From a bacterium (GTDB taxonomy: Bacteria > UBA8248), in the NCBI GenBank assembly GCA_965219955.1, contig OZ244799.1, positions 3,680,001 to 3,744,000 of the forward strand: DNA of 64,000 nucleotides, written 5' to 3'. Positions 1-64,000 of the stretch are shown here, piece by piece. Numbering within the stretch: the first letter of the stretch is position 1; every line of letters begins with the position of its first letter. The translations under genes were made by a program, and so were the position numbers. The notes under the pieces were generated by a model. That model saw only the letters and a list, made by a program, of their open reading frames with translations. It made no database searches and was not told where the DNA came from.

Positions 1-205
1 GCTGTTGAAAAAACCTGTTTCGGGATCGGCGGCAAGGAGGTTCACGCGGTGCAGACGTGATGGTTTTGTAGCAGGACAACCCAAAAGGGTTGTCCTGGCC
101 TCCGTGCCTGTCCTGCTCTTCATGGTTGTCCTTCGTCAGGACAGGCACGGAGGCCTGTCCCTACAGCGAACAATCTCGAAGGTCGGACAGGGCTTTTTCA
201 ACAGC
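1..205. mobile_element. MITE-like element bounded by inverted GCTGTTGAAAAA / TTTTTCAACAGC ends, with REP-like palindromes inside; left end may be clipped by the window edge
   Basis: gctgttgaaaaa at 1-12 is the reverse complement of tttttcaacagc at 194-205. Related ends recur at ~624-637, 51164-51239 and ~55210. Confidence 0.5.
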
Positions 206-289
206 CTCTCCTCGCTCGGGTTTTATCCCACCTGTTCCACGATACGCCGTGGATATTTCGCCTTAAGGTCGGGAATTTTTCTCATCCGC

Positions 290-523
290 AAGGCAGGGCG
301 GTTCGCGAACCCCGGACAGGCGCAGGGGCCTGTCCGGCTACGGGCGAATGCGGTTTTGCTCGTCATTCCGGCAATCAATGCCGACCGGGGAGGGAGGGAT
401 TGCCCGGAATCCATTTGCGGGCGCGGGTGAATACGCGGCGGTGTTCCATTCCCCGCCGATGCGCGGGAACCCGGGCGAAAGGCAAAAGGCATAAAAATGG
501 ATTCCGGCTTTCGCCGGAATGAC
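290..523. repeat. REP/BIME-like palindrome cluster
   Basis: TGGATTCCGGCTTTCGCCGGAATGAC at 498-523, GGCGGTTCGCGAACC and GGACAGGCGCAGGGGCCTGTCC palindromes. The same families recur at 2.5-2.85, 52.0-52.3, 55.2-55.7 and 61.4-61.9 kb. Confidence 0.8.
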
Positions 524-658
524 GGTGAACGCTCTCGATTGGGGGAGTCAACAAGCCCTTGTCGGGGGACAGGGGGTTGGTTTTCCAGTCGAGAGGGGTG
601 CCCCTCTACCCTCTGAAAGGAACCTTTTCAACAACCCCGCCCCGCTCGCGATGGATCG

Positions 659-970
659 CGCATTTCCCCGCAATTGCCGTACCCGGGTTTTCGCGTGGAT
701 GGGCGAGAATCTCCCGCGCGCGGGCGAGAGCGTGTTCCCCGCGATTCGGGGAGGGAGAACATGGAGAGGGCGGTTCGGGGTGAGGCGGGAAGCGCAAACG
801 CTCCTTTCCCGGCGGCGCCAGACGCCCGCTCCCCGCGCGCGGTTCGTCTCCCGCTGCCGCCGGATGCGGCCAAAGGGAATTTCCGGAAAATACGGTAAAA
901 TAAGATAAATTTAGATAAATTCACGATGTTTTCCGGTAAATAAATGAAAAGTTATCTCATTGATATATAT
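659..970. repeat. Dispersed non-coding element, homologous (inverted) to ~47145-47414
   Basis: Shared blocks CGCA(A/T)TTCCCCGCA(A/T)TTGC, TTAGATAAATTCACG and TTATCTCATTGATAT. Confidence 0.55.
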
Positions 971-1071
971 GGAGTTAAGTTAAAACTTCCCTGTGGATTG
1001 ACACCCGGGAAGCCCCTTTTTACTATGGGGGATTCTCGGGATGAGGCGGCGGCCGCCGGTGAGGAGTGGAT

Positions 1072-1542
1072 ATGCGAGTCGGGAGATGGTTGTGCGCGCT
1101 GGGTTGCGTGGTGTTGATGGCGGTGTTTTTTCTTCCCTCCTTTTCCGCAGGCCAGGACGAGCAGACGCTGCGCGGAGTGCAAAGGGTGCGCGTGCGCACG
1201 ATGAAGAGCATCAGCCGCGCGATGCGCCGGGTCAAGGTGTATACGAAAAAGGCGAACTACAAGCGCGTCGCGGCGGCGGCGGAGGAAATCGCGCTGCTCT
1301 CGGCGGCGATTCCATTCCTGAGCCCCGAGGGCAGCGCCTTCGGCAAGACGCGGATCAAGGCGGAAGTCTGGAGCCGGTTCGACGATTACACGAAAATCGC
1401 CAGGGATTCGGCCCAGATCGCGAGAGAGGTCGCCAAAGCGGCCGGGGCGAAGGACAAGGCGGGCGTCTTGAAGGCGTTCAGCGCCCTGTCGGACAGCTGT
1501 ACGCAGTGCCACAAGCCGTACCGCAAGAAGAAAAGAAAATAG
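1072..1542 (+). CDS. Cytochrome c' (class II cytochrome c), exported
   Basis: Signal peptide, helical body, C-terminal CTQCH heme motif. GAGGAG RBS before ATG 1072. Confidence 0.85.
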   Translation: MRVGRWLCALGCVVLMAVFFLPSFSAGQDEQTLRGVQRVRVRTMKSISRAMRRVKVYTKKANYKRVAAAAEEIALLSAAIPFLSPEGSAFGKTRIKAEVWSRFDDYTKIARDSAQIAREVAKAAGAKDKAGVLKAFSALSDSCTQCHKPYRKKKRK

Positions 1543-1579
1543 ACCCGGCTCTCTTCCATCAACAGATTCGAGGACGCGC

Positions 1580-2455
1580 TTGACGACCCGGCCCACCATT
1601 CCCGGGCCCGACCCGGACACGAAACCGCCGAGTTTCAAGGCTCCCGCAGGAGCGGCGGATTGTCATTTCCACGTCTTCGGGCCCGAGGCGGAATACCCCT
1701 ACGCGGAGCCCAGACGCTATACGCCCCCTCAGGTGCTGGAGAGCGACTACCGGGAGATGGCCGATGTTCTCGGCCTCGCGCGGGGCGTCGTGGTGCAGGC
1801 GAGCCCCTACGGCGCGGACAACGCGAGAGTGCTCGAGGCGATTCGCGTCCTGGGGCCGGGCTACGTGGGCGTCGGCGTGGTGGATGCGGACGCCTCAGAA
1901 GAAAGGCTCGATGAGTTGAACCGGCTGGGGGTCCGGGGAGCGCGCATCAACTCGGCCTCGGGCGGCAGAAGCGGAATCGAGCGGATGGGTGAGCTTGCCG
2001 CCAGAATCAAGGATTTCGGCTGGCACATGCAGTTTCACATACACGCTGAACAGTTGGCTGAACTGGAGCCCGAGATAAGAAAATTGCCGGTCGACGCCGT
2101 TTTCGACCACATGGGTCTTTTCCCCGCGGATATGCCGCTCACCCACCCTGATTTCAGGCTGCTGCTGCGCTTGCTCGAAAGCGGAAACGCGTGGGTGAAG
2201 CTGAGCGGCGCCGAGCGGATTTCCAGGAGCGGCCCTCCCTACCGCGACGTCGTCCCCGTGGCGCGCGCCCTGATCGACGCCGCGCCCGAGCGGGTGGTGT
2301 GGGGCACGGATTGGCCCCATACGAACGTGAAGCCCGCGATTCCCAACGACGGCGATCTGATGAACCTTCTCGCGGAATTCGCGCCCGATGAGAGGACGCG
2401 CCGGAAGATACTGGTGGAGAACCCTTGCGCGCTCTACGGGTTCGGTGAGCCGTAA
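1580..2455 (+). CDS. Amidohydrolase_2 family (LigI / 2-pyrone-4,6-dicarboxylate lactonase-like)
   Basis: DCHFHVFGP, VFDHMG, WVKLSG, WGTDWPH and LVENP motifs. Confidence 0.9.
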   Translation: MTTRPTIPGPDPDTKPPSFKAPAGAADCHFHVFGPEAEYPYAEPRRYTPPQVLESDYREMADVLGLARGVVVQASPYGADNARVLEAIRVLGPGYVGVGVVDADASEERLDELNRLGVRGARINSASGGRSGIERMGELAARIKDFGWHMQFHIHAEQLAELEPEIRKLPVDAVFDHMGLFPADMPLTHPDFRLLLRLLESGNAWVKLSGAERISRSGPPYRDVVPVARALIDAAPERVVWGTDWPHTNVKPAIPNDGDLMNLLAEFAPDERTRRKILVENPCALYGFGEP

Positions 2456-2531
2456 TACCCCTGAGACGGAGTTGACGGGAAAATCCTGATTCCGTGATTT
2501 GGCGAATGCAGTCGAGCGGAAAAGGGGGTCC

Positions 2532-2850
2532 GTAGGGGCGGTTCGCGAACCGCCCCTACAATGCGGATACGGTTATTTTTCGTCGTTCCGGTGTCGGACC
2601 TGACCAAGGCGGGGTTGTGGAAGAATCCCTTCGCTCGGAATTGACCATCACCGTCATTCCGGCGAAAGCCGGAATCCATTTTCAAGCAGAATGACAATAC
2701 TCCGGCTTTCCATCTCCCCGTCATTGGCGGGAATCAATCAGAAAAAAAAACCAAAGGCAAACAAATGGATTCCGGCTTTCGCCGGAATGACGAACAAAAC
2801 CGCACTGCCTCGTAGCAGGGAGCAGGCCCCGTGCCTGTCCGTGGCCCCTG
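2532..2850. repeat. REP/BIME-like cluster between convergent genes
   Basis: GTAGGGGCGGTTCGCGAACCGCCCCTAC at 2532-2559; inverted pair of GTCATTCCGGCGAAAGCCGGAATCCA at 2653-2678 and 2766-2791. Confidence 0.85.
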
Positions 2851-2851
2851 G

Positions 2852-4303
2852 TCAGCTCCCCAGTTTCTCCCGGAGTATTTCCTGCAAGGCCCTGGGGTTG
2901 GCCTTGCCCCCGGTCGCCTTCATCGCCTGGCCGACGAAAAAGCCCATGAGCTTCGTTTTTCCGCCCTGGTAGGCTTCGACTTCTTCGGGGTTCGACGCAA
3001 TCACATCTTCCGCGACGCTCTCGATGGCGCCCGTGTCCGTGATCTGCCTGAGCCCCTTCTCCTCCACGATGGTTTCGGGGTCTTGTCCGCTCTCCGCCAC
3101 CTGGTCGAATACGGTCTTCGCGATTTTTCCGCTGATGGTGCCGTCGTCGATGAGCGAGATCATTTTCGCCAGCCGCTCAGGCGTTACAGGGCATTCCTCG
3201 ATGGTGATTTTCCGTTCGTTCAACAGGCGCAAGACATCGCCCATCACCCAGTTGCTCGCCGATTTGGCCAGTCCTGCTCCGGCAGCTTCTACGACCCGGT
3301 CGAAATAGGCGGCCAGTTCCTTCTCCGCCGTCAGCACTTCCGCGTCGTATCGGGGGAGGCCGAACTCCTCCCGAAAGCGCTTGCTTTTCGCGTCGGGCAG
3401 CTCCGGCATTTGCGCGCGGACTTCATCGAGCCATTCCGCATCCACGGTGAGCGGCACCAGATCGGGGTCCGGGAAATAGCGGTAGTCATGCGCGTATTCC
3501 TTCGACCGCATGCCCCGCGTCACGCCGGCGGATTCATCCCAAAGCCGGGTCTCCTGATGGATGGCGCCGCCGGAATCGAGGACTTCGCGCTGGCGCTTTT
3601 CCTCGTACTCGAGCGCCCTTCGGAGGTGCCTGAAAGAATTCATGTTCTTGATTTCGACTTTTTCGCCGAATTTCTCCGACCCTTGCGGCCTGAGGGAGAT
3701 GTTGGCGTCGCACCGCAAGCTGCCTTCCTGCATGTTGCCGTCGGATATCCCCAGGTAGCGTACCAGGGTCCTGAGCTTCCTCATGTAGGATTCGGCGTCT
3801 TCGGGGTTTCTGAGTTCCGGCTCCGAGACGATTTCGAGCAACGGCACGCCGGCTCGGTTCAGATCGGAATAAGAATGTTCCGGATCTCCCAGTTCGTCGC
3901 CATGAATCAGCTTGCCGGCGTCTTCTTCCATATGGATTCTCGTGAGGTTGATGCTCACGTCCCGCCCGTCCCTGGTGACGAAATGAACGCTTCCCCCCGT
4001 GCAGATGGGCTCTTCGTATTGAGAGATTTGATATCCTTTTGGGAGATCCGGATAGAAATAATGTTTACGGGCGAACCGGCAGACCGGCGCGATATCCGCC
4101 CCGACGGACAGCCCGAGCCTCAGGGTGTATTCTATGACTTGCCGGTTCAGAACCGGCAAGACACCGGGCAGCCCGAGGTCTACCGTGCAGGTGTGTTCAT
4201 TCGGGTCCCCCCCGAATGCGGCGCTCGAAGCGCAGAATATTTTACTTTTCGTATTCAACTGGGCGTGTACTTCAAGGCCGATAACCGTTTCGTATGCCAT
4301 CAT
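2852..4303 (-). CDS. gatB: Asp/Glu-tRNA amidotransferase subunit B
   Basis: IGLEVHAQL, YFYPDLPKGYQISQ, RIHMEEDAGK, GSLRCDANIS, DYRYFPDPDL. Confidence 0.98.
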   Translation of the reverse strand: MMAYETVIGLEVHAQLNTKSKIFCASSAAFGGDPNEHTCTVDLGLPGVLPVLNRQVIEYTLRLGLSVGADIAPVCRFARKHYFYPDLPKGYQISQYEEPICTGGSVHFVTRDGRDVSINLTRIHMEEDAGKLIHGDELGDPEHSYSDLNRAGVPLLEIVSEPELRNPEDAESYMRKLRTLVRYLGISDGNMQEGSLRCDANISLRPQGSEKFGEKVEIKNMNSFRHLRRALEYEEKRQREVLDSGGAIHQETRLWDESAGVTRGMRSKEYAHDYRYFPDPDLVPLTVDAEWLDEVRAQMPELPDAKSKRFREEFGLPRYDAEVLTAEKELAAYFDRVVEAAGAGLAKSASNWVMGDVLRLLNERKITIEECPVTPERLAKMISLIDDGTISGKIAKTVFDQVAESGQDPETIVEEKGLRQITDTGAIESVAEDVIASNPEEVEAYQGGKTKLMGFFVGQAMKATGGKANPRALQEILREKLGS

Positions 4304-4325
4304 CTCCCTCAGTCAAAAGCGTGGA

Positions 4326-5804
4326 TCATAGAGGTGGGAGTGCTTCGTGATGCGTTGTCGCTCTTTCGAATGCCGCCGCTGCCTGGAGAATCGTTTTCTC
4401 GGCAAATGGTTTTCCGACCAATTGAAGCCCAATCGGCAACCCTCCCGAGGTGAATCCGCAAGGCTGACTGGTGCCGGGAAGGCCGGCCAGGTTACAAGGT
4501 ATCGTTAAAATATCAGACAGATACATGCTGATGGGGTCATCGAGGCGCTCTCCTATCTCGAAAGCGGGAGTCGGGGCCGTGGCCGACAGCACCACGTCGA
4601 CATTTTCGAACGCGGCCTTGAAATCCTGGCAAATGAGTGTACGGACCTTTTGCGCTTTCGTATAGAAAGCGTCGTAATATCCGGAAGACAGCGCATAGGT
4701 GCCGAGCATGATTCGGCGTTTCACCTCGTCACCAAAGCCGTTTTCCCGGCTGGCCGCGTACATCCCGAATAATGAACCGAATGTGGAATCCCCCTTTTTA
4801 CGCACACCAAAGCGAACCCCGTCGTAACGCGCCAGGTTGCTGCTCGCCTCTGCGGGGGCGAGGATGTAATAGACAGGCAGGGCGTATTCGGTGTGAGGGA
4901 GAGAAATTTCATGAATTTCCGCTCCTTGCTCCTCGAAGACGGCAATGGCCTCTCGGACCGCTGTCTCGACCTCGGGGTCCATCCCCTCGATGAAGTATTC
5001 TTTTGGAATGCCGATTTTCATGCTATCAACTCCGGCTTCCAGGTCATCCGTGTAATCAGGAACCGGTTCATCGGCTGAAGTGGAATCACGAGGGTCGTGA
5101 CCGCTAACGGCGCCCAGCAGAATGGCCGCGTCTTGAATGTTATTTGCAAAAGGCCCGATCTGGTCCAGAGAACTGGCGAAGGCGATGAGACCATAGCGCG
5201 AAATTCGTCCGTAAGTGGGCTTCATGCCCACGACGCCGCAGCAGGCGGCCGGCTGGCGTATGGAGCCCCCGGTATCCGAACCCAGGGAGACGACGCAGGA
5301 CCGCGCCGCAACCGCGGCGGCGGACCCCCCGCTGCTTCCTCCCGGGATGGTTTTCAGGTTCCATGGATTGTGGGTCGGTCCGAACGCGCTCTGCTCGCAC
5401 GATGAACCCATGGCGAATTCGTCCATGTTCAATTTGCCGAGTATGACCGCCCCCGCCTTCTTCAACCGGGCCACGACGGTGGCGTCGTACGGGGCTTCGA
5501 AATTCTCCAGGAACCGGGAAGCACAAGTGGTCTTGGTACCCTTCATGCACAGAAGGTCTTTTACGGCTACGGGGATTCCCAGAAGGGGAGAATCATCGTT
5601 TCCGGCGCCGATTTTCGCATCGGCGGCGCGGGCGGCGCCGATGGCCTCGTCCTCGAGAACGCTCAAATAGGCGCGCACTCTCTCCTCCGTCTCGCCGATG
5701 CGTTCGAGATAAGCCCTGGTCAGTTCCTCCGCGCTGAATTCCCTTGCTCTCAGGTTCTCCAGGATTTCCGCGATGCCGAGTTGAAGCAGTTCGTTCATTC
5801 GCAC
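4326..5804 (-). CDS. gatA: Glu-tRNA(Gln) amidotransferase subunit A
   Basis: Amidase signature [23 protein letters not shown]; [19 protein letters not shown]. Confidence 0.98.
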
Positions 5805-5977
5805 TCCTCGTCCGTGTGTCCGTTAATGCGTCTTGAATCGAGAGAAAACACCACGGGAGGCCTGCTCGTCAAACCCGCGCCGCCAGAATTTTCCGCGGGC
5901 ACAGGATAAGAGCCGGTTCCCCCCGGGAGTAACCGGCCATCCACCCGGCTCTTGCGGGCGCGGGCGTTCGATTTCCC

Positions 5978-6730
5978 TCATGGGCTGCTCAGCAAAAAAG
6001 TGGCGTAGCCGAGAATCTGCTTTCCGCCGCCGTCATGGTAGACCTCGAGGTCTTGCTGCCAGCTGTCCAGTACGTCCTGGGCTTCGCGTGAATCCGCATA
6101 TTCAAGCCGGTTCTCGATAATGGAGCGCGCCTGGGGGGCCAGAAAGGATTCCCAAGCGGTTTCCGATTCGTGCTCCACGAATTCGACGTCATATCCCTGT
6201 TCCGTAAGGTGGCCCCGGAATTCCTCCACGTCAATCGGTTCGCAGGGCAGGTAGGCGTCGAGCCATCTCGCCAGTCGTTCGGAATCGACGTCTTCCTCTT
6301 CGGGTTTCCAGACCAGGCCGGAAAAGGCGACCCATCCCCCGGGCTTCACTATCCGGGTTAAACTCCTTAGCTTGCTTGCGCTGCCCGAAGGGTAAGCGGG
6401 TCCGCACAAAAGCGCCAGATCGAAGTAGCCGTCGTCGAAGGGAAAATTATCGCCCGAATGCGTCAGCAAATCGATGAGATGGGACAGGTCTTCGAATAAA
6501 ATTCGCCGCCTTCCATCTTCCACGAACTCGGGGCGATCATCGAGGCCGATTGCCGAACACCCGAACATCCGTGCGAGTGAAATGACGCTTCCCCCCTTGC
6601 CGCACGATGCGTCGAACACCAGAAGATCCGCCGACAAGCCGATGTGCTCGCCAATCTTTTTGAGAGTATCTACCGATATGGGAGCGAGGAAGTGGTTGTG
6701 TTTGAAACGCTCGAATAAGTCGGGTTGCAT
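5978..6730 (-). CDS. Class I SAM-dependent methyltransferase
   Basis: VFDASCGKG motif I, PFDDGYFD, VKPGG. Confidence 0.8.
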   Translation of the reverse strand: MQPDLFERFKHNHFLAPISVDTLKKIGEHIGLSADLLVFDASCGKGGSVISLARMFGCSAIGLDDRPEFVEDGRRRILFEDLSHLIDLLTHSGDNFPFDDGYFDLALLCGPAYPSGSASKLRSLTRIVKPGGWVAFSGLVWKPEEEDVDSERLARWLDAYLPCEPIDVEEFRGHLTEQGYDVEFVEHESETAWESFLAPQARSIIENRLEYADSREAQDVLDSWQQDLEVYHDGGGKQILGYATFLLSSP

Positions 6731-6751
6731 GAAACGGGCTGTGAGCCGGTC

Positions 6752-6859
6752 TTAAAAAATCGAGAGGCCGATTAAGTCGAGCATCAGGATAAGCGTGCTC
6801 AAGCCCAGGATTCCACCGATGATGAGGGCCAACAATCCGAAAAGTTTTCCGTACACCAT
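6752..6859 (-). CDS. Small (35 aa) single-pass membrane protein
   Basis: MVYGKLFGLLALIIGGILGLSTLILMLDLIGLSIF, with a GGGAG RBS; fills the gap in a same-strand operon. Confidence 0.55.
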   Translation of the reverse strand: MVYGKLFGLLALIIGGILGLSTLILMLDLIGLSIF

Positions 6860-6890
6860 GACTGCTTTCTCCCTACCATTAGAACAACGG

Positions 6891-7814
6891 CTATTTCTTT
6901 TTGCCTTTTCCCTTCGTGGATATTTTGGCAGGCTGCGACTTGCTGATCTGCATGAATACCTTGCCATCCTTCAATATGGTAACACCTCCCGTCGATTCGC
7001 TGATAGCGAACGATATGGCCGTGCTTACTTCCGTTATACCCGCTCCGGCCATATGACGCGAACCCAGCCCCGGGGGCAAATCATTTTCAGGTGCCGCGTT
7101 CAGGTGTCTGCCGGCGGCTTCGATGATTCCATCTCCTCGAATGACGAATGCGCCGTCAATGGCGCTGAATTCCTTGATGGTTTCGCGCAGGGCCGGATCC
7201 ATGATGTTTCTTTGCTCTTCCGGGTATCCATGAAAGGGATTGATGACGAGTTGGCGTGAATACTGGAGCACGAGATCATGGTCTCCCAGAACGAAAAGCG
7301 CGCCGCGGGGTCTTCCCTCCCGCCCTTCGGCGCCGAGTTCGAGAGCGAGCGACAGGACCGTTTCGAACACCTTCGGATCTACGCCTTCAACGGCGCTTTG
7401 CGTTTCCGATGTCTGGAGCATTTCTTTTTCGCGGTCCAGATGAAACACCATGAGCGTGTCGATTTCTTCGTTCTCGGGCAAGCCCGAGAGGCAAACCACG
7501 GTGTCGTTCTGCGTGATGGAGCCTTCGCTCAAGGCGATTACGACGCCCATCTTGATGATGTCGATACGGTTCAGGGACAAGGCGGGCAATTGCAATACCT
7601 TGCAATCCCGTTTTTCCAATTCCTCGTAGAGATCAGGGGAGCAGGTGGTGGTGAAATGCTCCACGCCGACGGGGAGATCCATCAAGGCGTCCAGATCCTT
7701 CATCGCGTCCGCGTGAATGAAAACGGCCTTGGCCTCCAGTTCGTTGCAGATTTGCGAAGCCGCGGCGATGATGCTTTCACTGAGACCGGCTTGTTTTTCG
7801 ATCGCTGCTCTCAC
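6891..7814 (-). CDS. Diadenylate cyclase (DisA_N/DAC domain, DacZ/CdaZ-like N-terminal extension)
   Basis: EGREG, IDGAFVI (DGA motif), GLGSRH, AISES. Confidence 0.88.
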   Translation of the reverse strand: MRAAIEKQAGLSESIIAAASQICNELEAKAVFIHADAMKDLDALMDLPVGVEHFTTTCSPDLYEELEKRDCKVLQLPALSLNRIDIIKMGVVIALSEGSITQNDTVVCLSGLPENEEIDTLMVFHLDREKEMLQTSETQSAVEGVDPKVFETVLSLALELGAEGREGRPRGALFVLGDHDLVLQYSRQLVINPFHGYPEEQRNIMDPALRETIKEFSAIDGAFVIRGDGIIEAAGRHLNAAPENDLPPGLGSRHMAGAGITEVSTAISFAISESTGGVTILKDGKVFMQISKSQPAKISTKGKGKKK

Positions 7815-7816
7815 CT

Positions 7817-9280
7817 TTACCCCTTTCCTTCCAGCGCCACGTAGAAAGTCGTGCCGCGCCGCTCGACTACCAGCAAATTTCCTTTGTTTTCTGCTTTTTT
7901 CAGCGCTTCTCGCAACTGGTTCGTATTGGCAATCGCTTTGCGGTTGGCTTCCACAATGACGTCACCCCGGCGTAAACCGGCCACAGCTGCGGGACTATCC
8001 GGCAATACGTTGGAGATGACAACGCCTTTCTTGGCTTTTGCCCCAATCTGCTTTCTGATTTCAGGAGTCAGGTTTTGCCCCTCGATGCCCAGTTTTTTCT
8101 GAAGTGCGGGTTTTGATGCTTTCGCCAGTTCCTCCGTCGATCCTGGTAACTTGCCGACTTGAATTTTGATGTCATGTTTTTTGCCGTCCCGTACGATGCC
8201 GATTTTAGCGGTAGAGCCCGGTTCCAGGTCGGCCGCGGCAAGGGAGAGTTGACGGGGGTTTTCAATATTTCTCTCATTTATGCTTACGATCACGTCGCCC
8301 CTTTTAATGCCGGCTTTTTCTGCAGGCGCATTTTCGATCACGTTAGAGACCAGAGCGCCCCGGGTTTCTTTCAGGCTTAATTCTTTTGCCAGATTTTCAT
8401 TGACGGGTTGAATGGATACACCCAGAAATCCACGGGTTACCACTCCCTTGCGAAGCTGGGGGAGTAGTTTCTTCGCTATATTGATCGGTATGGCGAAACC
8501 AATACCGATATTACCGCCGCCTCTGCTGAAAATTGCGGTGTTGATGCCCACGACGTTTCCTTTTAAATCGAAGAGGGGCCCGCCACTGTTTCCCGGATTG
8601 ATGGAGGCGTCGGTTTGAATAAAATTATCGAATCGGCTAGAGCCGATGACGCGCCCTTTGGCGCTCACGATTCCGGCCGTCACCGTGTGGGATAATCCGA
8701 AAGGATTTCCTATAGCCATAACCCAATCGCCCACGCGAAGTTTTTCGCTGTCCCCGAGCTTCACCGCGGTGAAAGTATCCCCGGGTTTCGTTTCTACCTG
8801 GAGTAGCGCGATGTCGGTTTGGGGGTCGCGGCCCACGACCTTCGCTTTTCGTTTCTTTTGGTCGTTGAAGCGGACCGTTATTTTTGATGCGTTTTCGACA
8901 ACGTGATTATTCGTTACGACAAGTCCGGTATCGGTCACGATGAAGCCCGAGCCCATGTTCTGCTGTCTGGGCTGTGGGCGCAAGCCGCCACGAGGTCCGC
9001 GGCGGAAGGGTCCTTCATGAAAACGCCTGAAAAATTCGTTCCACAAATCTCCAGGAAATTCACCTCTTGAACTCGTTTCCACCTTTGTTTCCGTACTGAT
9101 ATTCACCACGGCTGGGCTTAATTTTTCTGCCAACCCGGCCAGGGATGGCAGCTTCCCCGCACTGACTGCGGATTGGGCGGTTATCGGCGTGAGAAGCAAG
9201 GCCGAACCAAACAATATCGTGATGATGAGGAAGGTTGAGCCCAACGATTTGAATTTTGAAGGATAAAGAGAATTCCGCAT
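7817..9280 (-). CDS. degP: Do/DegP/HtrA family periplasmic serine protease with two PDZ domains
   Basis: TNNHVV, DIALL, GNSGGPL catalytic triad; two PDZ repeats; signal peptide. Start uncertain (ORF open to 9352). Confidence 0.9.
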   Translation of the reverse strand: MRNSLYPSKFKSLGSTFLIITILFGSALLLTPITAQSAVSAGKLPSLAGLAEKLSPAVVNISTETKVETSSRGEFPGDLWNEFFRRFHEGPFRRGPRGGLRPQPRQQNMGSGFIVTDTGLVVTNNHVVENASKITVRFNDQKKRKAKVVGRDPQTDIALLQVETKPGDTFTAVKLGDSEKLRVGDWVMAIGNPFGLSHTVTAGIVSAKGRVIGSSRFDNFIQTDASINPGNSGGPLFDLKGNVVGINTAIFSRGGGNIGIGFAIPINIAKKLLPQLRKGVVTRGFLGVSIQPVNENLAKELSLKETRGALVSNVIENAPAEKAGIKRGDVIVSINERNIENPRQLSLAAADLEPGSTAKIGIVRDGKKHDIKIQVGKLPGSTEELAKASKPALQKKLGIEGQNLTPEIRKQIGAKAKKGVVISNVLPDSPAAVAGLRRGDVIVEANRKAIANTNQLREALKKAENKGNLLVVERRGTTFYVALEGKG

Positions 9281-9547
9281 TTTTTTCCCTTCTCTATGCA
9301 TCAAATGTACTGGCGGCAACAAACACCACATCACTGGTTTTAGATATACCAAAGTTCCATCTGTGTGAAAATCGGCAAATAGCTGAAAAAAGCTTGATTA
9401 TTGTTTTGTGCAGATTCAATTGGCGGGAATGGCGTTATTCTCGGGCCGATCACATCGACGCGGGGCGAGTGGAGGGATATTCTCTCCACCGTCAGGAAGA
9501 ATCCGGCCACGGCGTCACCCTGGAGAGTTTCTTGAAATGATGAACGC

Positions 9548-10432
9548 ATGAGTCTCGAATCCCAAACCATCCTACTCGCCATATCGGCGGCCTTCGTCAG
9601 CGCGGCGACGAACATCACCTTCGCGCCCGCCCTGCGGCAGATGGGTTCGTTCGCGCTCGCCCAGTTCAACAACCTGGGCAACACCGTCATGCTGGGGGCC
9701 ATCGGCTTCTGGCTCTACGAGGCGGGGAGTTTCCGCTGGGAGGCGTTCGCCTGGTTCGGCGTTCTGGGCGTGATGAACTACAGCATCAACCGCTGGGTCT
9801 TCTACACCGGCATGAACATCGTCGGCCCCGCGCGCCACATCACCATCACGAGCATGGTCCCGCTTCCCAGCCTGATTCTGGCCGTCGTCTTCCTGGGAGA
9901 AGAACCCGGCCGGTGGGTGGTGCTCGGCACGGTTCTCGTCGTCTTCGGAATCGCCGCCGTGAGCTACGAGCCCTCGGGCGGCTCGGGCGGAAGATGGTTC
10001 CGCGCAGGCGTCGGCTGGTCGCTCATGAGCATGCTCATGCTGGTCGCAAGCGCCTTCATGCGCAAGCAGGGCATGTCGTACATGGCGGCCCCCGCCCTGC
10101 TCACCGCGTGGTCGGCCATGGTCGCGATCCCGACTTCCGAGGCCTTCCGGCATTTCCTCCCGAAGCGTTATTTCGAGTGGGGCTCGAAGCGCTACCTTCC
10201 GCTGCTGATCTTCGGAACGATCATCAACGGGCTGATGCAAATCCTCATCAACCTCTCGCTCAAGGGAAAGCTCTCGCTGGCGGTTCCCATCCTGAGCAGC
10301 ACGCCGATTTTCGCCCTGTGCCTTTCCGCGATTTTCCTGCGAAAGATCGAACGCCTGAACGCGCGCGTGGTGTTCGGCATACTCATCGCCGTGCTGGGCA
10401 TCGTGGCGGTGAGCATCGGGCGGCACGGCTAA
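9548..10432 (+). CDS. EamA/DMT family transporter
   Basis: About 10 hydrophobic segments in two repeats; LAVVFLGE motif. Confidence 0.85.
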   Translation: MSLESQTILLAISAAFVSAATNITFAPALRQMGSFALAQFNNLGNTVMLGAIGFWLYEAGSFRWEAFAWFGVLGVMNYSINRWVFYTGMNIVGPARHITITSMVPLPSLILAVVFLGEEPGRWVVLGTVLVVFGIAAVSYEPSGGSGGRWFRAGVGWSLMSMLMLVASAFMRKQGMSYMAAPALLTAWSAMVAIPTSEAFRHFLPKRYFEWGSKRYLPLLIFGTIINGLMQILINLSLKGKLSLAVPILSSTPIFALCLSAIFLRKIERLNARVVFGILIAVLGIVAVSIGRHG

Positions 10433-10438
10433 GCGGCC

Positions 10439-11308
10439 ATGGACAACACGATGGGAATCGTCTGGGCGCTGGCCGCGGCCGTCATGGCGGCGTTCACGGG
10501 CGTTCTCGCCGCGCGGCCCCTGCGGCACATGGGCCTGATGTCCGCCACCCTGCTCACCAACGTCTTCAACATGCTCGTTCTGGGCCTTTTCGGCTGGTGG
10601 GAATACGACCCCGCCGACGTGACGCTCGAGGGCATGCTCTGGTTCGCCCTTCTGGGCGTCACCGCCTACAGCTACGGACGGCTGGTGTATTACAAGGCGA
10701 TCGACTCCATCGGCCCGCCCCGGCTGATGACGCTCATGAGCACGTCCCCTTTGCTCAGCCTGTCCCTGGCCGTCCTGTTCCTCGGCGAGCAGCCCGGCCC
10801 GGCCGTTCTTGCGGGAACGGGCCTCGTGGTGGCGGGCGTCATTCTGGTGAGCTACGAACCCGCCCGGGGACGCTGGTTCCAGCCGGCGATCCTCTGGGGT
10901 TTCGCGAGCGCGCTCTCGCTCGGCGTGAGCGTGTTCATCCGCAAGAAGGGCCTGGACGCCATGCCGAGCATCGCTCTTACGGTCGCGTGGTCGAACATGG
11001 TGAGCATCCCCATCATCTACAGCCTGAGATACCTCTCCCCGCCCGCGCTGTTCGACTGGGGGCCGCGCTGGGCGGTCGTGACCATCATCGTGGTCGGCGT
11101 GCTGAACTCGGGCAACCAGCTTCTCTACAACCTCGCCATCATCAACGCCGAGGTCAGCGTCGTCGGCCCCATCATCGCGTCAATGCCAATCTTTTCAGTG
11201 ATTTTCACCGTCCTCATGCTGCGCGACATGACGCGCGTGCGGCCCCGGCTCGTCCTGGGCGTATGCGTCACGGTGGCCGGAATGGCCGCCGTCGCCCTGG
11301 GCCGGTGA
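10439..11308 (+). CDS. EamA/DMT family transporter (paralog of upstream gene)
   Basis: LAVLFLGE; about 10 TM segments; shares VSYEP..GRWF with the upstream gene. Confidence 0.85.
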   Translation: MDNTMGIVWALAAAVMAAFTGVLAARPLRHMGLMSATLLTNVFNMLVLGLFGWWEYDPADVTLEGMLWFALLGVTAYSYGRLVYYKAIDSIGPPRLMTLMSTSPLLSLSLAVLFLGEQPGPAVLAGTGLVVAGVILVSYEPARGRWFQPAILWGFASALSLGVSVFIRKKGLDAMPSIALTVAWSNMVSIPIIYSLRYLSPPALFDWGPRWAVVTIIVVGVLNSGNQLLYNLAIINAEVSVVGPIIASMPIFSVIFTVLMLRDMTRVRPRLVLGVCVTVAGMAAVALGR

Positions 11309-11663
11309 GGTGAGCGGCCCCCGCAATTCCCCGCATTTGCGGTAATCACAGGCGTGGCGGATCATGGCAGAATTCCCCTGCGCCCGGATTCCGCGGCGTC
11401 ATTTCCCAAGAAATTAATTTTCAGAAATTTATCGAAAGATACGTTCATAGTCTTGCCCTACGGACAATCGTACGACTGGATACCCATAAGCACGATAAAT
11501 CGCTGTATTAAAAGAGATAATTATCATACTTTCCTTTTCCTCTCCCTTTGCATTTACGTCATATTTACGCTATAAGGGACGCATATTTGATGCCGGACGT
11601 ATGCGATTTGATTACGGAACGCCCATATCCTCCGGCCCGTGACACGATTTCCGGGGAGTTCCC

Positions 11664-12845
11664 ATGCCCAGAAGAAGCGAACGCAAGCTTACCAAACGCG
11701 TGGTCGACGCGCTATCCATCGAGAAGGACGACGCCGTCTTCTGGGACCGGGAACTGGCGGGCTTCGGGGTGCGGGTCTACGCCACGGGCCGGAAGGTCTA
11801 CGTGGTGCAGTCACGGGGTCCGTGGGGCCCCAGACGCGTGACGCTGGGCAAACACGGCGAGATGTCGTGCGATGAGGCGAGGAAGACGGCGGCCGGCGTC
11901 ATCGACCGCATCAAGCGGGGCGAGGAGCCAGAGCCCAAGCCGCCCGAGGCCGCGCCCACGGTGGCGGGTCTTGCCGGGCGCTTCATGCGCGACCATGCCG
12001 AAACGCACTGCAAGCGCAACACCGCCAGGACGTACCGCTCCTATATCGGGAACCACATCCTTCCGGCGCTGGGCGGGAAGGCGCTCGCCGAGGTCGGCCG
12101 GGCAGAGATATCGGCGTTTCATCACAGCCTGCGCGCGACGCCCGGCGCGGCCAACGCGGTCCTGGGACTGCTCTCCAGCATGTTCAAGATGGCCGAGGCG
12201 TGGGGCCTGGTTCCTCCCGGGAGCAACCCGTGCCGGGCGGTGCGCCGCTACCGGACGCGCAAGTGCGAGCGGTTCCTGACGCAGGATGAATTCCGCCGCC
12301 TCGGACGTGCGCTCCGTGACCTGGAGACGGAGGGGAAGGGGTGGCCGGTAGCGGCCGCGGCGATCAGGCTCCTGGCGCTGACCGGGTGCAGGCGGAGCGA
12401 GATACTGGATCTCAGGTGGGACGACGTGGACCGCACGGCAGGCGAGTTGCGCCTGAGAGACTCCAAGGCGGGCCCGCGCATGGTGCCCCTGACCAAACCC
12501 GTCAAGAGGGTGCTGGAGGGGATCCCCCGCTCGCCGGACAATCCCTGGGTGTTTCCCGCAAGGTACGGGGACGGCCGCCTGACGGACCTCCACCACTACT
12601 GGGAGGCCGTGAGGGAGCGGGCGGGGCTTCATGACGTCCGCATTCACGACCTCAGGCACTCGTACGCCAGCCGGGCGCTGGCGCTCGGCGAGAGTCTGTC
12701 TGCGATCGGCAGGCTGCTCGGCCACCGTCACGTGGTGAGCACGGCGCGCTACGCGCACCTGATGCGCGATGCCGAGAAGGCGGCGGCCGCCCGTGTGGGG
12801 GAGAGCATCGGCGTCCACGTCACGAACGGGAGGATGGAGCGATGA
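11664..12845 (+). CDS. Tyrosine recombinase/integrase with N-terminal arm-binding domain
   Basis: WDRELAGFGVRV N-terminus; LTGCRRSEI, HDLRHSYAS, LLGH, TARYAH (R-H-R-H-Y). Confidence 0.95.
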   Translation: MPRRSERKLTKRVVDALSIEKDDAVFWDRELAGFGVRVYATGRKVYVVQSRGPWGPRRVTLGKHGEMSCDEARKTAAGVIDRIKRGEEPEPKPPEAAPTVAGLAGRFMRDHAETHCKRNTARTYRSYIGNHILPALGGKALAEVGRAEISAFHHSLRATPGAANAVLGLLSSMFKMAEAWGLVPPGSNPCRAVRRYRTRKCERFLTQDEFRRLGRALRDLETEGKGWPVAAAAIRLLALTGCRRSEILDLRWDDVDRTAGELRLRDSKAGPRMVPLTKPVKRVLEGIPRSPDNPWVFPARYGDGRLTDLHHYWEAVRERAGLHDVRIHDLRHSYASRALALGESLSAIGRLLGHRHVVSTARYAHLMRDAEKAAAARVGESIGVHVTNGRMER

Positions 12846-14011
12846 CGACGAAGCCCAAGATGAAAACGCTCTCGAACCGGCTGGTGAGAAAACTCACGGC
12901 CGAGAAGGACACGGTGTTCTGGGACCGCGACCTCACAGGCTTCGGCGTCAGGGTCTATCCCACCGGCTCAAAAGTCTACATCGCCCAGGCGCGGGGACCG
13001 GAAGGCCCCAAACGCGTGGCGGTGGGCCGTCACGGCGTGATACACGCGGAGGAGGCCAGGAAGCGCGCGGCGCTCGTCATCGCGCGCATCAAGGCGGGCG
13101 AGGAACCTGTGCCCGAGCCGATGAAGCCGGCCTGCGGTCCCACGGTGGCCGAGCTCGCGAAGCGCTATCTCGCGGAATACGTCTCCGTGCATTGCAAGCC
13201 GCGCACCGTGAAGACGCTCCGCTCCGTGGTCGGCAGGAACATCGTGCCCGCGCTTGGCGCGATGCCGATATCCGCGGTCGAGCGCAAACACGTGGCGGAA
13301 CTCCACGGGCGGCTGAGCGCCAAGCCCGCGGCGGCGAACCATGCCGTGCGGGCGCTGTCCGCGATGTACCGCCTCGCAGGTGAATGGGGTCTCGTGGCCG
13401 AGGGCGTGAACCCGTGCCGCGCCATCGCCGAATACCCGGTCGGCCGTCGGGAGCGCTTCCTGACGGAGGCGGAATTCGACCGCCTGGGAGAGGCGCTTGA
13501 CGAGACAGAGGCCGGGGGCGGCGCGTCGGCGAGCGCGGTGGCGGCGATCAGGCTCCTGATCCTGACCGGGTGCCGGAAGTCGGAGATCCTCACGCTGCGC
13601 TGGGAGGAGGTGGCGCTCGATCAAGCGGAACTGCGGCTCTCAGACTCCAAGACGGGCGCGCGGGTCGTTTCGCTCTCAGGTCCCGCGGTCAAACTCCTCG
13701 CGGGTCTGCCGCGCACCCCCGGCAATCCCTGGGTGCTCCCCGGCAGGAAGCCGGGGACGCACCTCCGGAAGCTAGACGACGCCTGGCAGTCCGTCCGCTC
13801 GCGCGCGGGGCTTCATGACGTGCGCCTCCATGACCTGCGCCATTCGTTCGCCTCGAGAGCTCTCGCGCTCGGCGAGGGGCTTTCCACGATAGGGAAATTG
13901 CTCGGCCACGCCCGGATCGAGACCACCTCGCGCTACGCACATCTCGCGCGCGATTCGGTGCGCGAGTCCGCCGAGCGGGTCGCCGCGAGCATCGCAGAAG
14001 ACCTGCTGTAG
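12842..14011 (+). CDS. Second tyrosine recombinase/integrase, paralogous, ATGA-coupled to the first
   Basis: LTGCRKSEI, HDLRHSFAS, LLGH, TSRYAH. Confidence 0.95.
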   Translation: MTTKPKMKTLSNRLVRKLTAEKDTVFWDRDLTGFGVRVYPTGSKVYIAQARGPEGPKRVAVGRHGVIHAEEARKRAALVIARIKAGEEPVPEPMKPACGPTVAELAKRYLAEYVSVHCKPRTVKTLRSVVGRNIVPALGAMPISAVERKHVAELHGRLSAKPAAANHAVRALSAMYRLAGEWGLVAEGVNPCRAIAEYPVGRRERFLTEAEFDRLGEALDETEAGGGASASAVAAIRLLILTGCRKSEILTLRWEEVALDQAELRLSDSKTGARVVSLSGPAVKLLAGLPRTPGNPWVLPGRKPGTHLRKLDDAWQSVRSRAGLHDVRLHDLRHSFASRALALGEGLSTIGKLLGHARIETTSRYAHLARDSVRESAERVAASIAEDLL

Positions 14012-14012
14012 G
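13975..14012 (+). repeat. 38-bp direct repeat, copy 1 (3' end of integrase 2)
   Basis: GCGGGTCGCCGCGAGCATCGCAGAAGACCTGCTGTAGG; 36/38 identical to 15461-15498. Confidence 0.9.
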
Positions 14013-14126
14013 CGTCGAGACCATAGTCCACCCCGGCGTCGGATCCAGCGTCCGGAGCGAAATCCTCGCTCCCGGCGGGACCCCACGTGCGCAGGCGCCC
14101 CACTCGGCGAGCGTAAGGCTTCTCGA

Positions 14127-14678
14127 TCAGTCCCGGATGCCTGATGCGCCTTCGGTGCCGGTTTGGCGGATGTCGCCCGGCGGCGGCGGGACGGAAACAT
14201 CGGAGAGGTCGATCTCGAAGTCCGCGTAGAAAACCGGCTCCCGGCCGGTCTCGGCGGTGGCCATGATCCCGGCAAACCAGTCCGCATAGACCGGATCGTG
14301 TCCCTTTCCGCGCGCCGCTATCTCCGGAAACCGTTCGACGAACATGCGCGCGAGCTCGCATGCGTCCTTCCCTCCGGCATCCCTCCATCCGAACGGGGCG
14401 TCCCCTTCCGAGCTGGAATAACCTGCGACGAGGGAGCACGTACTCTCCTTGATGCGCAAGCCGTCCTCCGCCACGTTGTCCGCGCTCGTGATGGAGCAGC
14501 GCCAGTGCATGCCGGAGGGGGACAGGCCGGATCTCATCCTGATTCTTTGATACCCCGCCTCGTGCAGCGCGCGCACGAGCGAGAGGACGCGCAGGATGTC
14601 GCGGAGAGCGGGACCGGGCTGAAGCGGCTCCTCACGCGCGAACGCCGACTTGCCCCGGGCAAACCATGAATCTTCCAT
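14127..14678 (-). CDS. Hypothetical protein
   Basis: 183-aa ORF with GGAGG RBS, directly downstream of HU; natural-looking composition (LHEAGYQRIR..SPSGMHWRC). Confidence 0.65.
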   Translation of the reverse strand: MEDSWFARGKSAFAREEPLQPGPALRDILRVLSLVRALHEAGYQRIRMRSGLSPSGMHWRCSITSADNVAEDGLRIKESTCSLVAGYSSSEGDAPFGWRDAGGKDACELARMFVERFPEIAARGKGHDPVYADWFAGIMATAETGREPVFYADFEIDLSDVSVPPPPGDIRQTGTEGASGIRD

Positions 14679-14693
14679 GGAGGCCTCCGAAAG

Positions 14694-14966
14694 CTAGCGC
14701 ACCGCGTCCCGCAGGGCCTTGCCGGCCTTGAAGGACGGCGTCTTCGAAGCGGCGATGACGATGCGCTCCCCCGTGGCGGGGTTTCGTCCGTTGCGCGCCG
14801 CCCGGCTCCTCACCGAGAACGTGCCGAACCCCGGCAGGGTGACCTTCTCCCCGCTTGCGAGAGCGCCCCTGATGGCTTCCAGAAGCGCGTTCACCGCGCG
14901 CTCCGCCTCGGCCTGCGACAGCGAGTTCTGTTCTGCGGCGCGGGCCGCGATATCCGATTTCCTCAT
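14694..14966 (-). CDS. HU family DNA-binding protein
   Basis: MRKSDI..., LPGFGTF, RAARNGRNPATGE, PSFKAGKALRDAV; 90 aa. Confidence 0.95.
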   Translation of the reverse strand: MRKSDIAARAAEQNSLSQAEAERAVNALLEAIRGALASGEKVTLPGFGTFSVRSRAARNGRNPATGERIVIAASKTPSFKAGKALRDAVR

Positions 14967-15460
14967 TTCCCGTTCCTTTCCGAACCGTAAGTGATCGCGC
15001 GCATGCGCCATAAGTGCGACAGGGCCGGACGACGCCCGCCGTCAGTATCCAGGCGAGGCCGGTCCGGCTCCCGCCCGATGATTCATCATCCGAACAGCCG
15101 CCCGGAGCGGGCTTCATTCGCCGGCAGGCCGGTGCTCCGTTCTTTCCTGCAGCACGTTTTACTCAAGACGTTTGAACGATAGCGTGAGAGACACGATCTC
15201 TCCCGGCCTGCCTTGGTGCGGCTCGCACTTCCGTCATGATCCGCCCGGGAAACCCGTGCCCTCATCTTCCGGAAATTCCGTCCCGGCCGCTTCACGTCCG
15301 TCACGAAGCAGGGAACCGCAAGCGGCGGAATACGTATCGGCATCGCTTCGAAGTATAAACGAAGCAGCGTGAATTTAGTGTAATTTTCCGTTTTCAATCC
15401 ATGCTCTTTTCGTGATGACAAGCATCCGGATACGTTTTTTCGGCGTCGGCAGCCACCGCC

Positions 15461-15498
15461 GCGGGTCGCCGCGAGCATCGCCAAAGACCTGCTGTAGG
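15461..15498 (+). repeat. 38-bp direct repeat, copy 2
   Basis: GCGGGTCGCCGCGAGCATCGCCAAAGACCTGCTGTAGG. Confidence 0.9.
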
Positions 15499-15527
15499 GC
15501 GCCGCGCGCAACTCCTGCGCGATGTCC

Positions 15528-18344
15528 CTATATCTCCATCAGGCGATCGAAACGCGTCCTCTCCATCGCGGGCCCCCGCCCTTCACCCGGATGCAGCGCT
15601 CCCTTCTGCTTCTCCGTCCCGATGCTCCCGGCCTTGCCCGCTCCTATCGCCTCCAGCGCCGCGATCCGCTCCCCGGTCGCGGCTTCGAGCCGCTCGCACA
15701 GGGCCTTCGCGTCGTCGGTCACGAGTTCCGCCCGGTCCCGGGCGCGGCTGATCTCGACGTAGAGCGTCTTCTGGTTGGTGAGCTCGGGGTGGTTCGCCTC
15801 CATGGCGGCGATGACGGTATCGACCGTCCGGCCCTGGAAGGCGTGTACGGTCGAGGCCCAGGCGCGGTCGACGTGTCGAAGCTGCGGATCGGCGCTCGTC
15901 ATGTCGAGGACGCGCCCGTCCTCGATGCGGAAGGTGATGCGCCCGCCCCTGACGTCCGTCACCTCGGCGGCCTGGCTGTTCATGAGACCAAGATCGGGAT
16001 CGTTCCGGGTCCAGCGGACCTTGTCGCCCTGGCGCAGCTCCATATGCTCGACGCGGTATACCTCGACACCGCCGCTTCGCGCCGCGAGACGGCGGGGTTC
16101 CCAGCGGATTTCCCGCCCGTGCCCCCCTTCGAGGATGACCGCGCCGCCCTTGTGGTCGACACCCGCCACGCGCAACTCGTCCCCCTTCTCGACGCCGATG
16201 CGCTTGTAGGGGCGGTGGAAGGCCACGACGTCGCCGGGTGAATAGTTCGCGGCGAGCGATTTCTCGGGATTCGTGTAGCCGCGCGAGACGAGGCGTTCCG
16301 TGAGAAAAGCCGGACCGTGGACGACGCCCTCCCTGACCAGGCGCTCGCGGACGATGGCGTTGATCTTCTCGCGGATCGCATGGCTCGGCGCCATGAGCCC
16401 GGCGTTTGCGCGCGCCTCCGGCGATAACGCCAGCCAGCGCGCGGCAGCGGCGCCCGCGAGGTTGTCGGGTTTCACTTCGGCCACGTTGGAGCCCAGTTTC
16501 CCGAAGGCGCTCTTCACGTCGCCCGCGAGCGTGGACTCGACGGCGGCTTTCAGGTCCTGGTCGCGCTGACGCATGATCTCCTGCATCACCGCCGTCTTCA
16601 TTCCCGCTGCCTGCAGCTGCGCGAAGGGTTTGCCGGCGTCCACGGCGTCGAGCTGTTTCGCATCGCCGACGAGAACGACCCGCGGCAAGCGAAGGACCTC
16701 CGCGATACGGAAGAGTTCGCGCATCTCGCGCGTGGAAGCCAGCGATCCCTCGTCCACCACGAGGGCGGTCCTGCTCCAGGCGGCGCGCATCTTTTTCTCG
16801 GCCGTTCTCGTGAGACGGCCCTGGGCGACCCCTGCGTTACGAGCGAGGAAGCGCTGGAGCGTCTCGCTCTCGATGCCCGCTTCCGCTTCGAGTGTCCGCG
16901 CGGCCGAGGCCGAGGGGGCCAGGCCCCGGACCTCGTGGCCGCGTTTCTCGAAGAGCGCGCGGGCGCGCCTGAGCATCCTGGTCTTGCCGGTGCCGGCGTA
17001 GCCCTGCACGCCGACGACGCGGTCAGGGTCCGTGAGGATGAGCTTGACCGCTTCTCGCTGGCCATGTGTCAGCGGGCCGTTTCTGAGCGCTTTGTCCACG
17101 GTGCGGCTGCGCATGGCGGGCTCGCCCCGCCCCCTGCCGGCCTCCACCAAGGCGATGGTCTCGCGCTCGGCCGCCGCGGCCTTCTCCGTCGTGAGCATGT
17201 CCTTCACTCCGGGCAAATCCGCCGCGTGCAGGACGCCGGTCTCCTCCAGCCTCTTGACCTCGCGCTCGGCGCCCGTCATCGACACCGCGCCCGGCCGCCA
17301 GGCGAGCGCGCCCGCGAGCAGGGCCGCGCGGTCGAAGACGGCCTCTCGCTCCGCCAGGTGCGCCACAGCCCATTCCACGGCCTCGCGCGCGGGTTCGGCT
17401 TCCCTGGATGGAGCGCTCCTCGCCTTCGCCCGGTCCTTGAGAGCAGCGGCGTCGAAGCCGAGATCGGCGGCCTGTTTCTGCCAGGCGGCCATGAGCGTCC
17501 CCTTGTCTGCCTCCCGTTTGGGGTCCCGCGTCATGAGCGTGACCCGCTGTGCCGCGCGCTGGTTCTCAGCCGTGGCGCCAAGTCCCCGCTCTTCCATCGC
17601 CTTCTCGATCTCCGCCCGCCGGGTCGAGAACGCCTCGATCACCTCCCTGGGTACCCCCGCGATCTCGAAGCGCCCGTCGGCGTGGGTCTTCTCGACCCGG
17701 TAGCCGAACCCTTCGAGGCCGCGTGCGAGTTCGGTCCGGTATATCGCGCCGATCAGCATCTTGCTCGCATAGAGTTTCTCGTTGGACATGGTGCGCCACT
17801 TGCCGTCCGCGCCACGGACCATGTTGGCGATCACGGCGTGCGTGTGGAGCAGGGGGTCGAGGTTGCGCGAGGTGTCGTGCCGGAAAGTCGCGACCACGCT
17901 CTTCTGGTCGCCCACGCGGACCATGCGCCCGGTCGCGGGGTCGCTCATCCTGGTCTCGGCGACGTTTCGCTCGACCCAGTCCAGGGTGCGCGCGACGGCC
18001 ACCTGGTGGGCCCAGATCGCGCGCCCGTCGCCGCCGACGTACGCGAGCAGGGAGACGGACTTGGGCGCCGAGAGGGTAAGGTCGCGTCCCGGGCGGTGGT
18101 GGAACGACCCGTCCTTGCCCGGGCGGCCGAGCCTGCGTCCCGAACCGTCGGGGACCACGCCTTCGAGCACCGCGCGGAGGGTATCGGGGTCGACCGGACC
18201 GGTCAGGCCCAGGTCCTCAGCACCCCTGCCTCGCCAGGCGCTTGCCTCCCGATGGATCGGGTCGCCCTTCGCGTAGTAGTCGTCGCGCTCGAAGTAGGAC
18301 GCGCACTGCGCGGGGGAGGCTACGGCGCCGATCGACGCGACCAT
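15528..18344 (-). CDS. MOB_F conjugative relaxase-helicase (TrwC/TraI-like)
   Basis: N-terminal Y..DDYY, DLTLSAPKSVS, HDTSRNLDPLLHTH (HUH); RecD-like helicase GYAGTGKT, VVDEGS, GDAKQL, TVHAFQG, YVEISRAR. Confidence 0.95.
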   Translation of the reverse strand: MVASIGAVASPAQCASYFERDDYYAKGDPIHREASAWRGRGAEDLGLTGPVDPDTLRAVLEGVVPDGSGRRLGRPGKDGSFHHRPGRDLTLSAPKSVSLLAYVGGDGRAIWAHQVAVARTLDWVERNVAETRMSDPATGRMVRVGDQKSVVATFRHDTSRNLDPLLHTHAVIANMVRGADGKWRTMSNEKLYASKMLIGAIYRTELARGLEGFGYRVEKTHADGRFEIAGVPREVIEAFSTRRAEIEKAMEERGLGATAENQRAAQRVTLMTRDPKREADKGTLMAAWQKQAADLGFDAAALKDRAKARSAPSREAEPAREAVEWAVAHLAEREAVFDRAALLAGALAWRPGAVSMTGAEREVKRLEETGVLHAADLPGVKDMLTTEKAAAAERETIALVEAGRGRGEPAMRSRTVDKALRNGPLTHGQREAVKLILTDPDRVVGVQGYAGTGKTRMLRRARALFEKRGHEVRGLAPSASAARTLEAEAGIESETLQRFLARNAGVAQGRLTRTAEKKMRAAWSRTALVVDEGSLASTREMRELFRIAEVLRLPRVVLVGDAKQLDAVDAGKPFAQLQAAGMKTAVMQEIMRQRDQDLKAAVESTLAGDVKSAFGKLGSNVAEVKPDNLAGAAAARWLALSPEARANAGLMAPSHAIREKINAIVRERLVREGVVHGPAFLTERLVSRGYTNPEKSLAANYSPGDVVAFHRPYKRIGVEKGDELRVAGVDHKGGAVILEGGHGREIRWEPRRLAARSGGVEVYRVEHMELRQGDKVRWTRNDPDLGLMNSQAAEVTDVRGGRITFRIEDGRVLDMTSADPQLRHVDRAWASTVHAFQGRTVDTVIAAMEANHPELTNQKTLYVEISRARDRAELVTDDAKALCERLEAATGERIAALEAIGAGKAGSIGTEKQKGALHPGEGRGPAMERTRFDRLMEI

Positions 18345-18764
18345 ATCAGCAACTCCTCGGGCGGTTACGGCAGTTCTCGTTCATATGCGTCTCTCCTTCG
18401 CGTTCGAACATTTCGCCCCGATCGATCCTCCGGCGTCATGCGGGCGGGGGCGTCCATCGCCTGCACGAGAGACGGAAATAAAGCACCAACAACTCGTTTG
18501 CAAGGATTTTCTATATCCAGTTTCCTACGCTTTTTGCGCATACGCGCCCTCGCATACGAAAGGCTACGCGGGGGTATGATCTTTTTTTCGCGGCGCGCCC
18601 CGCCCGAAACGGAACGCCGCAGGTCGCGGACGGCCGTTCATCGCGCGCCTCCCCCAGGCCCCGCGCCGACGAGAGGCGGAGCCGGGCCTGGAGGGGGCGG
18701 CGGAAGGGCGTCCGGGAGAGGACGTTCTCCGCCTTCCCGACCACCCACAGCAAGGAGGCGCGCG

Positions 18765-19079
18765 ATGCGGACGAGCATGCGAGAGTCGAACACCTTCCTC
18801 ACCCACACCTTCGGCCGGGGGCTCGAAGACGAGCGATACGCCGTCGAGCGGTTCAAGTCCACGATGGACGGCGAGATCCGCCCCATTCCCGCTGCGAAAG
18901 CGAAGACCGGGAGCGGGCGCAGGACGAAGAGAGCTACAGCCACCCGGAAAGCCGTCCGGGAGATGCGGCCCGCGCAAGACGAGATCATCGTCTGCACGGG
19001 CCTGCGCACCAGGGACAGCGGAGTCCAGTATTGGGGCGTTTTTTCGATCGGGATCTTCGGCCAAAGCAGTCGGCGCTGA
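18765..19079 (+). CDS. Hypothetical protein (104 aa)
   Basis: AAGGAGG RBS before ATG 18765; stops just upstream of the next gene's RBS. Confidence 0.45.
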   Translation: MRTSMRESNTFLTHTFGRGLEDERYAVERFKSTMDGEIRPIPAAKAKTGSGRRTKRATATRKAVREMRPAQDEIIVCTGLRTRDSGVQYWGVFSIGIFGQSSRR

Positions 19080-19095
19080 GGGGGGGGAGAGACGG

Positions 19096-19905
19096 ATGCC
19101 GTACAAGGACCCAGAGGAGGGACGCAGGAAAGAGCGCGAACGCCACCGCCGGCGCGCCGCCGAACGCCGCGCGATGGGCCTGTGTCCGAAGTGCGGGCGC
19201 CGACCGCCCGCACCCGGGCGCAGCATGTGCGAATCCTGCCTCGAGAGGGGGCGGGCCGCCGAGCGCGCCCGCTACGCGAGAGGCAAGGCCGCCGGGGACC
19301 CCTACGGGGGGAAGAACCCCGAGGGCCGCCGCCGGATGGCGCGGGAGAGGAGCAAGAGGCGAAGGCGTGAACGCAAGGCGGCCGGCCTCTGCACGGCCTG
19401 CGGAGAGCGTCCCCCGGTAGAGGGAAGCGCCGTGTGCGAGACCTGCCGGGAGGCGAGGCGCGCTGAAGAGCGAAAGCTCTACGCCGCCAGGAGAGCGAAA
19501 GGGCTGTGCGGCAGGTGCGGGAGGCCGACGTTCGCAGGCGCCGCGCTATGCGGTCCGTGCGCCGCGCTCGAAGAAGGACGCGCTACGAAGAAGAACGCCG
19601 CGAGCCGGGCGCGCTACGCAAAAAGGCGCGCACAGAGGCTCTGCGTGGACTGTGGCCGGCCTGCGGGCCTTGCCGCGCGGTGCGAACCCTGCGCGCGGCG
19701 CTCCTGGCACTCCTCGGGCGAGCACAAGGGCCTGCCCCTCTACCCGCCGCGCTACACCGTGGTCGAACTCGCCACGGGCGAGGAGCACGGCCCCTGGGAC
19801 TCCTGGGAGGAGGTCGCCATGTGCCTCGCCTTCGAGAAGCTCTCCCGCGAGGAGGTGGAGATCATCGAAGACGCGTCGCCTATGGCCAGGTACACCAGCT
19901 GGTAG
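19096..19905 (+). CDS. Arg-rich protein with four tandem C4 zinc-ribbon-like repeats
   Basis: Eight CxxC pairs (CPKC/CESC, CTAC/CETC, CGRC/CGPC, CVDC/CEPC) in RRAxGLCxxCG repeats; GGAG RBS. Confidence 0.8.
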   Translation: MPYKDPEEGRRKERERHRRRAAERRAMGLCPKCGRRPPAPGRSMCESCLERGRAAERARYARGKAAGDPYGGKNPEGRRRMARERSKRRRRERKAAGLCTACGERPPVEGSAVCETCREARRAEERKLYAARRAKGLCGRCGRPTFAGAALCGPCAALEEGRATKKNAASRARYAKRRAQRLCVDCGRPAGLAARCEPCARRSWHSSGEHKGLPLYPPRYTVVELATGEEHGPWDSWEEVAMCLAFEKLSREEVEIIEDASPMARYTSW

Positions 19906-20497
19906 GTGCTTGCACCGGCTCGCCGCCTGCACGTGCTGCCGTTCGCCTGCCGGTAGTACGTACTGCCGTCAGCTCGCCGGCGGGGGGCAGACACGATCGG
20001 GGAGAGGGGTGACGCCGCCCTGCTGTGCCGCCGTCCCGAAGCCGTCCGGGTTCCTACCCGCCGGGGGCGGGGGAAGGTCACCCCGCCGCGCCGCCGACCG
20101 GACCCGGGCGCGCCGCACAGGACGGCGGGCAGGGAGCCCGGCCGCGAGGCCGGATACGACCACACGGGGCAACCGCAACCCGGCAGATCTGTCCCGCCAC
20201 GGTCGCCGACAACCCCGCATCGGTAATCCCGCCGCTCGATACGTCTCCGTTCACCCACCCCTCGTCTCATCCGAACCCCGGACCAGGGGCGCGCTTGCCT
20301 GGTTCCCGCTCCCGTCCGCCTTCGGGGCTACCCGGTCGGGACGGAGGCCGCTCACGGCCCACGAAAGTTCCGACGCCGGTTACGACCCTCCTCCCAAGAG
20401 GAAGAGCGAAGCGGGGAGCCGGGCAAAGGCCCGGCAGGGGAGAGGGAGACGGTCTCCAGCTCCCGCCGCCGGAAACAACCCGAGAGGAGGCTTGGCC

Positions 20498-20629
20498 ATG
20501 TACGAGAACGACTTCGACGTCGACGTTCCCACCACGGACGAACTGCTCGCTGAACTCGGACTCGACGCGTACACGATCCGCAAGATTCGCGACGAGGCGG
20601 GGGGCGAGGAGGAGTTTTGTAGCGTGTAG
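20498..20629 (+). CDS. Small acidic hypothetical protein (43 aa)
   Basis: GAGGAGG RBS; MYENDFDVDVPTTDELLAELGLDAYTIRKIRDEAGGEEEFCSV. Confidence 0.55.
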   Translation: MYENDFDVDVPTTDELLAELGLDAYTIRKIRDEAGGEEEFCSV

Positions 20630-20707
20630 GGCGAACCGGGGAGGTGGAGAGAAAGGCTCTCTCCCTCCCAGCACTTTTTCACACTCACACCACGAAGGAG
20701 AATCATC

Positions 20708-21148
20708 ATGGCATTCGGACTCAACAGAGCGGAACTGATCGGGCGTCTCGGCGCCGACGTCACCATCAACCACCTCACGAGCGGCGGCCGCGTCGCCAAC
20801 CTCTCGATCGCGACCGACGAGGGCTACGTCGACAAGCAGAGCGGCGAGCGGGTGGACAAGACCGAGTGGCACCGGGTCGTGACCTTCCAGCCCGGCCTGG
20901 TGGACATGTTCGAGCGGCACGCGAAGAAGGGCCGCCTGGTCTACGTGGCGGGCAAGCTCCAGACCCGCCGCTGGAAGAAGGACGAGGAGGACTCGGACCG
21001 GTTCTCGACCGAGATCCTCATCGCGCCGGGCGGGCGCGTGCAGTTCCTCGACAAGGCGAACGGGAACGGCAATGGGAACGGAAACGGCGCGCACGCCGAG
21101 ACGGCGGCGGTGGCGGCCGGCGTTGTGGGGGAAGACATTCCGTTTTGA
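20708..21148 (+). CDS. ssb: Single-stranded DNA-binding protein
   Basis: LNRAELIGRLGAD, TEWHRVV, GKLQTRRW, C-terminal DIPF. Confidence 0.95.
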   Translation: MAFGLNRAELIGRLGADVTINHLTSGGRVANLSIATDEGYVDKQSGERVDKTEWHRVVTFQPGLVDMFERHAKKGRLVYVAGKLQTRRWKKDEEDSDRFSTEILIAPGGRVQFLDKANGNGNGNGNGAHAETAAVAAGVVGEDIPF

Positions 21149-21485
21149 GCGCTTCATGGGCCGGCGCTGCGGCGTCGGCCCATTTTTTCTGCTCCTTATC
21201 CAGAGGAAGTCCGCCCCCCCCGGCTCTCCCGTCTACCGGGAACACCCGGTAAATCCTCCGGTTCCGTGAACGATGAACCGTGTTCCCGGAAGATCGGCAT
21301 GCACCTGTAATCACTCCATACTCAAGATAGTGGCTCGATCTACCCCCCGCTGCGGGAATTTCGGGCCGGAAAAACGGCCCGAAATGACCCTTTCCGCAGC
21401 ATGAGAGAATGTTTCCCGATGAGCTTCGCCTTCATCGTGAAACACCAAAGGCTCTTGTGTCCCGGTGGCGGTACTACCCTCTCTC

Positions 21486-21677
21486 TCTTAGCGCTCCCAT
21501 TTTAGCACGCACGGCGCGGGGTCAAGGGTGCTTTTGCAAAATACGCAAAAGCATCTTTTTTCAGAAAAAATCGGTGAAGCGTGGATTTTTTCCGCTGCGC
21601 GCCCTCCGGGTGAAAAAAGACTGAAAACCGCCCCTGACGCCCGCACCTAGCACGTGCTGAAAATGGGGGCGCTAAGA
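21486..21677. promoter_or_regulatory. Long imperfect inverted repeat / stem-loop upstream of the DUF4326 gene (possible ssDNA promoter)
   Basis: TCTTAGCGCTCCCATTTTAGCACG pairs with CGTGCTGAAAATGGGGGCGCTAAGA; nested TCTTTTTTCA/TGAAAAAAGA and GAAAAAATC/GATTTTTTC. Confidence 0.55.
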
Positions 21678-21712
21678 AGCGCATCCGTTAACTCTCTACG
21701 AAGGAGAAAGGC

Positions 21713-22084
21713 ATGGAAACCACCGTGGTGAACCTGAACGACTATGTGGCGGATATGGGCAGCGGCTTGCTGGTCAGGATCGACCGCAGGACGAAGTGGG
21801 GAAACCCCTTCCGCATCGGACAGGACGGCGAGCGCGCCGAGGTGATCGAGAAATACCGGCGATGGCTGTGGGAAAGAATCCGGCGCGAGGAGCAGGACCT
21901 CCACGAACTCGCCGACCTGTACGGCTGCGAACTCGGCTGCCACTGCCATCCCCTCCCGTGCCACGGCGACGTCCTCGCGCGCGCCGCCGAGTGGGCCGCC
22001 TGGTATCTCGACGAGATGCCCAAAGAAGTGGGGTGCAACGAGCGTGGCTACGCTCTTCCCGAATTCAACCATCCCCTCGCTTGA
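21713..22084 (+). CDS. DUF4326 domain protein
   Basis: IDRRTKWGNPF, LGCHCHPLPCHGDVL. Confidence 0.85.
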   Translation: METTVVNLNDYVADMGSGLLVRIDRRTKWGNPFRIGQDGERAEVIEKYRRWLWERIRREEQDLHELADLYGCELGCHCHPLPCHGDVLARAAEWAAWYLDEMPKEVGCNERGYALPEFNHPLA

Positions 22085-22105
22085 GGACAACGAAAGGAGT
22101 GAACG

Positions 22106-23065
22106 ATGACTGCCACCGCGACTCACGACCACAAGGAGAGCATCATGCACGAGGTTGACAACATCGAAGCGCAGAACGAATCCTTCACCGCCATGGTCTG
22201 CGAACAGGCCGCGCTGTTCGGCGCGACCCCGGGCCCGGACGAATTCGACAACCGGCCCGTGTGGGGCGAGGCGGAGTCCACCGCCGGCGTCCTCAAGGCA
22301 TTCCACCTGCTCGCCGAAGCAGCACCCGACGGCACGCAGTTGGCCGACGAGCGAAGAAACCTCCTGTGGGGCTTCGTCAACACCCTCGACGCCCAGACAC
22401 AACGGCTCGACCGCGCCGCCGACAAGCTCATCCCCGGCATCCGTGAACTCCAGCGCGAGCAGGACGGCTCCGAGATCCGCTCCCGCGAACTCGAACTCGC
22501 GACCGACCGGGCGCAAAATCTCTCCGCCCGCCGCGACGCGTTCGAGGTGCTGCGCGACACGGCCGCCGAGGCCTACCGCGTCGAGACCGGCGAGGTCTGG
22601 CGGCCGAGGCGAGGCTCCCACGTCTCGCAGACCGGCAAGCTGACCTCTGCGGTGATCGAGGCGCGCGACTTCCAGCGCGCGAAAAAGGACCGCGAGAACA
22701 CAGCCCACCTCCCCCAGGGAACGCTCGTCGCCGTCGCGGGCGGCAAGGAAGCCACCGACTCAGGTCTTATCATCGGCCAGCTCGACAAGCTGAAAGCCAA
22801 GTACGCCGACGTCGTCCTCGTCCACGGCGGCGGTCCCGGTGCGGAGAAGGTCGCGGCAGGATGGGCCGAGCGGAACGGCGTCCACCAGATCGTCTGCAAG
22901 CCCGACTGGGACGCCCACGGTCGGGCCGCTCCCTTCAGGCGCAACGACGAGCTGCTCTCCCTCCTCCCCAAGGGCGTGATCGCGTTCCCGGGTTCGGGCA
23001 TCACCGACAACCTCGTCGACAAGGCCCGAAGCCTCGGCATCCCCGTGCAACGCGTGGCCGCCTGA
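22106..23065 (+). CDS. DUF2493 (SLOG/YspA-like) domain protein of plasmids/ICEs
   Basis: VAVAGG, LVHGG..GAE, AAPFRRND, IAFPGSGIT.NL. Confidence 0.85.
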   Translation: MTATATHDHKESIMHEVDNIEAQNESFTAMVCEQAALFGATPGPDEFDNRPVWGEAESTAGVLKAFHLLAEAAPDGTQLADERRNLLWGFVNTLDAQTQRLDRAADKLIPGIRELQREQDGSEIRSRELELATDRAQNLSARRDAFEVLRDTAAEAYRVETGEVWRPRRGSHVSQTGKLTSAVIEARDFQRAKKDRENTAHLPQGTLVAVAGGKEATDSGLIIGQLDKLKAKYADVVLVHGGGPGAEKVAAGWAERNGVHQIVCKPDWDAHGRAAPFRRNDELLSLLPKGVIAFPGSGITDNLVDKARSLGIPVQRVAA

Positions 23066-23675
23066 TGTGAACACTCCTCGGGTCGCGTCGTCGTCACCCG
23101 GCGGCGGCGCGGCCCTTCTTCTCGCCTTCGTCCACTCCTCCCCGCATCGCTCCACTCGACTCCACCCGCTCAGTCGCCGCGGCGGCTCCCGCTCGCCATT
23201 CTCTCCGGCGCCGGTTCCCTCATCTCTCGTTCTCACGAATTCGGCAATCTGACGCCATTCGGCGGCTCGGGTTGTACACCGGACGCATCGCTGATGCTGG
23301 AGTCGCGTGGGCTGCGAATGACTGCGATCTCCAGCGCCTGGCTTTTACGGTTCATCCTCCCGCGCGCTTCTGTCGTGCCGAAACAAGTAATACCAATCTG
23401 GTGTCACGATATCTCTTTGAAATTCCTTCACTTAAAAATGGTGTATGCTCATTGTAATACGATGTAATACGGGGGTTTTCTGCAAGATACCAGATTGGTA
23501 GTACACGGAGGCGCGCTGCGCTATGATGGCTACCATTTTGGTAGTTCATGAAACGGCGTCGCGGGTATCATTTTTGCGCCCGAGGTGGGTGTGTTTGTTA
23601 CAAGAAATGAGAATTATTGCGGTCGTTTTGTGATCAAAACGAATGAAGATTTTCTCGAGAGGAGAGACGAAACGG

Positions 23676-24020
23676 ATGGTTCAAACGATACAGAAGAACA
23701 TCAGAGTCACGCCCGAACAGTGGAAACGAATCGAAAATGAGGCCGAAAAACGCGAAATGTCGCCCAACCGACTGGTGGTAGAGCTCGTCATGGAAGCCCT
23801 GGAGCGCCGCGAATGGCCCCGCACGGAGGCGGAAATCCACCTGCTTCGCTCAGCCATGTTCACCGCACAGGCCATCATTCGCGACATGGAGAGAGACGGG
23901 CGGGAGTCAGAGATCGATCAAATCAGCAGGAATATCTCCGAAGTCGCGCCTGAATTGCCGGGTAAATCGGTGGAGGATCCGCAAGATAGGATGGATTCGG
24001 GGAGGCCAATGCCTGAATGA
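23676..24020 (+). CDS. Ribbon-helix-helix-like protein (possible relaxosome accessory factor)
   Basis: KNIRVTPEQWKRIENEAEKREMSPNRLVVELV strand-helix-helix pattern; AGGAG RBS. Confidence 0.6.
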   Translation: MVQTIQKNIRVTPEQWKRIENEAEKREMSPNRLVVELVMEALERREWPRTEAEIHLLRSAMFTAQAIIRDMERDGRESEIDQISRNISEVAPELPGKSVEDPQDRMDSGRPMPE

Positions 24021-24663
24021 AGCCATCAGTATTGGCGAGTTCAAGGACCATCGACAAGAGATTCGTGAAAACAATCCCATAAGATCATAACAAAGCTCGA
24101 AAAGGAAGGGAGAACAAAGCAGTTTATGTCATGGCCTTTAGTGCCGGAAAGCGGTAGACGTTAAAAATAGATCTATTTTGGATGACTTATACCATCCCGG
24201 TTTTACGAGAGCCCCGACCCCAAAAGCCGGAGTTTTCGCAATAAATCAACATGGACTGAAAGCAGGTTCGTGTTAAATTAGGGGTGTTCTTGACGTAAGC
24301 TCTATAGTGATACATAATCCAAAGTTCGGAAGTGCAAACCTAGCCCAGTTGACGCTTTCAACAAACGTGGTACAGAAAAGCGCCTGAAAAATCACCATAT
24401 CCGCTCAAATTTCCATTAAATTAGCAAAGCGCAAACAAACCGAACACTCGTAGCACGAGTTCGTTATATCCACTCCATTAGCTCTCAAGACTACGTATCC
24501 CAAGCAGAAAGGAGGTGGCTCATAGTTTATAAAACACGCAAGATCCAAACTACCAAGTAGACCGAGACCAAAACGTGATCTTCAAAACTCACAAGAGAAC
24601 CAAACACATGCCCTGCTAATAGCAGACAACTAATCTCGCGCCACGGTTTTCTGAATTCTACGA

Positions 24664-25317
24664 TTGAGGGGGAAACGGCAAATGGCAAAGCAACGAATGG
24701 GCTTTGACCCTGATAATTCAATCAGGAAAGAAGATAGCGAAGAAAATGAGGTTGGTTTTTTAGATCACCTAGTCGATATGGAAGAGGGACTCGAACGGTT
24801 AACTGAGTCGGCAAGAGCATTTGGGTCAAAAACCGAAGAACTAACGGAAATTACGACAAGCACAGATGGGCGCATCAAAGACTTACAGAAAAGATCAGGA
24901 CGTGGCATCTCTCAACAAATGCGCGTTCTCGTTATGGGCTTCGGCCGGAATTTGAGCAGCTACGCAAAATTCCTTTCAACCGAAAACGAAAAATACGGTT
25001 CCGAGTTAGCTCGGACTCACATATCTTTGGAAGCGGTTCTTAAAACACAAGTTATCAATACCCAAGAGGACCGGGAAGAACTCGAGCGCTTCTTGTTCGA
25101 ACTTAGCGCCACTGAAAGTGCGACAGAAGAAGCCTTGAGCGGCATCAATAGCATGACCGATTCTTTGCGCGATATACCCTCACTCGAGAGAACATTCAAC
25201 CGCGCCCAAAAAGGAGCTGTGAAAGAACTGAATCGCTTCGCCAATAATGTCGAACAAACTAAGTCAATGATTGCGCATATAAAGGAAATAATGCGCGAAA
25301 AACTGAACAAAGACTAA
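24664..25317 (+). CDS. Hypothetical coiled-coil protein (possibly the C-terminal part of a longer gene)
   Basis: 217-aa helical, E/K-rich ORF in an AT-richer region; start uncertain. Confidence 0.6.
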   Translation: MRGKRQMAKQRMGFDPDNSIRKEDSEENEVGFLDHLVDMEEGLERLTESARAFGSKTEELTEITTSTDGRIKDLQKRSGRGISQQMRVLVMGFGRNLSSYAKFLSTENEKYGSELARTHISLEAVLKTQVINTQEDREELERFLFELSATESATEEALSGINSMTDSLRDIPSLERTFNRAQKGAVKELNRFANNVEQTKSMIAHIKEIMREKLNKD

Positions 25318-25325
25318 TAGTACCC

Positions 25326-25655
25326 ATGAAAACCAAAGGAGATATGATGTCTAACATGGCCGTTCAAAAATTCAGGGAATTAGAAGGAAAGCTGGAAGTC
25401 CATGCACAACTTCTGGGGTGGCTTATGTTTCAATGTGACCCCGAAGAGCGGGAGCACTTGATCCTCCTGATGATGGATAGTGCCCCAGACGCTGTGCCCG
25501 AAGATCATCACGCGCGCAAGTACATCGAAGGTTATCATGGAGAAATAAAACGCATCGCTGAATGTATTGAATTCCTCACCAAATCAAAAGAAGAGCACCT
25601 CGAAGAAAGAAAAAAACGTATATTCAGGGTACCTCCATCTAGGGATGAAAACTAA
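25326..25655 (+). CDS. Hypothetical protein
   Basis: 109-aa ORF; AAGGAG RBS supports a start near 25344. Confidence 0.55.
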   Translation: MKTKGDMMSNMAVQKFRELEGKLEVHAQLLGWLMFQCDPEEREHLILLMMDSAPDAVPEDHHARKYIEGYHGEIKRIAECIEFLTKSKEEHLEERKKRIFRVPPSRDEN

Positions 25656-25832
25656 CACTAGTCCCCTCTATCCTTGCCCCTAGCAATCATCCCCAGGCTA
25701 CGCTAAGCCATGTATATACTCCCCTTTTCTTACGCTTCTAGTCATCCCTTCAGTCCTTGAACCGTCATCACCGGGCCACCACATGTTTTCCTCACACGAA
25801 TAAGATTCCTTGTTCCCCATTCACATTTTCAT

Positions 25833-26768
25833 CTATGTCGACACGGCCAGGATACGGTTCACTGGTTCGAGGTACTTGCCAAGCGTCAAGGCGTCGTATC
25901 TATTGAAGAACGTTTCGAAGATAAAACGGTGCCGGTCGCCGTTATCATCGGCCAGGATGAGTTCATCTTCTCCCAGGGGGCCGCCTCCTTGCGCGCCGCA
26001 ATAGCCGGCCACAGCCGAGAACAATTTCGCTGCCGAGGTTGTTCCGAATTGTCTCGCAAAGGCCGACGACTGGATAAAGTGCCGACAGGGAGCCGAGGGG
26101 TCAAAATCTTCGGAGCGTTGCGACACATGAGGGTGATCGGTGATCATCCCCACAACCGGAAGTTCGACGCCGGCGGACTCGATGAACCTGTATAGCGTCG
26201 TCGAGAGCGTGTTTCCAAAGACACCTCGCAGCTCTCGGACTGCTTTGAGCGATGGCTCAAAAGAACGGGCCTCTTCAGTGAAACGTTCACCTAAAAACAG
26301 CAGTTTCCCGGCGGCAAAATTGGCTTCCGCCTCGACCTGCTCCTTGCAGTTGCGAGACAGCGTTTGAAGATTGTCTCCGAGCATTACCTCTGCGTGCCAG
26401 GGAATGATGTCATGGCAGATTTCGTGCGTCTCGTTCCATCGGTGCTTAAGTTTGGGCAGAGTCTTATCCAGCATAATCCGCTTCCGATCTGGAAGGTAAA
26501 GCGCCTTGAGCGAGGACTTCCGGATCGCGTCGATGAGCAACATGGGCCGCTTGTACACTTGGATGCCGGCGACGCGGATCCGACTGACCGCCTCATTCAA
26601 GATGCCGGGATCATCGGCAGTGTAGAACGCGAGATCGAGATGCAACAGTTCGCGCACATCCTCCAGCCGGAGCGGGGGATCGGGATGGCCGAGCCCCCGC
26701 AGCACACGCTCGACGCGACTCTCGATGTCCCTGGCCGTCTTGGCGGAAATGATTCGGTTTTTGGCCAA
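25833..26768 (-). CDS. ImmA/IrrE family zinc metallopeptidase
   Basis: RWNETHEICH (HExxH) followed by E.EANFAA. Confidence 0.85.
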   Translation of the reverse strand: MAKNRIISAKTARDIESRVERVLRGLGHPDPPLRLEDVRELLHLDLAFYTADDPGILNEAVSRIRVAGIQVYKRPMLLIDAIRKSSLKALYLPDRKRIMLDKTLPKLKHRWNETHEICHDIIPWHAEVMLGDNLQTLSRNCKEQVEAEANFAAGKLLFLGERFTEEARSFEPSLKAVRELRGVFGNTLSTTLYRFIESAGVELPVVGMITDHPHVSQRSEDFDPSAPCRHFIQSSAFARQFGTTSAAKLFSAVAGYCGAQGGGPLGEDELILADDNGDRHRFIFETFFNRYDALTLGKYLEPVNRILAVST

Positions 26769-26785
26769 ACCCGCAACTCCCGTCT

Positions 26786-27271
26786 TTATTTCTGTTCGCT
26801 GAGCACGGAGATGAACGCTTCCAGAGCCGCACCCTCTTCGGGCGTCAACTCCGCCGTCGGCTCCGACCGCGCGGCAAAGCGGACAGCCTCATCGAACAAC
26901 CTCGTATCCTTCGGCGCGGTCAGTCCGGCCACCTGCATGAGACCGGACCGCGGCAACTTAAAGTAATTGGCAAGCTGGTAGGTCGTACGCAACTCCGGCT
27001 TGTGATGCGGATTTCTCTCGATTTCGACCAAGTCCGTTATGTCCACATCCGCGTCATCGGCAAGCTTCTCAAGACTGATGCCGCGCTGGCGGCGCATCAG
27101 GCTGACAAAACGACCGAATGCGATGTTCGGGCCATCCTCGTCAGTCACCGTGGCCGGGATGGTTTCGCCCTCGAATATCGGGTCGATTGCCAGCCCACCG
27201 GCTCCGATTTCGGCATCACCCTCGAGTTGCGCCATCCGGATGCACCACTCCTTGCTGATTTTCATATTCAT
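26786..27271 (-). CDS. XRE-family HTH transcriptional regulator
   Basis: RRQRGISLEKLADDADV...LVEIE HTH_3 pattern. Confidence 0.85.
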   Translation of the reverse strand: MNMKISKEWCIRMAQLEGDAEIGAGGLAIDPIFEGETIPATVTDEDGPNIAFGRFVSLMRRQRGISLEKLADDADVDITDLVEIERNPHHKPELRTTYQLANYFKLPRSGLMQVAGLTAPKDTRLFDEAVRFAARSEPTAELTPEEGAALEAFISVLSEQK

Positions 27272-27903
27272 CTTTTTCTCCCCTTGGCGACGAAGGCCTG
27301 CGCCTGCTCGGACGTCATCTCGAAGTAGCGAAGGCCTCCATAGTCGGGATCGGCTCCAAGGTCCGTCATGCCGCAGGTGTTGGCGTAGAAGTCGTTCGCT
27401 TGCGGCAGCGAATGAAGGCCGATCCGTCCGTTAAACTCCAAGTCCTCGCTCAACGCGACGGCAGCCCTAATCAGGATACTGCCGACACCGCGATATCGTG
27501 GAGAATCGAACAGTTCCGCGCGATTCCACGGCGCATTCTCTACAAACGCCACGTAGACGAGATGCTGCCCTTCCTGGCTGTCGATCCGGCATCGCCCCTT
27601 CACCGTATCGACAATCATCATGCCCTGCGTCAGGCCATCGCAGACGATGCTGAAACAGGGATTGGCCAACATCTCCTGTATCGCCGCGACTTTCCTGCGC
27701 CAGTCCCAACGACGGCTTTGCGGCCAATGACGGCGTTCGACGCCCGAGCGCCTGAGGCGCTGAATCGCCTTGAACAACTCCGGCATCCATTCCCCTTCCC
27801 AATCAGCGAGTTGCTGTTCGGTGATCGCGTGCCAAAGCTCCGCAGCCTCCGGCTCGTCACGCTCTACGTTTAGCAGGTGGATCTCGTCCACTCTGACATT
27901 CAT
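27268..27903 (-). CDS. GNAT family N-acetyltransferase
   Basis: YVAFVENAPWN, YRGVGSILI (acetyl-CoA motif A), GLHSLPQANDFY..CGM. Confidence 0.85.
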   Translation of the reverse strand: MNVRVDEIHLLNVERDEPEAAELWHAITEQQLADWEGEWMPELFKAIQRLRRSGVERRHWPQSRRWDWRRKVAAIQEMLANPCFSIVCDGLTQGMMIVDTVKGRCRIDSQEGQHLVYVAFVENAPWNRAELFDSPRYRGVGSILIRAAVALSEDLEFNGRIGLHSLPQANDFYANTCGMTDLGADPDYGGLRYFEMTSEQAQAFVAKGRKR

Positions 27904-28112
27904 AGCATCATGACCTCGGCCTTCTCCTTGGTCTTCTCGTCCTCGAAGAAAAGCTTGTCACCGTTCTCAAGACGCGCCTCTATCACCTGGTATATCCGCA
28001 AGGCCTGACGCAGAAGAGCCGTCTTGCTCAGGTCCTTCTTCGCACTCAGATTCCCCAGGACCTGCATCTCGGCTTCCGTGAGATTGAGAGTCATCGTTTT
28101 CTTTGTGTTCAT
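27900..28112 (-). CDS. CopG/RHH DNA-binding protein (putative antitoxin)
   Basis: MTLNLTEAEMQVLGNLSAKKDLSKTALLRQAL; ATGA overlap with the GNAT gene. Confidence 0.8.
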   Translation of the reverse strand: MNTKKTMTLNLTEAEMQVLGNLSAKKDLSKTALLRQALRIYQVIEARLENGDKLFFEDEKTKEKAEVMML

Positions 28113-28407
28113 CTTCTTCCCCCCACTTGTTGTTCGCTCATCTAAGTGTCAACTCTAGCATAGGGGATAAATGGCCAAACGTCAACTTATAAATATATTA
28201 TATATAGCCCTTGACTAGCTAATAAATAAGTATATATTATACCTCAGATGGCCAATGGTGGCTAACAACATGAGGAACCAGGACGATGGATAATCAGACC
28301 GAACAGCAGCTCAAGGACACCGAAAAGGCGGCTCGAGCGTGTCGACAGGTCCGCTTCAAGACGCCGAAGCCGGACGCAACAGTTATCAGACAACGAGGAG
28401 GGAGATT

Positions 28408-29472
28408 ATGTTAACAGCAACCAGCAACGAGATTGCCCAGAAGATTCTCGCCAAGAAAATGCCAAGCTACCGGAAGGCCTACAGTGACCGCATGGCGTGG
28501 CTCATGGCGTACATGTCCGAATTGGCCTATCTCAAATTCGATAAACCTGGCACTGATAGTGACATCACCCTGATGCTAGTTGAGCGCGCACTAAAAAGTG
28601 TGAAAAAAGGAACTGCCGAGAAGATCATCGGGGCTATTCGAAAAAGCTACGGGTACGATCACGAAGCCGAAAAAGATAAACTGAAACGCTCTTTGGAGCA
28701 GATTGGCTGGAAGTTGGCCGAGACGATCAGCGTTAACGCTACACAAGCTTTTGTGGCGTATAACGACGAATTCGCAGTCTTGGCGTTTCGTGGAACTGAA
28801 GCAGACCGAATCCAGGATATCAGGGCGGATATTAGGGCGACTCAGACGCCGAATCCGATGGGAGGACAGGTGCATTCGGGGTTCCAGGGTCAGTACGACG
28901 ATGTCGAAATCGCTGTCGAAGATGCGTTAGACAAAGACGAAATCAAGGGTAAGCCACTGTTTCTCACCGGGCACAGCTTGGGAGGGGCTGTTGCGACAAT
29001 CGCCACAAGGCAGTTAAACGCGGAACGCCAGATTGCGGCGTGCTATACGTTCGGGTCTCCACGAGTCGGGTCTGAAGAGTGGGTTGCACAGGTTAAGACC
29101 CCTATCTACCGGATCGTGAATTCAGCCGATCCCGTACCGGGGGTACCTTTCAGCGGGACTATGATCTTTTGGGGTGTGAAAGTATTTCGAACATTAGGGC
29201 GATTGATCCCCTATGGGCGGATATTGGTAGCGTTTGGTAACTGGCTGGAGAGGGCTATGTCAGGATACACGCATACCGGAAATATGCGTTTCCTGACGGA
29301 TTGCAAGGGCGGAGATCTGTCAAAAGCCGAATTACTATATACGGTGGGATGGGGTAGACGGTTTCGAGGCGCGCTGAGCGGGATTAAACCTTGGGGAAAG
29401 GTTCTCGGTGATCATGGAATCGCAATCTACCGACAGAAGATGATGTGCGTGGCTGACAAGAAGAATCCGTAA
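28408..29472 (+). CDS. Class 3 lipase / alpha-beta hydrolase
   Basis: LAFRGTE, VHSGF, TGHSLGGA, YTFGSPRVG, DPVP, DH. Confidence 0.9.
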   Translation: MLTATSNEIAQKILAKKMPSYRKAYSDRMAWLMAYMSELAYLKFDKPGTDSDITLMLVERALKSVKKGTAEKIIGAIRKSYGYDHEAEKDKLKRSLEQIGWKLAETISVNATQAFVAYNDEFAVLAFRGTEADRIQDIRADIRATQTPNPMGGQVHSGFQGQYDDVEIAVEDALDKDEIKGKPLFLTGHSLGGAVATIATRQLNAERQIAACYTFGSPRVGSEEWVAQVKTPIYRIVNSADPVPGVPFSGTMIFWGVKVFRTLGRLIPYGRILVAFGNWLERAMSGYTHTGNMRFLTDCKGGDLSKAELLYTVGWGRRFRGALSGIKPWGKVLGDHGIAIYRQKMMCVADKKNP

Positions 29473-30147
29473 TTCCAACGCCGTAAATATTACTTAGTAG
29501 AGACGTGTCCCACATAGTCTTGACAAAATATTTAAGCGAGATTTACGAGACATCGTTGCTGTAGTCGGCATGCCATAGGTGCGAATCAGACACCGCCAGA
29601 GGGCATGCCCATTAGTGGCTGAGTGGGGTACCGGAAATGACTGTAAGCAAACTGTTGCGGTCGGATTTGAGGACTATTCTGACACGGACTCACCCGTTAG
29701 CGCGGGAGTTTGAATTTCCTCGTTTCCGATTTGATTACATACGGTTGATGGCGGACCCCGAAAGGGGACGGGAACAATGAACTTTTCACGATGATATCAA
29801 CCGTATAGCGGGATTTCACGGCTGATGGAAAACGATTTCTGTCTCCAAACGGGCAATGAACAAACTTCTTCTTTCACTTGAACCCAGTAAATCAGACCCG
29901 AAGACAGGCCGTATGGTGAAATCAAATCTGTAGCTTATTTTACAACAGCCAATTCAGGACATCTATACCGATAGGAAACGGTGTTGGCTTCGGAATCTTC
30001 GGGAATTCATTCGATGCGTTAACAATCTCGTGTGCAAGTGAATGTTATGTGAGTGGCGGCGACTTATGGCAGCGCAATTTCTCTGATAACCTGCCGTCAG
30101 CCGAGACAGCAATAAGCGAAAAAACCTCTGCTGAATGAGGGAAGCAC

Positions 30148-33100
30148 ATGCGGGATGAAGCGAAAAAAGTGGAGCAGTACTCTGTGCAGGACGTAATCTC
30201 ACTACCTGAATTGGTTTGGAGCAAGCGGCACGCACTCGGTACAATCAAACATTTGGTGCGTCCTCAACAAGACGATGCTATTAATGAGAAGACTCGGATC
30301 CGCGTATCCGCACGAATTGAAGAACCATTCCTCGTCCTTGCTTCCGGTGAAAAGGTTGTTCTGACTCGCCGACGCACATGTCCGCATCCGGACGATGCTG
30401 ACGGTGTTCTCCAACTACAAGACGATGGGTCTTATACTTGGTTGTCTCACCGTCTTCTTGAGAAGCAATATCAGGAAAATGAATGGAAGCGCCTAAAGAC
30501 TGATATATCTTTGTCTTGGCAGCCTGGTATTCGTTATGTCGCTGAAGAGATTAATAACGCTGGTAATATTGTCCGTCCAGGCTTGAGACCACCGCAAATC
30601 GGGGCACTTCATGGAATCGGCGCGCACTGGAGCCTACATCGGACGCCTGCCACAATAATCATGCCCACCGGTACTGGCAAAACTGAAACCATGATCGCTG
30701 CGCTTGTTGGCGAAATTCATGGTTCTCTCTTGGTAGTTACCCCGTCCACTTCACTGCGCAGACAGACACAGCGCAAGTTCCTGTCACTTGGCTTGCTAAG
30801 GCAGCTGGGTGTTATTGGCGACGAGGTACGCAATCCGATTGTTGGAACAATCACCAAGAGGCCGCGCGCTGAGGATGATCTTGATATTTTCACGGATTGC
30901 CATGTCGTCATAGCGACAATGAGCGTGGTCAGCCAAGGTACTGCCACCGATCTGGGATCCCAGATCGCAGATCGGTGTAGCAGCTTAATCATTGATGAAG
31001 CTCACCACGTAACTGCAAAGAGTTGGTCTTCATTCCGGGATCACTTTGCCGATCGACGTGTATTGCAGTTCACTGCCACGCCGTACCGACGAGACGGCAT
31101 GCTTGTGGATGGCGACATTATTTATTCGTATCCCCTACGGCGAGCCCAAGAGGACGGTTATTTCAAGCCAATCAATTTTGAACCCGTTTGCGAGATTGAC
31201 GGGAAAGATGCAGATTACGCCATTTCCAGGAAGGCCGTCGAACAACTCAAGGCTGATCTCGATGCAGGCTTTGATCATATCTTGATGGCGAGGTGTGGCC
31301 GGATTAGTCGGGCAGAACAGATCCTAAATACCTATCAGAAGCTATGTCCTCAGTACAATCCTGTTCTTGTTCATTCTGAGAACCCTGATGCCTACAAACA
31401 TCTCGAAAATTTGTTTTCGGGAAAAAGCCGAGTTGTGGTCTGTGTTGAAATGCTAGGCGAGGGTTTTGACTTGCCACAGCTAAAGATCGCCGCCGTTCAC
31501 GATACTCATAAGAGTCTCGCTATATTACTACAGTTCACAGGGCGTTTCACACGAACAGCATCTCGCAATATCGGCGATGCGACGGTTATCGCGAACATTG
31601 CCGACCAAGAGGTTTCTGCCGGACTGGAAAGGCTTTACAGCGAAGATGCAGATTGGAACTATCTGCTGGCTGAATTTAGTTCGAATGCGGCTAGAGAACA
31701 TAAGGAACTCGTCGAATTCTTATCACAATCTGCACCACTTGCAGAGCATTATGATCAAAAAGGTCAAGTTTCTCTATCACCGAGCCTTTTTCGGCCCAAG
31801 TTCAGCGCCGTAGCTTACCGAGCCACTGAATTCAACGCTTCCCGATTTTACAATGCTATTTCCGATTCAACGGAAGTTCACAACGCATGGCTTCACGCGG
31901 TATCCAATACGCTATATTTTGTTACCAAAAGTGAACCACCCGTTCAGTGGACGCGAGCTAAATCTGTTCACGATAGGGAGTGGCACCTGTTTGTTGTTCA
32001 CTATGACTCTGATTTGCATCTTCTTTTTATACACTCAAGCGATAAGTCCTCTTTGCATGATGACCTAGCCAAAGCGGTGGGTGGGGCTAACGCATCCCTG
32101 ATAAAGGGAGATTTGGTCTTTAGGACACTTGCCGGAATCAACCGCCTACAGTTCCAGAATATCGGTGTGACCCGGCATGCAAGGCGAAATCTTCGTTATG
32201 CGTTGTATACCGGTGCCGACGTAAAGCTCGCCTTGGATGTGTCACAGACGGCCGGGTCAACAAAGTCGAACTTACAAGGCACAGGTTTTGAAGACGGTCA
32301 CCCAGTGGCTGTTGGATGTTCCTACAAGGGACGGGTTTGGTCTAAGGAAAGCGGATCGCTCCAGGAACTTACGAGATGGTGTAAGCACGTAGGCACTAAG
32401 TTGCAGAATGATGATATCGAAACTGACTGGATCATTGACAATGTCATGATTCCGGAGGAGGTGGAGATATTTCCGGAAGAGATGATTCTTAGTCTGGAAT
32501 GGCCGATAGAGATTCTCCGACAGCAGGAGGATCGTATTTTGCTTCGTAACAACGGCCATGAGGTACCCTTGTCGCTTGTTGAATTAGTGTTTGAGCAAGT
32601 GTCCGATGATCGAAGGCGGCTGGGTTTCCATATTCAGTATCAAGATCTCCAGATGTCCTATGAATTTCAGCTAACTTCTACTGCCGGATATTCATATCGT
32701 CAGGTGGGTGGCAGAGCGTTGTCAATTACCATAGGACGACGGGACATGCTGCTCAGTGAATTTCTCAATGATTATCCGTTGCTTGTACGGTTTGTTGACT
32801 TAAGCGAACTTGATGGGAATTTATTGGTACGTCCGCAAGAGACACCGGTATTGAGTTTTCCTGCGAATCGTTTTCAAGTTTGGCGATGGGAAGGGACGGA
32901 TCCGAAAAAAGAGTCTTTATGGAAAAATCAGAATGAGCGCTTGGACTCTGTTCAGGCACGAGCTGTTCAAATGTTTTCACGTGATGCATTTGATGTCATC
33001 TTTGATGATGACGCGCCAGGTGAGGCAGCGGATCTCGTGTGCCTTAAGATGGATGATGACGTCATTCATCTTGCCCTAGTGCATTGTAAATATAGTTCGC

Positions 33101-33447
33101 AAATAGGAGGAGCACGGGTTAAGGACGTGGTGGAGGTTTGTGCCCAAGCAGTGCGGTCAGGGCGCTGGATTTGGAATTTCAAGGGCCTGTGTCGCCATAT
33201 CACCAAAAGAGAGCAGTTGCTTCGTACAGGTGAGCGATCAACTCGCTTCTTAAGCGGGAGCATACGTGAACTCAATCAAATTTTACGCGCTAGCCGTTTC
33301 AAGGAAGTTCGTGGCCAGATAATGGTGGTGCAGCCCGGCATATCACGCAAAGGGCATTCAGTTCAGCAGACAACTGTACTCGCCGCTGCCCATTGTTTCT
33401 TGAACGAAACTGTTGGTATCCCGCTGGACATCGCATGTAGCGAGTAG
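30148..33447 (+). CDS. SF2 DEAD/DEAH (ResIII-like) helicase with probable C-terminal PD-(D/E)xK-like nuclease
   Basis: LRPPQ, MPTGTGKT, IIDEAHH, FTATPYR, EGFDLP, QFTGRFTR; C-terminal GEAADLV...LVHCK. Confidence 0.88.
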   Translation: MRDEAKKVEQYSVQDVISLPELVWSKRHALGTIKHLVRPQQDDAINEKTRIRVSARIEEPFLVLASGEKVVLTRRRTCPHPDDADGVLQLQDDGSYTWLSHRLLEKQYQENEWKRLKTDISLSWQPGIRYVAEEINNAGNIVRPGLRPPQIGALHGIGAHWSLHRTPATIIMPTGTGKTETMIAALVGEIHGSLLVVTPSTSLRRQTQRKFLSLGLLRQLGVIGDEVRNPIVGTITKRPRAEDDLDIFTDCHVVIATMSVVSQGTATDLGSQIADRCSSLIIDEAHHVTAKSWSSFRDHFADRRVLQFTATPYRRDGMLVDGDIIYSYPLRRAQEDGYFKPINFEPVCEIDGKDADYAISRKAVEQLKADLDAGFDHILMARCGRISRAEQILNTYQKLCPQYNPVLVHSENPDAYKHLENLFSGKSRVVVCVEMLGEGFDLPQLKIAAVHDTHKSLAILLQFTGRFTRTASRNIGDATVIANIADQEVSAGLERLYSEDADWNYLLAEFSSNAAREHKELVEFLSQSAPLAEHYDQKGQVSLSPSLFRPKFSAVAYRATEFNASRFYNAISDSTEVHNAWLHAVSNTLYFVTKSEPPVQWTRAKSVHDREWHLFVVHYDSDLHLLFIHSSDKSSLHDDLAKAVGGANASLIKGDLVFRTLAGINRLQFQNIGVTRHARRNLRYALYTGADVKLALDVSQTAGSTKSNLQGTGFEDGHPVAVGCSYKGRVWSKESGSLQELTRWCKHVGTKLQNDDIETDWIIDNVMIPEEVEIFPEEMILSLEWPIEILRQQEDRILLRNNGHEVPLSLVELVFEQVSDDRRRLGFHIQYQDLQMSYEFQLTSTAGYSYRQVGGRALSITIGRRDMLLSEFLNDYPLLVRFVDLSELDGNLLVRPQETPVLSFPANRFQVWRWEGTDPKKESLWKNQNERLDSVQARAVQMFSRDAFDVIFDDDAPGEAADLVCLKMDDDVIHLALVHCKYSSQIGGARVKDVVEVCAQAVRSGRWIWNFKGLCRHITKREQLLRTGERSTRFLSGSIRELNQILRASRFKEVRGQIMVVQPGISRKGHSVQQTTVLAAAHCFLNETVGIPLDIACSE

Positions 33448-33856
33448 TGGCGACGCCATACAAATTGAAAGGCGTGGCGATACGCTGAATAAAATCTCTG
33501 AGACGCGGTTGGCTGTATTCGTGGTAAGACGGAGGAGGATTTCTAGAGTTGGCAACTAAGAGGCAGGTTGTGCCAGAAGAGATGTTGATCGTGTGGTTTG
33601 AAGCGCCCATAGAGCATCCCGCTTGGAAGGTTCGTACGTTTATTGACTCTACATAATGACGACCCTCCTCCAACCGAGGCAAGTTCAATGTCTTCGCCAG
33701 ACTTGCCTCTGAATGGTAATGAAGTCGTGAAATTGCTGTTTGGTTTCTTTACATTGTGTTGTAACGAGAGGATAGTTGTCTTGCGCTTATGCGATCGACT
33801 ATACCATCTGGACTTATTCAACCTATCTGATCGAGAAACCATGTAAGGTGCTCCTG

Positions 33857-34636
33857 ATGGAGAGAATAGTGTCCTGGCTCAAGTCGAACTCCTTGTCGGT
33901 TGTTTCACGATTGTTCGCTGTCTATTTCATTTGGGCGTTCCACATTCATGTAGGACTTCCGCCGACAAGGCCCTTGACACACACTGCAGCAGCTTATCTG
34001 GCGTTGTTTATCTTTTTCTTTGTTCTACCATTTGCGCAACGATTAAAGCTCGGGAAGATCATCGAGTTTGAAGCGAAAGTCGAACAAGTCCGGGCTGACA
34101 TAAAGGAGGTACGCACCGAAACACGGGAGTTGATATCCACAATGAGCGTTGCGGTTAATGCGATTTCTGCATCTATGAACCAAAGTGTGGTAGTGAATGT
34201 TGCAGCGTTGGAAGAAGAACGAGTAGTGGCGCGCGAACAGTTGTCAAGTGCCCTTGCCGAATCCCCGGATCTAACCAGAGAAGAGAGGGAAAATCTAGAA
34301 TACTTGAGAGCAGATAAATCGGACATACACTATGCACTTGCCCGCTTGAGAATGGATTTGGAGCGGGAGCTGCGAAGGATACTTGGCAAGCGGCTAGAAG
34401 CTGACGACCCGTCTCGGATGCGAGGCAGGTTTTTGTCAGCGCGGTCACTGTTTCAGCGACTTGGATCTGCGATTCCGCGCTATAAAAACATGGGAGATTC
34501 TTTCAAATACCTACTGCAGGTCTGCAATGCAGCAATTCACGGCCAAAGAATTCCAGAGAACATCGCCCACGATGCGATTGATATAGGGTTTCGCATCCTA
34601 CGAGAGTTAGAGAAAGAGAAAGCATTAGAGCAATAA
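33857..34636 (+). CDS. Two-TM membrane protein with coiled coil and HEPN/DUF4145-like C-terminal domain
   Basis: Two N-terminal hydrophobic helices; LRMDLERELRR and VCNAAIHG (RNxxxH-like). Confidence 0.6.
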   Translation: MERIVSWLKSNSLSVVSRLFAVYFIWAFHIHVGLPPTRPLTHTAAAYLALFIFFFVLPFAQRLKLGKIIEFEAKVEQVRADIKEVRTETRELISTMSVAVNAISASMNQSVVVNVAALEEERVVAREQLSSALAESPDLTREERENLEYLRADKSDIHYALARLRMDLERELRRILGKRLEADDPSRMRGRFLSARSLFQRLGSAIPRYKNMGDSFKYLLQVCNAAIHGQRIPENIAHDAIDIGFRILRELEKEKALEQ

Positions 34637-35735
34637 AGGGTTCAAATATCAGGATGTGCGAAGGCGCTCTTATACAACTATTTAGGTGTTCTGAGAACAA
34701 TATTTGATTTCTTGTCGAAAAGCTTGACCACAAATGACGTACAAGAAACGGAAGATAATACGTTTTCATTATTCGCAAATGGCCAGTTCGATCGTATTGA
34801 GTGTTGGTTTTGGAGTGTTCCGAATTACCTGATCAATTTCGTTTTCCAGACGGGACGGGACCATAGGTAATTATGCCTAAGAATAATCGTTCAAATTTGG
34901 TTTGTTAAGGGTGCGCGATTCGATGTGCGAATCTAAAAGTGCGGACCGCTGAAAGTAGGTTTTGGGTTCGCTTGGGTCGATCCGCCCCCCTTAATGGAGG
35001 TCTTTCAAGAGAGCCAAATCCTCCGGTAACTCTCGCAAGCGGTGTAAGGTATAAAGATTGATGAGGCGACGCCTGTTGGCAAATAGTGTGCATTGCAATG
35101 GCTGAAGTGTAATCCGGCCTGTGTCGCTGAATCAAAGTTGAGGGCCACCGAAGCAGGATCACAAGAAAGCTGTTGCGAGTTGGACTTCGGGAGAGGATTA
35201 CACAATAGTAAGTGTTCATACAGGCCGTGATGGCAGCACATCAACAACAGGAGTTCGGTGTCCTGTTTAAATAAAACTGGTTCAGCGGAATGCTTTTGCC
35301 GTTATCCCGGTTGGCAGGAACTTTAAGCAATTGCAGGGCATGTACAGCATTTCAATATGGCTCTTCAACTTATGGAGGTCGGTGTCAAACTAGATCCGGT
35401 CAGTGCGGAAGCCTACCCTATCACGGCTTGAGTGAACGCTTACACACAATATTCCGTCAGGAACCTACTAGAATACGTAGAAGTTTGAATTCCACCGCTT
35501 CCGTTTTGATTACAGATTGACGAAACCGAGTCCCCAACAAAACTCCAAAAAAACAAATACTCACAACAGTTTCAACAAACTACAAAGATTACTCCCCCGC
35601 TGGAAATCCCCGGCTGTCGGAAAACACGCGAAAGCGATTGTCTAACGGCAAAACGGGACCGACTCTTGGCGTCTCTGATCCGAAAACGGCCTATCGCTCC
35701 CGTGGATCGAGTCGTCCCGGCGATTGGGAGTACTT

Positions 35736-36680
35736 TCAAGGACGGTGGATACTTATTGTCATGACACCACTATTGTTCCGATACCAAACGTCATTGACCA
35801 ACAGCACGAGTTCGCCGTCGTCAGGCGCCTTGAATTTATGAGGCTGCTCGGAACCTTTCACACCCAGAACCGGGAAAACATAATGCCCCCTGTCGATGCG
35901 ACCGACGATTTGGAACCACACGCCTTCCGGATACGGCCGAAGCCATTCCACCGACCTGGCGAAGAACCTGACGAACCCGTCAAATTCGATGCCCGTCGGT
36001 TTCGCAGAATATTCTCCGTCCTTCCATTTATGGTGGCTGACGTACTTTGCAGTGTATGTCTCGCCTTTCAGGAGCAACAGCCCGGTCTCGTTGCGCTTCC
36101 GATTGGCAAGAATCTGGACCTCAGCGGTTTCGCCGACACCGATCCGCCGAGGACTGCTAACATCGGCGCAACAGGCCGGTTTCTCCAGGATTCCGTTCTT
36201 CGTTCCCGGTTGGGCAAAGGCCCGACTTGACAAATTCGAAAGCAGGCATATCGAGATCAACAAAATGAGCAAGGCGGTTAAAACAAAAACCGAGATGTAT
36301 ATAACCGGGAAGAACCGGCTGAGCATTGCAATATTTTTGGCTGCTTTGGGCATGGGGCTCGGAAGAAAAGCTGCCCCTCGAGTGGCTCCCCATCCCTGAA
36401 ATGCCCACTCCTGCTCCTCGGCCTTCACAAGCCGGTTAAGCCAGTACATTGTCAAGATGATCGCAGCAAGAACAATTCCAGGCATGGGAAATCTCATTCC
36501 CACGGTGACGAGGTTCTCGAGAAGTCCCGGCATAAAGACGCGAGCGATTTCTACGGGCCACCGCCAAATCGGTTCAACCGCATCACCCAGGATGATGACC
36601 ACAACAATAAACCACAACACCACCAAGTTAATTGCGACGAATAGATAGTACAGTTTTTTTCGTATGTCCTCGAAGGCCAT
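35736..36680 (-). CDS. Membrane protein (about 3 TM) with C-terminal beta-rich, possibly lectin-like domain
   Basis: Hydrophobic helices, then NETGL.L, WKDG, GELVLLVND..Y.NNSG; GAGG RBS. Confidence 0.65.
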   Translation of the reverse strand: MAFEDIRKKLYYLFVAINLVVLWFIVVVIILGDAVEPIWRWPVEIARVFMPGLLENLVTVGMRFPMPGIVLAAIILTMYWLNRLVKAEEQEWAFQGWGATRGAAFLPSPMPKAAKNIAMLSRFFPVIYISVFVLTALLILLISICLLSNLSSRAFAQPGTKNGILEKPACCADVSSPRRIGVGETAEVQILANRKRNETGLLLLKGETYTAKYVSHHKWKDGEYSAKPTGIEFDGFVRFFARSVEWLRPYPEGVWFQIVGRIDRGHYVFPVLGVKGSEQPHKFKAPDDGELVLLVNDVWYRNNSGVMTISIHRP

Positions 36681-36715
36681 GGAAACCTCAAGCGTTAACG
36701 TTTTCCCGGTACGTC

Positions 36716-37861
36716 TTATTCCGTTGGGACATCGCCCTTAACTATAGTGAATTGCTCATTCAGGATAACTTTTGGTGCATAATAGTCAGTGCCGCGTTCA
36801 ATACGCTCGAATACACTTGCGTGAATAGCTGGGCGTTCAACCCCGTGCTCATAAATATTTCGAGGCGCGTATCGATAGAACATGCCCAATCCGGTGCGCG
36901 AATCGTATATTCGACCGTGCGGGTCGGCGGCTTCGCGATATTCTCGCCACTTGCTCTCGAGAAACCGCAGTCCACACGAATCCGCCCTGTCCATCATCCA
37001 GAGTAGAGGAACGAGCGATAACGAGTCCTTCGGGTATCCACCGCCAACGTTCGCATGCACCCCGGCAAACCAGACTTGCCCGATAGTTTGTTTCTTCTGG
37101 TTGTCCATTCGGGTGGATTGATCACAATTTTTCGATTGCTTCCACACGTTGGGATGATACGTCTTCCGCTCGTCATCCAAGGCGAGCGCCTGATAAGCGT
37201 TGTGGATGCCGGGATGCGGAAAGAGATCGTGAAACCCCCACATTCGCCGTTTAAGAACCAGTCGCCAAAGACTGTCCACTATCTTCATCTCGTCGAACGG
37301 CATTCCAACAGCATCGACCGTATCCCAAACGCCTACGAAGTGAATTGGTATCGATCGAAGGTTCAGGTCATCGATACAAAGATATTTGCGTATTTGAGCA
37401 GATTTGGAATTCTCTTTGTCATCGTCTTCCGGAATTTTTTTCTCGCTTCGATAAGCGTCCAGGATTCGCTTCACGGTTCGTTTGCGCTTCCGGTGTCCCG
37501 GCTTGAGAAGAGCGTCGCGCTCGAGCAGTCCACATCGGCAGATCATGCCGGCGAGCGAACGCACGGTGAAAGCTCCCCGGCTGAATCCGAATAAAAAGAC
37601 CTTGTCGCCTTCCTCGTAGTTCATCGCGAGAAACTCGTAGGCTTCGCGAATCTTGCGGCTCAACCCCCATCCAAAGGCTCCGCTGAACAGCCGCAGCAAG
37701 CGCAGATTGTCGGTTCCGACACCGTCGTCGTAATACGTGATCTGTTTGTAATCCCCAAAGTGCCGATCGACGGAGTTGAAGATGCGCCAGACGTTCGTGC
37801 CGCGTGTTTTTCCGCCGCGGTTGCCTGTCCCATCCATGCAGATTACGATGTTCTTCGACAT
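36716..37861 (-). CDS. DUF2235 (Tle1-like) alpha/beta hydrolase
   Basis: CMDGTGN, TNVWR, YDDGVGT, FGFSRGAF, GVWDTV, ALALDDER, WFAGVHANVGGGY. Confidence 0.93.
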   Translation of the reverse strand: MSKNIVICMDGTGNRGGKTRGTNVWRIFNSVDRHFGDYKQITYYDDGVGTDNLRLLRLFSGAFGWGLSRKIREAYEFLAMNYEEGDKVFLFGFSRGAFTVRSLAGMICRCGLLERDALLKPGHRKRKRTVKRILDAYRSEKKIPEDDDKENSKSAQIRKYLCIDDLNLRSIPIHFVGVWDTVDAVGMPFDEMKIVDSLWRLVLKRRMWGFHDLFPHPGIHNAYQALALDDERKTYHPNVWKQSKNCDQSTRMDNQKKQTIGQVWFAGVHANVGGGYPKDSLSLVPLLWMMDRADSCGLRFLESKWREYREAADPHGRIYDSRTGLGMFYRYAPRNIYEHGVERPAIHASVFERIERGTDYYAPKVILNEQFTIVKGDVPTE

Positions 37862-38102
37862 CGGATTCCGTTCCTATGGATTTTTACAAACGATGCAAAA
37901 CGATCGAGTCACCCGCCAGAAGAGTCGAGTTACTCCCACACCTTTGCATTCATGATGGCTCGATACTGCCGAAATGCTCGCCAAGGATACTTCTCGTCCT
38001 TGACGTCTTTGACATGGAGTTTGAGTATTGAACCTGGATATACGATATCATGCAAAGGCATACAAATAGCACAAGCAGGTGCAAATAAAGGGAATTATAA
38101 GC

Positions 38103-38459
38103 TTAGCTATGCAAAGATGAATTCGAATTGTCGGATGAGAAAACACCCTTTGCAGACCATACAAATATACCAATAACAATATCCTTGAAAATTTCACTAA
38201 TAGCTTTCACTATGTCGAACCACTTCATTTGAAATGAATAAACCAAATTCATAATATCTACTATCACAACCATGAGTATAACTAAGCCTAGCGTCCATAA
38301 GAAAACATGGACACGCCAAGGCATTTTCGTTATGAATTTTAGACGACCACTCAGTTTTGCCTTCCTTCCTTTCAATGTGCCTCTAATTTCAAGATTCTCT
38401 TTAGGTTCATTTTCCAAATTATCTAAATGTTCCTTAATCTTATTTATATCGTTTTCCAT
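38103..38459 (-). CDS. Hypothetical AT-rich membrane protein
   Basis: 118-aa ORF with AAGGA RBS and a hydrophobic segment. Confidence 0.5.
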   Translation of the reverse strand: MENDINKIKEHLDNLENEPKENLEIRGTLKGRKAKLSGRLKFITKMPWRVHVFLWTLGLVILMVVIVDIMNLVYSFQMKWFDIVKAISEIFKDIVIGIFVWSAKGVFSSDNSNSSLHS

Positions 38460-38519
38460 GTCTCATTTCCTTCATGAGTGAACTAATCATTTCTCATTCA
38501 AAATTAACAAGAGCAATCC

Positions 38520-39578
38520 GAGTTACTTTCAGCTCTGGTGTATGGGCTGAATTGAAGAAGGCGGTGCATTCCTGCTGAAATAGGGTTGCCAGAAGCCCGG
38601 TCATTCAGCACATAGGAGATGCGCCACCAAGCAAGAAGATACGACCATTCCCTTTTCGAATCCAGCCTATCGGGACGAGTTGAGCGAACTGGCGCGCGAG
38701 GGCGCGCAACGAATCATCCGCCCGGCCGCGGAAGCAGAGTTGGGGGGCCTTTCTGGAAAAACACGCGGCCGCGCGTGACGCTTGGGGACGTCGCGCAGTC
38801 GTTCGTAACGGCTATTTGCCGTCGCGGGAGATTTCGACGGGAATCGGCCCGGTGCGGGTTCGTGTTCCGCGGACGCGGGACAGGAGCGGGGCGGGACGGT
38901 GTTTCTCTTCGGATTTGTTACTGCCGTATTTGAAGAAGGCGAGGCCGGTGGAGGCAGTATTGTTGAATCTGCAGGACCGGGGGGTGAAGGCGGCGTAGCT
39001 CGCGGTGGGCGATGGGGGGCTGGGATTCTGGTCAGCCTTGGCCGAGGTGTATCCCCAGACGCGTGCGCAGCGCTGCTGGGTGCACAAGACGGCGAACGTG
39101 CTCGACAAGCTGCACAAACGCATTCAGGGCGAAGCGAAGTCGATGCTGCACGAGATATGGCGGGCCGACACCCGGATGAATGCGCACAAGGTGCTGACAC
39201 GCTTAATATCCACTTGGAAGGTGAAGTACCCCAGGGCCGCCGAATGCCTGGCGAGGGGCCGGGAGTAGTTGTTCGCCTTCTACGACTTCCCGCAGGCGCA
39301 CTGTCAGAGGCTACGGGCGACGAACCCCATCGAGTCGACCTTCGCCACCATCCGCTTGTGAATGGCGAAGACCAGGAACTGTTTGAGTGAGAGGACGGCG
39401 CTGAGCCTCGTGCATCAGTTCGCCATGAGCGCCGAGAAGCGATGGCGCCGACTAGGCAGTTTCCATCATCTGGCCGAGGTGACCGCTGACGTGAGGTTCA
39501 TCAATGGTGTGGACGAAAAAAATTGGCAGGAAGGCTGCTGGATTCAGGACGGCCATACACCAAATTTGACAGTAACTC
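38520..39578 (+). mobile_element. Degenerate IS256-family element (internal deletion, frameshifts, stops)
   Basis: Terminal inverted repeats GAGTTACTTTCAGCTCTGGTGTATGG (38520) / CCATACACCAAATTTGACAGTAACTC (to 39578). Transposase fragments RNGYLPSREISTGIGPV, GDGGLGFW..QRCWVHK, TNPIESTFATIR. Confidence 0.9.
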
Positions 39579-39603
39579 CAATCTAGTAGCTCAAGTAGTT
39601 TTT

Positions 39604-40788
39604 TTATTGCGTTTTTTCGATATACGAGCGTAGAAACTTTTCGGTAACTTTGTCCGGACCTTTAATTCTTATAAGCCTGTAACCGTTGTCGCCGCACCAT
39701 TTCTCAGCCTCCGGGATATTAAGTGTATCAGGGGGCTGATAAACGAACGCCATTTTTCGGCTACGCAGAAGATAATCTAAACTATCTCCATCAGGCCAGT
39801 TTGGCGCCAAGCGAAAAAGAATTTCTTCGGAAGGAAAAATGGAGTGCAACACTTCGCCGAGTCTTTTAACCAAACGATGTGCTTCTGTTTCAGGATATTT
39901 GTCGGACCACCTTTTGTAATTGTCATGACGTTCTTTTTTCTCGTCATATTCAATGGATGTCTGTGAACGGGGAATAAGCTCGACGGTCTTCGGCTTGCCT
40001 GAGTCGGGCCAATAGTCTATTACTTTTCCCACCAAAGGTGCCGATACTACTCTATCCGATAACCATTTTGCCACTCGGTCATCCATCTTAGGCATATCGT
40101 CTAAAAGAAGCTTTATAACTCCGGCTAATTCGTCAGTATGAACATCTAGAAGACCGTGATGCCCCTTATGATATTTGAGGATATCTTTATCCTGCAGTTC
40201 AAACGAAAACCACTCAAGACCAAGTTCCTTGATACAGTCTTGACTCTTGATGTCAATGTGCTGTTTGCTCCAGAAGGCCATAGCTGATTGCCTACGAGGA
40301 CGGACGGCTTTAGGATGATTCCTCAGATCGATCACTTTCGAATTTTGAGATGCAACGTCTAGGGGGAATACGCACACCCTCCCTTTGTCACCAACCTTCC
40401 CGCCGCTAGCAAAATACACGGCAACATCCAGGTCGGTGGTAACATCAAGAAGCTTGGTAGGTATTCCGTAGTGCTGAAGAAATCCAACGGAAAGCATAGG
40501 CTCAATTTCCAGCATTTTCTGCAACTTGATGTCGACACAACATGCTACCGTCTCAATTTTATTTTTCACATCATCCGGAAGCGCTTCATCTGTTTTCATT
40601 CTATGCATGCTTGAAGTCGTTGTAGGATATGGGCAGCTTTCGCCTCGGTACAGGTATGCTGGCATTTCGACTTTGATACTCTCGCCTGAGTTGATATCCT
40701 TGGCTTTTGGGGGACTAACAGTCTTGTTTGGGTCGTAGTTTGACCTGATGTGTTCAACACACGCATGAAGAGAAGAAAAATGTTTCAT
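39604..40788 (-). CDS. FRG domain protein
   Basis: YLYRGES, LQHYGIPTKLLDVT.DLDVAVYFA, RPRRQSA; GAGGA RBS before ATG 40788. Confidence 0.85.
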   Translation of the reverse strand: MKHFSSLHACVEHIRSNYDPNKTVSPPKAKDINSGESIKVEMPAYLYRGESCPYPTTTSSMHRMKTDEALPDDVKNKIETVACCVDIKLQKMLEIEPMLSVGFLQHYGIPTKLLDVTTDLDVAVYFASGGKVGDKGRVCVFPLDVASQNSKVIDLRNHPKAVRPRRQSAMAFWSKQHIDIKSQDCIKELGLEWFSFELQDKDILKYHKGHHGLLDVHTDELAGVIKLLLDDMPKMDDRVAKWLSDRVVSAPLVGKVIDYWPDSGKPKTVELIPRSQTSIEYDEKKERHDNYKRWSDKYPETEAHRLVKRLGEVLHSIFPSEEILFRLAPNWPDGDSLDYLLRSRKMAFVYQPPDTLNIPEAEKWCGDNGYRLIRIKGPDKVTEKFLRSYIEKTQ

Positions 40789-41084
40789 TTGACATTCCTC
40801 TGATTTAGGGTTCACATGCACAATAGTCAAAGCTACGACAGTTTCTTTACCGAATCCAGCTTTTCGGGACGAACTCAGCACACCTGATAGTTTCGACAGC
40901 GTACGACGGTACTTTCAGGCAATACGGCTCCAGCGGATATTCTTCGTATACTCTTCGAAGCAGGGGAATGATGTCACAATCCCCCGGTCAGGGCCCATCC
41001 CTCCAATGGCTTCTGTAAACGCTAGGTCTGCGGCGGTCACAAACTTGCTTCACCCACCGCTGAAGCATAGGGATATTAGGACTG

Positions 41085-41282
41085 TTAAAAAACCTTGGTC
41101 AACTTCTTGCGGAACACGACTGACCCGCCCGGGCACGCGACGTGGAGTTGGAAACCATGTTTCGCCAAGTCGATGCCGATCATGTAAACCTGTTCCATCT
41201 CGCTCTTCCCGCAGGGCGGCAAACTATGTCACCTTGCCCCAGTGTGATGTTGTCGGAAGGGTGCGCACACCCCATCGATTAC
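41085..41282 (-). pseudogene. IS110/IS1111-family transposase 5' fragment with left-end non-coding sequence
   Basis: 41198->41085 reads MEQVYMIGIDLAKHGFQLHVACPGGSVVFRKKLTKVF*, the typical IGIDLAK..FQ N-terminus. Not in the ORF track. Confidence 0.8.
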
Positions 41283-42048
41283 ATCAAGTAAGCGTTCGGC
41301 GGCAGAGTGATGGCACATGCTTCAGCGGTTGAGGACTTGCTTCCAGTTTCTGCATAATAGTCTTAGCCAGACGGCCTTTTTGAGCTTGTCGTAACGTTTG
41401 TGCCTGTCGTAGTGTCCATGTCCCCGTGTGATTCCGACGCGGAGCCAGCCCGATGCCCTGTATACGGTGCCGGCGTAGCGGGGGTCTCGATGAGCACGGG
41501 AGTAATGCCATAGCGTTCGGTCCAGTCCTTGGGCAGGCGTCTATAGTGATAGCGGGCGACGAGCTTGCTCCACAGCCAGCCCTCGTGGGCACCGGAATGA
41601 GGGGCGCTTCGATGTCGGGTCCGTAGACGGCTGCTCTGGCGGCGTCCTCTTTCCCCCAGGCCGCCCCGTCAATAAAGGCAATTTGCTTTTTCTCGAATCC
41701 CTCCAAATTTTTGTACCTTGAATAAATCCCGGCGGCGTTGTTTTTGAACCGCTTCATGCTGGCGATTTCCATGACGACGCAGCAGGCGGCGGCCGGGAAG
41801 AGCCGGACGTCCGGCTTTTTCCTGAGGTGGTGGAAACAGGCCGGGGCCATGAAGCCCGCGGCAAGGAGCATCACGCTGGCGCGCCGGTCCTCGCCCCTGG
41901 CCTTCTCCCTGAGGCTTTCCGGTCTGGCCGCCACCCGGTCTTGCGCCCCAACGCCCGGGGCGGGGAAACCAGGCGCCCGGCGAGCAGGGCCAGGCACAGA
42001 CAGGCGGCGAGTCCCCTTTTCAGGAGCGTGTCCCTACCACCGGGACTT

Positions 42049-42597
42049 TTACTTGACGGTTCTGAAACACTTGGTAACTCGGTAGGGTTTGCCCGCGGTG
42101 GCGGAGTTCACCACGTCCAGCCCGTCCATTTTAATTTTGTCGTAACTGGCGATGTAGAGCCACTTGCCGCCTTCAAACACGATGTAATCCGAAAAATAGG
42201 ATTGGGTTGGGTATTCGGTGGCAATGCGGAGAATTTTGTAGCCGTGCCCCCGGCTGCGATGGTTGCAGGAGGCGGCGTAACGGAGGCCGCCGCTGCCCGT
42301 ATGCACCCGCTCATCTATTGTCATTCTAGCCCCCTCTCCGAGGTTGGCCCAGCCCCTAACGCTTTTCAAGGTCATCCCCCCGTTTCCGTTGGGTTTCAGG
42401 GTGATGGTTCTAATGTGGCGTTTGGTGGCTCCCGGAGTGAGGCAGGCCCAGCGTCCGTTGAGTTGCGGGTTGCACTCGGAGGCCACGTCGGCGATTTTCA
42501 CGGCCGGCCGGCCCGGCGGCTCGACGGCGGACGCGGCGCCGGCGATTGCCGCCACGGCGGCGAACGCGCAGAGTGTGGTGATCAGGTGTTTTTTCAT
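42049..42597 (-). CDS. Secreted Cys-rich protein, paralog 1 of 5
   Basis: Signal peptide; ECNP.LNG.W.C, YAASCNHR, YKILRIA, MDG.DV.NS, terminal Cys; GGGAG RBS. Confidence 0.8.
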   Translation of the reverse strand: MKKHLITTLCAFAAVAAIAGAASAVEPPGRPAVKIADVASECNPQLNGRWACLTPGATKRHIRTITLKPNGNGGMTLKSVRGWANLGEGARMTIDERVHTGSGGLRYAASCNHRSRGHGYKILRIATEYPTQSYFSDYIVFEGGKWLYIASYDKIKMDGLDVVNSATAGKPYRVTKCFRTVK

Positions 42598-42869
42598 CGT
42601 GATTCTCCCCCCGGTGAGCGCTCTGCAGCGCGGCGCAGTGGAACCGAAAGAATAAAGAAGAACTATACGGTTTTCGTGTGAGACAATCATGTGATGTTTC
42701 GTGAATTATATGTGTTTTCGGGGATATTCGCGGGGGCTGCGCATGCCGGGCGAGCGTTGCCCGTGCAGACTCAAGCCCCGGCGGCCGGAATGCGGGATCC
42801 GCCGGTAAAGGAGAAGGCGGCGGGAAAATGTTTTCCTTTCAATCGTTCGCCCCTCCCCGGGCAGGCGGT

Positions 42870-43463
42870 CTATCCGGCGTCCCGGACGCAGATTTCCCAA
42901 TAGTCGGGACGGGCCGGGCGGGAGGAGTTCTCCACGTCGTGGCCGTCCATGCGGGTGCCGTCGACAAACCTGCCGAAGGCCAATCTCCCGTCACTGCCGA
43001 CGATATAATCTTCAATGAGAATTTTTCCCTCCGACCGCCCGGCCATCCTGAAAATTTTGTAGCCATGGGTTTTCGTGCGGTGGTTACAGGAGGCGGCGTA
43101 GGGCCTGTTCTGTTCACTGCGCCGGAACTTCCCGTCGGCGACGAAGGTTTCTTGGATGTGGTGGCAATCCCAACCGCATAAAGCTCCTCCCCACCTCTTG
43201 ATAAGCCGGGCGGCTCCGCTCGCGTCGGTGTGCAAAGAGAGATTGAGACGCCTTCTGTCTCTAAATTGATCCGTACAAATCCACTCCCCGGCCATTTCGG
43301 GGTTGCACTCGTTGGCCGCGCTAGCGATTTGTCGGGCGGAGCGGTCCCGACGCTCCCCGGCGGACGCGGTCCCTGCGAAGAGGACGAGCGCGGCCGGCAA
43401 CGCCAGGATGAGGATGATGGATTTGCGCGGCGTGATTTTGCGCCTGGCGGCGTGTTCGGACAT
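42870..43463 (-). CDS. Secreted Cys-rich protein, paralog 2 of 5
   Basis: Same motifs plus CGWDCH; GAGGAGG RBS. Confidence 0.8.
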   Translation of the reverse strand: MSEHAARRKITPRKSIILILALPAALVLFAGTASAGERRDRSARQIASAANECNPEMAGEWICTDQFRDRRRLNLSLHTDASGAARLIKRWGGALCGWDCHHIQETFVADGKFRRSEQNRPYAASCNHRTKTHGYKIFRMAGRSEGKILIEDYIVGSDGRLAFGRFVDGTRMDGHDVENSSRPARPDYWEICVRDAG

Positions 43464-44098
43464 GGTTTTCCCTCCTCGTGGTGCGCGTTCGAAGCCTGAA
43501 CCTCGTAGATACCCGTTGATTCTAGAGGGCCGCGGAGGGAAATCAAGCCCGCCCGGAGCCGAACGAAAGGACGGGCATCCGCTCATGGACGCCCGTTTTC
43601 CGGCCGGGAGAGCGGAAACGGCGCCGGGCCGGTTCCGCGCCGCCTCGTTCGGGGAAGGGCCGGGGCGCATGCCGGGCCCGGTTCCCCTTCGCCGCATTCG
43701 CGTTCAGTGAACCCGGAACGGGAGATCCGCCCACCCTCGTCTCCCGACGCACGACTCCCGGCGTTCCTCCCGCCTGCCCGCCGGCCGGCAGGCGGCGCCC
43801 GGCGCATTCTCCCCTGCCAGTCACCGTGCTTTTCAGGCGCCGGAACCCGGGAGCACGCCAGGGCGGCCGGACGGCGCGGCCGGGCGAGGAGGCGCCAGTT
43901 CCGTGGGTGCATCCGGCGCGGTTGCGCTCCCCGCATCGCGGGAACATGCAACCCCGGTGGAGGCTTTCGAATGGCGGCGAGTCCCCGGAAACAGGTATAA
44001 TCGAGACCTGTTGGAGAGCCGCAAACCCTCCGTGCGCGGTTCGGCCTCCCCGGACCCGTGACTGCGGGGGAGCCGGACGAACGAAAGGAGATTTCGCC

Positions 44099-44617
44099 AT
44101 GCGCCTCATCGTTTTTTTCCTGATGGTCCTTTTTCTTTCCACACCCGCACTCGCGCAGGACCAGAAAAGAGGATACCCCGTCAACGAGTGCAACCCCGTC
44201 CTCAACGGGGATTGGCTTTGCCGAAATGCCCAAAGCGGCAGGCATAGTCATAAGACTCTCTCTTTGAAAATCGACGGCAACGGGGTCGAGCGGCTGGTGT
44301 TCGAAAGCGGCGGAAGCTGTCGCGGCTGCCACACTGGCTCCGATAGCTACCTCGCCGACGGCCGCCGCCACGTCAATGAAGTGGGTATGAAGTACGCCGC
44401 CTCCTGCAACCACCGCACCAAGACCAAAGGCCATAAAATTTTCCGCATTGCCGCCCGAGGGAACGAAGGCAGTCTCATCATCATGGAGTACTGGATTATG
44501 AGCGACGGAAGGATGGTTACTGCCCGTTTTCGGGGCACCATGGACGGATGGGACGTTAAAAACTCCGACCGGGAGGCACAACCCTTTAACTACGATATTT
44601 GCGCTAAACTGGAATAA
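44099..44617 (+). CDS. Secreted Cys-rich protein, paralog 3 of 5 (CRGCH motif)
   Basis: Signal peptide, AAGGAG RBS, family motifs. Confidence 0.8.
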   Translation: MRLIVFFLMVLFLSTPALAQDQKRGYPVNECNPVLNGDWLCRNAQSGRHSHKTLSLKIDGNGVERLVFESGGSCRGCHTGSDSYLADGRRHVNEVGMKYAASCNHRTKTKGHKIFRIAARGNEGSLIIMEYWIMSDGRMVTARFRGTMDGWDVKNSDREAQPFNYDICAKLE

Positions 44618-45069
44618 CGGGACGGGGTTAAACCGCCCAAGGTGGAGGGGGCTTTCCGTGAAGACAAAACCCCTGGCCGCCGCCGCTTTAATTTTCTCCC
44701 TGCTGTTGGTTGACCCCGTCCCCGAAGCCAAAAGCGGGGACAGGGTCGGCGAAAAACCCAAATCCCTGCGCCTGTAACGGGCGGTAGCATGAACCTGCGA
44801 AAACCCCGCCGTATGGCCGGGACCGTCGCCGTTTGCCGCCGTTTCGCCCGCCTGGCGGGAAGCGGGCTGCAAAGCCCGGGCAACTGATCCTCGACCGGTT
44901 CGCGCGCCTCGTTCCATGCTTCCATCGCCGGCCCGGGAGCGGTATCCTGTATTCGTGCTCCGCTCCGCGCGACGTGCGGCGCACCGGGGCTCGTCGCCGC
45001 GTTAAACGGCCGCCGGGAGGCCCGGCCGCTTTGTCCGGTGCAGCGTCGCGCTGCAAGGGAGGGATTCCC

Positions 45070-45630
45070 ATGTCCATCAAATCAGCCGCCGGCATCGTCT
45101 TTGCCCTGGTCGTTTCCGCCTGCCCCCTCGCCTTAGGAACCGCGTCCGCCGCCGAACGAACGGACCGGCCCGCCAAAGAGGCCGCCGGCGCGGCCAACGT
45201 GTGCAGCCCCGTCCTCAACGGGGAGTGGATTTGCCGAAATGCCCAAAACGGCGAACTTTCGCGTGAGAACCTCTCTTTGGAAACCGACGGAAGCGGTGCC
45301 ACCCGGCTGGTCAAGAGATGGGGGGGAGCTAGCCGCGGCTCCCACGATATGAAGGCAACCTACGTTGCCGACGGCCGCCGCCGCGTCAACGAAGAAGGTG
45401 ATGATTACGCCGCCTCCTGCAACCACCGCACCAAGACCCAGGGCAATAAGATTTTCCGCATCGCCGAGCAGTTTACCTCGGGTAGGGCCGGAATGAAGGA
45501 GTACGTTATCATGGACGACGGAAGGATGCTTATTGGCGGATTTGGCGGAACCATGGACGGGTGGGACGTCAAGAACTCCGACCGGCCGCCCGAACCCGAT
45601 TGGTATTATGTATGCGCCAAGGAGGAATAA
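45070..45630 (+). CDS. Secreted Cys-rich protein, paralog 4 of 5 (SRGSH in place of CRGCH)
   Basis: Signal peptide, GGAGG RBS, family motifs. Confidence 0.8.
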   Translation: MSIKSAAGIVFALVVSACPLALGTASAAERTDRPAKEAAGAANVCSPVLNGEWICRNAQNGELSRENLSLETDGSGATRLVKRWGGASRGSHDMKATYVADGRRRVNEEGDDYAASCNHRTKTQGNKIFRIAEQFTSGRAGMKEYVIMDDGRMLIGGFGGTMDGWDVKNSDRPPEPDWYYVCAKEE

Positions 45631-46079
45631 CGGGGAAGGGGTTTGAACCGCCCAGGGAGGGGCAAAAGAATTGAGAAAACAACTGACCGCCGCCGCCCTC
45701 GTCTTCTCCCTAGCCGGTTTTCACTTCTCCCCCGAAGCGGGGTTTGGGACAGGGTCGGCGACAAGCTCAAATCCCTGCGCCCGTAACGGGCGGTGACGTG
45801 AACCTGCGCAAAACCCCGCCGTACGGCCGGGACCGTCGCGGTTCGCCGCCGTTTCGCCCGCTCGGAGGGAAGCGGACTATGAAGCCCGTACAACTGGCCG
45901 TCGACCGACTCGCGCGCCTCGTTCCATGCTTCCATCGCCGGCCCGGGAGCGGTATCCTCTATTCGTGCTTCGCTCCGGGCGACGTGCGGCGCACCGGGGC
46001 TCGTCGCCGCGTTAAACGGCCGCCGGGCGGCCCGGCCGCTTCGTCCGGTGCAGCGTCGCGCTAGAAGGGAGGAATTCTC

Positions 46080-46640
46080 ATGTCCGTCAAATCAGCCGCC
46101 GGCATCGTCTTTGCCCTGGTCGTTTCCGCCTGCCCCCTCGCCTCAGGAACCGCGTCCGCCGCCGAGCGAACGGACCGGCCCGCCAAAGAGGCCGCCGGCG
46201 CGGCCAACAAGTGCAACCCCGCTCTTAACGGGGATTGGATGTGCCGAAATGCCCAAACGGGCAAGCATAATCATCTGGCTCTCTCTTTGAAAATCGACGG
46301 CGGCGGGGCGGAGCTGCTAGTGGTCGGAGACGACGGGGCCTGTCGCGGTTGCCACACTAGCCCGTACAGCTTTCTCGCCGACGGACGCCGCCACCGCAAC
46401 GAAAGCGGTATAGAGTACGCCGCCTCCTGCAACCACCGCACCAAGACCAGGGGCCATAAAATTTTCCGTATCGCCCTCCAATTGGACTCGGGCAAGGCCG
46501 TCATCGAAGAGTACTGGATTATGAGCGATGGAAGGATAGTCATTGCCCGTTTTCGGGGCACCATGGACGGATGGGACGTTAAAAACTCCGACCGGGAGGC
46601 GCAACCCTATAGCTACGATATTTGCGCCAAACTGGAATAA
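46080..46640 (+). CDS. Secreted Cys-rich protein, paralog 5 of 5 (CRGCH motif)
   Basis: N-terminus nearly identical to paralog 4, C-terminus nearly identical to paralog 3. Confidence 0.85.
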   Translation: MSVKSAAGIVFALVVSACPLASGTASAAERTDRPAKEAAGAANKCNPALNGDWMCRNAQTGKHNHLALSLKIDGGGAELLVVGDDGACRGCHTSPYSFLADGRRHRNESGIEYAASCNHRTKTRGHKIFRIALQLDSGKAVIEEYWIMSDGRIVIARFRGTMDGWDVKNSDREAQPYSYDICAKLE

Positions 46641-47520
46641 CGGGGCAAAAGTTTAAACCGCCCAAGGAGGGGCAACAAAATTGAGAAAACAACTGACCGT
46701 CGCCGCCCTTGTCTTCTCCCTCGCGGGTTTTCACTTCTCCCCCGAGGCGGGGGTAAGGGACAGGGTGGGCGACAAGATCAAGTCTCTCAAGAAAGTCGCC
46801 AAAAACCAGGACTGGTAGGCCAACGTCATGCTCTTTTCGGTGGGCTCTATGATGCCCGTCTGTTTCTACCACTGCAAAAAGAAACCCAACACCTGGGCCT
46901 TCCTCACCGCCGGAACCACACAGGGACGCGAACGCCATGACAAGCCCAAAAAGGACGTCTGGCTAAGACCCTTGCGAAAAAACTGGAAGCGTACCCTCAA
47001 CAGCTAAAGCCGGTCCTCCATCACGGCCCGAACGAACGTTCACGGACGCGCGCCCGCCGGGATGCGCTCGAGTTTGAACGAGTCCGCTTTCGGCTTGATT
47101 ACGGAGTGGGGAAGACGAATTCCGGCAGAAACGGATATGTCATTTAATATCAATGAGATAAATGGGTTTTGCAGTTGTCGGAAATGGCTTGAAAAATCTA
47201 ATTTATCGAAAAACCCCGTGAATTTATCTAATTTTATCGAATTTTTCGGAAATTATTATTTGCATTTTGCACCTTCTGCGTCTCGCCCGGGCGGCGGCCC
47301 GATTCCTGCGGGCAGCACCCCTTCCGCCGCCTGAAAAACGAAGGCCGACGGACGGCCTCTCCAGCATACCCCATAGACGCGAAAGTCCCCCGGCGGCAAA
47401 TGCGGGGAATTGCGCGTGAGGACGGTCTCTCCGATTTTCAGACCTGGGGGCGTTTCGTGAAGCGCCGCTCGGGTCAATGGCGGATGGCCGCCGCCATACC
47501 GAACCCCTGCGTGGGGCCTG

Positions 47521-48156
47521 TTATTTCGCCCCTCCCGGCTCGTAGCTCATCAACTCCCTGTAGCCGTCTCTTAATTTGTACTTGTGTTCCCACTTCATCA
47601 GCACGTTTATCTTGATGACCGGGGATATATGGTATTCTCTTCTGACGTTCGCGGTTTCACAGGCGACGCGATACGTGTCGAAACCGCCTGCGGGAACATT
47701 CACACGAACCTGTCCCTTGACTTCACAACTCGTTTGCCCGCTCCAGCTTCTGCCCGATTCGGTCGACCCTTCGTAGTCGTATTTCCATTTGTTGCCGACC
47801 TTCAGAGGCCAGATTCCGCCTTCGAGATTTGTTATCGACCCGCGTCCGTTGGAGCGGCGTCTGCCGCAATTTTTCCACTTGAGGTATTGCGCCAGGAATT
47901 CATGGTGCGTCCTCGTGGCGGTGCACCCGTAACTCGTTTCGTAGTTCGCCGTGGTCTCATCCACTCCTGTGATTGTCTCGGAGTATTTTTTCCCTCTCGA
48001 ATCTTTCCAGTGTCTTGTTGAGCCGATCTGCGGCGTGGGCTTGGGCATCGGCGCAAGGGCGGTGGGCTTGGAATCGGCCGCAATAGCCGATGGAGTGTGG
48101 CTCAAGGCTCCGGTTGCGAATGCGAACACGAGGCTTGCGATGATGATGAATTTCAT
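47521..48156 (-). CDS. Secreted beta-rich hypothetical protein
   Basis: Signal peptide MKFIIIAS..AIA; IWPLKVG.KW, V.VPAG.FDTYRV.C motif; AAGGAG RBS. Confidence 0.75.
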   Translation of the reverse strand: MKFIIIASLVFAFATGALSHTPSAIAADSKPTALAPMPKPTPQIGSTRHWKDSRGKKYSETITGVDETTANYETSYGCTATRTHHEFLAQYLKWKNCGRRRSNGRGSITNLEGGIWPLKVGNKWKYDYEGSTESGRSWSGQTSCEVKGQVRVNVPAGGFDTYRVACETANVRREYHISPVIKINVLMKWEHKYKLRDGYRELMSYEPGGAK

Positions 48157-48455
48157 GGGGTTGTCTCCTTTCTCGAATGAATCCCGGCCCGGCATGGCGG
48201 CGTTCCGGGAGCGGCTGGCCTTGTCTCTCTCCGCCGCGATGGGCGCCCGGGTTGCGGCGCTGCTCATGGACGAACCTCCTCACCGTTTGGGGAGCATTTC
48301 GGTCGTATCGGCATCTCCGCCTTTCCGCTGGAACGTCTGCCGGCCATGCCCGCGCGACTACCCGCCGCCCCCGGCGATGAAACCGGGAGCGGCGAGAGGG
48401 GGTCGCCCGCAGCCTTGTGATATGGGGAATAGGGGCCGGCGGGCCTTGCGCTCGG

Positions 48456-49613
48456 CTATTGTTTATATGCCCCGAAAGCGCCGATGAAGCTTCGGAGTTC
48501 ATCGTCTGTTTTCCCCCCGAACGTCCCGGCGATGGAAGCGGGTTGATCGGCCGCGCTCGCGCCGTTTCCGAATAACTTTCCGCCCCACCTGCCCGAGTAG
48601 CCGTTCGCGCTGGTGCCGCCCCTGAAATTCCCGCCTTGTCCAGTTCCGCTCGCTTGCATAATATTTGCGGACTCCAGCGTTAGGTCGGGCAGGGCAACGC
48701 CGCCATCCGTCCTGCCTTCCGTGGCACGTCCTGAGACGGTTCCCATCTCGGTCGAATCGCCGAAATTGGCTTCGAGGCTCACTTTAGCGGTGAAATTGTC
48801 GTATACCGGAGTAGCATCGGCGTTCGCCTTCATCATGTGTGTCCCGATCGCAGGACCCTCGTAGGCCGCCGTACCCGTGAGGACGGCGAGCCCGTCGTTG
48901 TTGAAGGGGTCGTTGCCGCTTGCCGCGCCGCCTAGCGTGAAACTGCCGCTGAATTCTCCAGTGTTTGAGTCCTTGAAAATATACAACCATGTTCCCAGGC
49001 TCAGATAATCCGCATCCCCGGTATTTTCGATGTCGGAATAGGCGTCCCAATTGAAAATGCCGTTGGATGACTCGCCGTGGACTTCCACCCCCTTCCAGCC
49101 CGCCGCCGGGACGCCGTCCAGCCTGTTTACCGATACATTCGGGTTTGTTGTGCTCGTGCTAAACGTTTGGCCGCTTCTTGTGTTTAGTCGCGTGTACGTG
49201 AAATGGAGTTCCCCGTTCTCGATAAACTCTGGAACGTAGGTAAATGAATCTAAGGTTCGGCCATCGAAAGAGTATGACGATTGCGTGGTGCTGGCGACTC
49301 CCTCGTTCAGCCATCCGGATGCTCTCGACCCAGCGGCTCTCAGTATGCGTATCGCCGCGCCGTTCGCCAGTTGCGGATTCTCATTGACTTCTTTCAGTAA
49401 AGATCCTGCGCGCATCGGCTGTTGCGGTGGCGTAGAACCGCCGCCGGTTCCACCGCCGGGCATCGGGTCCGGCGGCGGCATCACGGCGGCGCCGCCCCCA
49501 CCGCCACCGCCCCCACCGCAGCCCGCCAGCACGAGGGTGCAAACCAGCGTGAAGGTGAGCAGCAAAGATGAAAGTGCTGTTTGTTCCTTGAGTTGCTTTC
49601 TTGCTTTTGTCAT
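48456..49613 (-). CDS. Surface lipoprotein, TbpB/transferrin-binding-like C-terminal beta-barrel
   Basis: Lipobox LAGC plus poly-Gly/Pro linker; DYLSLGTW, GTAAYEG.AIG, L.ANFG, W.GKLFG, P.SIAGTFG, FIGAFGA. Confidence 0.8.
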   Translation of the reverse strand: MTKARKQLKEQTALSSLLLTFTLVCTLVLAGCGGGGGGGGGAAVMPPPDPMPGGGTGGGSTPPQQPMRAGSLLKEVNENPQLANGAAIRILRAAGSRASGWLNEGVASTTQSSYSFDGRTLDSFTYVPEFIENGELHFTYTRLNTRSGQTFSTSTTNPNVSVNRLDGVPAAGWKGVEVHGESSNGIFNWDAYSDIENTGDADYLSLGTWLYIFKDSNTGEFSGSFTLGGAASGNDPFNNDGLAVLTGTAAYEGPAIGTHMMKANADATPVYDNFTAKVSLEANFGDSTEMGTVSGRATEGRTDGGVALPDLTLESANIMQASGTGQGGNFRGGTSANGYSGRWGGKLFGNGASAADQPASIAGTFGGKTDDELRSFIGAFGAYKQ

Positions 49614-49629
49614 TTCGACTCCCTCCAAT

Positions 49630-51069
49630 TGTGGAAAGCGGCGATCCGTCCGGCCGCAGATAAACCCGGCTTCGTCGCCACAAAGTCACGATTGAAGAGA
49701 GATGGATTCCCCGCCCGTTCCGCTCTCCAGGGGATGGAGAGAGGCTTCTATCCGGCGGGTAACCAGGAAACGTGCATCGTGGTTTTGTGGCAACAGCAAT
49801 GATCTTTGAAAACAACCGAAATGTCAAATGCTTGATTCATAAGGACGAACCGCCGTCGTGAGATGGCTGCCGCTTCCTGGGTGGTGGAAATTTCGGGGGA
49901 ATTCCCTGTGTTCGTTGCTGGAGATTTCCGGGAAATCGCGTGCAAGCAAGAATCAAGCTTTTTTCAGCAATGTTGTCGGTTTTCACATAAGTCGACTTTT
50001 GGAAGAATGTGTTTCGGTAAATTCAAGTTCCGCTCTCCAGGGGATGGAGAGAGGCTTCTATCCGGCGGGTAACCTAGAAACGAGCATCGTGGTTTTGTGG
50101 CAACAGGAGTGATCGGTGAAAACCGCCGGAATGTCAAATTCTTGATCCATAAGGACGAACCGCTGTCGTGAGATGTCTGCCGCCTCCCGGGTGGTGGAAA
50201 TTTCGGGGGAATCGCCTGCGTTCGTTGCCGGAGATTTCCGGGAAATCGCGTGCAAACAAGAGTCAAGCTTTTTTCAGCTATTTGTCCATTTTCACACAGG
50301 TCGACTTTTGGGAGAATGTGTTTCGCCGGATTCAGAATGAATTGAACGGGCGGGTCCATTATCCGGCGAAAAGGGTTGCTCCCCGGACTGTAGACGCTCC
50401 GGGCTGTTTGCCACAAACCACGATCGAAGAGATGGGCGCCCGCCTGTTCCGGCCCTCGGGAAACCGGGGGCCGTCATGTATTCAGTAGGCGGCATGTTCT
50501 CCGGATTTGATGAATGGACGTGTCTGTTTTCCGATGAAAAGGTTCCGCATCGGATCGATTCATTTTGTTTTCATGTCAATGAGAGAGGGCTGTTCGCCGG
50601 ACCGCGGACGCAGTCGGGCTGTTTGCCACAAAAACCACGATCGAAGAGATGGGTTTCCCGCCTATTCCGGCTCTCTTACGTCCAGTCGTTCAACCTGGAT
50701 CAATGAGGCCGTGTTGTATTCAGCGGGCAGCCCGAACGGGCTGACTGCCGTGGTTTTTGTGGCAAGGAAATGATCGGACATGACAACTGGCTTGTCAAAC
50801 GCGGGTGGACAAGGGGAGACGGGGGGACGTCGGAGTTTTTGTCGTTTCTCGAATGACGAGAAAGGCGGCGATTCGCCCGGCCACGGAAGCAGTCGCGCCT
50901 TTTGCCACAAAAATCACGATTCAGGAGATGAGTGTCCTGCCTTTCCATCTCCAGGGGGATGGAGATACGTCCTGTATTCGGCGGCTGCTTGGGTGGCGGC
51001 TGGTTTGAAGCTGTGTACTCGTGGTTTTGTCGCAAGAGAAATGATCGAACAAGAAATTCTGGATGTCAA
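49630..51069 (-). ncRNA. Tandem array of five promoter plus putative structured-RNA units (two partial)
   Basis: Minus-strand TTGACA at 49822-27, 50132-37, 50574-79, 50793-98 and 51064-69, each 17 bp from GATCAT/GATCAC/GATCCG. Followed by GCCACAAAACCACGAT...ATCGTGGTTTTGTGGC stems. RNA status is inferred. Confidence 0.55.
49717..50325. repeat. 310-bp-period tandem direct duplication
   Basis: 49717-~50015 aligns at high identity with 50027-~50325. Confidence 0.9.
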
Positions 51070-51163
51070 ACAAAATCGTGCGAGGGGGCGACGGCGCTTG
51101 AAGGAGACGGGCAAGGAATTACGCTCTCATATTTTTCTCGTACTCGGCAAACTCTCTCTCATC

Positions 51164-51239
51164 GAGGGTGTTGAAAAACCCCTCGTCGGGGGCATCGCTT
51201 TTACCCTTTTTGGTCTAGGGGGCTTTTTCAACAACCCTC
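51164..51239. mobile_element. 76-bp miniature inverted-repeat element
   Basis: GAGGGTGTTGAAAAACCC ... GGCTTTTTCAACAACCCTC; same end family as 1-205. Confidence 0.5.
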
Positions 51240-51400
51240 CCTCCCCGGTCGGCAGCCCCTCCCTCCCCGGTCGGCGAACCCTCCCTCCCCGGTCGGGTTC
51301 GACCCCACCATTGACACCGCTCCTCCCGCGTGAAAGCATCGGGGAAACTTTCATGGAATGGATGGATGCCGCCTCCCGCCTCTCGATAAGGAGGGCAAAG

Positions 51401-51997
51401 ATGATTCGGCGTATCGCTCGGTGTGCGGCCGCGGCATGTCTGGCGGTTTTTGCGGCGCTCGCGTTTTCTCCGCATCAGGCGCAAGGCATGGAAAAGCAAG
51501 TCGTCTTCATCAAGGCGTTTTATCCCCTGGATGAGCCGAGGTTTCACTGCATCGACATCCCGGGGCACCGCGACCGCGTGAGAACCACAGCCGCCCTTCT
51601 CGTGCACACCTGCAAGGAGGGCATCTGGAACCTCGATGGGCAGTTCGACCCCGCCGCCGTGGGGAAGGGCCAGCTCCGGATGCCCGAATACGACTTGTGC
51701 GTCGCGGCTGCTGCGGCAACCGACGGCGCGAAGCTCGTGCTCGAAAAATGCGGCGGCGCGGCCCTCCAGAACTGGCGTTTCGAGAACTACCGCCTGAGCT
51801 TGAAGGCGCATCCGGACAAGTGCATCACCATCGGTCCCGAGCCGTCGCGCCTCACGCGGGGCGGGCGCAGGCTGCCGAGCCGCCACATGGCGCGCTCCCT
51901 GGCCCTCGGGACGTGTTCGGAAGATGCGCTCGAGAGACAGCTATGGCGGCTGGAAAAACCCATGCAGCGCACCGGCTCCATCATGCCCTTCAAGTAG
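51401..51997 (+). CDS. Secreted ricin-B (beta-trefoil) lectin-like protein
   Basis: Signal peptide; CIDIPG, LCV, QNW, KCIT, QLW repeats; AAGGAGG RBS. Confidence 0.8.
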   Translation: MIRRIARCAAAACLAVFAALAFSPHQAQGMEKQVVFIKAFYPLDEPRFHCIDIPGHRDRVRTTAALLVHTCKEGIWNLDGQFDPAAVGKGQLRMPEYDLCVAAAAATDGAKLVLEKCGGAALQNWRFENYRLSLKAHPDKCITIGPEPSRLTRGGRRLPSRHMARSLALGTCSEDALERQLWRLEKPMQRTGSIMPFK

Positions 51998-52033
51998 GGT
52001 GAGACGCCCCTGCAAATGGATGCCTGAATCGCC

Positions 52034-52290
52034 GTCATTCCGGCGCATGCCGGAATCTAGGCGGGCGGGAATGGAAAAAAGCTATCATTCGGCGCTCCGA
52101 TCCGAGCGGCGGAATTCTCTCGCCTCCAGGTTTTCGCATCGGCTCTGGATTCCGGCATGCGCCGGAATGACGAATCATAGCCACGCTCGTCATGTGGGAG
52201 AATTTCGACCGTAGGGGCGGCCCCCCGTGGCCGCCCGTATTGAGGGGGTGCGCTTCATCAGGACAGGCACAGGGGCCTGTCCCTGCCATA
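52034..52290. repeat. REP/BIME-like cluster
   Basis: Inverted GTCATTCCGGCGCATGCCGGAATC pair (52034, 52146); GTAGGGGCGGCCCCCCGTGGCCGCCC; GGACAGGCACAGGGGCCTGTCC. Confidence 0.8.
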
Positions 52291-52551
52291 TGATGCGAAG
52301 CTCATCATTCGTTAGGTTTTTCGATGTCACGACGAGGAGGACTCACGCCATGTTTTTCCGCAAAAACACGTCCACGAACAAACCATCTGCTTTCACGCCG
52401 GCGCCGCTCCTGGCGCTGGGGCCGGTGGGCTGCGGCGAGGCGTCTCGCGGGCGGGATTTCCTTGAGGACGCGTGCAATCGCTCCAGAAATTCTCCTCATA
52501 TAAGATGCGGCAAGAATTGCGCCGCTGGCGCATCTTCCTTTTTTTGTAGTC

Positions 52552-52730
52552 TTGACATATCCCATCTCATATCCCATCATTTTTGAAGCCACAAAAACTG
52601 CACGATCTCTGTTTGTTCTCTGAAGATGACGTTTTCTCTCCGCTGGGGAGCCAAACCACCTCTTCAATCGTGGTTTCTGTGGCGAAGAAGCCGAGTTGAT
52701 TCGTGGTCAGTTGAATCGCCTCTTCCCGCC
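52552..52730 (+). promoter_or_regulatory. Sixth promoter-leader unit, upstream of the autotransporter lipoprotein
   Basis: TTGACA 52552-57, 17 bp, CATCAT 52575-80; stem GCCACAAAAACTGCACGAT (52588) / ATCGTGGTTTCTGTGGC (52667-83). Confidence 0.7.
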
Positions 52731-52747
52731 ATCGAGGAGAAGGAACA

Positions 52748-55165
52748 GTGATCAAATCGAGAAGACAGCTTTACCGAAAAACATCTTTTTTGTTCATTTT
52801 ATTCTCACTTGCGTTATCCTTCGTCTTCGCGCTTTCGGGCTGCGGCGGAGGTGGCGGCGGCCCGACAACGGGCGCCCCGCCCGCCACGATGCCGGACCCA
52901 CCCGCCACGATGCCGGACCCGCCGGACGAGCCGCAAGCCCCGGAAATCGAACGGAGCCCGGTCGTGGTCGCGCCCCATCCCGTGCTCCCGGTGGGCGCGT
53001 CGCTCCCGAGGGAGGACGTATATCTCTCCACGCGGCCGGGCGTGCGGCAGCGTGTCCTGCTCGCCAGGACGGCGAACGCAGGCGCAAAGGCCGTCATCCT
53101 CTTCACGGGCGGCGACGGAACGCCGATTACGGTCCCGCAGAATGGAGGCATCCGCCTCACCGGCAATTTCCTGGTGAGAAGCTCAGCGCTCTTCGCCGAA
53201 GCGGGCTTCATCACCGCGGTCGTCGAATTGCCCCTGGACACGTCGTCCGTGAACCGCAGCGTGAGCAACGCTTACAGGCAATCGCCGATGCACCACACGG
53301 ACATACGCGCCGTGGTGGATTTTCTGGTGAGCGAGGGCGCGCGCGAGGTGTACCTCATCGGCACGAGCCGGGGCACGCTGTCCGTCGCGTATCTGGCGAC
53401 CGTGATGGCGCACCCGAACGTCAGTGGCTACGTTCTCACGGCGACCCTGGCCGAGAACCCGCAGGCCGTCCGGTCTTATGCGCCTCGCATTACGGACCCC
53501 GTCCTGATGGTGCATCACACGGACGACGGTTGCCATGTCACGAGATACGCCGACGCCCAGGCCATATTCGATTCCATTCCGGCGGGCACGCGCAAGGAGT
53601 TCATCTCCGTGAGCGGAGGGAGTCCGCCGATAGACACGAATCCCTGCCAGGCGCGGGCGCAGCACGGGTTCCTGGGCAAGGAGCATGAGGCGGTGGGAGG
53701 CATCGTCGAGTGGATGAACACGGGAACTGTGACGGAGACGAACCTGCTCACGGCGGATGACGCGGCCGCACCGCAGGAGGCGTGGCTCGCGCGCTTCGGG
53801 CGCGCGGCGGCGGAGCACGTCACCGGGGCTATCGAAGACCGGCTGCGCGGAACGCCGAGCTCGCGTCTCACGCTCGGCGGTCAGGATATCGATCTGGCAG
53901 GCTCCCCCCTTCCGCTGGCGGACGCAGATTCCGGTGCGCGACTCGCCGAAGGCATATTCGATGAGCGCAGCGGGGAGGCTTTCGCGGGACGCGAGATGTC
54001 GATGAGCGAGTTGCTGCTGGCGAGTTCCTTTCACCTGGCCTCCGCTGAGGGAGAGGACGCCGGCGGGGGCTGGTCGTTCTGGGGCGGCGCGGCGCGCTCG
54101 GGCTTCGACGCGAAAGAGGGCGCGCTCGCGCTCGACGGCGACGTCACGACCGCCACGCTGGGCTTCGATTTCGAGCGCGAGCGGTGGCTGGCCGGCGTGG
54201 CGCTCTCGCGCAGCGCGGGCGAGGGTGAGTTCCGCATCGGCGGCAACTGCGCTTCGGGCTGCGGCGGCGATCTGGAGAGCACGCTCACCGGCGCCTATCC
54301 CTATGCGCGCTATCGCTTCAGCGAGCGCCTCTCGGCCTGGGGAATGCTAGGCCACGGGCGCGGCGAGTTGACGCTCACCACGGGGGGAGGGAGTCCCGCC
54401 GAGACCGACATCGAGATGAACATGGCGTCGCTGGGCGCGCGCGGCGTGCTGCTGCCCGCTTTGAGCAAGGGAGATTTCGAACTAGCCGTTCGCTCGGACG
54501 CGCTGATGACGTGGACGAGTTCCGATGAGACGGAAAGTCTCGCCGAGGCCGAAGCGGAGACGAGCCGCCTGAGGCTCACGCTCGAAGCCTCGCGTGAGAT
54601 CGGGCTCGACTCGGGCGCGAGTCTCACGCCCTCGCTGGAAGTGGGCTTGCGCTACGACGGGGGCGACGCCGAGACGGGAGCCGGCGTCGAGGTCGGCGGC
54701 GGGCTTCGCTACGCGGGTTCGGGCTTCACGGTACGGGTGAACGCCCGCGGCCTGCTCGCGCATGCCGACAGCGATTATGAGGAGTGGGGCGTGAGCGGCT
54801 CGGTGCGCCTCGCTCCGGGCGAGGGGGGGCGCGGCTTGTCCATGCGGCTGGGTTCGTCCTGGGGCGCCCCGGCGGGTGGAGCGAACGGGCTCTGGAGCGG
54901 GCGCAGCGCGGTGGGGCTGCTCAAGAGCGGAGAATTCGACCCGGGCGCGCGCCTCGACGCGGAGGTGGGCTACGGTCTGGACGGCATGGGCGGCCTCCTC
55001 ACCCCCTACGGCGGCGTGTCGGTCTCGGAAGCGGCGCAGAGCTACCGCGCGGGCGGACGCTTCCGTCTCGGGGAGCGTTTGAGCATGAGCCTGGAGGGCG
55101 AGCGCCGCGAAGGTGCGAATGTCGTCGACCACGGCCTGGCGCTTCACGGCTCCCTGCGCTGGTAG
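52748..55165 (+). CDS. Lipoprotein with alpha/beta hydrolase passenger and C-terminal autotransporter-like beta-domain
   Basis: LSGC lipobox; GTSRG nucleophile elbow, HH.DDGC, HGFLG; WLARFGR linker; TPSLEVGLRYDGGDAETG; terminal LRW. Confidence 0.85.
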   Translation: MIKSRRQLYRKTSFLFILFSLALSFVFALSGCGGGGGGPTTGAPPATMPDPPATMPDPPDEPQAPEIERSPVVVAPHPVLPVGASLPREDVYLSTRPGVRQRVLLARTANAGAKAVILFTGGDGTPITVPQNGGIRLTGNFLVRSSALFAEAGFITAVVELPLDTSSVNRSVSNAYRQSPMHHTDIRAVVDFLVSEGAREVYLIGTSRGTLSVAYLATVMAHPNVSGYVLTATLAENPQAVRSYAPRITDPVLMVHHTDDGCHVTRYADAQAIFDSIPAGTRKEFISVSGGSPPIDTNPCQARAQHGFLGKEHEAVGGIVEWMNTGTVTETNLLTADDAAAPQEAWLARFGRAAAEHVTGAIEDRLRGTPSSRLTLGGQDIDLAGSPLPLADADSGARLAEGIFDERSGEAFAGREMSMSELLLASSFHLASAEGEDAGGGWSFWGGAARSGFDAKEGALALDGDVTTATLGFDFERERWLAGVALSRSAGEGEFRIGGNCASGCGGDLESTLTGAYPYARYRFSERLSAWGMLGHGRGELTLTTGGGSPAETDIEMNMASLGARGVLLPALSKGDFELAVRSDALMTWTSSDETESLAEAEAETSRLRLTLEASREIGLDSGASLTPSLEVGLRYDGGDAETGAGVEVGGGLRYAGSGFTVRVNARGLLAHADSDYEEWGVSGSVRLAPGEGGRGLSMRLGSSWGAPAGGANGLWSGRSAVGLLKSGEFDPGARLDAEVGYGLDGMGGLLTPYGGVSVSEAAQSYRAGGRFRLGERLSMSLEGERREGANVVDHGLALHGSLRW

Positions 55166-55189
55166 GTCGATTCCGATCGGGGGAGGGAT

Positions 55190-55700
55190 AATTGAAAAAG
55201 CCCGTGAGTGGGTTGTTGAAAACCCCTCGTCAGGGAGGGCATCCCGATCATCGAATGGTTTCCCGTAGGGACAGGTCGCGACCTGTCCCTACAAAACCAC
55301 CGCGCCAGTCCGTAATCACTCCCCCCTTGAGGGGGAGTCGAAGAGCTAAGGGCGTAAGCCCGCAAGCGATTCGGTGGGGGGTATAATTCGGAATGGCGAT
55401 AAAACGCGATTCACCCCCCACCGATTCAGCCTTCGCACAAACCGCTCGGCTTCATCGACTCCCCCTCAAGGGGGGAGTGATACCTCTCTCGTCGGGGTGT
55501 TGCTTCTTCATACCCCCCTGACAAGGGGGGGTAGGGGGGGTTGCCTTTCGACGAGAGAAGTCGGCGAGGGCCGTATCGAGGGACGCCCCGTAGGGACAGG
55601 CCTCCGTGCCTGTCCCTACGGCAACCATCCCGCAAAGGACAACCACGGAGGGTTGTCCCTACCGTTACCCCTGCCGAATCGCCGGAATGACGATCCTGAA
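55190..55700. repeat. REP/BIME-like mosaic cluster between convergent genes
   Basis: GTAGGGACAGGTCGCGACCTGTCCCTAC; inverted TCACTCCCCCCTTGAGGGGGAGTCGA pair; CCCCCCTGACAAGGGGGG; GTAGGGACAGGCCTCCGTGCCTGTCCCTAC. Confidence 0.85.
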
Positions 55701-55729
55701 CTCACGCGTATACCGAGGGCGGCCCCTCC

Positions 55730-56554
55730 CTACTTCTTCTCCGCCGAGATGAGCCTCGCCTGCATGGGCACTTGAATAACGCCCCCGCTCTCGTACTCGC
55801 GCAGCATGTCGAGCAGCGCTTCGCGTATCTTATCTCTGGCTTCGGGCGTCTGGGAGGCGAGGCGCGAGGCCGTGCGCACGGTGGATTTCTCGAAGACCTC
55901 GATGATGCGGGCCGGCTCTTGCGCTTCCATATAGAGGGTGAAGCCTGTGATCTCGGGCGCGGTGAAGCCCGCCGCCGTCATGACGCGCGCGCATTTTTCA
56001 TCGTCTTCCAGGAAGGGTTCGGGCGGGCCGGCCACGAGGGGGACGTCCGGGTCGCCGTGCTCTTTAATCGCCCGCGCCATCAGCGACCGGTGCCCCGCGT
56101 CGTGCGTCCAGGCGGTGAAGGCGAGTTTTCCTCCCGATTTTAATACCCTCGTGGTCTCGGCCAGCGCGACTTCCGGATACGGGAAGTGCAGGAAGCCGAA
56201 GTTGCTCGCCACGGCGTCGAAGCGCTCGTCTTCAAACGGCATATCCTCCGCGTCGCAGTGCCGGAACTCCGCCCCCGGCCAGCGGCGCGCCGCCTCGGCC
56301 AGCATGTCCGGGGCGAAATCCGCCCCCACCACCGTGCAGCCGCGCATGAGCGCGCCCGCAGAGACGACCCCCGTCCCGCAGGCCAGGTCGAGCAGGCGCG
56401 TGCCGAAGCGCGCGTCCACGGCGTCGAGCAACAACCCGACCGCCTGCCCGGTAATGACGCCGAACAGATCGGCGTATTCCCCCGCCGCGCCGTTCCAGCC
56501 CGAGCGCTCGAACTCGCGGAAGGCCTCGGGGTCGTACCCGGATGTCTCATTCAT
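55730..56554 (-). CDS. Class I SAM-dependent methyltransferase
   Basis: LLDLACGTG, DAEDMPFEDERFD, RVLKSGG. Confidence 0.9.
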   Translation of the reverse strand: MNETSGYDPEAFREFERSGWNGAAGEYADLFGVITGQAVGLLLDAVDARFGTRLLDLACGTGVVSAGALMRGCTVVGADFAPDMLAEAARRWPGAEFRHCDAEDMPFEDERFDAVASNFGFLHFPYPEVALAETTRVLKSGGKLAFTAWTHDAGHRSLMARAIKEHGDPDVPLVAGPPEPFLEDDEKCARVMTAAGFTAPEITGFTLYMEAQEPARIIEVFEKSTVRTASRLASQTPEARDKIREALLDMLREYESGGVIQVPMQARLISAEKK

Positions 56555-56557
56555 CTC

Positions 56558-57988
56558 TCATCTCCCAGGTGCTGTGCTTGCGTCCGCCGCGACGCCGCGC
56601 GCCACGAGGTCCACGCCGTCCGTGCCGATGATCTCGCACGCGATGATCTCCCCAGGCTCCGCTTCCGTCTCGTGCAGGAATACCTCGCCGTCCACTTCCG
56701 GGGCCTGGAGCCGCGTGCGCCCGCGCAGCAGGCCCTCGCCCGTCAGGTTCTCGACGAGCACCTGCGCCTTCTGGCCGATGAGCGCTTCGTTGTCCTCGGC
56801 CATGATGCGCTCCTGGAGCGCGAGCAGGCGCGCCATGCGCTCGCGCGCGAGTTCGGCGGGCACCTGATCGGGCAGGCGCGCTGCGAGCGAGCGGTCCTCG
56901 GGCGAGAAGACGAAGCCGCCCAGCCGGGCGAAGCGCGTCTCCTCGACGAAGTCGAGCAGGCGTTCGAAGTCCGCATCCGTCTCTCCCGGAAAGCCGACGA
57001 GCATGGTGGTCCTGAGCGCGCAGCCGGGAACGCGCTCCTTGATGCGCGCTACGAGTCCGCGCGTTCCTTCTTCATCTATGCCCCGCCGCATGGCGTCGAG
57101 CACGGGCGTGGCGACGTGCTGGAGCGGCATGTCGATGTACTCGCACACCTTCGGCAATTCGCGGTAGGCGTCGAGCAGCTCGTCCGTCACCCCGCGCGGG
57201 TAGTTGTAGAGCACGCGGATCCAGTCGAGGCCGTCCACCTCGTTCAACGCCTCAAGCAGCCGCGCGAGGGAGAAGCCCAATCCCAGGTCGACGCCGTAGC
57301 TCGTGATCTCCTGCGCGAGCAGGTTCACTTCCCGAACGCCCGCCTCGGCGAGCGCGCCCGCTTCTTCCACCACCAGGTCGAGCGGTCGCGAGCGGAACCT
57401 GCCGCGGAACCTGGGGATCACGCAGAAGGTGCAGGGCCGCGAGCAGCCCTCGGCGACTTTGAGATACGCGCTCGGCCCCGGCTCCGCGAGGATGCGCGGC
57501 AGCCGCCTGCCGTAGTCCATCAGGGTGTCCGAGAACGCCTCGCGCGCCCCGCCGCGCTCCCCGCTCAGGAGCGCGGGGAGTTGGTCGTACTCGCGCGTCC
57601 CGATGAACAGGTCCACCTCGGGCAGGCCCTGGGCGAGTTCCCCCCGGTAGCGCTCGGCCAGACAGCCCGCCACCACCAGGGTTTCGAGGTCGCCCGCCTG
57701 CTTCAGCTGGGCGATTTCGAGAATCGTATCGATGGATTCGCGCTTCGCGTCCTCGATGAACCCGCACGTGTTGACGATGGCGACCTGGGCGTCCTCGGCG
57801 TCGCTCACGAGGCGGTAGCCCGCGCCCGCGAGGGCGGCGAGCATGATTTCGGAATCCACCGTGTTCTTGGCGCAGCCGAGCGATATGAGCGCAGCGCCGG
57901 GCGCTTCGGGCCCCATCGGTACGGGCGCGTCACGCCGCACGAGGGGCATCTCGGAGATGGGCTGGATTTGCAGGAGGTTTTCGCTCAT
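56558..57988 (-). CDS. rimO: Ribosomal protein S12 methylthiotransferase
   Basis: SLGCAKNTVDSE, NTCGFI, AYLKVAEGCSRPCTFCVIP, LRTT.LVGFPGET, QAPEVDG (TRAM). Confidence 0.95.
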   Translation of the reverse strand: MSENLLQIQPISEMPLVRRDAPVPMGPEAPGAALISLGCAKNTVDSEIMLAALAGAGYRLVSDAEDAQVAIVNTCGFIEDAKRESIDTILEIAQLKQAGDLETLVVAGCLAERYRGELAQGLPEVDLFIGTREYDQLPALLSGERGGAREAFSDTLMDYGRRLPRILAEPGPSAYLKVAEGCSRPCTFCVIPRFRGRFRSRPLDLVVEEAGALAEAGVREVNLLAQEITSYGVDLGLGFSLARLLEALNEVDGLDWIRVLYNYPRGVTDELLDAYRELPKVCEYIDMPLQHVATPVLDAMRRGIDEEGTRGLVARIKERVPGCALRTTMLVGFPGETDADFERLLDFVEETRFARLGGFVFSPEDRSLAARLPDQVPAELARERMARLLALQERIMAEDNEALIGQKAQVLVENLTGEGLLRGRTRLQAPEVDGEVFLHETEAEPGEIIACEIIGTDGVDLVARGVAADASTAPGR

Positions 57989-59310
57989 CGCGCTGCCCCC
58001 GCCTTCGAACCCTTGGGGTCGATGTGCCATTCCTCTTTGGGGCGGTTGAAATAGCGGATGGCCACGTCAGGCAGTTCTTCGCGGTAGACCTCCAGCATCC
58101 GCGCCATGCCCATCGCCTCGCCCATCTCCCCGATATCGGGCAGGGTATCGAGGTAGAGCGCGGGGTCGATGCAGAGGTTCTTCATCTGGATCACGTGCAG
58201 TCCCGTCCGCGCGGCGAAGGCGAGGGCCGCCTCGACCTCGGCTTCCAGGTCCGTGACGCCGGGGAAGACCAGGTAGTTGATCTGCGTGTAAAGGCCTGCG
58301 TCGACGGCGGCCTTCACGCAGTCTTCCACGTCGGAGAAGTCATACGTCTCGGGCCGGTAGTAGGCGCCGTGCCACTCGGGCGTCGCGCTGTTCGTGCTGA
58401 TCCGGATGCTCTCGAGACCCGCCGCCGCCAGTCTGCCCATCCATTCGGGCCGGCTGCCGTTCGTGTTCAGGTGCAGGGTGCCGCGCTCCGTCCGCTCGCG
58501 GATGAGGCGGCAGGCGCGCTCGATGACGCCCGCCTGGAGAAGCGGCTCCCCCTCGCAGCCCTGGCCGAAACTCGCGACGGCCATCTCTGCGCTATCGAGG
58601 TGGGGGACGGCGATCTCCGAGAGTTCCTCCGGCGTCGGGACGACTTTGATGCGCCGGTGGCTCGCCGGGAAGAGGTCGTCCGTCTGGAGCGATATGCACC
58701 CCCGGCAGTCCGCGTTGCAGAGCGGAGCGATCGGAAGCCCCATCTCCCATCTTTGGGCGAAGAAGTTTTTCGCGGCGAAGCAGTGGAACTCACGCGCGCA
58801 GCGTTCGAGGTGGGGGATCATCCGGTTTTCGGGGTGGGCGTCGCGCATCCGCTCGATCCGTCCGGGGAGGCCCGTGTCGTCGTACTGCTCGGGCTCCCAG
58901 CGCGGGCAGTCGTCGACCTGTACGGCGGCGCAGACGAACCCGCCGCTTTCTTCATCGAAGCCGAGCGCCGTGTAGGCCCAGAGCGGGAGCACCGCCGCGC
59001 CGGGGGTTCTTTCCGAGAAGGGGAGCAGGGTGCGCATCCAGCCTGGGGAGGGGAACGTGCAGGCGGCCTGCAGAGCTACCGGGCCGTCGCCCCAGTCCGC
59101 TTCCTCCACGCTCACGAGCGCGTCCTCTTCAGGGTCGCCGCCCACGGGCGTGCTGTCAGGTATCGTGAAGAACTTGCTCCCCGCCGGGAGGGGCGAGAGT
59201 TCAGAGGGATCGGGGGCCACGGGTTCGGCCCCGAGCGCGCCCACCATCTCGAACTCGGGGTGTTCGAACAGGTTGCCCCCGGCGTCCGCGACCACCATCA
59301 ACGGGCGCAT
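57985..59310 (-). CDS. Radical SAM protein
   Basis: CNADCRGC, SFGQGCEGEP, LNTNGS; ATGA overlap with rimO. Confidence 0.9.
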   Translation of the reverse strand: MRPLMVVADAGGNLFEHPEFEMVGALGAEPVAPDPSELSPLPAGSKFFTIPDSTPVGGDPEEDALVSVEEADWGDGPVALQAACTFPSPGWMRTLLPFSERTPGAAVLPLWAYTALGFDEESGGFVCAAVQVDDCPRWEPEQYDDTGLPGRIERMRDAHPENRMIPHLERCAREFHCFAAKNFFAQRWEMGLPIAPLCNADCRGCISLQTDDLFPASHRRIKVVPTPEELSEIAVPHLDSAEMAVASFGQGCEGEPLLQAGVIERACRLIRERTERGTLHLNTNGSRPEWMGRLAAAGLESIRISTNSATPEWHGAYYRPETYDFSDVEDCVKAAVDAGLYTQINYLVFPGVTDLEAEVEAALAFAARTGLHVIQMKNLCIDPALYLDTLPDIGEMGEAMGMARMLEVYREELPDVAIRYFNRPKEEWHIDPKGSKAGAAR

Positions 59311-59603
59311 GAGCGGGATGCTCCGGGAGTTGGGCGCGGAGTCCGCCCGGGAGTTTGAGTCGCCGGAACGGTGGCGCGTGAATAAAGCATGGGTTCCCGT
59401 CTCCAGAAAAGAGGAGCGCTTATGTGAGATTCCGCCTCCTCGCACAGAGACCATAACCTAGCAGAACTCCCCCTCCCCCCGCCAGCTTGCGGCCCTTGCC
59501 AGCGGCCCCCGGTTTCGCAATACTTGAAGCCTCTCCCCGTTCATGGGTCGGGGAATTCTTTTCCAAAGACAAATCGCGATCCAGCGAGTGGAGGTGCGCC
59601 CAC

Positions 59604-60434
59604 GTGAGTCCCGAAGAACAACTTTCCCGAGTCGCTCTGGTGAAATCCGAATCCGAGCGTCTCTCGGCCTACTGGCGCGGTTTTTCGGACGCGCGCTGGG
59701 AGGTGGAGACGTTCTGCCCCGGCTGGCAGGCGCAGCACGCCGTCTCCCATCTGGCGACGGGGGCGGATTTTTACACGAACTCGATACGCAGGGCGCTGGA
59801 AGGGTTGCCGCCCGAACCGCCCTACGGCAGCAACGTGAAGGAGTTCTTCGCCATCCGCGCCGCCAGGGGCGATGAACTCATGGCCCTGCCCAGGAACGAA
59901 ATGATGGACGCGTTCGACGCCTCGGCCGCCGAAGTGAACGAGGCGCTCGCGGAGGTCACCGTGGACGACATCACCAAGCTCGGCTTTCACCCCCGGGGGC
60001 TGACGCGGCTCGACGCCTGGATCGGGCTGCGCCTCGTCGAACTCGTGGCGCACGACTGGGACATCCGCTACGGGGAAGACGCGGGAGCAGGCGTCTCCGA
60101 AGACGCCCTGGAGGGCGTCATGAGCTTCCTCCCCGCGAGCCAGAGCCGCCTGTTCGGCGTCCGCGAGAACCCGCCCTTCGACGGGCGTTTTCTCTTCCGC
60201 TCGAAGGCGCCGGACCGGGAGTGGACGATCACCGTCGCCGGTGAGAAGGCGGAGGAATCCGCCCACACGTCCGGCGCGCACGACGCCATAATCACCGCGG
60301 ACGCGGAAGCGCACTTTCTCCTGCTCTACGGGCGCGCGAAGCGCGGCGCCATGGAGGACGCGGGCCGCCTGGAGGTCGAGGGGAACGCGGAACTGGCGAA
60401 CGAACTTTTATGCGTTTTATATACGAATTATTGA
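59604..60434 (+). CDS. Maleylpyruvate isomerase-like (MDMPI/DinB-fold) protein with SCP2-like C-terminus
   Basis: T.CPGW...HAVSHL, ELVAHDWDI; GGAGG RBS before GTG 59604. Confidence 0.8.
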   Translation: MSPEEQLSRVALVKSESERLSAYWRGFSDARWEVETFCPGWQAQHAVSHLATGADFYTNSIRRALEGLPPEPPYGSNVKEFFAIRAARGDELMALPRNEMMDAFDASAAEVNEALAEVTVDDITKLGFHPRGLTRLDAWIGLRLVELVAHDWDIRYGEDAGAGVSEDALEGVMSFLPASQSRLFGVRENPPFDGRFLFRSKAPDREWTITVAGEKAEESAHTSGAHDAIITADAEAHFLLLYGRAKRGAMEDAGRLEVEGNAELANELLCVLYTNY

Positions 60435-60456
60435 TCTCTAAAGGAGAAAACCCTTC

Positions 60457-61350
60457 ATGCCACCGATCACGAAAGTAGACGGGGACGTCTATTACCCCGG
60501 CAGCAGGACGCGCATCGACGCCATGCGTCCGGCCGACCCGGCGAAAACGCCCTGGACGCCGCTGCCCAAGCCGCTCTCCGAATGCAAGGTCACCCTCGTC
60601 TCCACGGCGGGAATCTTCATGAAAGGAGACGTTTCCTTCGACTACGAGCGCGAGTGGCGCGAGCCGCACTGGGGCGACCCCACCCACCGCGAGATTCCGA
60701 AAACGGCCGCGCAGGACGACTGCGAATACTCGCACCTGCACATCAACACCGAGTACCTGGAACGGGACAGGAACGTGTCGTTCCCCGTCGATATCTTCCT
60801 GGACTACGAGCGCGAGGGGAAGATCGGCGCGCTCGCCGAGACGCTCTACTCCACGATGGGCTACACGCCCAACTTCCATCCCCTGCTGAAGAAGACGGCC
60901 CCCCTCATGGCCGAGAAGATGCACGCGGAGGACGTGGACGCGGCGTTTCTCATCCCCGTCTGACCGCTCTGCATGCGGTCCGTGAGCCTGCTGCAGAGAA
61001 GACTGGAAGAGTTGGGAATCGCCACCGTCTCGATATGCAACCAGCCCGTGGTGTCGGAGAAAGTCTGCGTGCCGAGGGCGGTCTTCATCCAGTATCCCTT
61101 CGGGCGCATGCTGGGGGACGTGGGCGACAGAATTGGCCAGCGCGCGGTGTGCGACGACATGTGCGCGCATCTCGAGGCGGCCGGGGGACCGAACGCCTAT
61201 AAGCATCTATCCCACGAGTGGCCCGAGCCGCCCGAGGAAACGCAGTGGCATCCTCTCACGCCCGCGCCCATGCACGTGCTTCGCAACAACGGCACGGCGC
61301 CCAAGGGCCTCGCGCACTACCAGGACGACGAACGGCCCGATTTGACTTGA
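60457..61350 (+). CDS. GrdB/PrdB-like reductase selenoprotein (in-frame UGA 60961-60963, UxxC)
   Basis: PLSECKVTLVSTAG, D.NVSFPVD, VDAAFLIPV-TGA-PLC..SVSLLQR.LEELGIATV, VPRAVF..YPFG; the two track ORFs are in the same frame. Confidence 0.85.
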
Positions 61351-61382
61351 GGCCCCGTCGTCATCCCGGTGCGTGCGATAAT

Positions 61383-61870
61383 GTAGGGGCGGTTCGCGAC
61401 CTGTCCCTGTGGGAATCCTCCCTCTCCGGTTGGGGTTCACCCGTAGGGACAACCCCCCGTGGTTGTCCTTTGTCAGGGTGTGGGACAGGCACGGGGGTCT
61501 GTCCCTACGCCGATTGCTGTTTTGGCCGTCATTCCGGCGAAAGCCGGAATCCATTTTTACGCCTTTTGCCTTTTCGCCTCTTCGCTCGGACGTCTTTACT
61601 CCCGGGAGAGGAGGGTCGGAATCGAACGTAAAAACGAAAGGCGAATTCTCTGAATTCCGCACCCGAACGCCGCGCAATAACAAGGTCGTGGCCACCCCGC
61701 CCGGTGAAAAGTCAAAATGGATTCCGGCTTTCGCCGGAATGACGGCGTTGTGGACGGCCTCGAACCATGCGGGAGGGATTGCGGGTGGCATCGCTTTTGC
61801 TCCCCTGACAAGGGGGGGAGTATTCGCCGGCTCGATTGCGGGCGGACACACGGGTCCGCCCCTACGGAAA
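61383..61870. repeat. REP/BIME-like mosaic cluster
   Basis: Several GTAGGG...CCCTAC palindromes; inverted GTCATTCCGGCGAAAGCCGGAATCCA pair at 61528 and 61718. Confidence 0.85.
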
Positions 61871-61914
61871 CCCTTCCTCGGTCGGCAAAACCTCCCTCCC
61901 CGGTCGAGTTCGTT

Positions 61915-62271
61915 CTAAAACAACCGCCCGCCTAACACCGCACCTCTGTCATCCGGCGCGATGAGCACCACCTCGCCCCGCTCATCGGGCACGCCGAGCG
62001 TGAGGACTTCCGACATGAACGGCCCTATCTGCCTCGGCGGGAAGTTCACCACGGCGAGCACGAGCTTTCCTTCCAGTTCTTCCTTCGTGTAAAGCGCCGT
62101 GAGCTGGGCGGATGATTTCCTGACCCCCAGTTCCTCGCCGAAATCGATCCAGAGCTTGTAGGCCGGTTTCCTCGCCTCGGGGAAATCCGCCGCCTCGACC
62201 ACGCGCCCCAGGCGGATGTCCAGCTCCTCAAAATCCTCCATCGTCGCCATTTCCACGTTCTCCCGTTTCAT
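61915..62271 (-). CDS. csaA: tRNA-binding / export chaperone CsaA
   Basis: FPEARKPAYKLWIDFG, KSSAQLT, VNFPPRQIGPFMSEVLTLG. Confidence 0.92.
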   Translation of the reverse strand: MKRENVEMATMEDFEELDIRLGRVVEAADFPEARKPAYKLWIDFGEELGVRKSSAQLTALYTKEELEGKLVLAVVNFPPRQIGPFMSEVLTLGVPDERGEVVLIAPDDRGAVLGGRLF

Positions 62272-62335
62272 GGGCCGTGCGCGTGCGGCGCGCCGGAATC
62301 CGGGGCGGTTTCCCGCACGGGCGCAGGGGCGCGCC

Positions 62336-63229
62336 TCAGTCTATCGGCTCGCCCTGCGTTCTCTCCATCTCGAGAATATCGGCGCGCAGCCTTGTCGTTA
62401 TCGGGCCGGGGGCGGGAATCGGGCGTCCGTCCACCTCGGCCACGGCGTGCACCCGGCTGAAAGAAGAGGTGAGAAAACACTCATCCGCCGTGTAGAGGTC
62501 GTAGAGCGTCAAGTCGGCCTCTTCCGCCGGAATCCCCTCGCGCTCGGCGATTTCGAGGACGACCTTCCGCGTGATGCCGTCGAGCACGTTGTGGGCCTTG
62601 GGCGTCTTGAGCGCGCCGTCCTTCACGACGAAGACGTTCTCCCCCGGCGCCTCCGCCACGAAGCCGCGCACGTCGAGCAGAACCGCCTCGTCGAAGCCCG
62701 ATTCGACGGCCTCGATTCTCGCCATCACGTTGTTGAGGTAGTTGAGCGATTTCACGCGCGCCTCGAAGGACTCGGACGGCACCTTGCGCACCCCCGCCGT
62801 CTTGAGCCGAAGGCCCGCTCCCTTCGCCCTGTAGCTGGAACCCGTCTCGGCGGGCGGGGCGGGGTCGTGCAGGAGCACGGCGAGCGTCGCCTTATCCGTC
62901 ACTCTCGGGTCGAGCAGGGGATAGCCCGCGCCGCGCGATACCACGACGCGGAGGTACACGTCGTCCACTTGGGATCTTCGGACGCATTCCTTGACGATCC
63001 CGGCGATCCGCTCGCGCGTCTCGGGGAGCGTGAGCTTTAAGGCGCGCGCGGAGCGTTCCATGCGGTCGAGGTGTTCGGAGAACTTGAAAATCCGCCGGTT
63101 CGTCACCGTCATGGACTCGAACAGGCCGTCCCCATAGAGAAACCCGTGGTCGAAGGCGGAGACCCTGGCTTCTTCCGCCGCGACGTATTCGCCGTTCACG
63201 TAGCAGGTGTAGGACACGGCCCTATCCAT
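62336..63229 (-). CDS. Class IV PLP aminotransferase (branched-chain aminotransferase IlvE-like)
   Basis: DHGFLYGDGLFE, HLDR, KSLNYLNN, E.PGENVF, LDGITR. Confidence 0.9.
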   Translation of the reverse strand: MDRAVSYTCYVNGEYVAAEEARVSAFDHGFLYGDGLFESMTVTNRRIFKFSEHLDRMERSARALKLTLPETRERIAGIVKECVRRSQVDDVYLRVVVSRGAGYPLLDPRVTDKATLAVLLHDPAPPAETGSSYRAKGAGLRLKTAGVRKVPSESFEARVKSLNYLNNVMARIEAVESGFDEAVLLDVRGFVAEAPGENVFVVKDGALKTPKAHNVLDGITRKVVLEIAEREGIPAEEADLTLYDLYTADECFLTSSFSRVHAVAEVDGRPIPAPGPITTRLRADILEMERTQGEPID

Positions 63230-64000
63230 CCCTTCTCGAGATTTCGAGGATCGCTGCGGCGAAGGCTTCGGGCTTCTCGCGCTGGGCGAAGTGGCCCGCG
63301 CCTTGCACGAGAATCCTCTGGTAGCCGCCCGTGAAATGCCGCTCCTTGCCCTCGGAACTCTCGGGCCGAGACGCCCCGTCCTCGGCGCCTTGCACCAGAA
63401 CCGTCGGGGCGGAGATGTCCGGCAGGCCCGCCATGAAACTCTCCGCGTCCTCGAACTGTGGATCCGGCTCCTCATATCCCCACCGGTAGCGGTAGGAGTG
63501 CATGACGATATCGACGAAATCAGGATTCTGGAACGATTGCGCCGTCGCCTCGTATTCCGCGTCCGAAAAATCCCAGCCAGGCGACCACACCCGCCAGAGT
63601 TCGCGGCAGAAACCGGCGGCGTCCGCCCCCAGCGCATCGCGGCCTCTACCGGTGCAGAAAAACCACTGGTACCAGTACGCGCGCACCTGATCGACCGACA
63701 TCCGCTGTTGGGGGCGGCCCGTGCCGTAACCGGCGGGACTGACGACGAGCGCATTCAGCCGCGCAGGCCGCATGGCGGCTATGCAATAAGAAGCGCGCGC
63801 GCCCCAGTCGTGGCCCACGAGCGTGAAGCGCTCGAGTTCCAGCGCGTCGGCGAAGGCGGTGATGTCGGACGCGATGGCCGTATATTGCGCGCTTCTGGGG
63901 GTGGCGGGGTCGAGAAACCGCGTCGGGCCGTAGCCGCGCACGTAGGGGCAAAGTGTCCTTAGACCTGCGTCGTTCAGGATGGGCGTGACGCGGTCCCACG
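63222..64000 (-). CDS. Alpha/beta hydrolase (epoxide hydrolase-like), 5' end beyond the window
   Basis: RGYGPT, VGHDWGA, YWYQWFF, GAGHF.QREKP. Confidence 0.9.
   Translation of the reverse strand, partial: WDRVTPILNDAGLRTLCPYVRGYGPTRFLDPATPRSAQYTAIASDITAFADALELERFTLVGHDWGARASYCIAAMRPARLNALVVSPAGYGTGRPQQRMSVDQVRAYWYQWFFCTGRGRDALGADAAGFCRELWRVWSPGWDFSDAEYEATAQSFQNPDFVDIVMHSYRYRWGYEEPDPQFEDAESFMAGLPDISAPTVLVQGAEDGASRPESSEGKERHFTGGYQRILVQGAGHFAQREKPEAFAAAILEISRRDG

Follow-up and report, generated by a model that had tools for sequence, protein, structure and literature searches.

Organization of the locus

The window, a 64,000-nucleotide stretch from the genome of a sponge-associated bacterium, carries six units of one RNA family stacked before two divergent surface-lipoprotein genes, each unit with its own promoter. 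Five units lie on the minus strand (U5, U4, U3, U2 and U1) and one on the plus strand (UP); their parts are listed in Table 1. All six units described in the first-pass annotation were recovered, each with an exact -35 hexamer and a 17-nt spacer, and, as described there, a ribosome-binding site (RBS) and a coding sequence follow only the last unit in each direction, U1 and UP. The two lipoproteins, P0001 and P0002, match no Pfam family. Orthologues of P0001 stand behind the array in related species, orthologues of P0002 (751-851 aa) occupy the equivalent position in loci L161 and L162, and paralogous lipoproteins behind other copies of the RNA give weak TbpB-barrel or Slam-lipoprotein matches. 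A counterpart of UP is found in the equivalent divergent position in locus L004.

Table 1. Features of the array locus. Positions are those of the window; R1 and R2 are scores against the two covariance models; P1, closing stem; P2 and P3, inner helices; J, junction block.
Feature	Position	Strand	Remarks
U5 (degenerate orphan unit)	50841..51069	-	no CDS behind; R1 114.1 bits, R2 70.5 bits
U5 promoter	51069-51041	-	exact consensus -35 hexamer, 17-nt spacer, -10-like hexamer
U5 P1 arms	51035-51019 with 50919-50902	-	mismatches present (read by eye)
U5 inner hairpin	50969-50945	-	
U5 conserved tail	50901-50841	-	two small hairpins
U4 (best-formed orphan)	50587..50798	-	no CDS behind; R1 146.6 bits, R2 134.8 bits
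U4 promoter	50798-50770	-	exact -35 hexamer, 17-nt spacer, -10-like hexamer
U4 P1 arms	50765-50749 with 50639-50623	-	17 perfect pairs
U4 pseudoknot strands	50735-50728 / 50621-50614	-	
U4 P2	50727-50723 / 50661-50657	-	
U4 P3 hairpin	50711-50668	-	local insertion inside
U4 J	50656-50640	-	
U3 (unit without P1 5' arm)	50373..50579	-	R1 58.9 bits, R2 62.6 bits
U3 promoter	50579-50551	-	exact -35 hexamer, 17-nt spacer, -10-like hexamer
U3 P2	50492-50488 / 50443-50439	-	
U3 P3	50473-50450	-	
U3 J	50438-50423	-	
U3 P1 3' arm	50422-50408	-	sole P1 arm of U3
U3 pseudoknot 3' strand	50406-50399	-	
Region X (U3-U2 gap)	50138..50372	-	family unit absent; ~58-nt promoter-like module present
U2 (truncated unit)	50027..50137	-	promoter and 5' half of a unit
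U2 promoter	50137-50109	-	exact -35 hexamer, 17-nt spacer, -10-like hexamer
U2 P1 5' arm	50103-50086	-	
U2 inner hairpin	50054-50030	-	U2 ends after it
U1 (CDS-proximal leader)	49614..49827	-	R1 125.1 bits, R2 87.1 bits
U1 promoter	49827-49799	-	exact -35 hexamer, 17-nt spacer, -10-like hexamer
U1 P1 arms	49793-49776 with 49692-49675	-	
U1 pseudoknot strands	49767-49760 / 49672-49665	-	
U1 P2	49759-49754 / 49715-49710	-	
U1 P3	49744-49720	-	
U1 J	49709-49693	-	C/U-rich
U1 RBS	49626-49619	-	
Lipoprotein gene behind U1 (P0001, 385 aa)	48456..49613	-	lipobox, glycine-rich linker
UP (degenerate leader unit)	52552..52747	+	P2 3' strand and its loop missing; R1 69.4 bits, R2 45.3 bits
UP promoter	52552-52580	+	exact -35 hexamer, 17-nt spacer, -10-like hexamer
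UP P1 arms	52588-52606 with 52667-52683	+	
UP pseudoknot-like strands	52607-52614 / 52688-52695	+	
UP hairpin	52630-52652	+	
UP J	52653-52666	+	
UP RBS	52734-52744	+	
Lipoprotein gene behind UP (P0002, 805 aa)	52748..55165	+	

The six-unit arrangement is real and lies far beyond chance. The exact -35 hexamer occurs 639 times on the two strands of the 4.28-Mb genome, and the composite pattern (hexamer, 17 nt and the first four -10-like bases) ten times, six of them in the array locus. A consensus promoter scan returned 4 sites against 1.4 ± 1.2 in shuffles. The arm motif of the closing stem, with up to two errors, has 45 matches in the genome, nine of them inside the 3-kb locus; in the window it was found five times (0.50 expected), a count reached in none of 100 shuffles. 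When the units were folded singly, U4 (z -6.2) and U1 (z -4.9) did clearly better than shuffled sequences, and UP (z -2.35), U5 (z -1.9) and U3 (z -1.1) less distinctly so.

Paired arms of the closing stem were located in U5, U4, U1 and UP, and U3 proved to hold the 3' arm alone, in agreement with its first description as a unit without a 5' arm. U4 is the top scorer of the whole family. Several of the local units are imperfect members, since U5 and UP lack a canonical P2 or pseudoknot and U3 lacks one arm; in U5 it is the canonical pseudoknot strand that is missing (alignment read by eye). The design first ascribed to the units needs amending in that U5 and UP are degenerate members, which miss parts of the inner arm. 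U2 had been taken for a truncated duplicate of U1, and a 310-bp tandem duplication (49717-50026 and 50027-50335; 255 nt at 91% identity) bears this out: U2 is the truncated copy, giving a partial match to model R1 (30.4 bits, model positions 44-86), and on sequence comparison it is a recent partial duplicate. Short-read contigs from other samples break at the U1/U2 duplication and are identical otherwise.

Structure and covariation

Three elements make up the fold. A long stem (P1) closes the structure, the two helices of an inner arm (P2-P3) carry two conserved purine-rich loops, and a pseudoknot helix (PK) joins the stretch just 5' of P2 with the stretch just 3' of P1. The closing stem had been recognized from the array; yet that picture was incomplete, as the stem is one of two long-range helices and PK had been overlooked. 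Covariation was assessed for a proposed structure of 36 pairs in 55 copies, which represent four phyla or more. In these alignments, which were fitted by model to P1-P3 and contain related sequences (both of which inflate pair counts), 92.8% of the cells pair, a share that falls to 67.3% in shuffles and to 33-43% when the partners are slid. Under the same reservation, double changes occupy 450 cells (against 127 ± 9) and compensatory changes on both sides are present in 33 of the 36 pairs. The stems are thus rich in the double changes whose absence would have spoken against an RNA. A narrower set of 42 copies gave an equivalent picture. PK has 8 pairs, with 92-94% of the cells paired in CG/UG/UA alternation, and is absent from both covariance models; the slid controls and this unmodelled helix argue against an artefact in the pair counts. 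The 3' arm of P1 pairs with the strand upstream of the core in 92.4% of the cells (55 copies). Between non-array loci the sequence of P1 is unrelated and its complementarity is kept, and the internal loops of P2-P3 are conserved in nearly all 55 copies. G-U pairs, which are A-C mismatches on the opposite strand, are frequent on the strand of the gene, so that the signal belongs to the RNA of that strand. In most copies a hairpin, read by eye, overlaps the 3' strand of PK.

P2a, a 3-bp helix in which the G-run 5' of P2 paired with a C-run after P2, was part of the first structure model and was dropped because it is confined to the genus, whereas the G-run pairs with the stretch after P1 (as PK) in all phyla. 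RNAalifold on a plain MAFFT alignment gave only 13 pairs because the arms were misaligned. A coding reading of the short sense and antisense ORFs that overlap the units was rejected by eye, since the indels inside the units are not multiples of three.

Distribution and gene context

A covariance-model search of this genome and its relatives, as suggested by the first-pass annotation, found 12 full-length copies here and many more elsewhere; a sigma-70-type promoter in front and a gene for a lipoprotein or secreted protein behind are features of most copies examined. Of the 22 further genomes in the genus 20 carry the RNA, as do 24 of the 51 sampled from the phylum, where it extends to three more genera. 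Five MAGs of other phyla (alphaproteobacterial, gammaproteobacterial and acidobacterial), chosen by a pattern match, hold 2-6 copies each; in the order of one of them 5 of 23 genomes are positive. Copy number reaches 16 per genome. A sigma-70-like promoter lies within 46 nt upstream of 33 of the 55 copies and in none of 55 control windows. The downstream ORF starts mostly 10-50 nt past the unit and encodes, as judged by eye, a lipobox or signal-peptide-like N-terminus. Nine of the 22 downstream proteins scanned carry Pfam families, all of envelope or secreted types: TbpB barrel (two), subtilase, CsgG, Sel1, DUF4875 (two), 17-kDa antigen and GH113. The genes served have export in common and no shared pathway, and hence give no pointer to a ligand. 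One copy type is nearly identical across the genus; at two of the three loci of this type examined (L178, L183) no ORF of at least 60 aa starts within 600 nt, and at the third (L165) an 89-aa ORF begins at +539. As the same RNA stands before genes for exported proteins in several phyla, the family is probably a new and widespread gene-control element.

Conservation of the array

Seven related species have arrays of 2-5 units in syntenic position. Across 8 species (this one and the 7 relatives) the promoter hexamers and the whole RNA of the U4-type unit are about 90% or more identical, whereas its flanks and promoter spacer are 20-50% identical. Orthologues of U5 in 6 related species conserve the promoter (including its spacer), the inner hairpin and the tail. 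Units of the U4 and U5 types are gene-less in all 7-8 species examined. Hexamers and RNA kept far better than spacers and flanks are the signature of purifying selection, under which, on these alignments, the orthologous orphan units stand. In locus L161 the third unit is followed by a lipoprotein gene of its own and the fourth by another, and in a related strain 3274 nt separate U3 from U4. The arms of P1 have nearly one sequence in all paralogous units within the array, the 3' arm being the more conserved (alignments, by eye); a plain cis-acting riboswitch does not account for this constancy.

Relation to known RNAs

The family is absent from Rfam 15, and a gathering-threshold scan of the window gave 0 matches, in accord with the original view of a new RNA family that is no known riboswitch. 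This view needs one amendment, a kinship below threshold to sRNA-Xcc1 (RF02221). E-value scans of the locus and 45 further loci returned chance miRNA and snoRNA matches and sub-threshold RF02221 only. RF02221 itself matched neither the locus nor the genome as a whole at E up to 10; its best scores on related copies were 28.1 (L093), 24.3 and 23.5 bits (L177), against a gathering score of 53. In 3 of the 5 genomes of other phyla, the best genome-wide matches to RF02221 fall on copies of the array RNA family.

An 88-nt small RNA of Xanthomonas campestris, sRNA-Xcc1 resides in integron cassettes, on genomic islands and in phages. In the cmscan alignment, its G+C-rich outer stem corresponds to PK and its first hairpin, with two conserved A/U-rich internal loops, to P2-P3. 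Its second local hairpin is absent from the array family, where the stretch aligns poorly and with non-canonical marks, and is replaced by the 3' arm of P1, a stem of 15-20 bp. On this alignment the core of the family resembles a distant relative of the sRNA-Xcc1 fold, in which the second hairpin would have been opened and completed by an upstream strand to give P1; because the partner strand in P1 lies upstream of the Xcc1-like core, the outer stem becomes a pseudoknot. The array RNA further differs from sRNA-Xcc1 in its length (about 150 nt), in having no U-tract after the outer helix, where sRNA-Xcc1 ends in one, and in its neighbours, which are exported envelope proteins of marine and sponge-associated bacteria.

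Tandem near-identical small RNA genes, each with its own promoter, are known in Qrr1-5, LhrC1-5 and NsiR1, and these arrays resemble the locus as tandem, self-promoted siblings. To our knowledge their members are not also cis leaders of an adjacent gene, and the fold is not shared. The c-di-GMP-I (GEMM) riboswitch stands before surface and secreted-protein genes, and glycine aptamers occur in tandem. Such multi-copy or tandem riboswitches share with the family a covarying 5'-leader fold, many copies, heterogeneous envelope or secreted-protein genes and occasional stacking; the array differs in the separate promoter of each stacked copy and has no sequence or model similarity to them. c-di-GMP was considered as the ligand: the genome encodes a single GGDEF protein and gives no match to RF01051 (c-di-GMP-I), which speaks neither for nor against it.

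Same-orientation placement upstream of genes is shared with homologues of sRNA-Xcc1, which, according to two reports, lie upstream of symE (bioRxiv 10.1101/2025.06.18.660453) and of an ORF6N gene (10.1101/2020.03.17.996009). In Xylella fastidiosa Temecula1 a genomic island holds five RF02221 homologues (sXF1-sXF5) about 380 bp apart, and transcripts of all seven homologues were reported to be detected there (PMC12189769). As described there, sXF1-sXF5 are like the array in being sibling copies on one strand, a few hundred bases apart, with no genes between them. They belong to RF02221 proper and measure about 87 nt, unlike the array units, and the portion of PMC12189769 consulted reports no individual promoters, leader role or lipoprotein genes for them; the present array, as distinct from what is described there, has a leader next to a CDS as its last unit and is kept in several species. 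The motif was not found in the main texts of the literature searched, and motif lists supplementary to large RNA-discovery papers may include it.

Proposed function and alternatives

The units are best explained as copies of an uncatalogued structured 5'-leader RNA of about 150 nt, which would begin at or beside the transcription start of a sigma-70-type promoter and of which U1 and UP would be the leaders of the two divergent lipoprotein genes. A riboswitch-like leader in which J competes for the RBS, with the promoter-equipped orphans made as separate RNAs, is given a probability of roughly two in three. The covarying, aptamer-like structure lies in the 5' leader between promoter and start codon, the generic setting of a riboswitch. 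In array-type leaders the C/U-rich J, between P2 and the 3' arm of P1, can pair with the RBS, so that the compact fold (P1 and PK) and the pairing of J with this site should be mutually exclusive; a stabilizer of the fold, be it a small ligand or a protein, would then set translation. J of U1 is complementary to the RBS region over 11 pairs (by eye), the minimum-energy fold pairs the RBS with J in all five of the array-type proximal leaders examined from relatives, and compensating changes between J and the RBS region are seen by eye in the alignment of two species. In the minimum-energy fold of U1 itself the RBS pairs with the stretch just upstream and not with J. In non-array copies the predicted partner of the RBS varies and is mostly not J, and the pairing was not retained as a rule for the whole family, being unsupported outside the array type. 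U5, U4 and U3, each a promoter without a gene that selection appears to have kept, most likely give rise to separate RNAs of this type, or else form part of longer nested leaders. The array strand has no predicted intrinsic terminator, which counts against separate orphan RNAs.

Should the element prove to be a riboswitch or a leader that responds to a protein, it would represent a new class, and one whose comparative backing, from four or more phyla, is unusually strong. It would control surface proteins that uncultured sponge symbionts show their host, the proteins concerned being TbpB/Slam-type surface lipoproteins, Sel1-repeat proteins, a subtilase and a CsgG-like protein, and would open an otherwise inaccessible regulatory signal to testing in vitro. 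sRNA-Xcc1, a common annotation in plant pathogens, phages and integrons, also gains a structural relative and a context from the family. A conserved array of self-promoted copies is rare and could show cis leaders turning into trans-acting small RNA genes.

A protein may be the partner instead: the loops and the 3' arm of P1 would bind a regulator of envelope mRNAs, with U5, U4, U3 and the ORF-less copy type as sponges, after the model of CsrB and RsmZ, which titrate CsrA. This reading, a serious one though unlikely, would suit the self-promoted orphan units conserved in 7 related species, the genus-wide near-identity of the ORF-less copies, a 3' arm kept within the array beyond what pairing alone requires (by eye), and a regulon united by cell destination and not by metabolic pathway. 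No candidate regulator protein was identified, however, and the likeness of the invariant loops to GGA-type CsrA sites does not extend to every copy. Deep covariation with a pseudoknot and invariant internal loops, across four phyla, is more typical of ligand-sensing RNAs. Rather unlikely, too, is a bolder form of the sensor reading, a phylum-spanning sensor RNA class that would govern the surface and secreted proteome of host-associated marine bacteria and whose array orphans would act in trans on both lipoprotein leaders in an RNA-only circuit. An orphan RNA could exchange P1 strands with the U1 and UP leaders or mask their RBS, which is conceivable because one P1 "address" and one anti-RBS block are common to every unit of the array, the opposite-strand unit included.

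That U5, U4, U3 and U2 are relics, left functionless by gene loss from promoter-leader-lipoprotein cassettes, is improbable. The lipoprotein genes behind the third and fourth units of L161, the long U3-U4 interval of the related strain, the incomplete structures of U3, U5 and UP, and U2 as a plain by-product of the duplication would all fit such decay; against it stand the gene-less state of the U4 and U5 types in every species examined, the better conservation of orphan hexamers and RNA parts than of spacers and flanks, and the rank of U4 as the family's best-scoring member. A self-cleaving ribozyme or other non-regulatory structured RNA at the 5' end of the transcript is very improbable: invariant internal loops, a pseudoknot, several copies per genome, tandem order and neighbours without a pathway theme would be in keeping with it, yet no Rfam ribozyme matched the locus (E up to 10) or the further loci (E up to 1), and the strict place between promoter and RBS of exported-protein genes fits a regulator better. 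A DNA element, in which the arms would serve an invertible switch as recombination sites, form a paired operator or be the ends of a miniature transposon, can practically be discounted despite the perfect 17-bp inverted repeats 109 bp apart in U4 and the arm sequences kept within the array, since elsewhere the arms are wholly different yet complementary with many strand-specific G-U pairs, the promoter lies outside them, the inner helices and PK covary as well, and arm-motif matches beyond the locus are few and unrelated. Nor do the copies scatter as MITEs would, for they keep one orientation and a fixed position behind promoters and before exported-protein genes. Inversion between the stem arms, raised in the first-pass annotation, left no strand-changing joint in the array in contigs of four runs, a weak negative as contigs drop rare forms.

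One further trace in the array concerns region X, whose promoter-like module recurs at positions 9349-9406 of the window and in related genomes (BLAST). In locus L061 the module stands directly before a unit, and in region X it is probably the remnant of the promoter of a further unit type.

Unit array and promoters

The first-pass annotation, which proposed a tandem stack of regulatory RNA units at this locus, is confirmed as an observation, and its reading is borne out in substance. The array units belong to a structured RNA family that is new and well supported; it is a relative of sRNA-Xcc1 but not a member of it. The family is best read as serving exported-protein genes as a promoter-proximal leader, and at this locus it has been multiplied into a conserved array.

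When both strands were read, the five minus-strand units (U5, U4, U3, U2 and U1) and the single plus-strand unit (UP) were all recovered; U1 and UP are the leaders of two divergent lipoprotein genes, and U5, U4 and U3 are orphans that have a promoter and no gene. Location of the individual elements showed that every unit opens with the exact consensus -35 hexamer, followed after a 17-nt spacer by a -10-like hexamer. The long inverted repeat is likewise present as described, with its 5' arm 6-7 bases past the -10-like hexamer and the partner 95-140 nt downstream. U3 indeed lacks the 5' arm, and the truncated duplicate U2 is the product of a 310-bp tandem duplication. The unit pattern at the locus is beyond chance, since the whole genome (61% G+C) has the -35 hexamer only 639 times, both strands counted, 6 of the 10 genomic occurrences of the composite promoter pattern fall in the array locus, and the arm motif is enriched there as well. 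A separate promoter-like module, about 58 nt long, is present twice in the window (86% identity between the two copies); at least 12 related genomes have it at one locus or more (82-100% identity), and in one relative it lies directly upstream of a family unit.

Coordinates of the units and of other features in the window and in the genome that holds it (C1 positions)
Feature	Position	Strand	Remark
Units U5 to U1	window 49.6-51.07 kb	minus	
Unit UP	window 52.55 kb	plus	
Promoter-like module	window 50254-50311		
Promoter-like module	window 9349-9406		
Stretch between U3 and U4 replaced in a related strain	window 50493/50587		93 nt
C-rich repeat	window 51233-51296		20-22 nt, three tandem copies
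Ricin-B-lectin gene	window 51401-51997	plus	Pfam PF00652, E 2e-08
High-copy repeat	window 52028-52275		
Inverted-repeat pair	window 52033-52060 / 52145-52172		28 nt, 96% complementary
Tandem unit pair	C1:2358663-2359100		283 nt apart
Tandem unit pair	C1:1563892-1564692		about 650 nt apart
Most conserved copy type	C1:3669343-3669501		about 10.5 kb before the window
GGDEF-domain protein	C1:3386817-3387266		

Distribution of the family

When relatives were searched with the array (BLAST) and with an HMM of the units, seven related species proved to have syntenic arrays, each of 2-5 units, and the array units sort into orthologous types across them. A covariance model built from 29 array units (R1) recovered full-length copies outside the array in the same genome, in which the inner core is conserved and the closing-stem sequences are wholly different yet complementary; with these copies the subject became an RNA family instead of a local repeat. 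One genome per species was scanned with a core pattern and the matches were filtered with R1, which recovered the genus and also gave weaker full-length matches in alphaproteobacterial, gammaproteobacterial and acidobacterial MAGs. With a second, general covariance model (R2), 12 copies were found in this genome; 20 of the 22 other genomes in its genus also carry the family, as do 24 of the 51 genomes sampled in the phylum (4 of 15 genera). Five MAGs of other phyla, preselected by a pattern hit, carry 2-6 copies each by R2, and the family is present in 5 of the 23 genomes searched from one alphaproteobacterial order. Sequencing runs containing at least one third of the window's sampled words come from four studies, labeled sponge metagenome, marine metagenome or with a coded organism. 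Tandem unit pairs occur at two more loci of this genome; the degenerate second unit of the more closely spaced pair leads into the gene of a 585-aa lipoprotein. One copy type, the most conserved in the family, has orthologues at loci such as L165, L178 and L183 and a strong promoter; in two of three loci looked at, no ORF of at least 60 aa starts within 600 nt. This copy type is a candidate stand-alone sRNA gene across the genus.

Structure and covariation

Fifty-five copies were aligned to R2 and 36 pairs were counted, comprising the modeled long closing stem (P1), the inner arm with two conserved loops (P2-P3), and a pseudoknot helix contained in neither model. In this alignment, which was fitted to P1-P3 and consists of related sequences, standard pairs occupy 92.8% of the cells, against 67.3% with shuffled partners and 33-43% with slid partners; 450 cells carry double changes, against 127 +/- 9, and the score for covariation reaches 0.656, against 0.206. 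Compensatory changes in the unit stems, on which the regulatory RNA reading had been made to depend, are present, 33 of the 36 pairs having changed on both sides. P1 is 92.4% paired though nearly all of its columns vary. In the pseudoknot helix, whose variable positions alternate between CG, UG and UA, the figure is 92-94%. A narrower alignment of 42 copies yielded 87.7% against 71.0%. The pair signal is probably no artefact, because the unmodeled pseudoknot helix and the slid-partner controls speak against one. The frequent G-U pairs on the gene strand point to an RNA of that strand, not to a DNA cruciform or protein operator. A 3-bp helix of the first structure model proved genus-specific, and the pseudoknot was put in its place.

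Relation to sRNA-Xcc1

As the first-pass annotation had supposed, the motif is not a known riboswitch: no family of Rfam 15 reached threshold anywhere in the window, the locus and the further loci scanned. The only recurring weak match is sRNA-Xcc1 (RF02221), which scores 28.1 bits against a copy from a gammaproteobacterium and 23.5 bits against one from the genus. In genome-wide searches the best RF02221 matches fell exactly on motif copies in three of the five other-phyla genomes (24-28 bits), and this genome gave no match at E values up to 10. In the cmscan alignment the outer stem of Xcc1 is the counterpart of the pseudoknot helix, and its first hairpin, both conserved loops included, is that of P2-P3. 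The second hairpin of Xcc1, however, has no counterpart; the corresponding stretch is the 3' arm of P1, whose partner strand lies upstream of the Xcc1-like core. Because the outer stem and first hairpin are shared and the second hairpin is replaced by the P1 arm, the motif is placed as a P1-extended, pseudoknotted relative of the Xcc1 fold, outside RF02221. Xcc1 itself is described as an 88-nt sRNA visible on Northern blots (PMC2996969), and is reported both in Xanthomonas integron cassettes, where it precedes symE (10.1101/2025.06.18.660453), and in APSE phages, where it precedes an ORF6N gene (10.1101/2020.03.17.996009). Five Xcc1 homologues, about 380 bp apart in a tandem cluster, are reported in Xylella (PMC12189769).

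Gene context

A sigma-70-like promoter lies at most 46 nt upstream in 33 of the 55 copies (27 by a stricter -35) and in none of 55 control windows placed 300 nt downstream. Downstream ORFs mostly start 10-50 nt past the unit, with lipobox or signal-peptide-like N-termini as judged by eye. Eight loci of this genome lead to five lipoproteins (the two of the window included), a 138-aa secreted protein, a small zinc-ribbon membrane protein and, at one conserved copy, no ORF. Of 22 downstream proteins, taken from the genus and from other phyla, Pfam named 9, all of envelope or secreted types, and several downstream lipoproteins gave weak or borderline matches to a TbpB beta-barrel or Slam-dependent lipoprotein model. 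No c-di-GMP-I riboswitch was found in the whole genome, and only one GGDEF-domain protein was found in it.

Conservation of the array

The order that recurs in relatives is U5 type, U4 type, a variable third unit, the CDS-proximal unit and then the lipoprotein gene. In one species a lipoprotein gene follows the third unit and a further lipoprotein gene follows a fourth; the U5 type is missing from one species. In the orphan U4 type, column-wise identity among orthologues is about 90% or higher in both promoter hexamers and throughout the RNA, P1 5' arm to pseudoknot 3' strand; it falls to 20-50% in the 45 upstream nucleotides, in the spacer and in the sequence past the tail. In the U5 type the promoter with its spacer, the inner hairpin and a tail carrying two small hairpins are retained; P1 is imperfect there, and the canonical pseudoknot strand is missing. 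Retention of these RNA and promoter parts, with divergence of the U4 flanks and spacer, argues for purifying selection on the orphan units rather than decay.

Across the family the sequence of P1 evolves freely. Within arrays, alignments inspected by eye show nearly one P1 sequence, better kept in the 3' arm than in the 5' arm, and the same J block (the C/U-rich junction between P2 and the P1 3' arm) in all paralogous units, UP on the opposite strand included. Duplication alone would not explain this sharing, since the arrays are old; it suggests that the units interact, or that a partner recognizes the shared sequence.

The array is reproduced in contigs of three other samples. In a related strain (run X7 contig, 90-95% identical) the stretch between U3 and U4 is replaced by 3274 other letters, and U4 has a shorter P3, 21 nt of the inner-hairpin insertion being absent.

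Proposed mechanism

The function that we infer for the family is regulatory, and a translational switch is favored. In 5 of 5 array-type proximal leaders taken from relatives, the ribosome-binding site is paired with J in the minimum-energy fold, and this pairing takes the place of P1. In U1 of the window, complementarity between J and the site extends over 11 pairs as judged by eye, but the computed optimum pairs the site with a stretch just upstream, not with J. Changes in J are matched by changes beside the ribosome-binding site in two species (orthologue alignment, by eye). Since J lies inside the P1/pseudoknot fold, the compact fold and masking of the site by J should be mutually exclusive; this exclusion, the J:site pairing and the matched changes favor a leader that would act as a translational switch. 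The pseudoknot 3' strand could form a local hairpin with the following bases in most copies (by eye). J-type complementarity was not seen in most non-array copies, and no terminators were predicted on the array strand.

Other features of the locus

A small, secreted Ricin-B-lectin gene sits between the array and UP, a place conserved in relatives, and has the C-rich repeat just upstream. Further toward UP, the segment that contains the inverted-repeat pair has a summed contig depth of 750-2700 in runs where its flanks have 12-70; it is a very high-copy repeat common to many community contigs, REP-like by reading.
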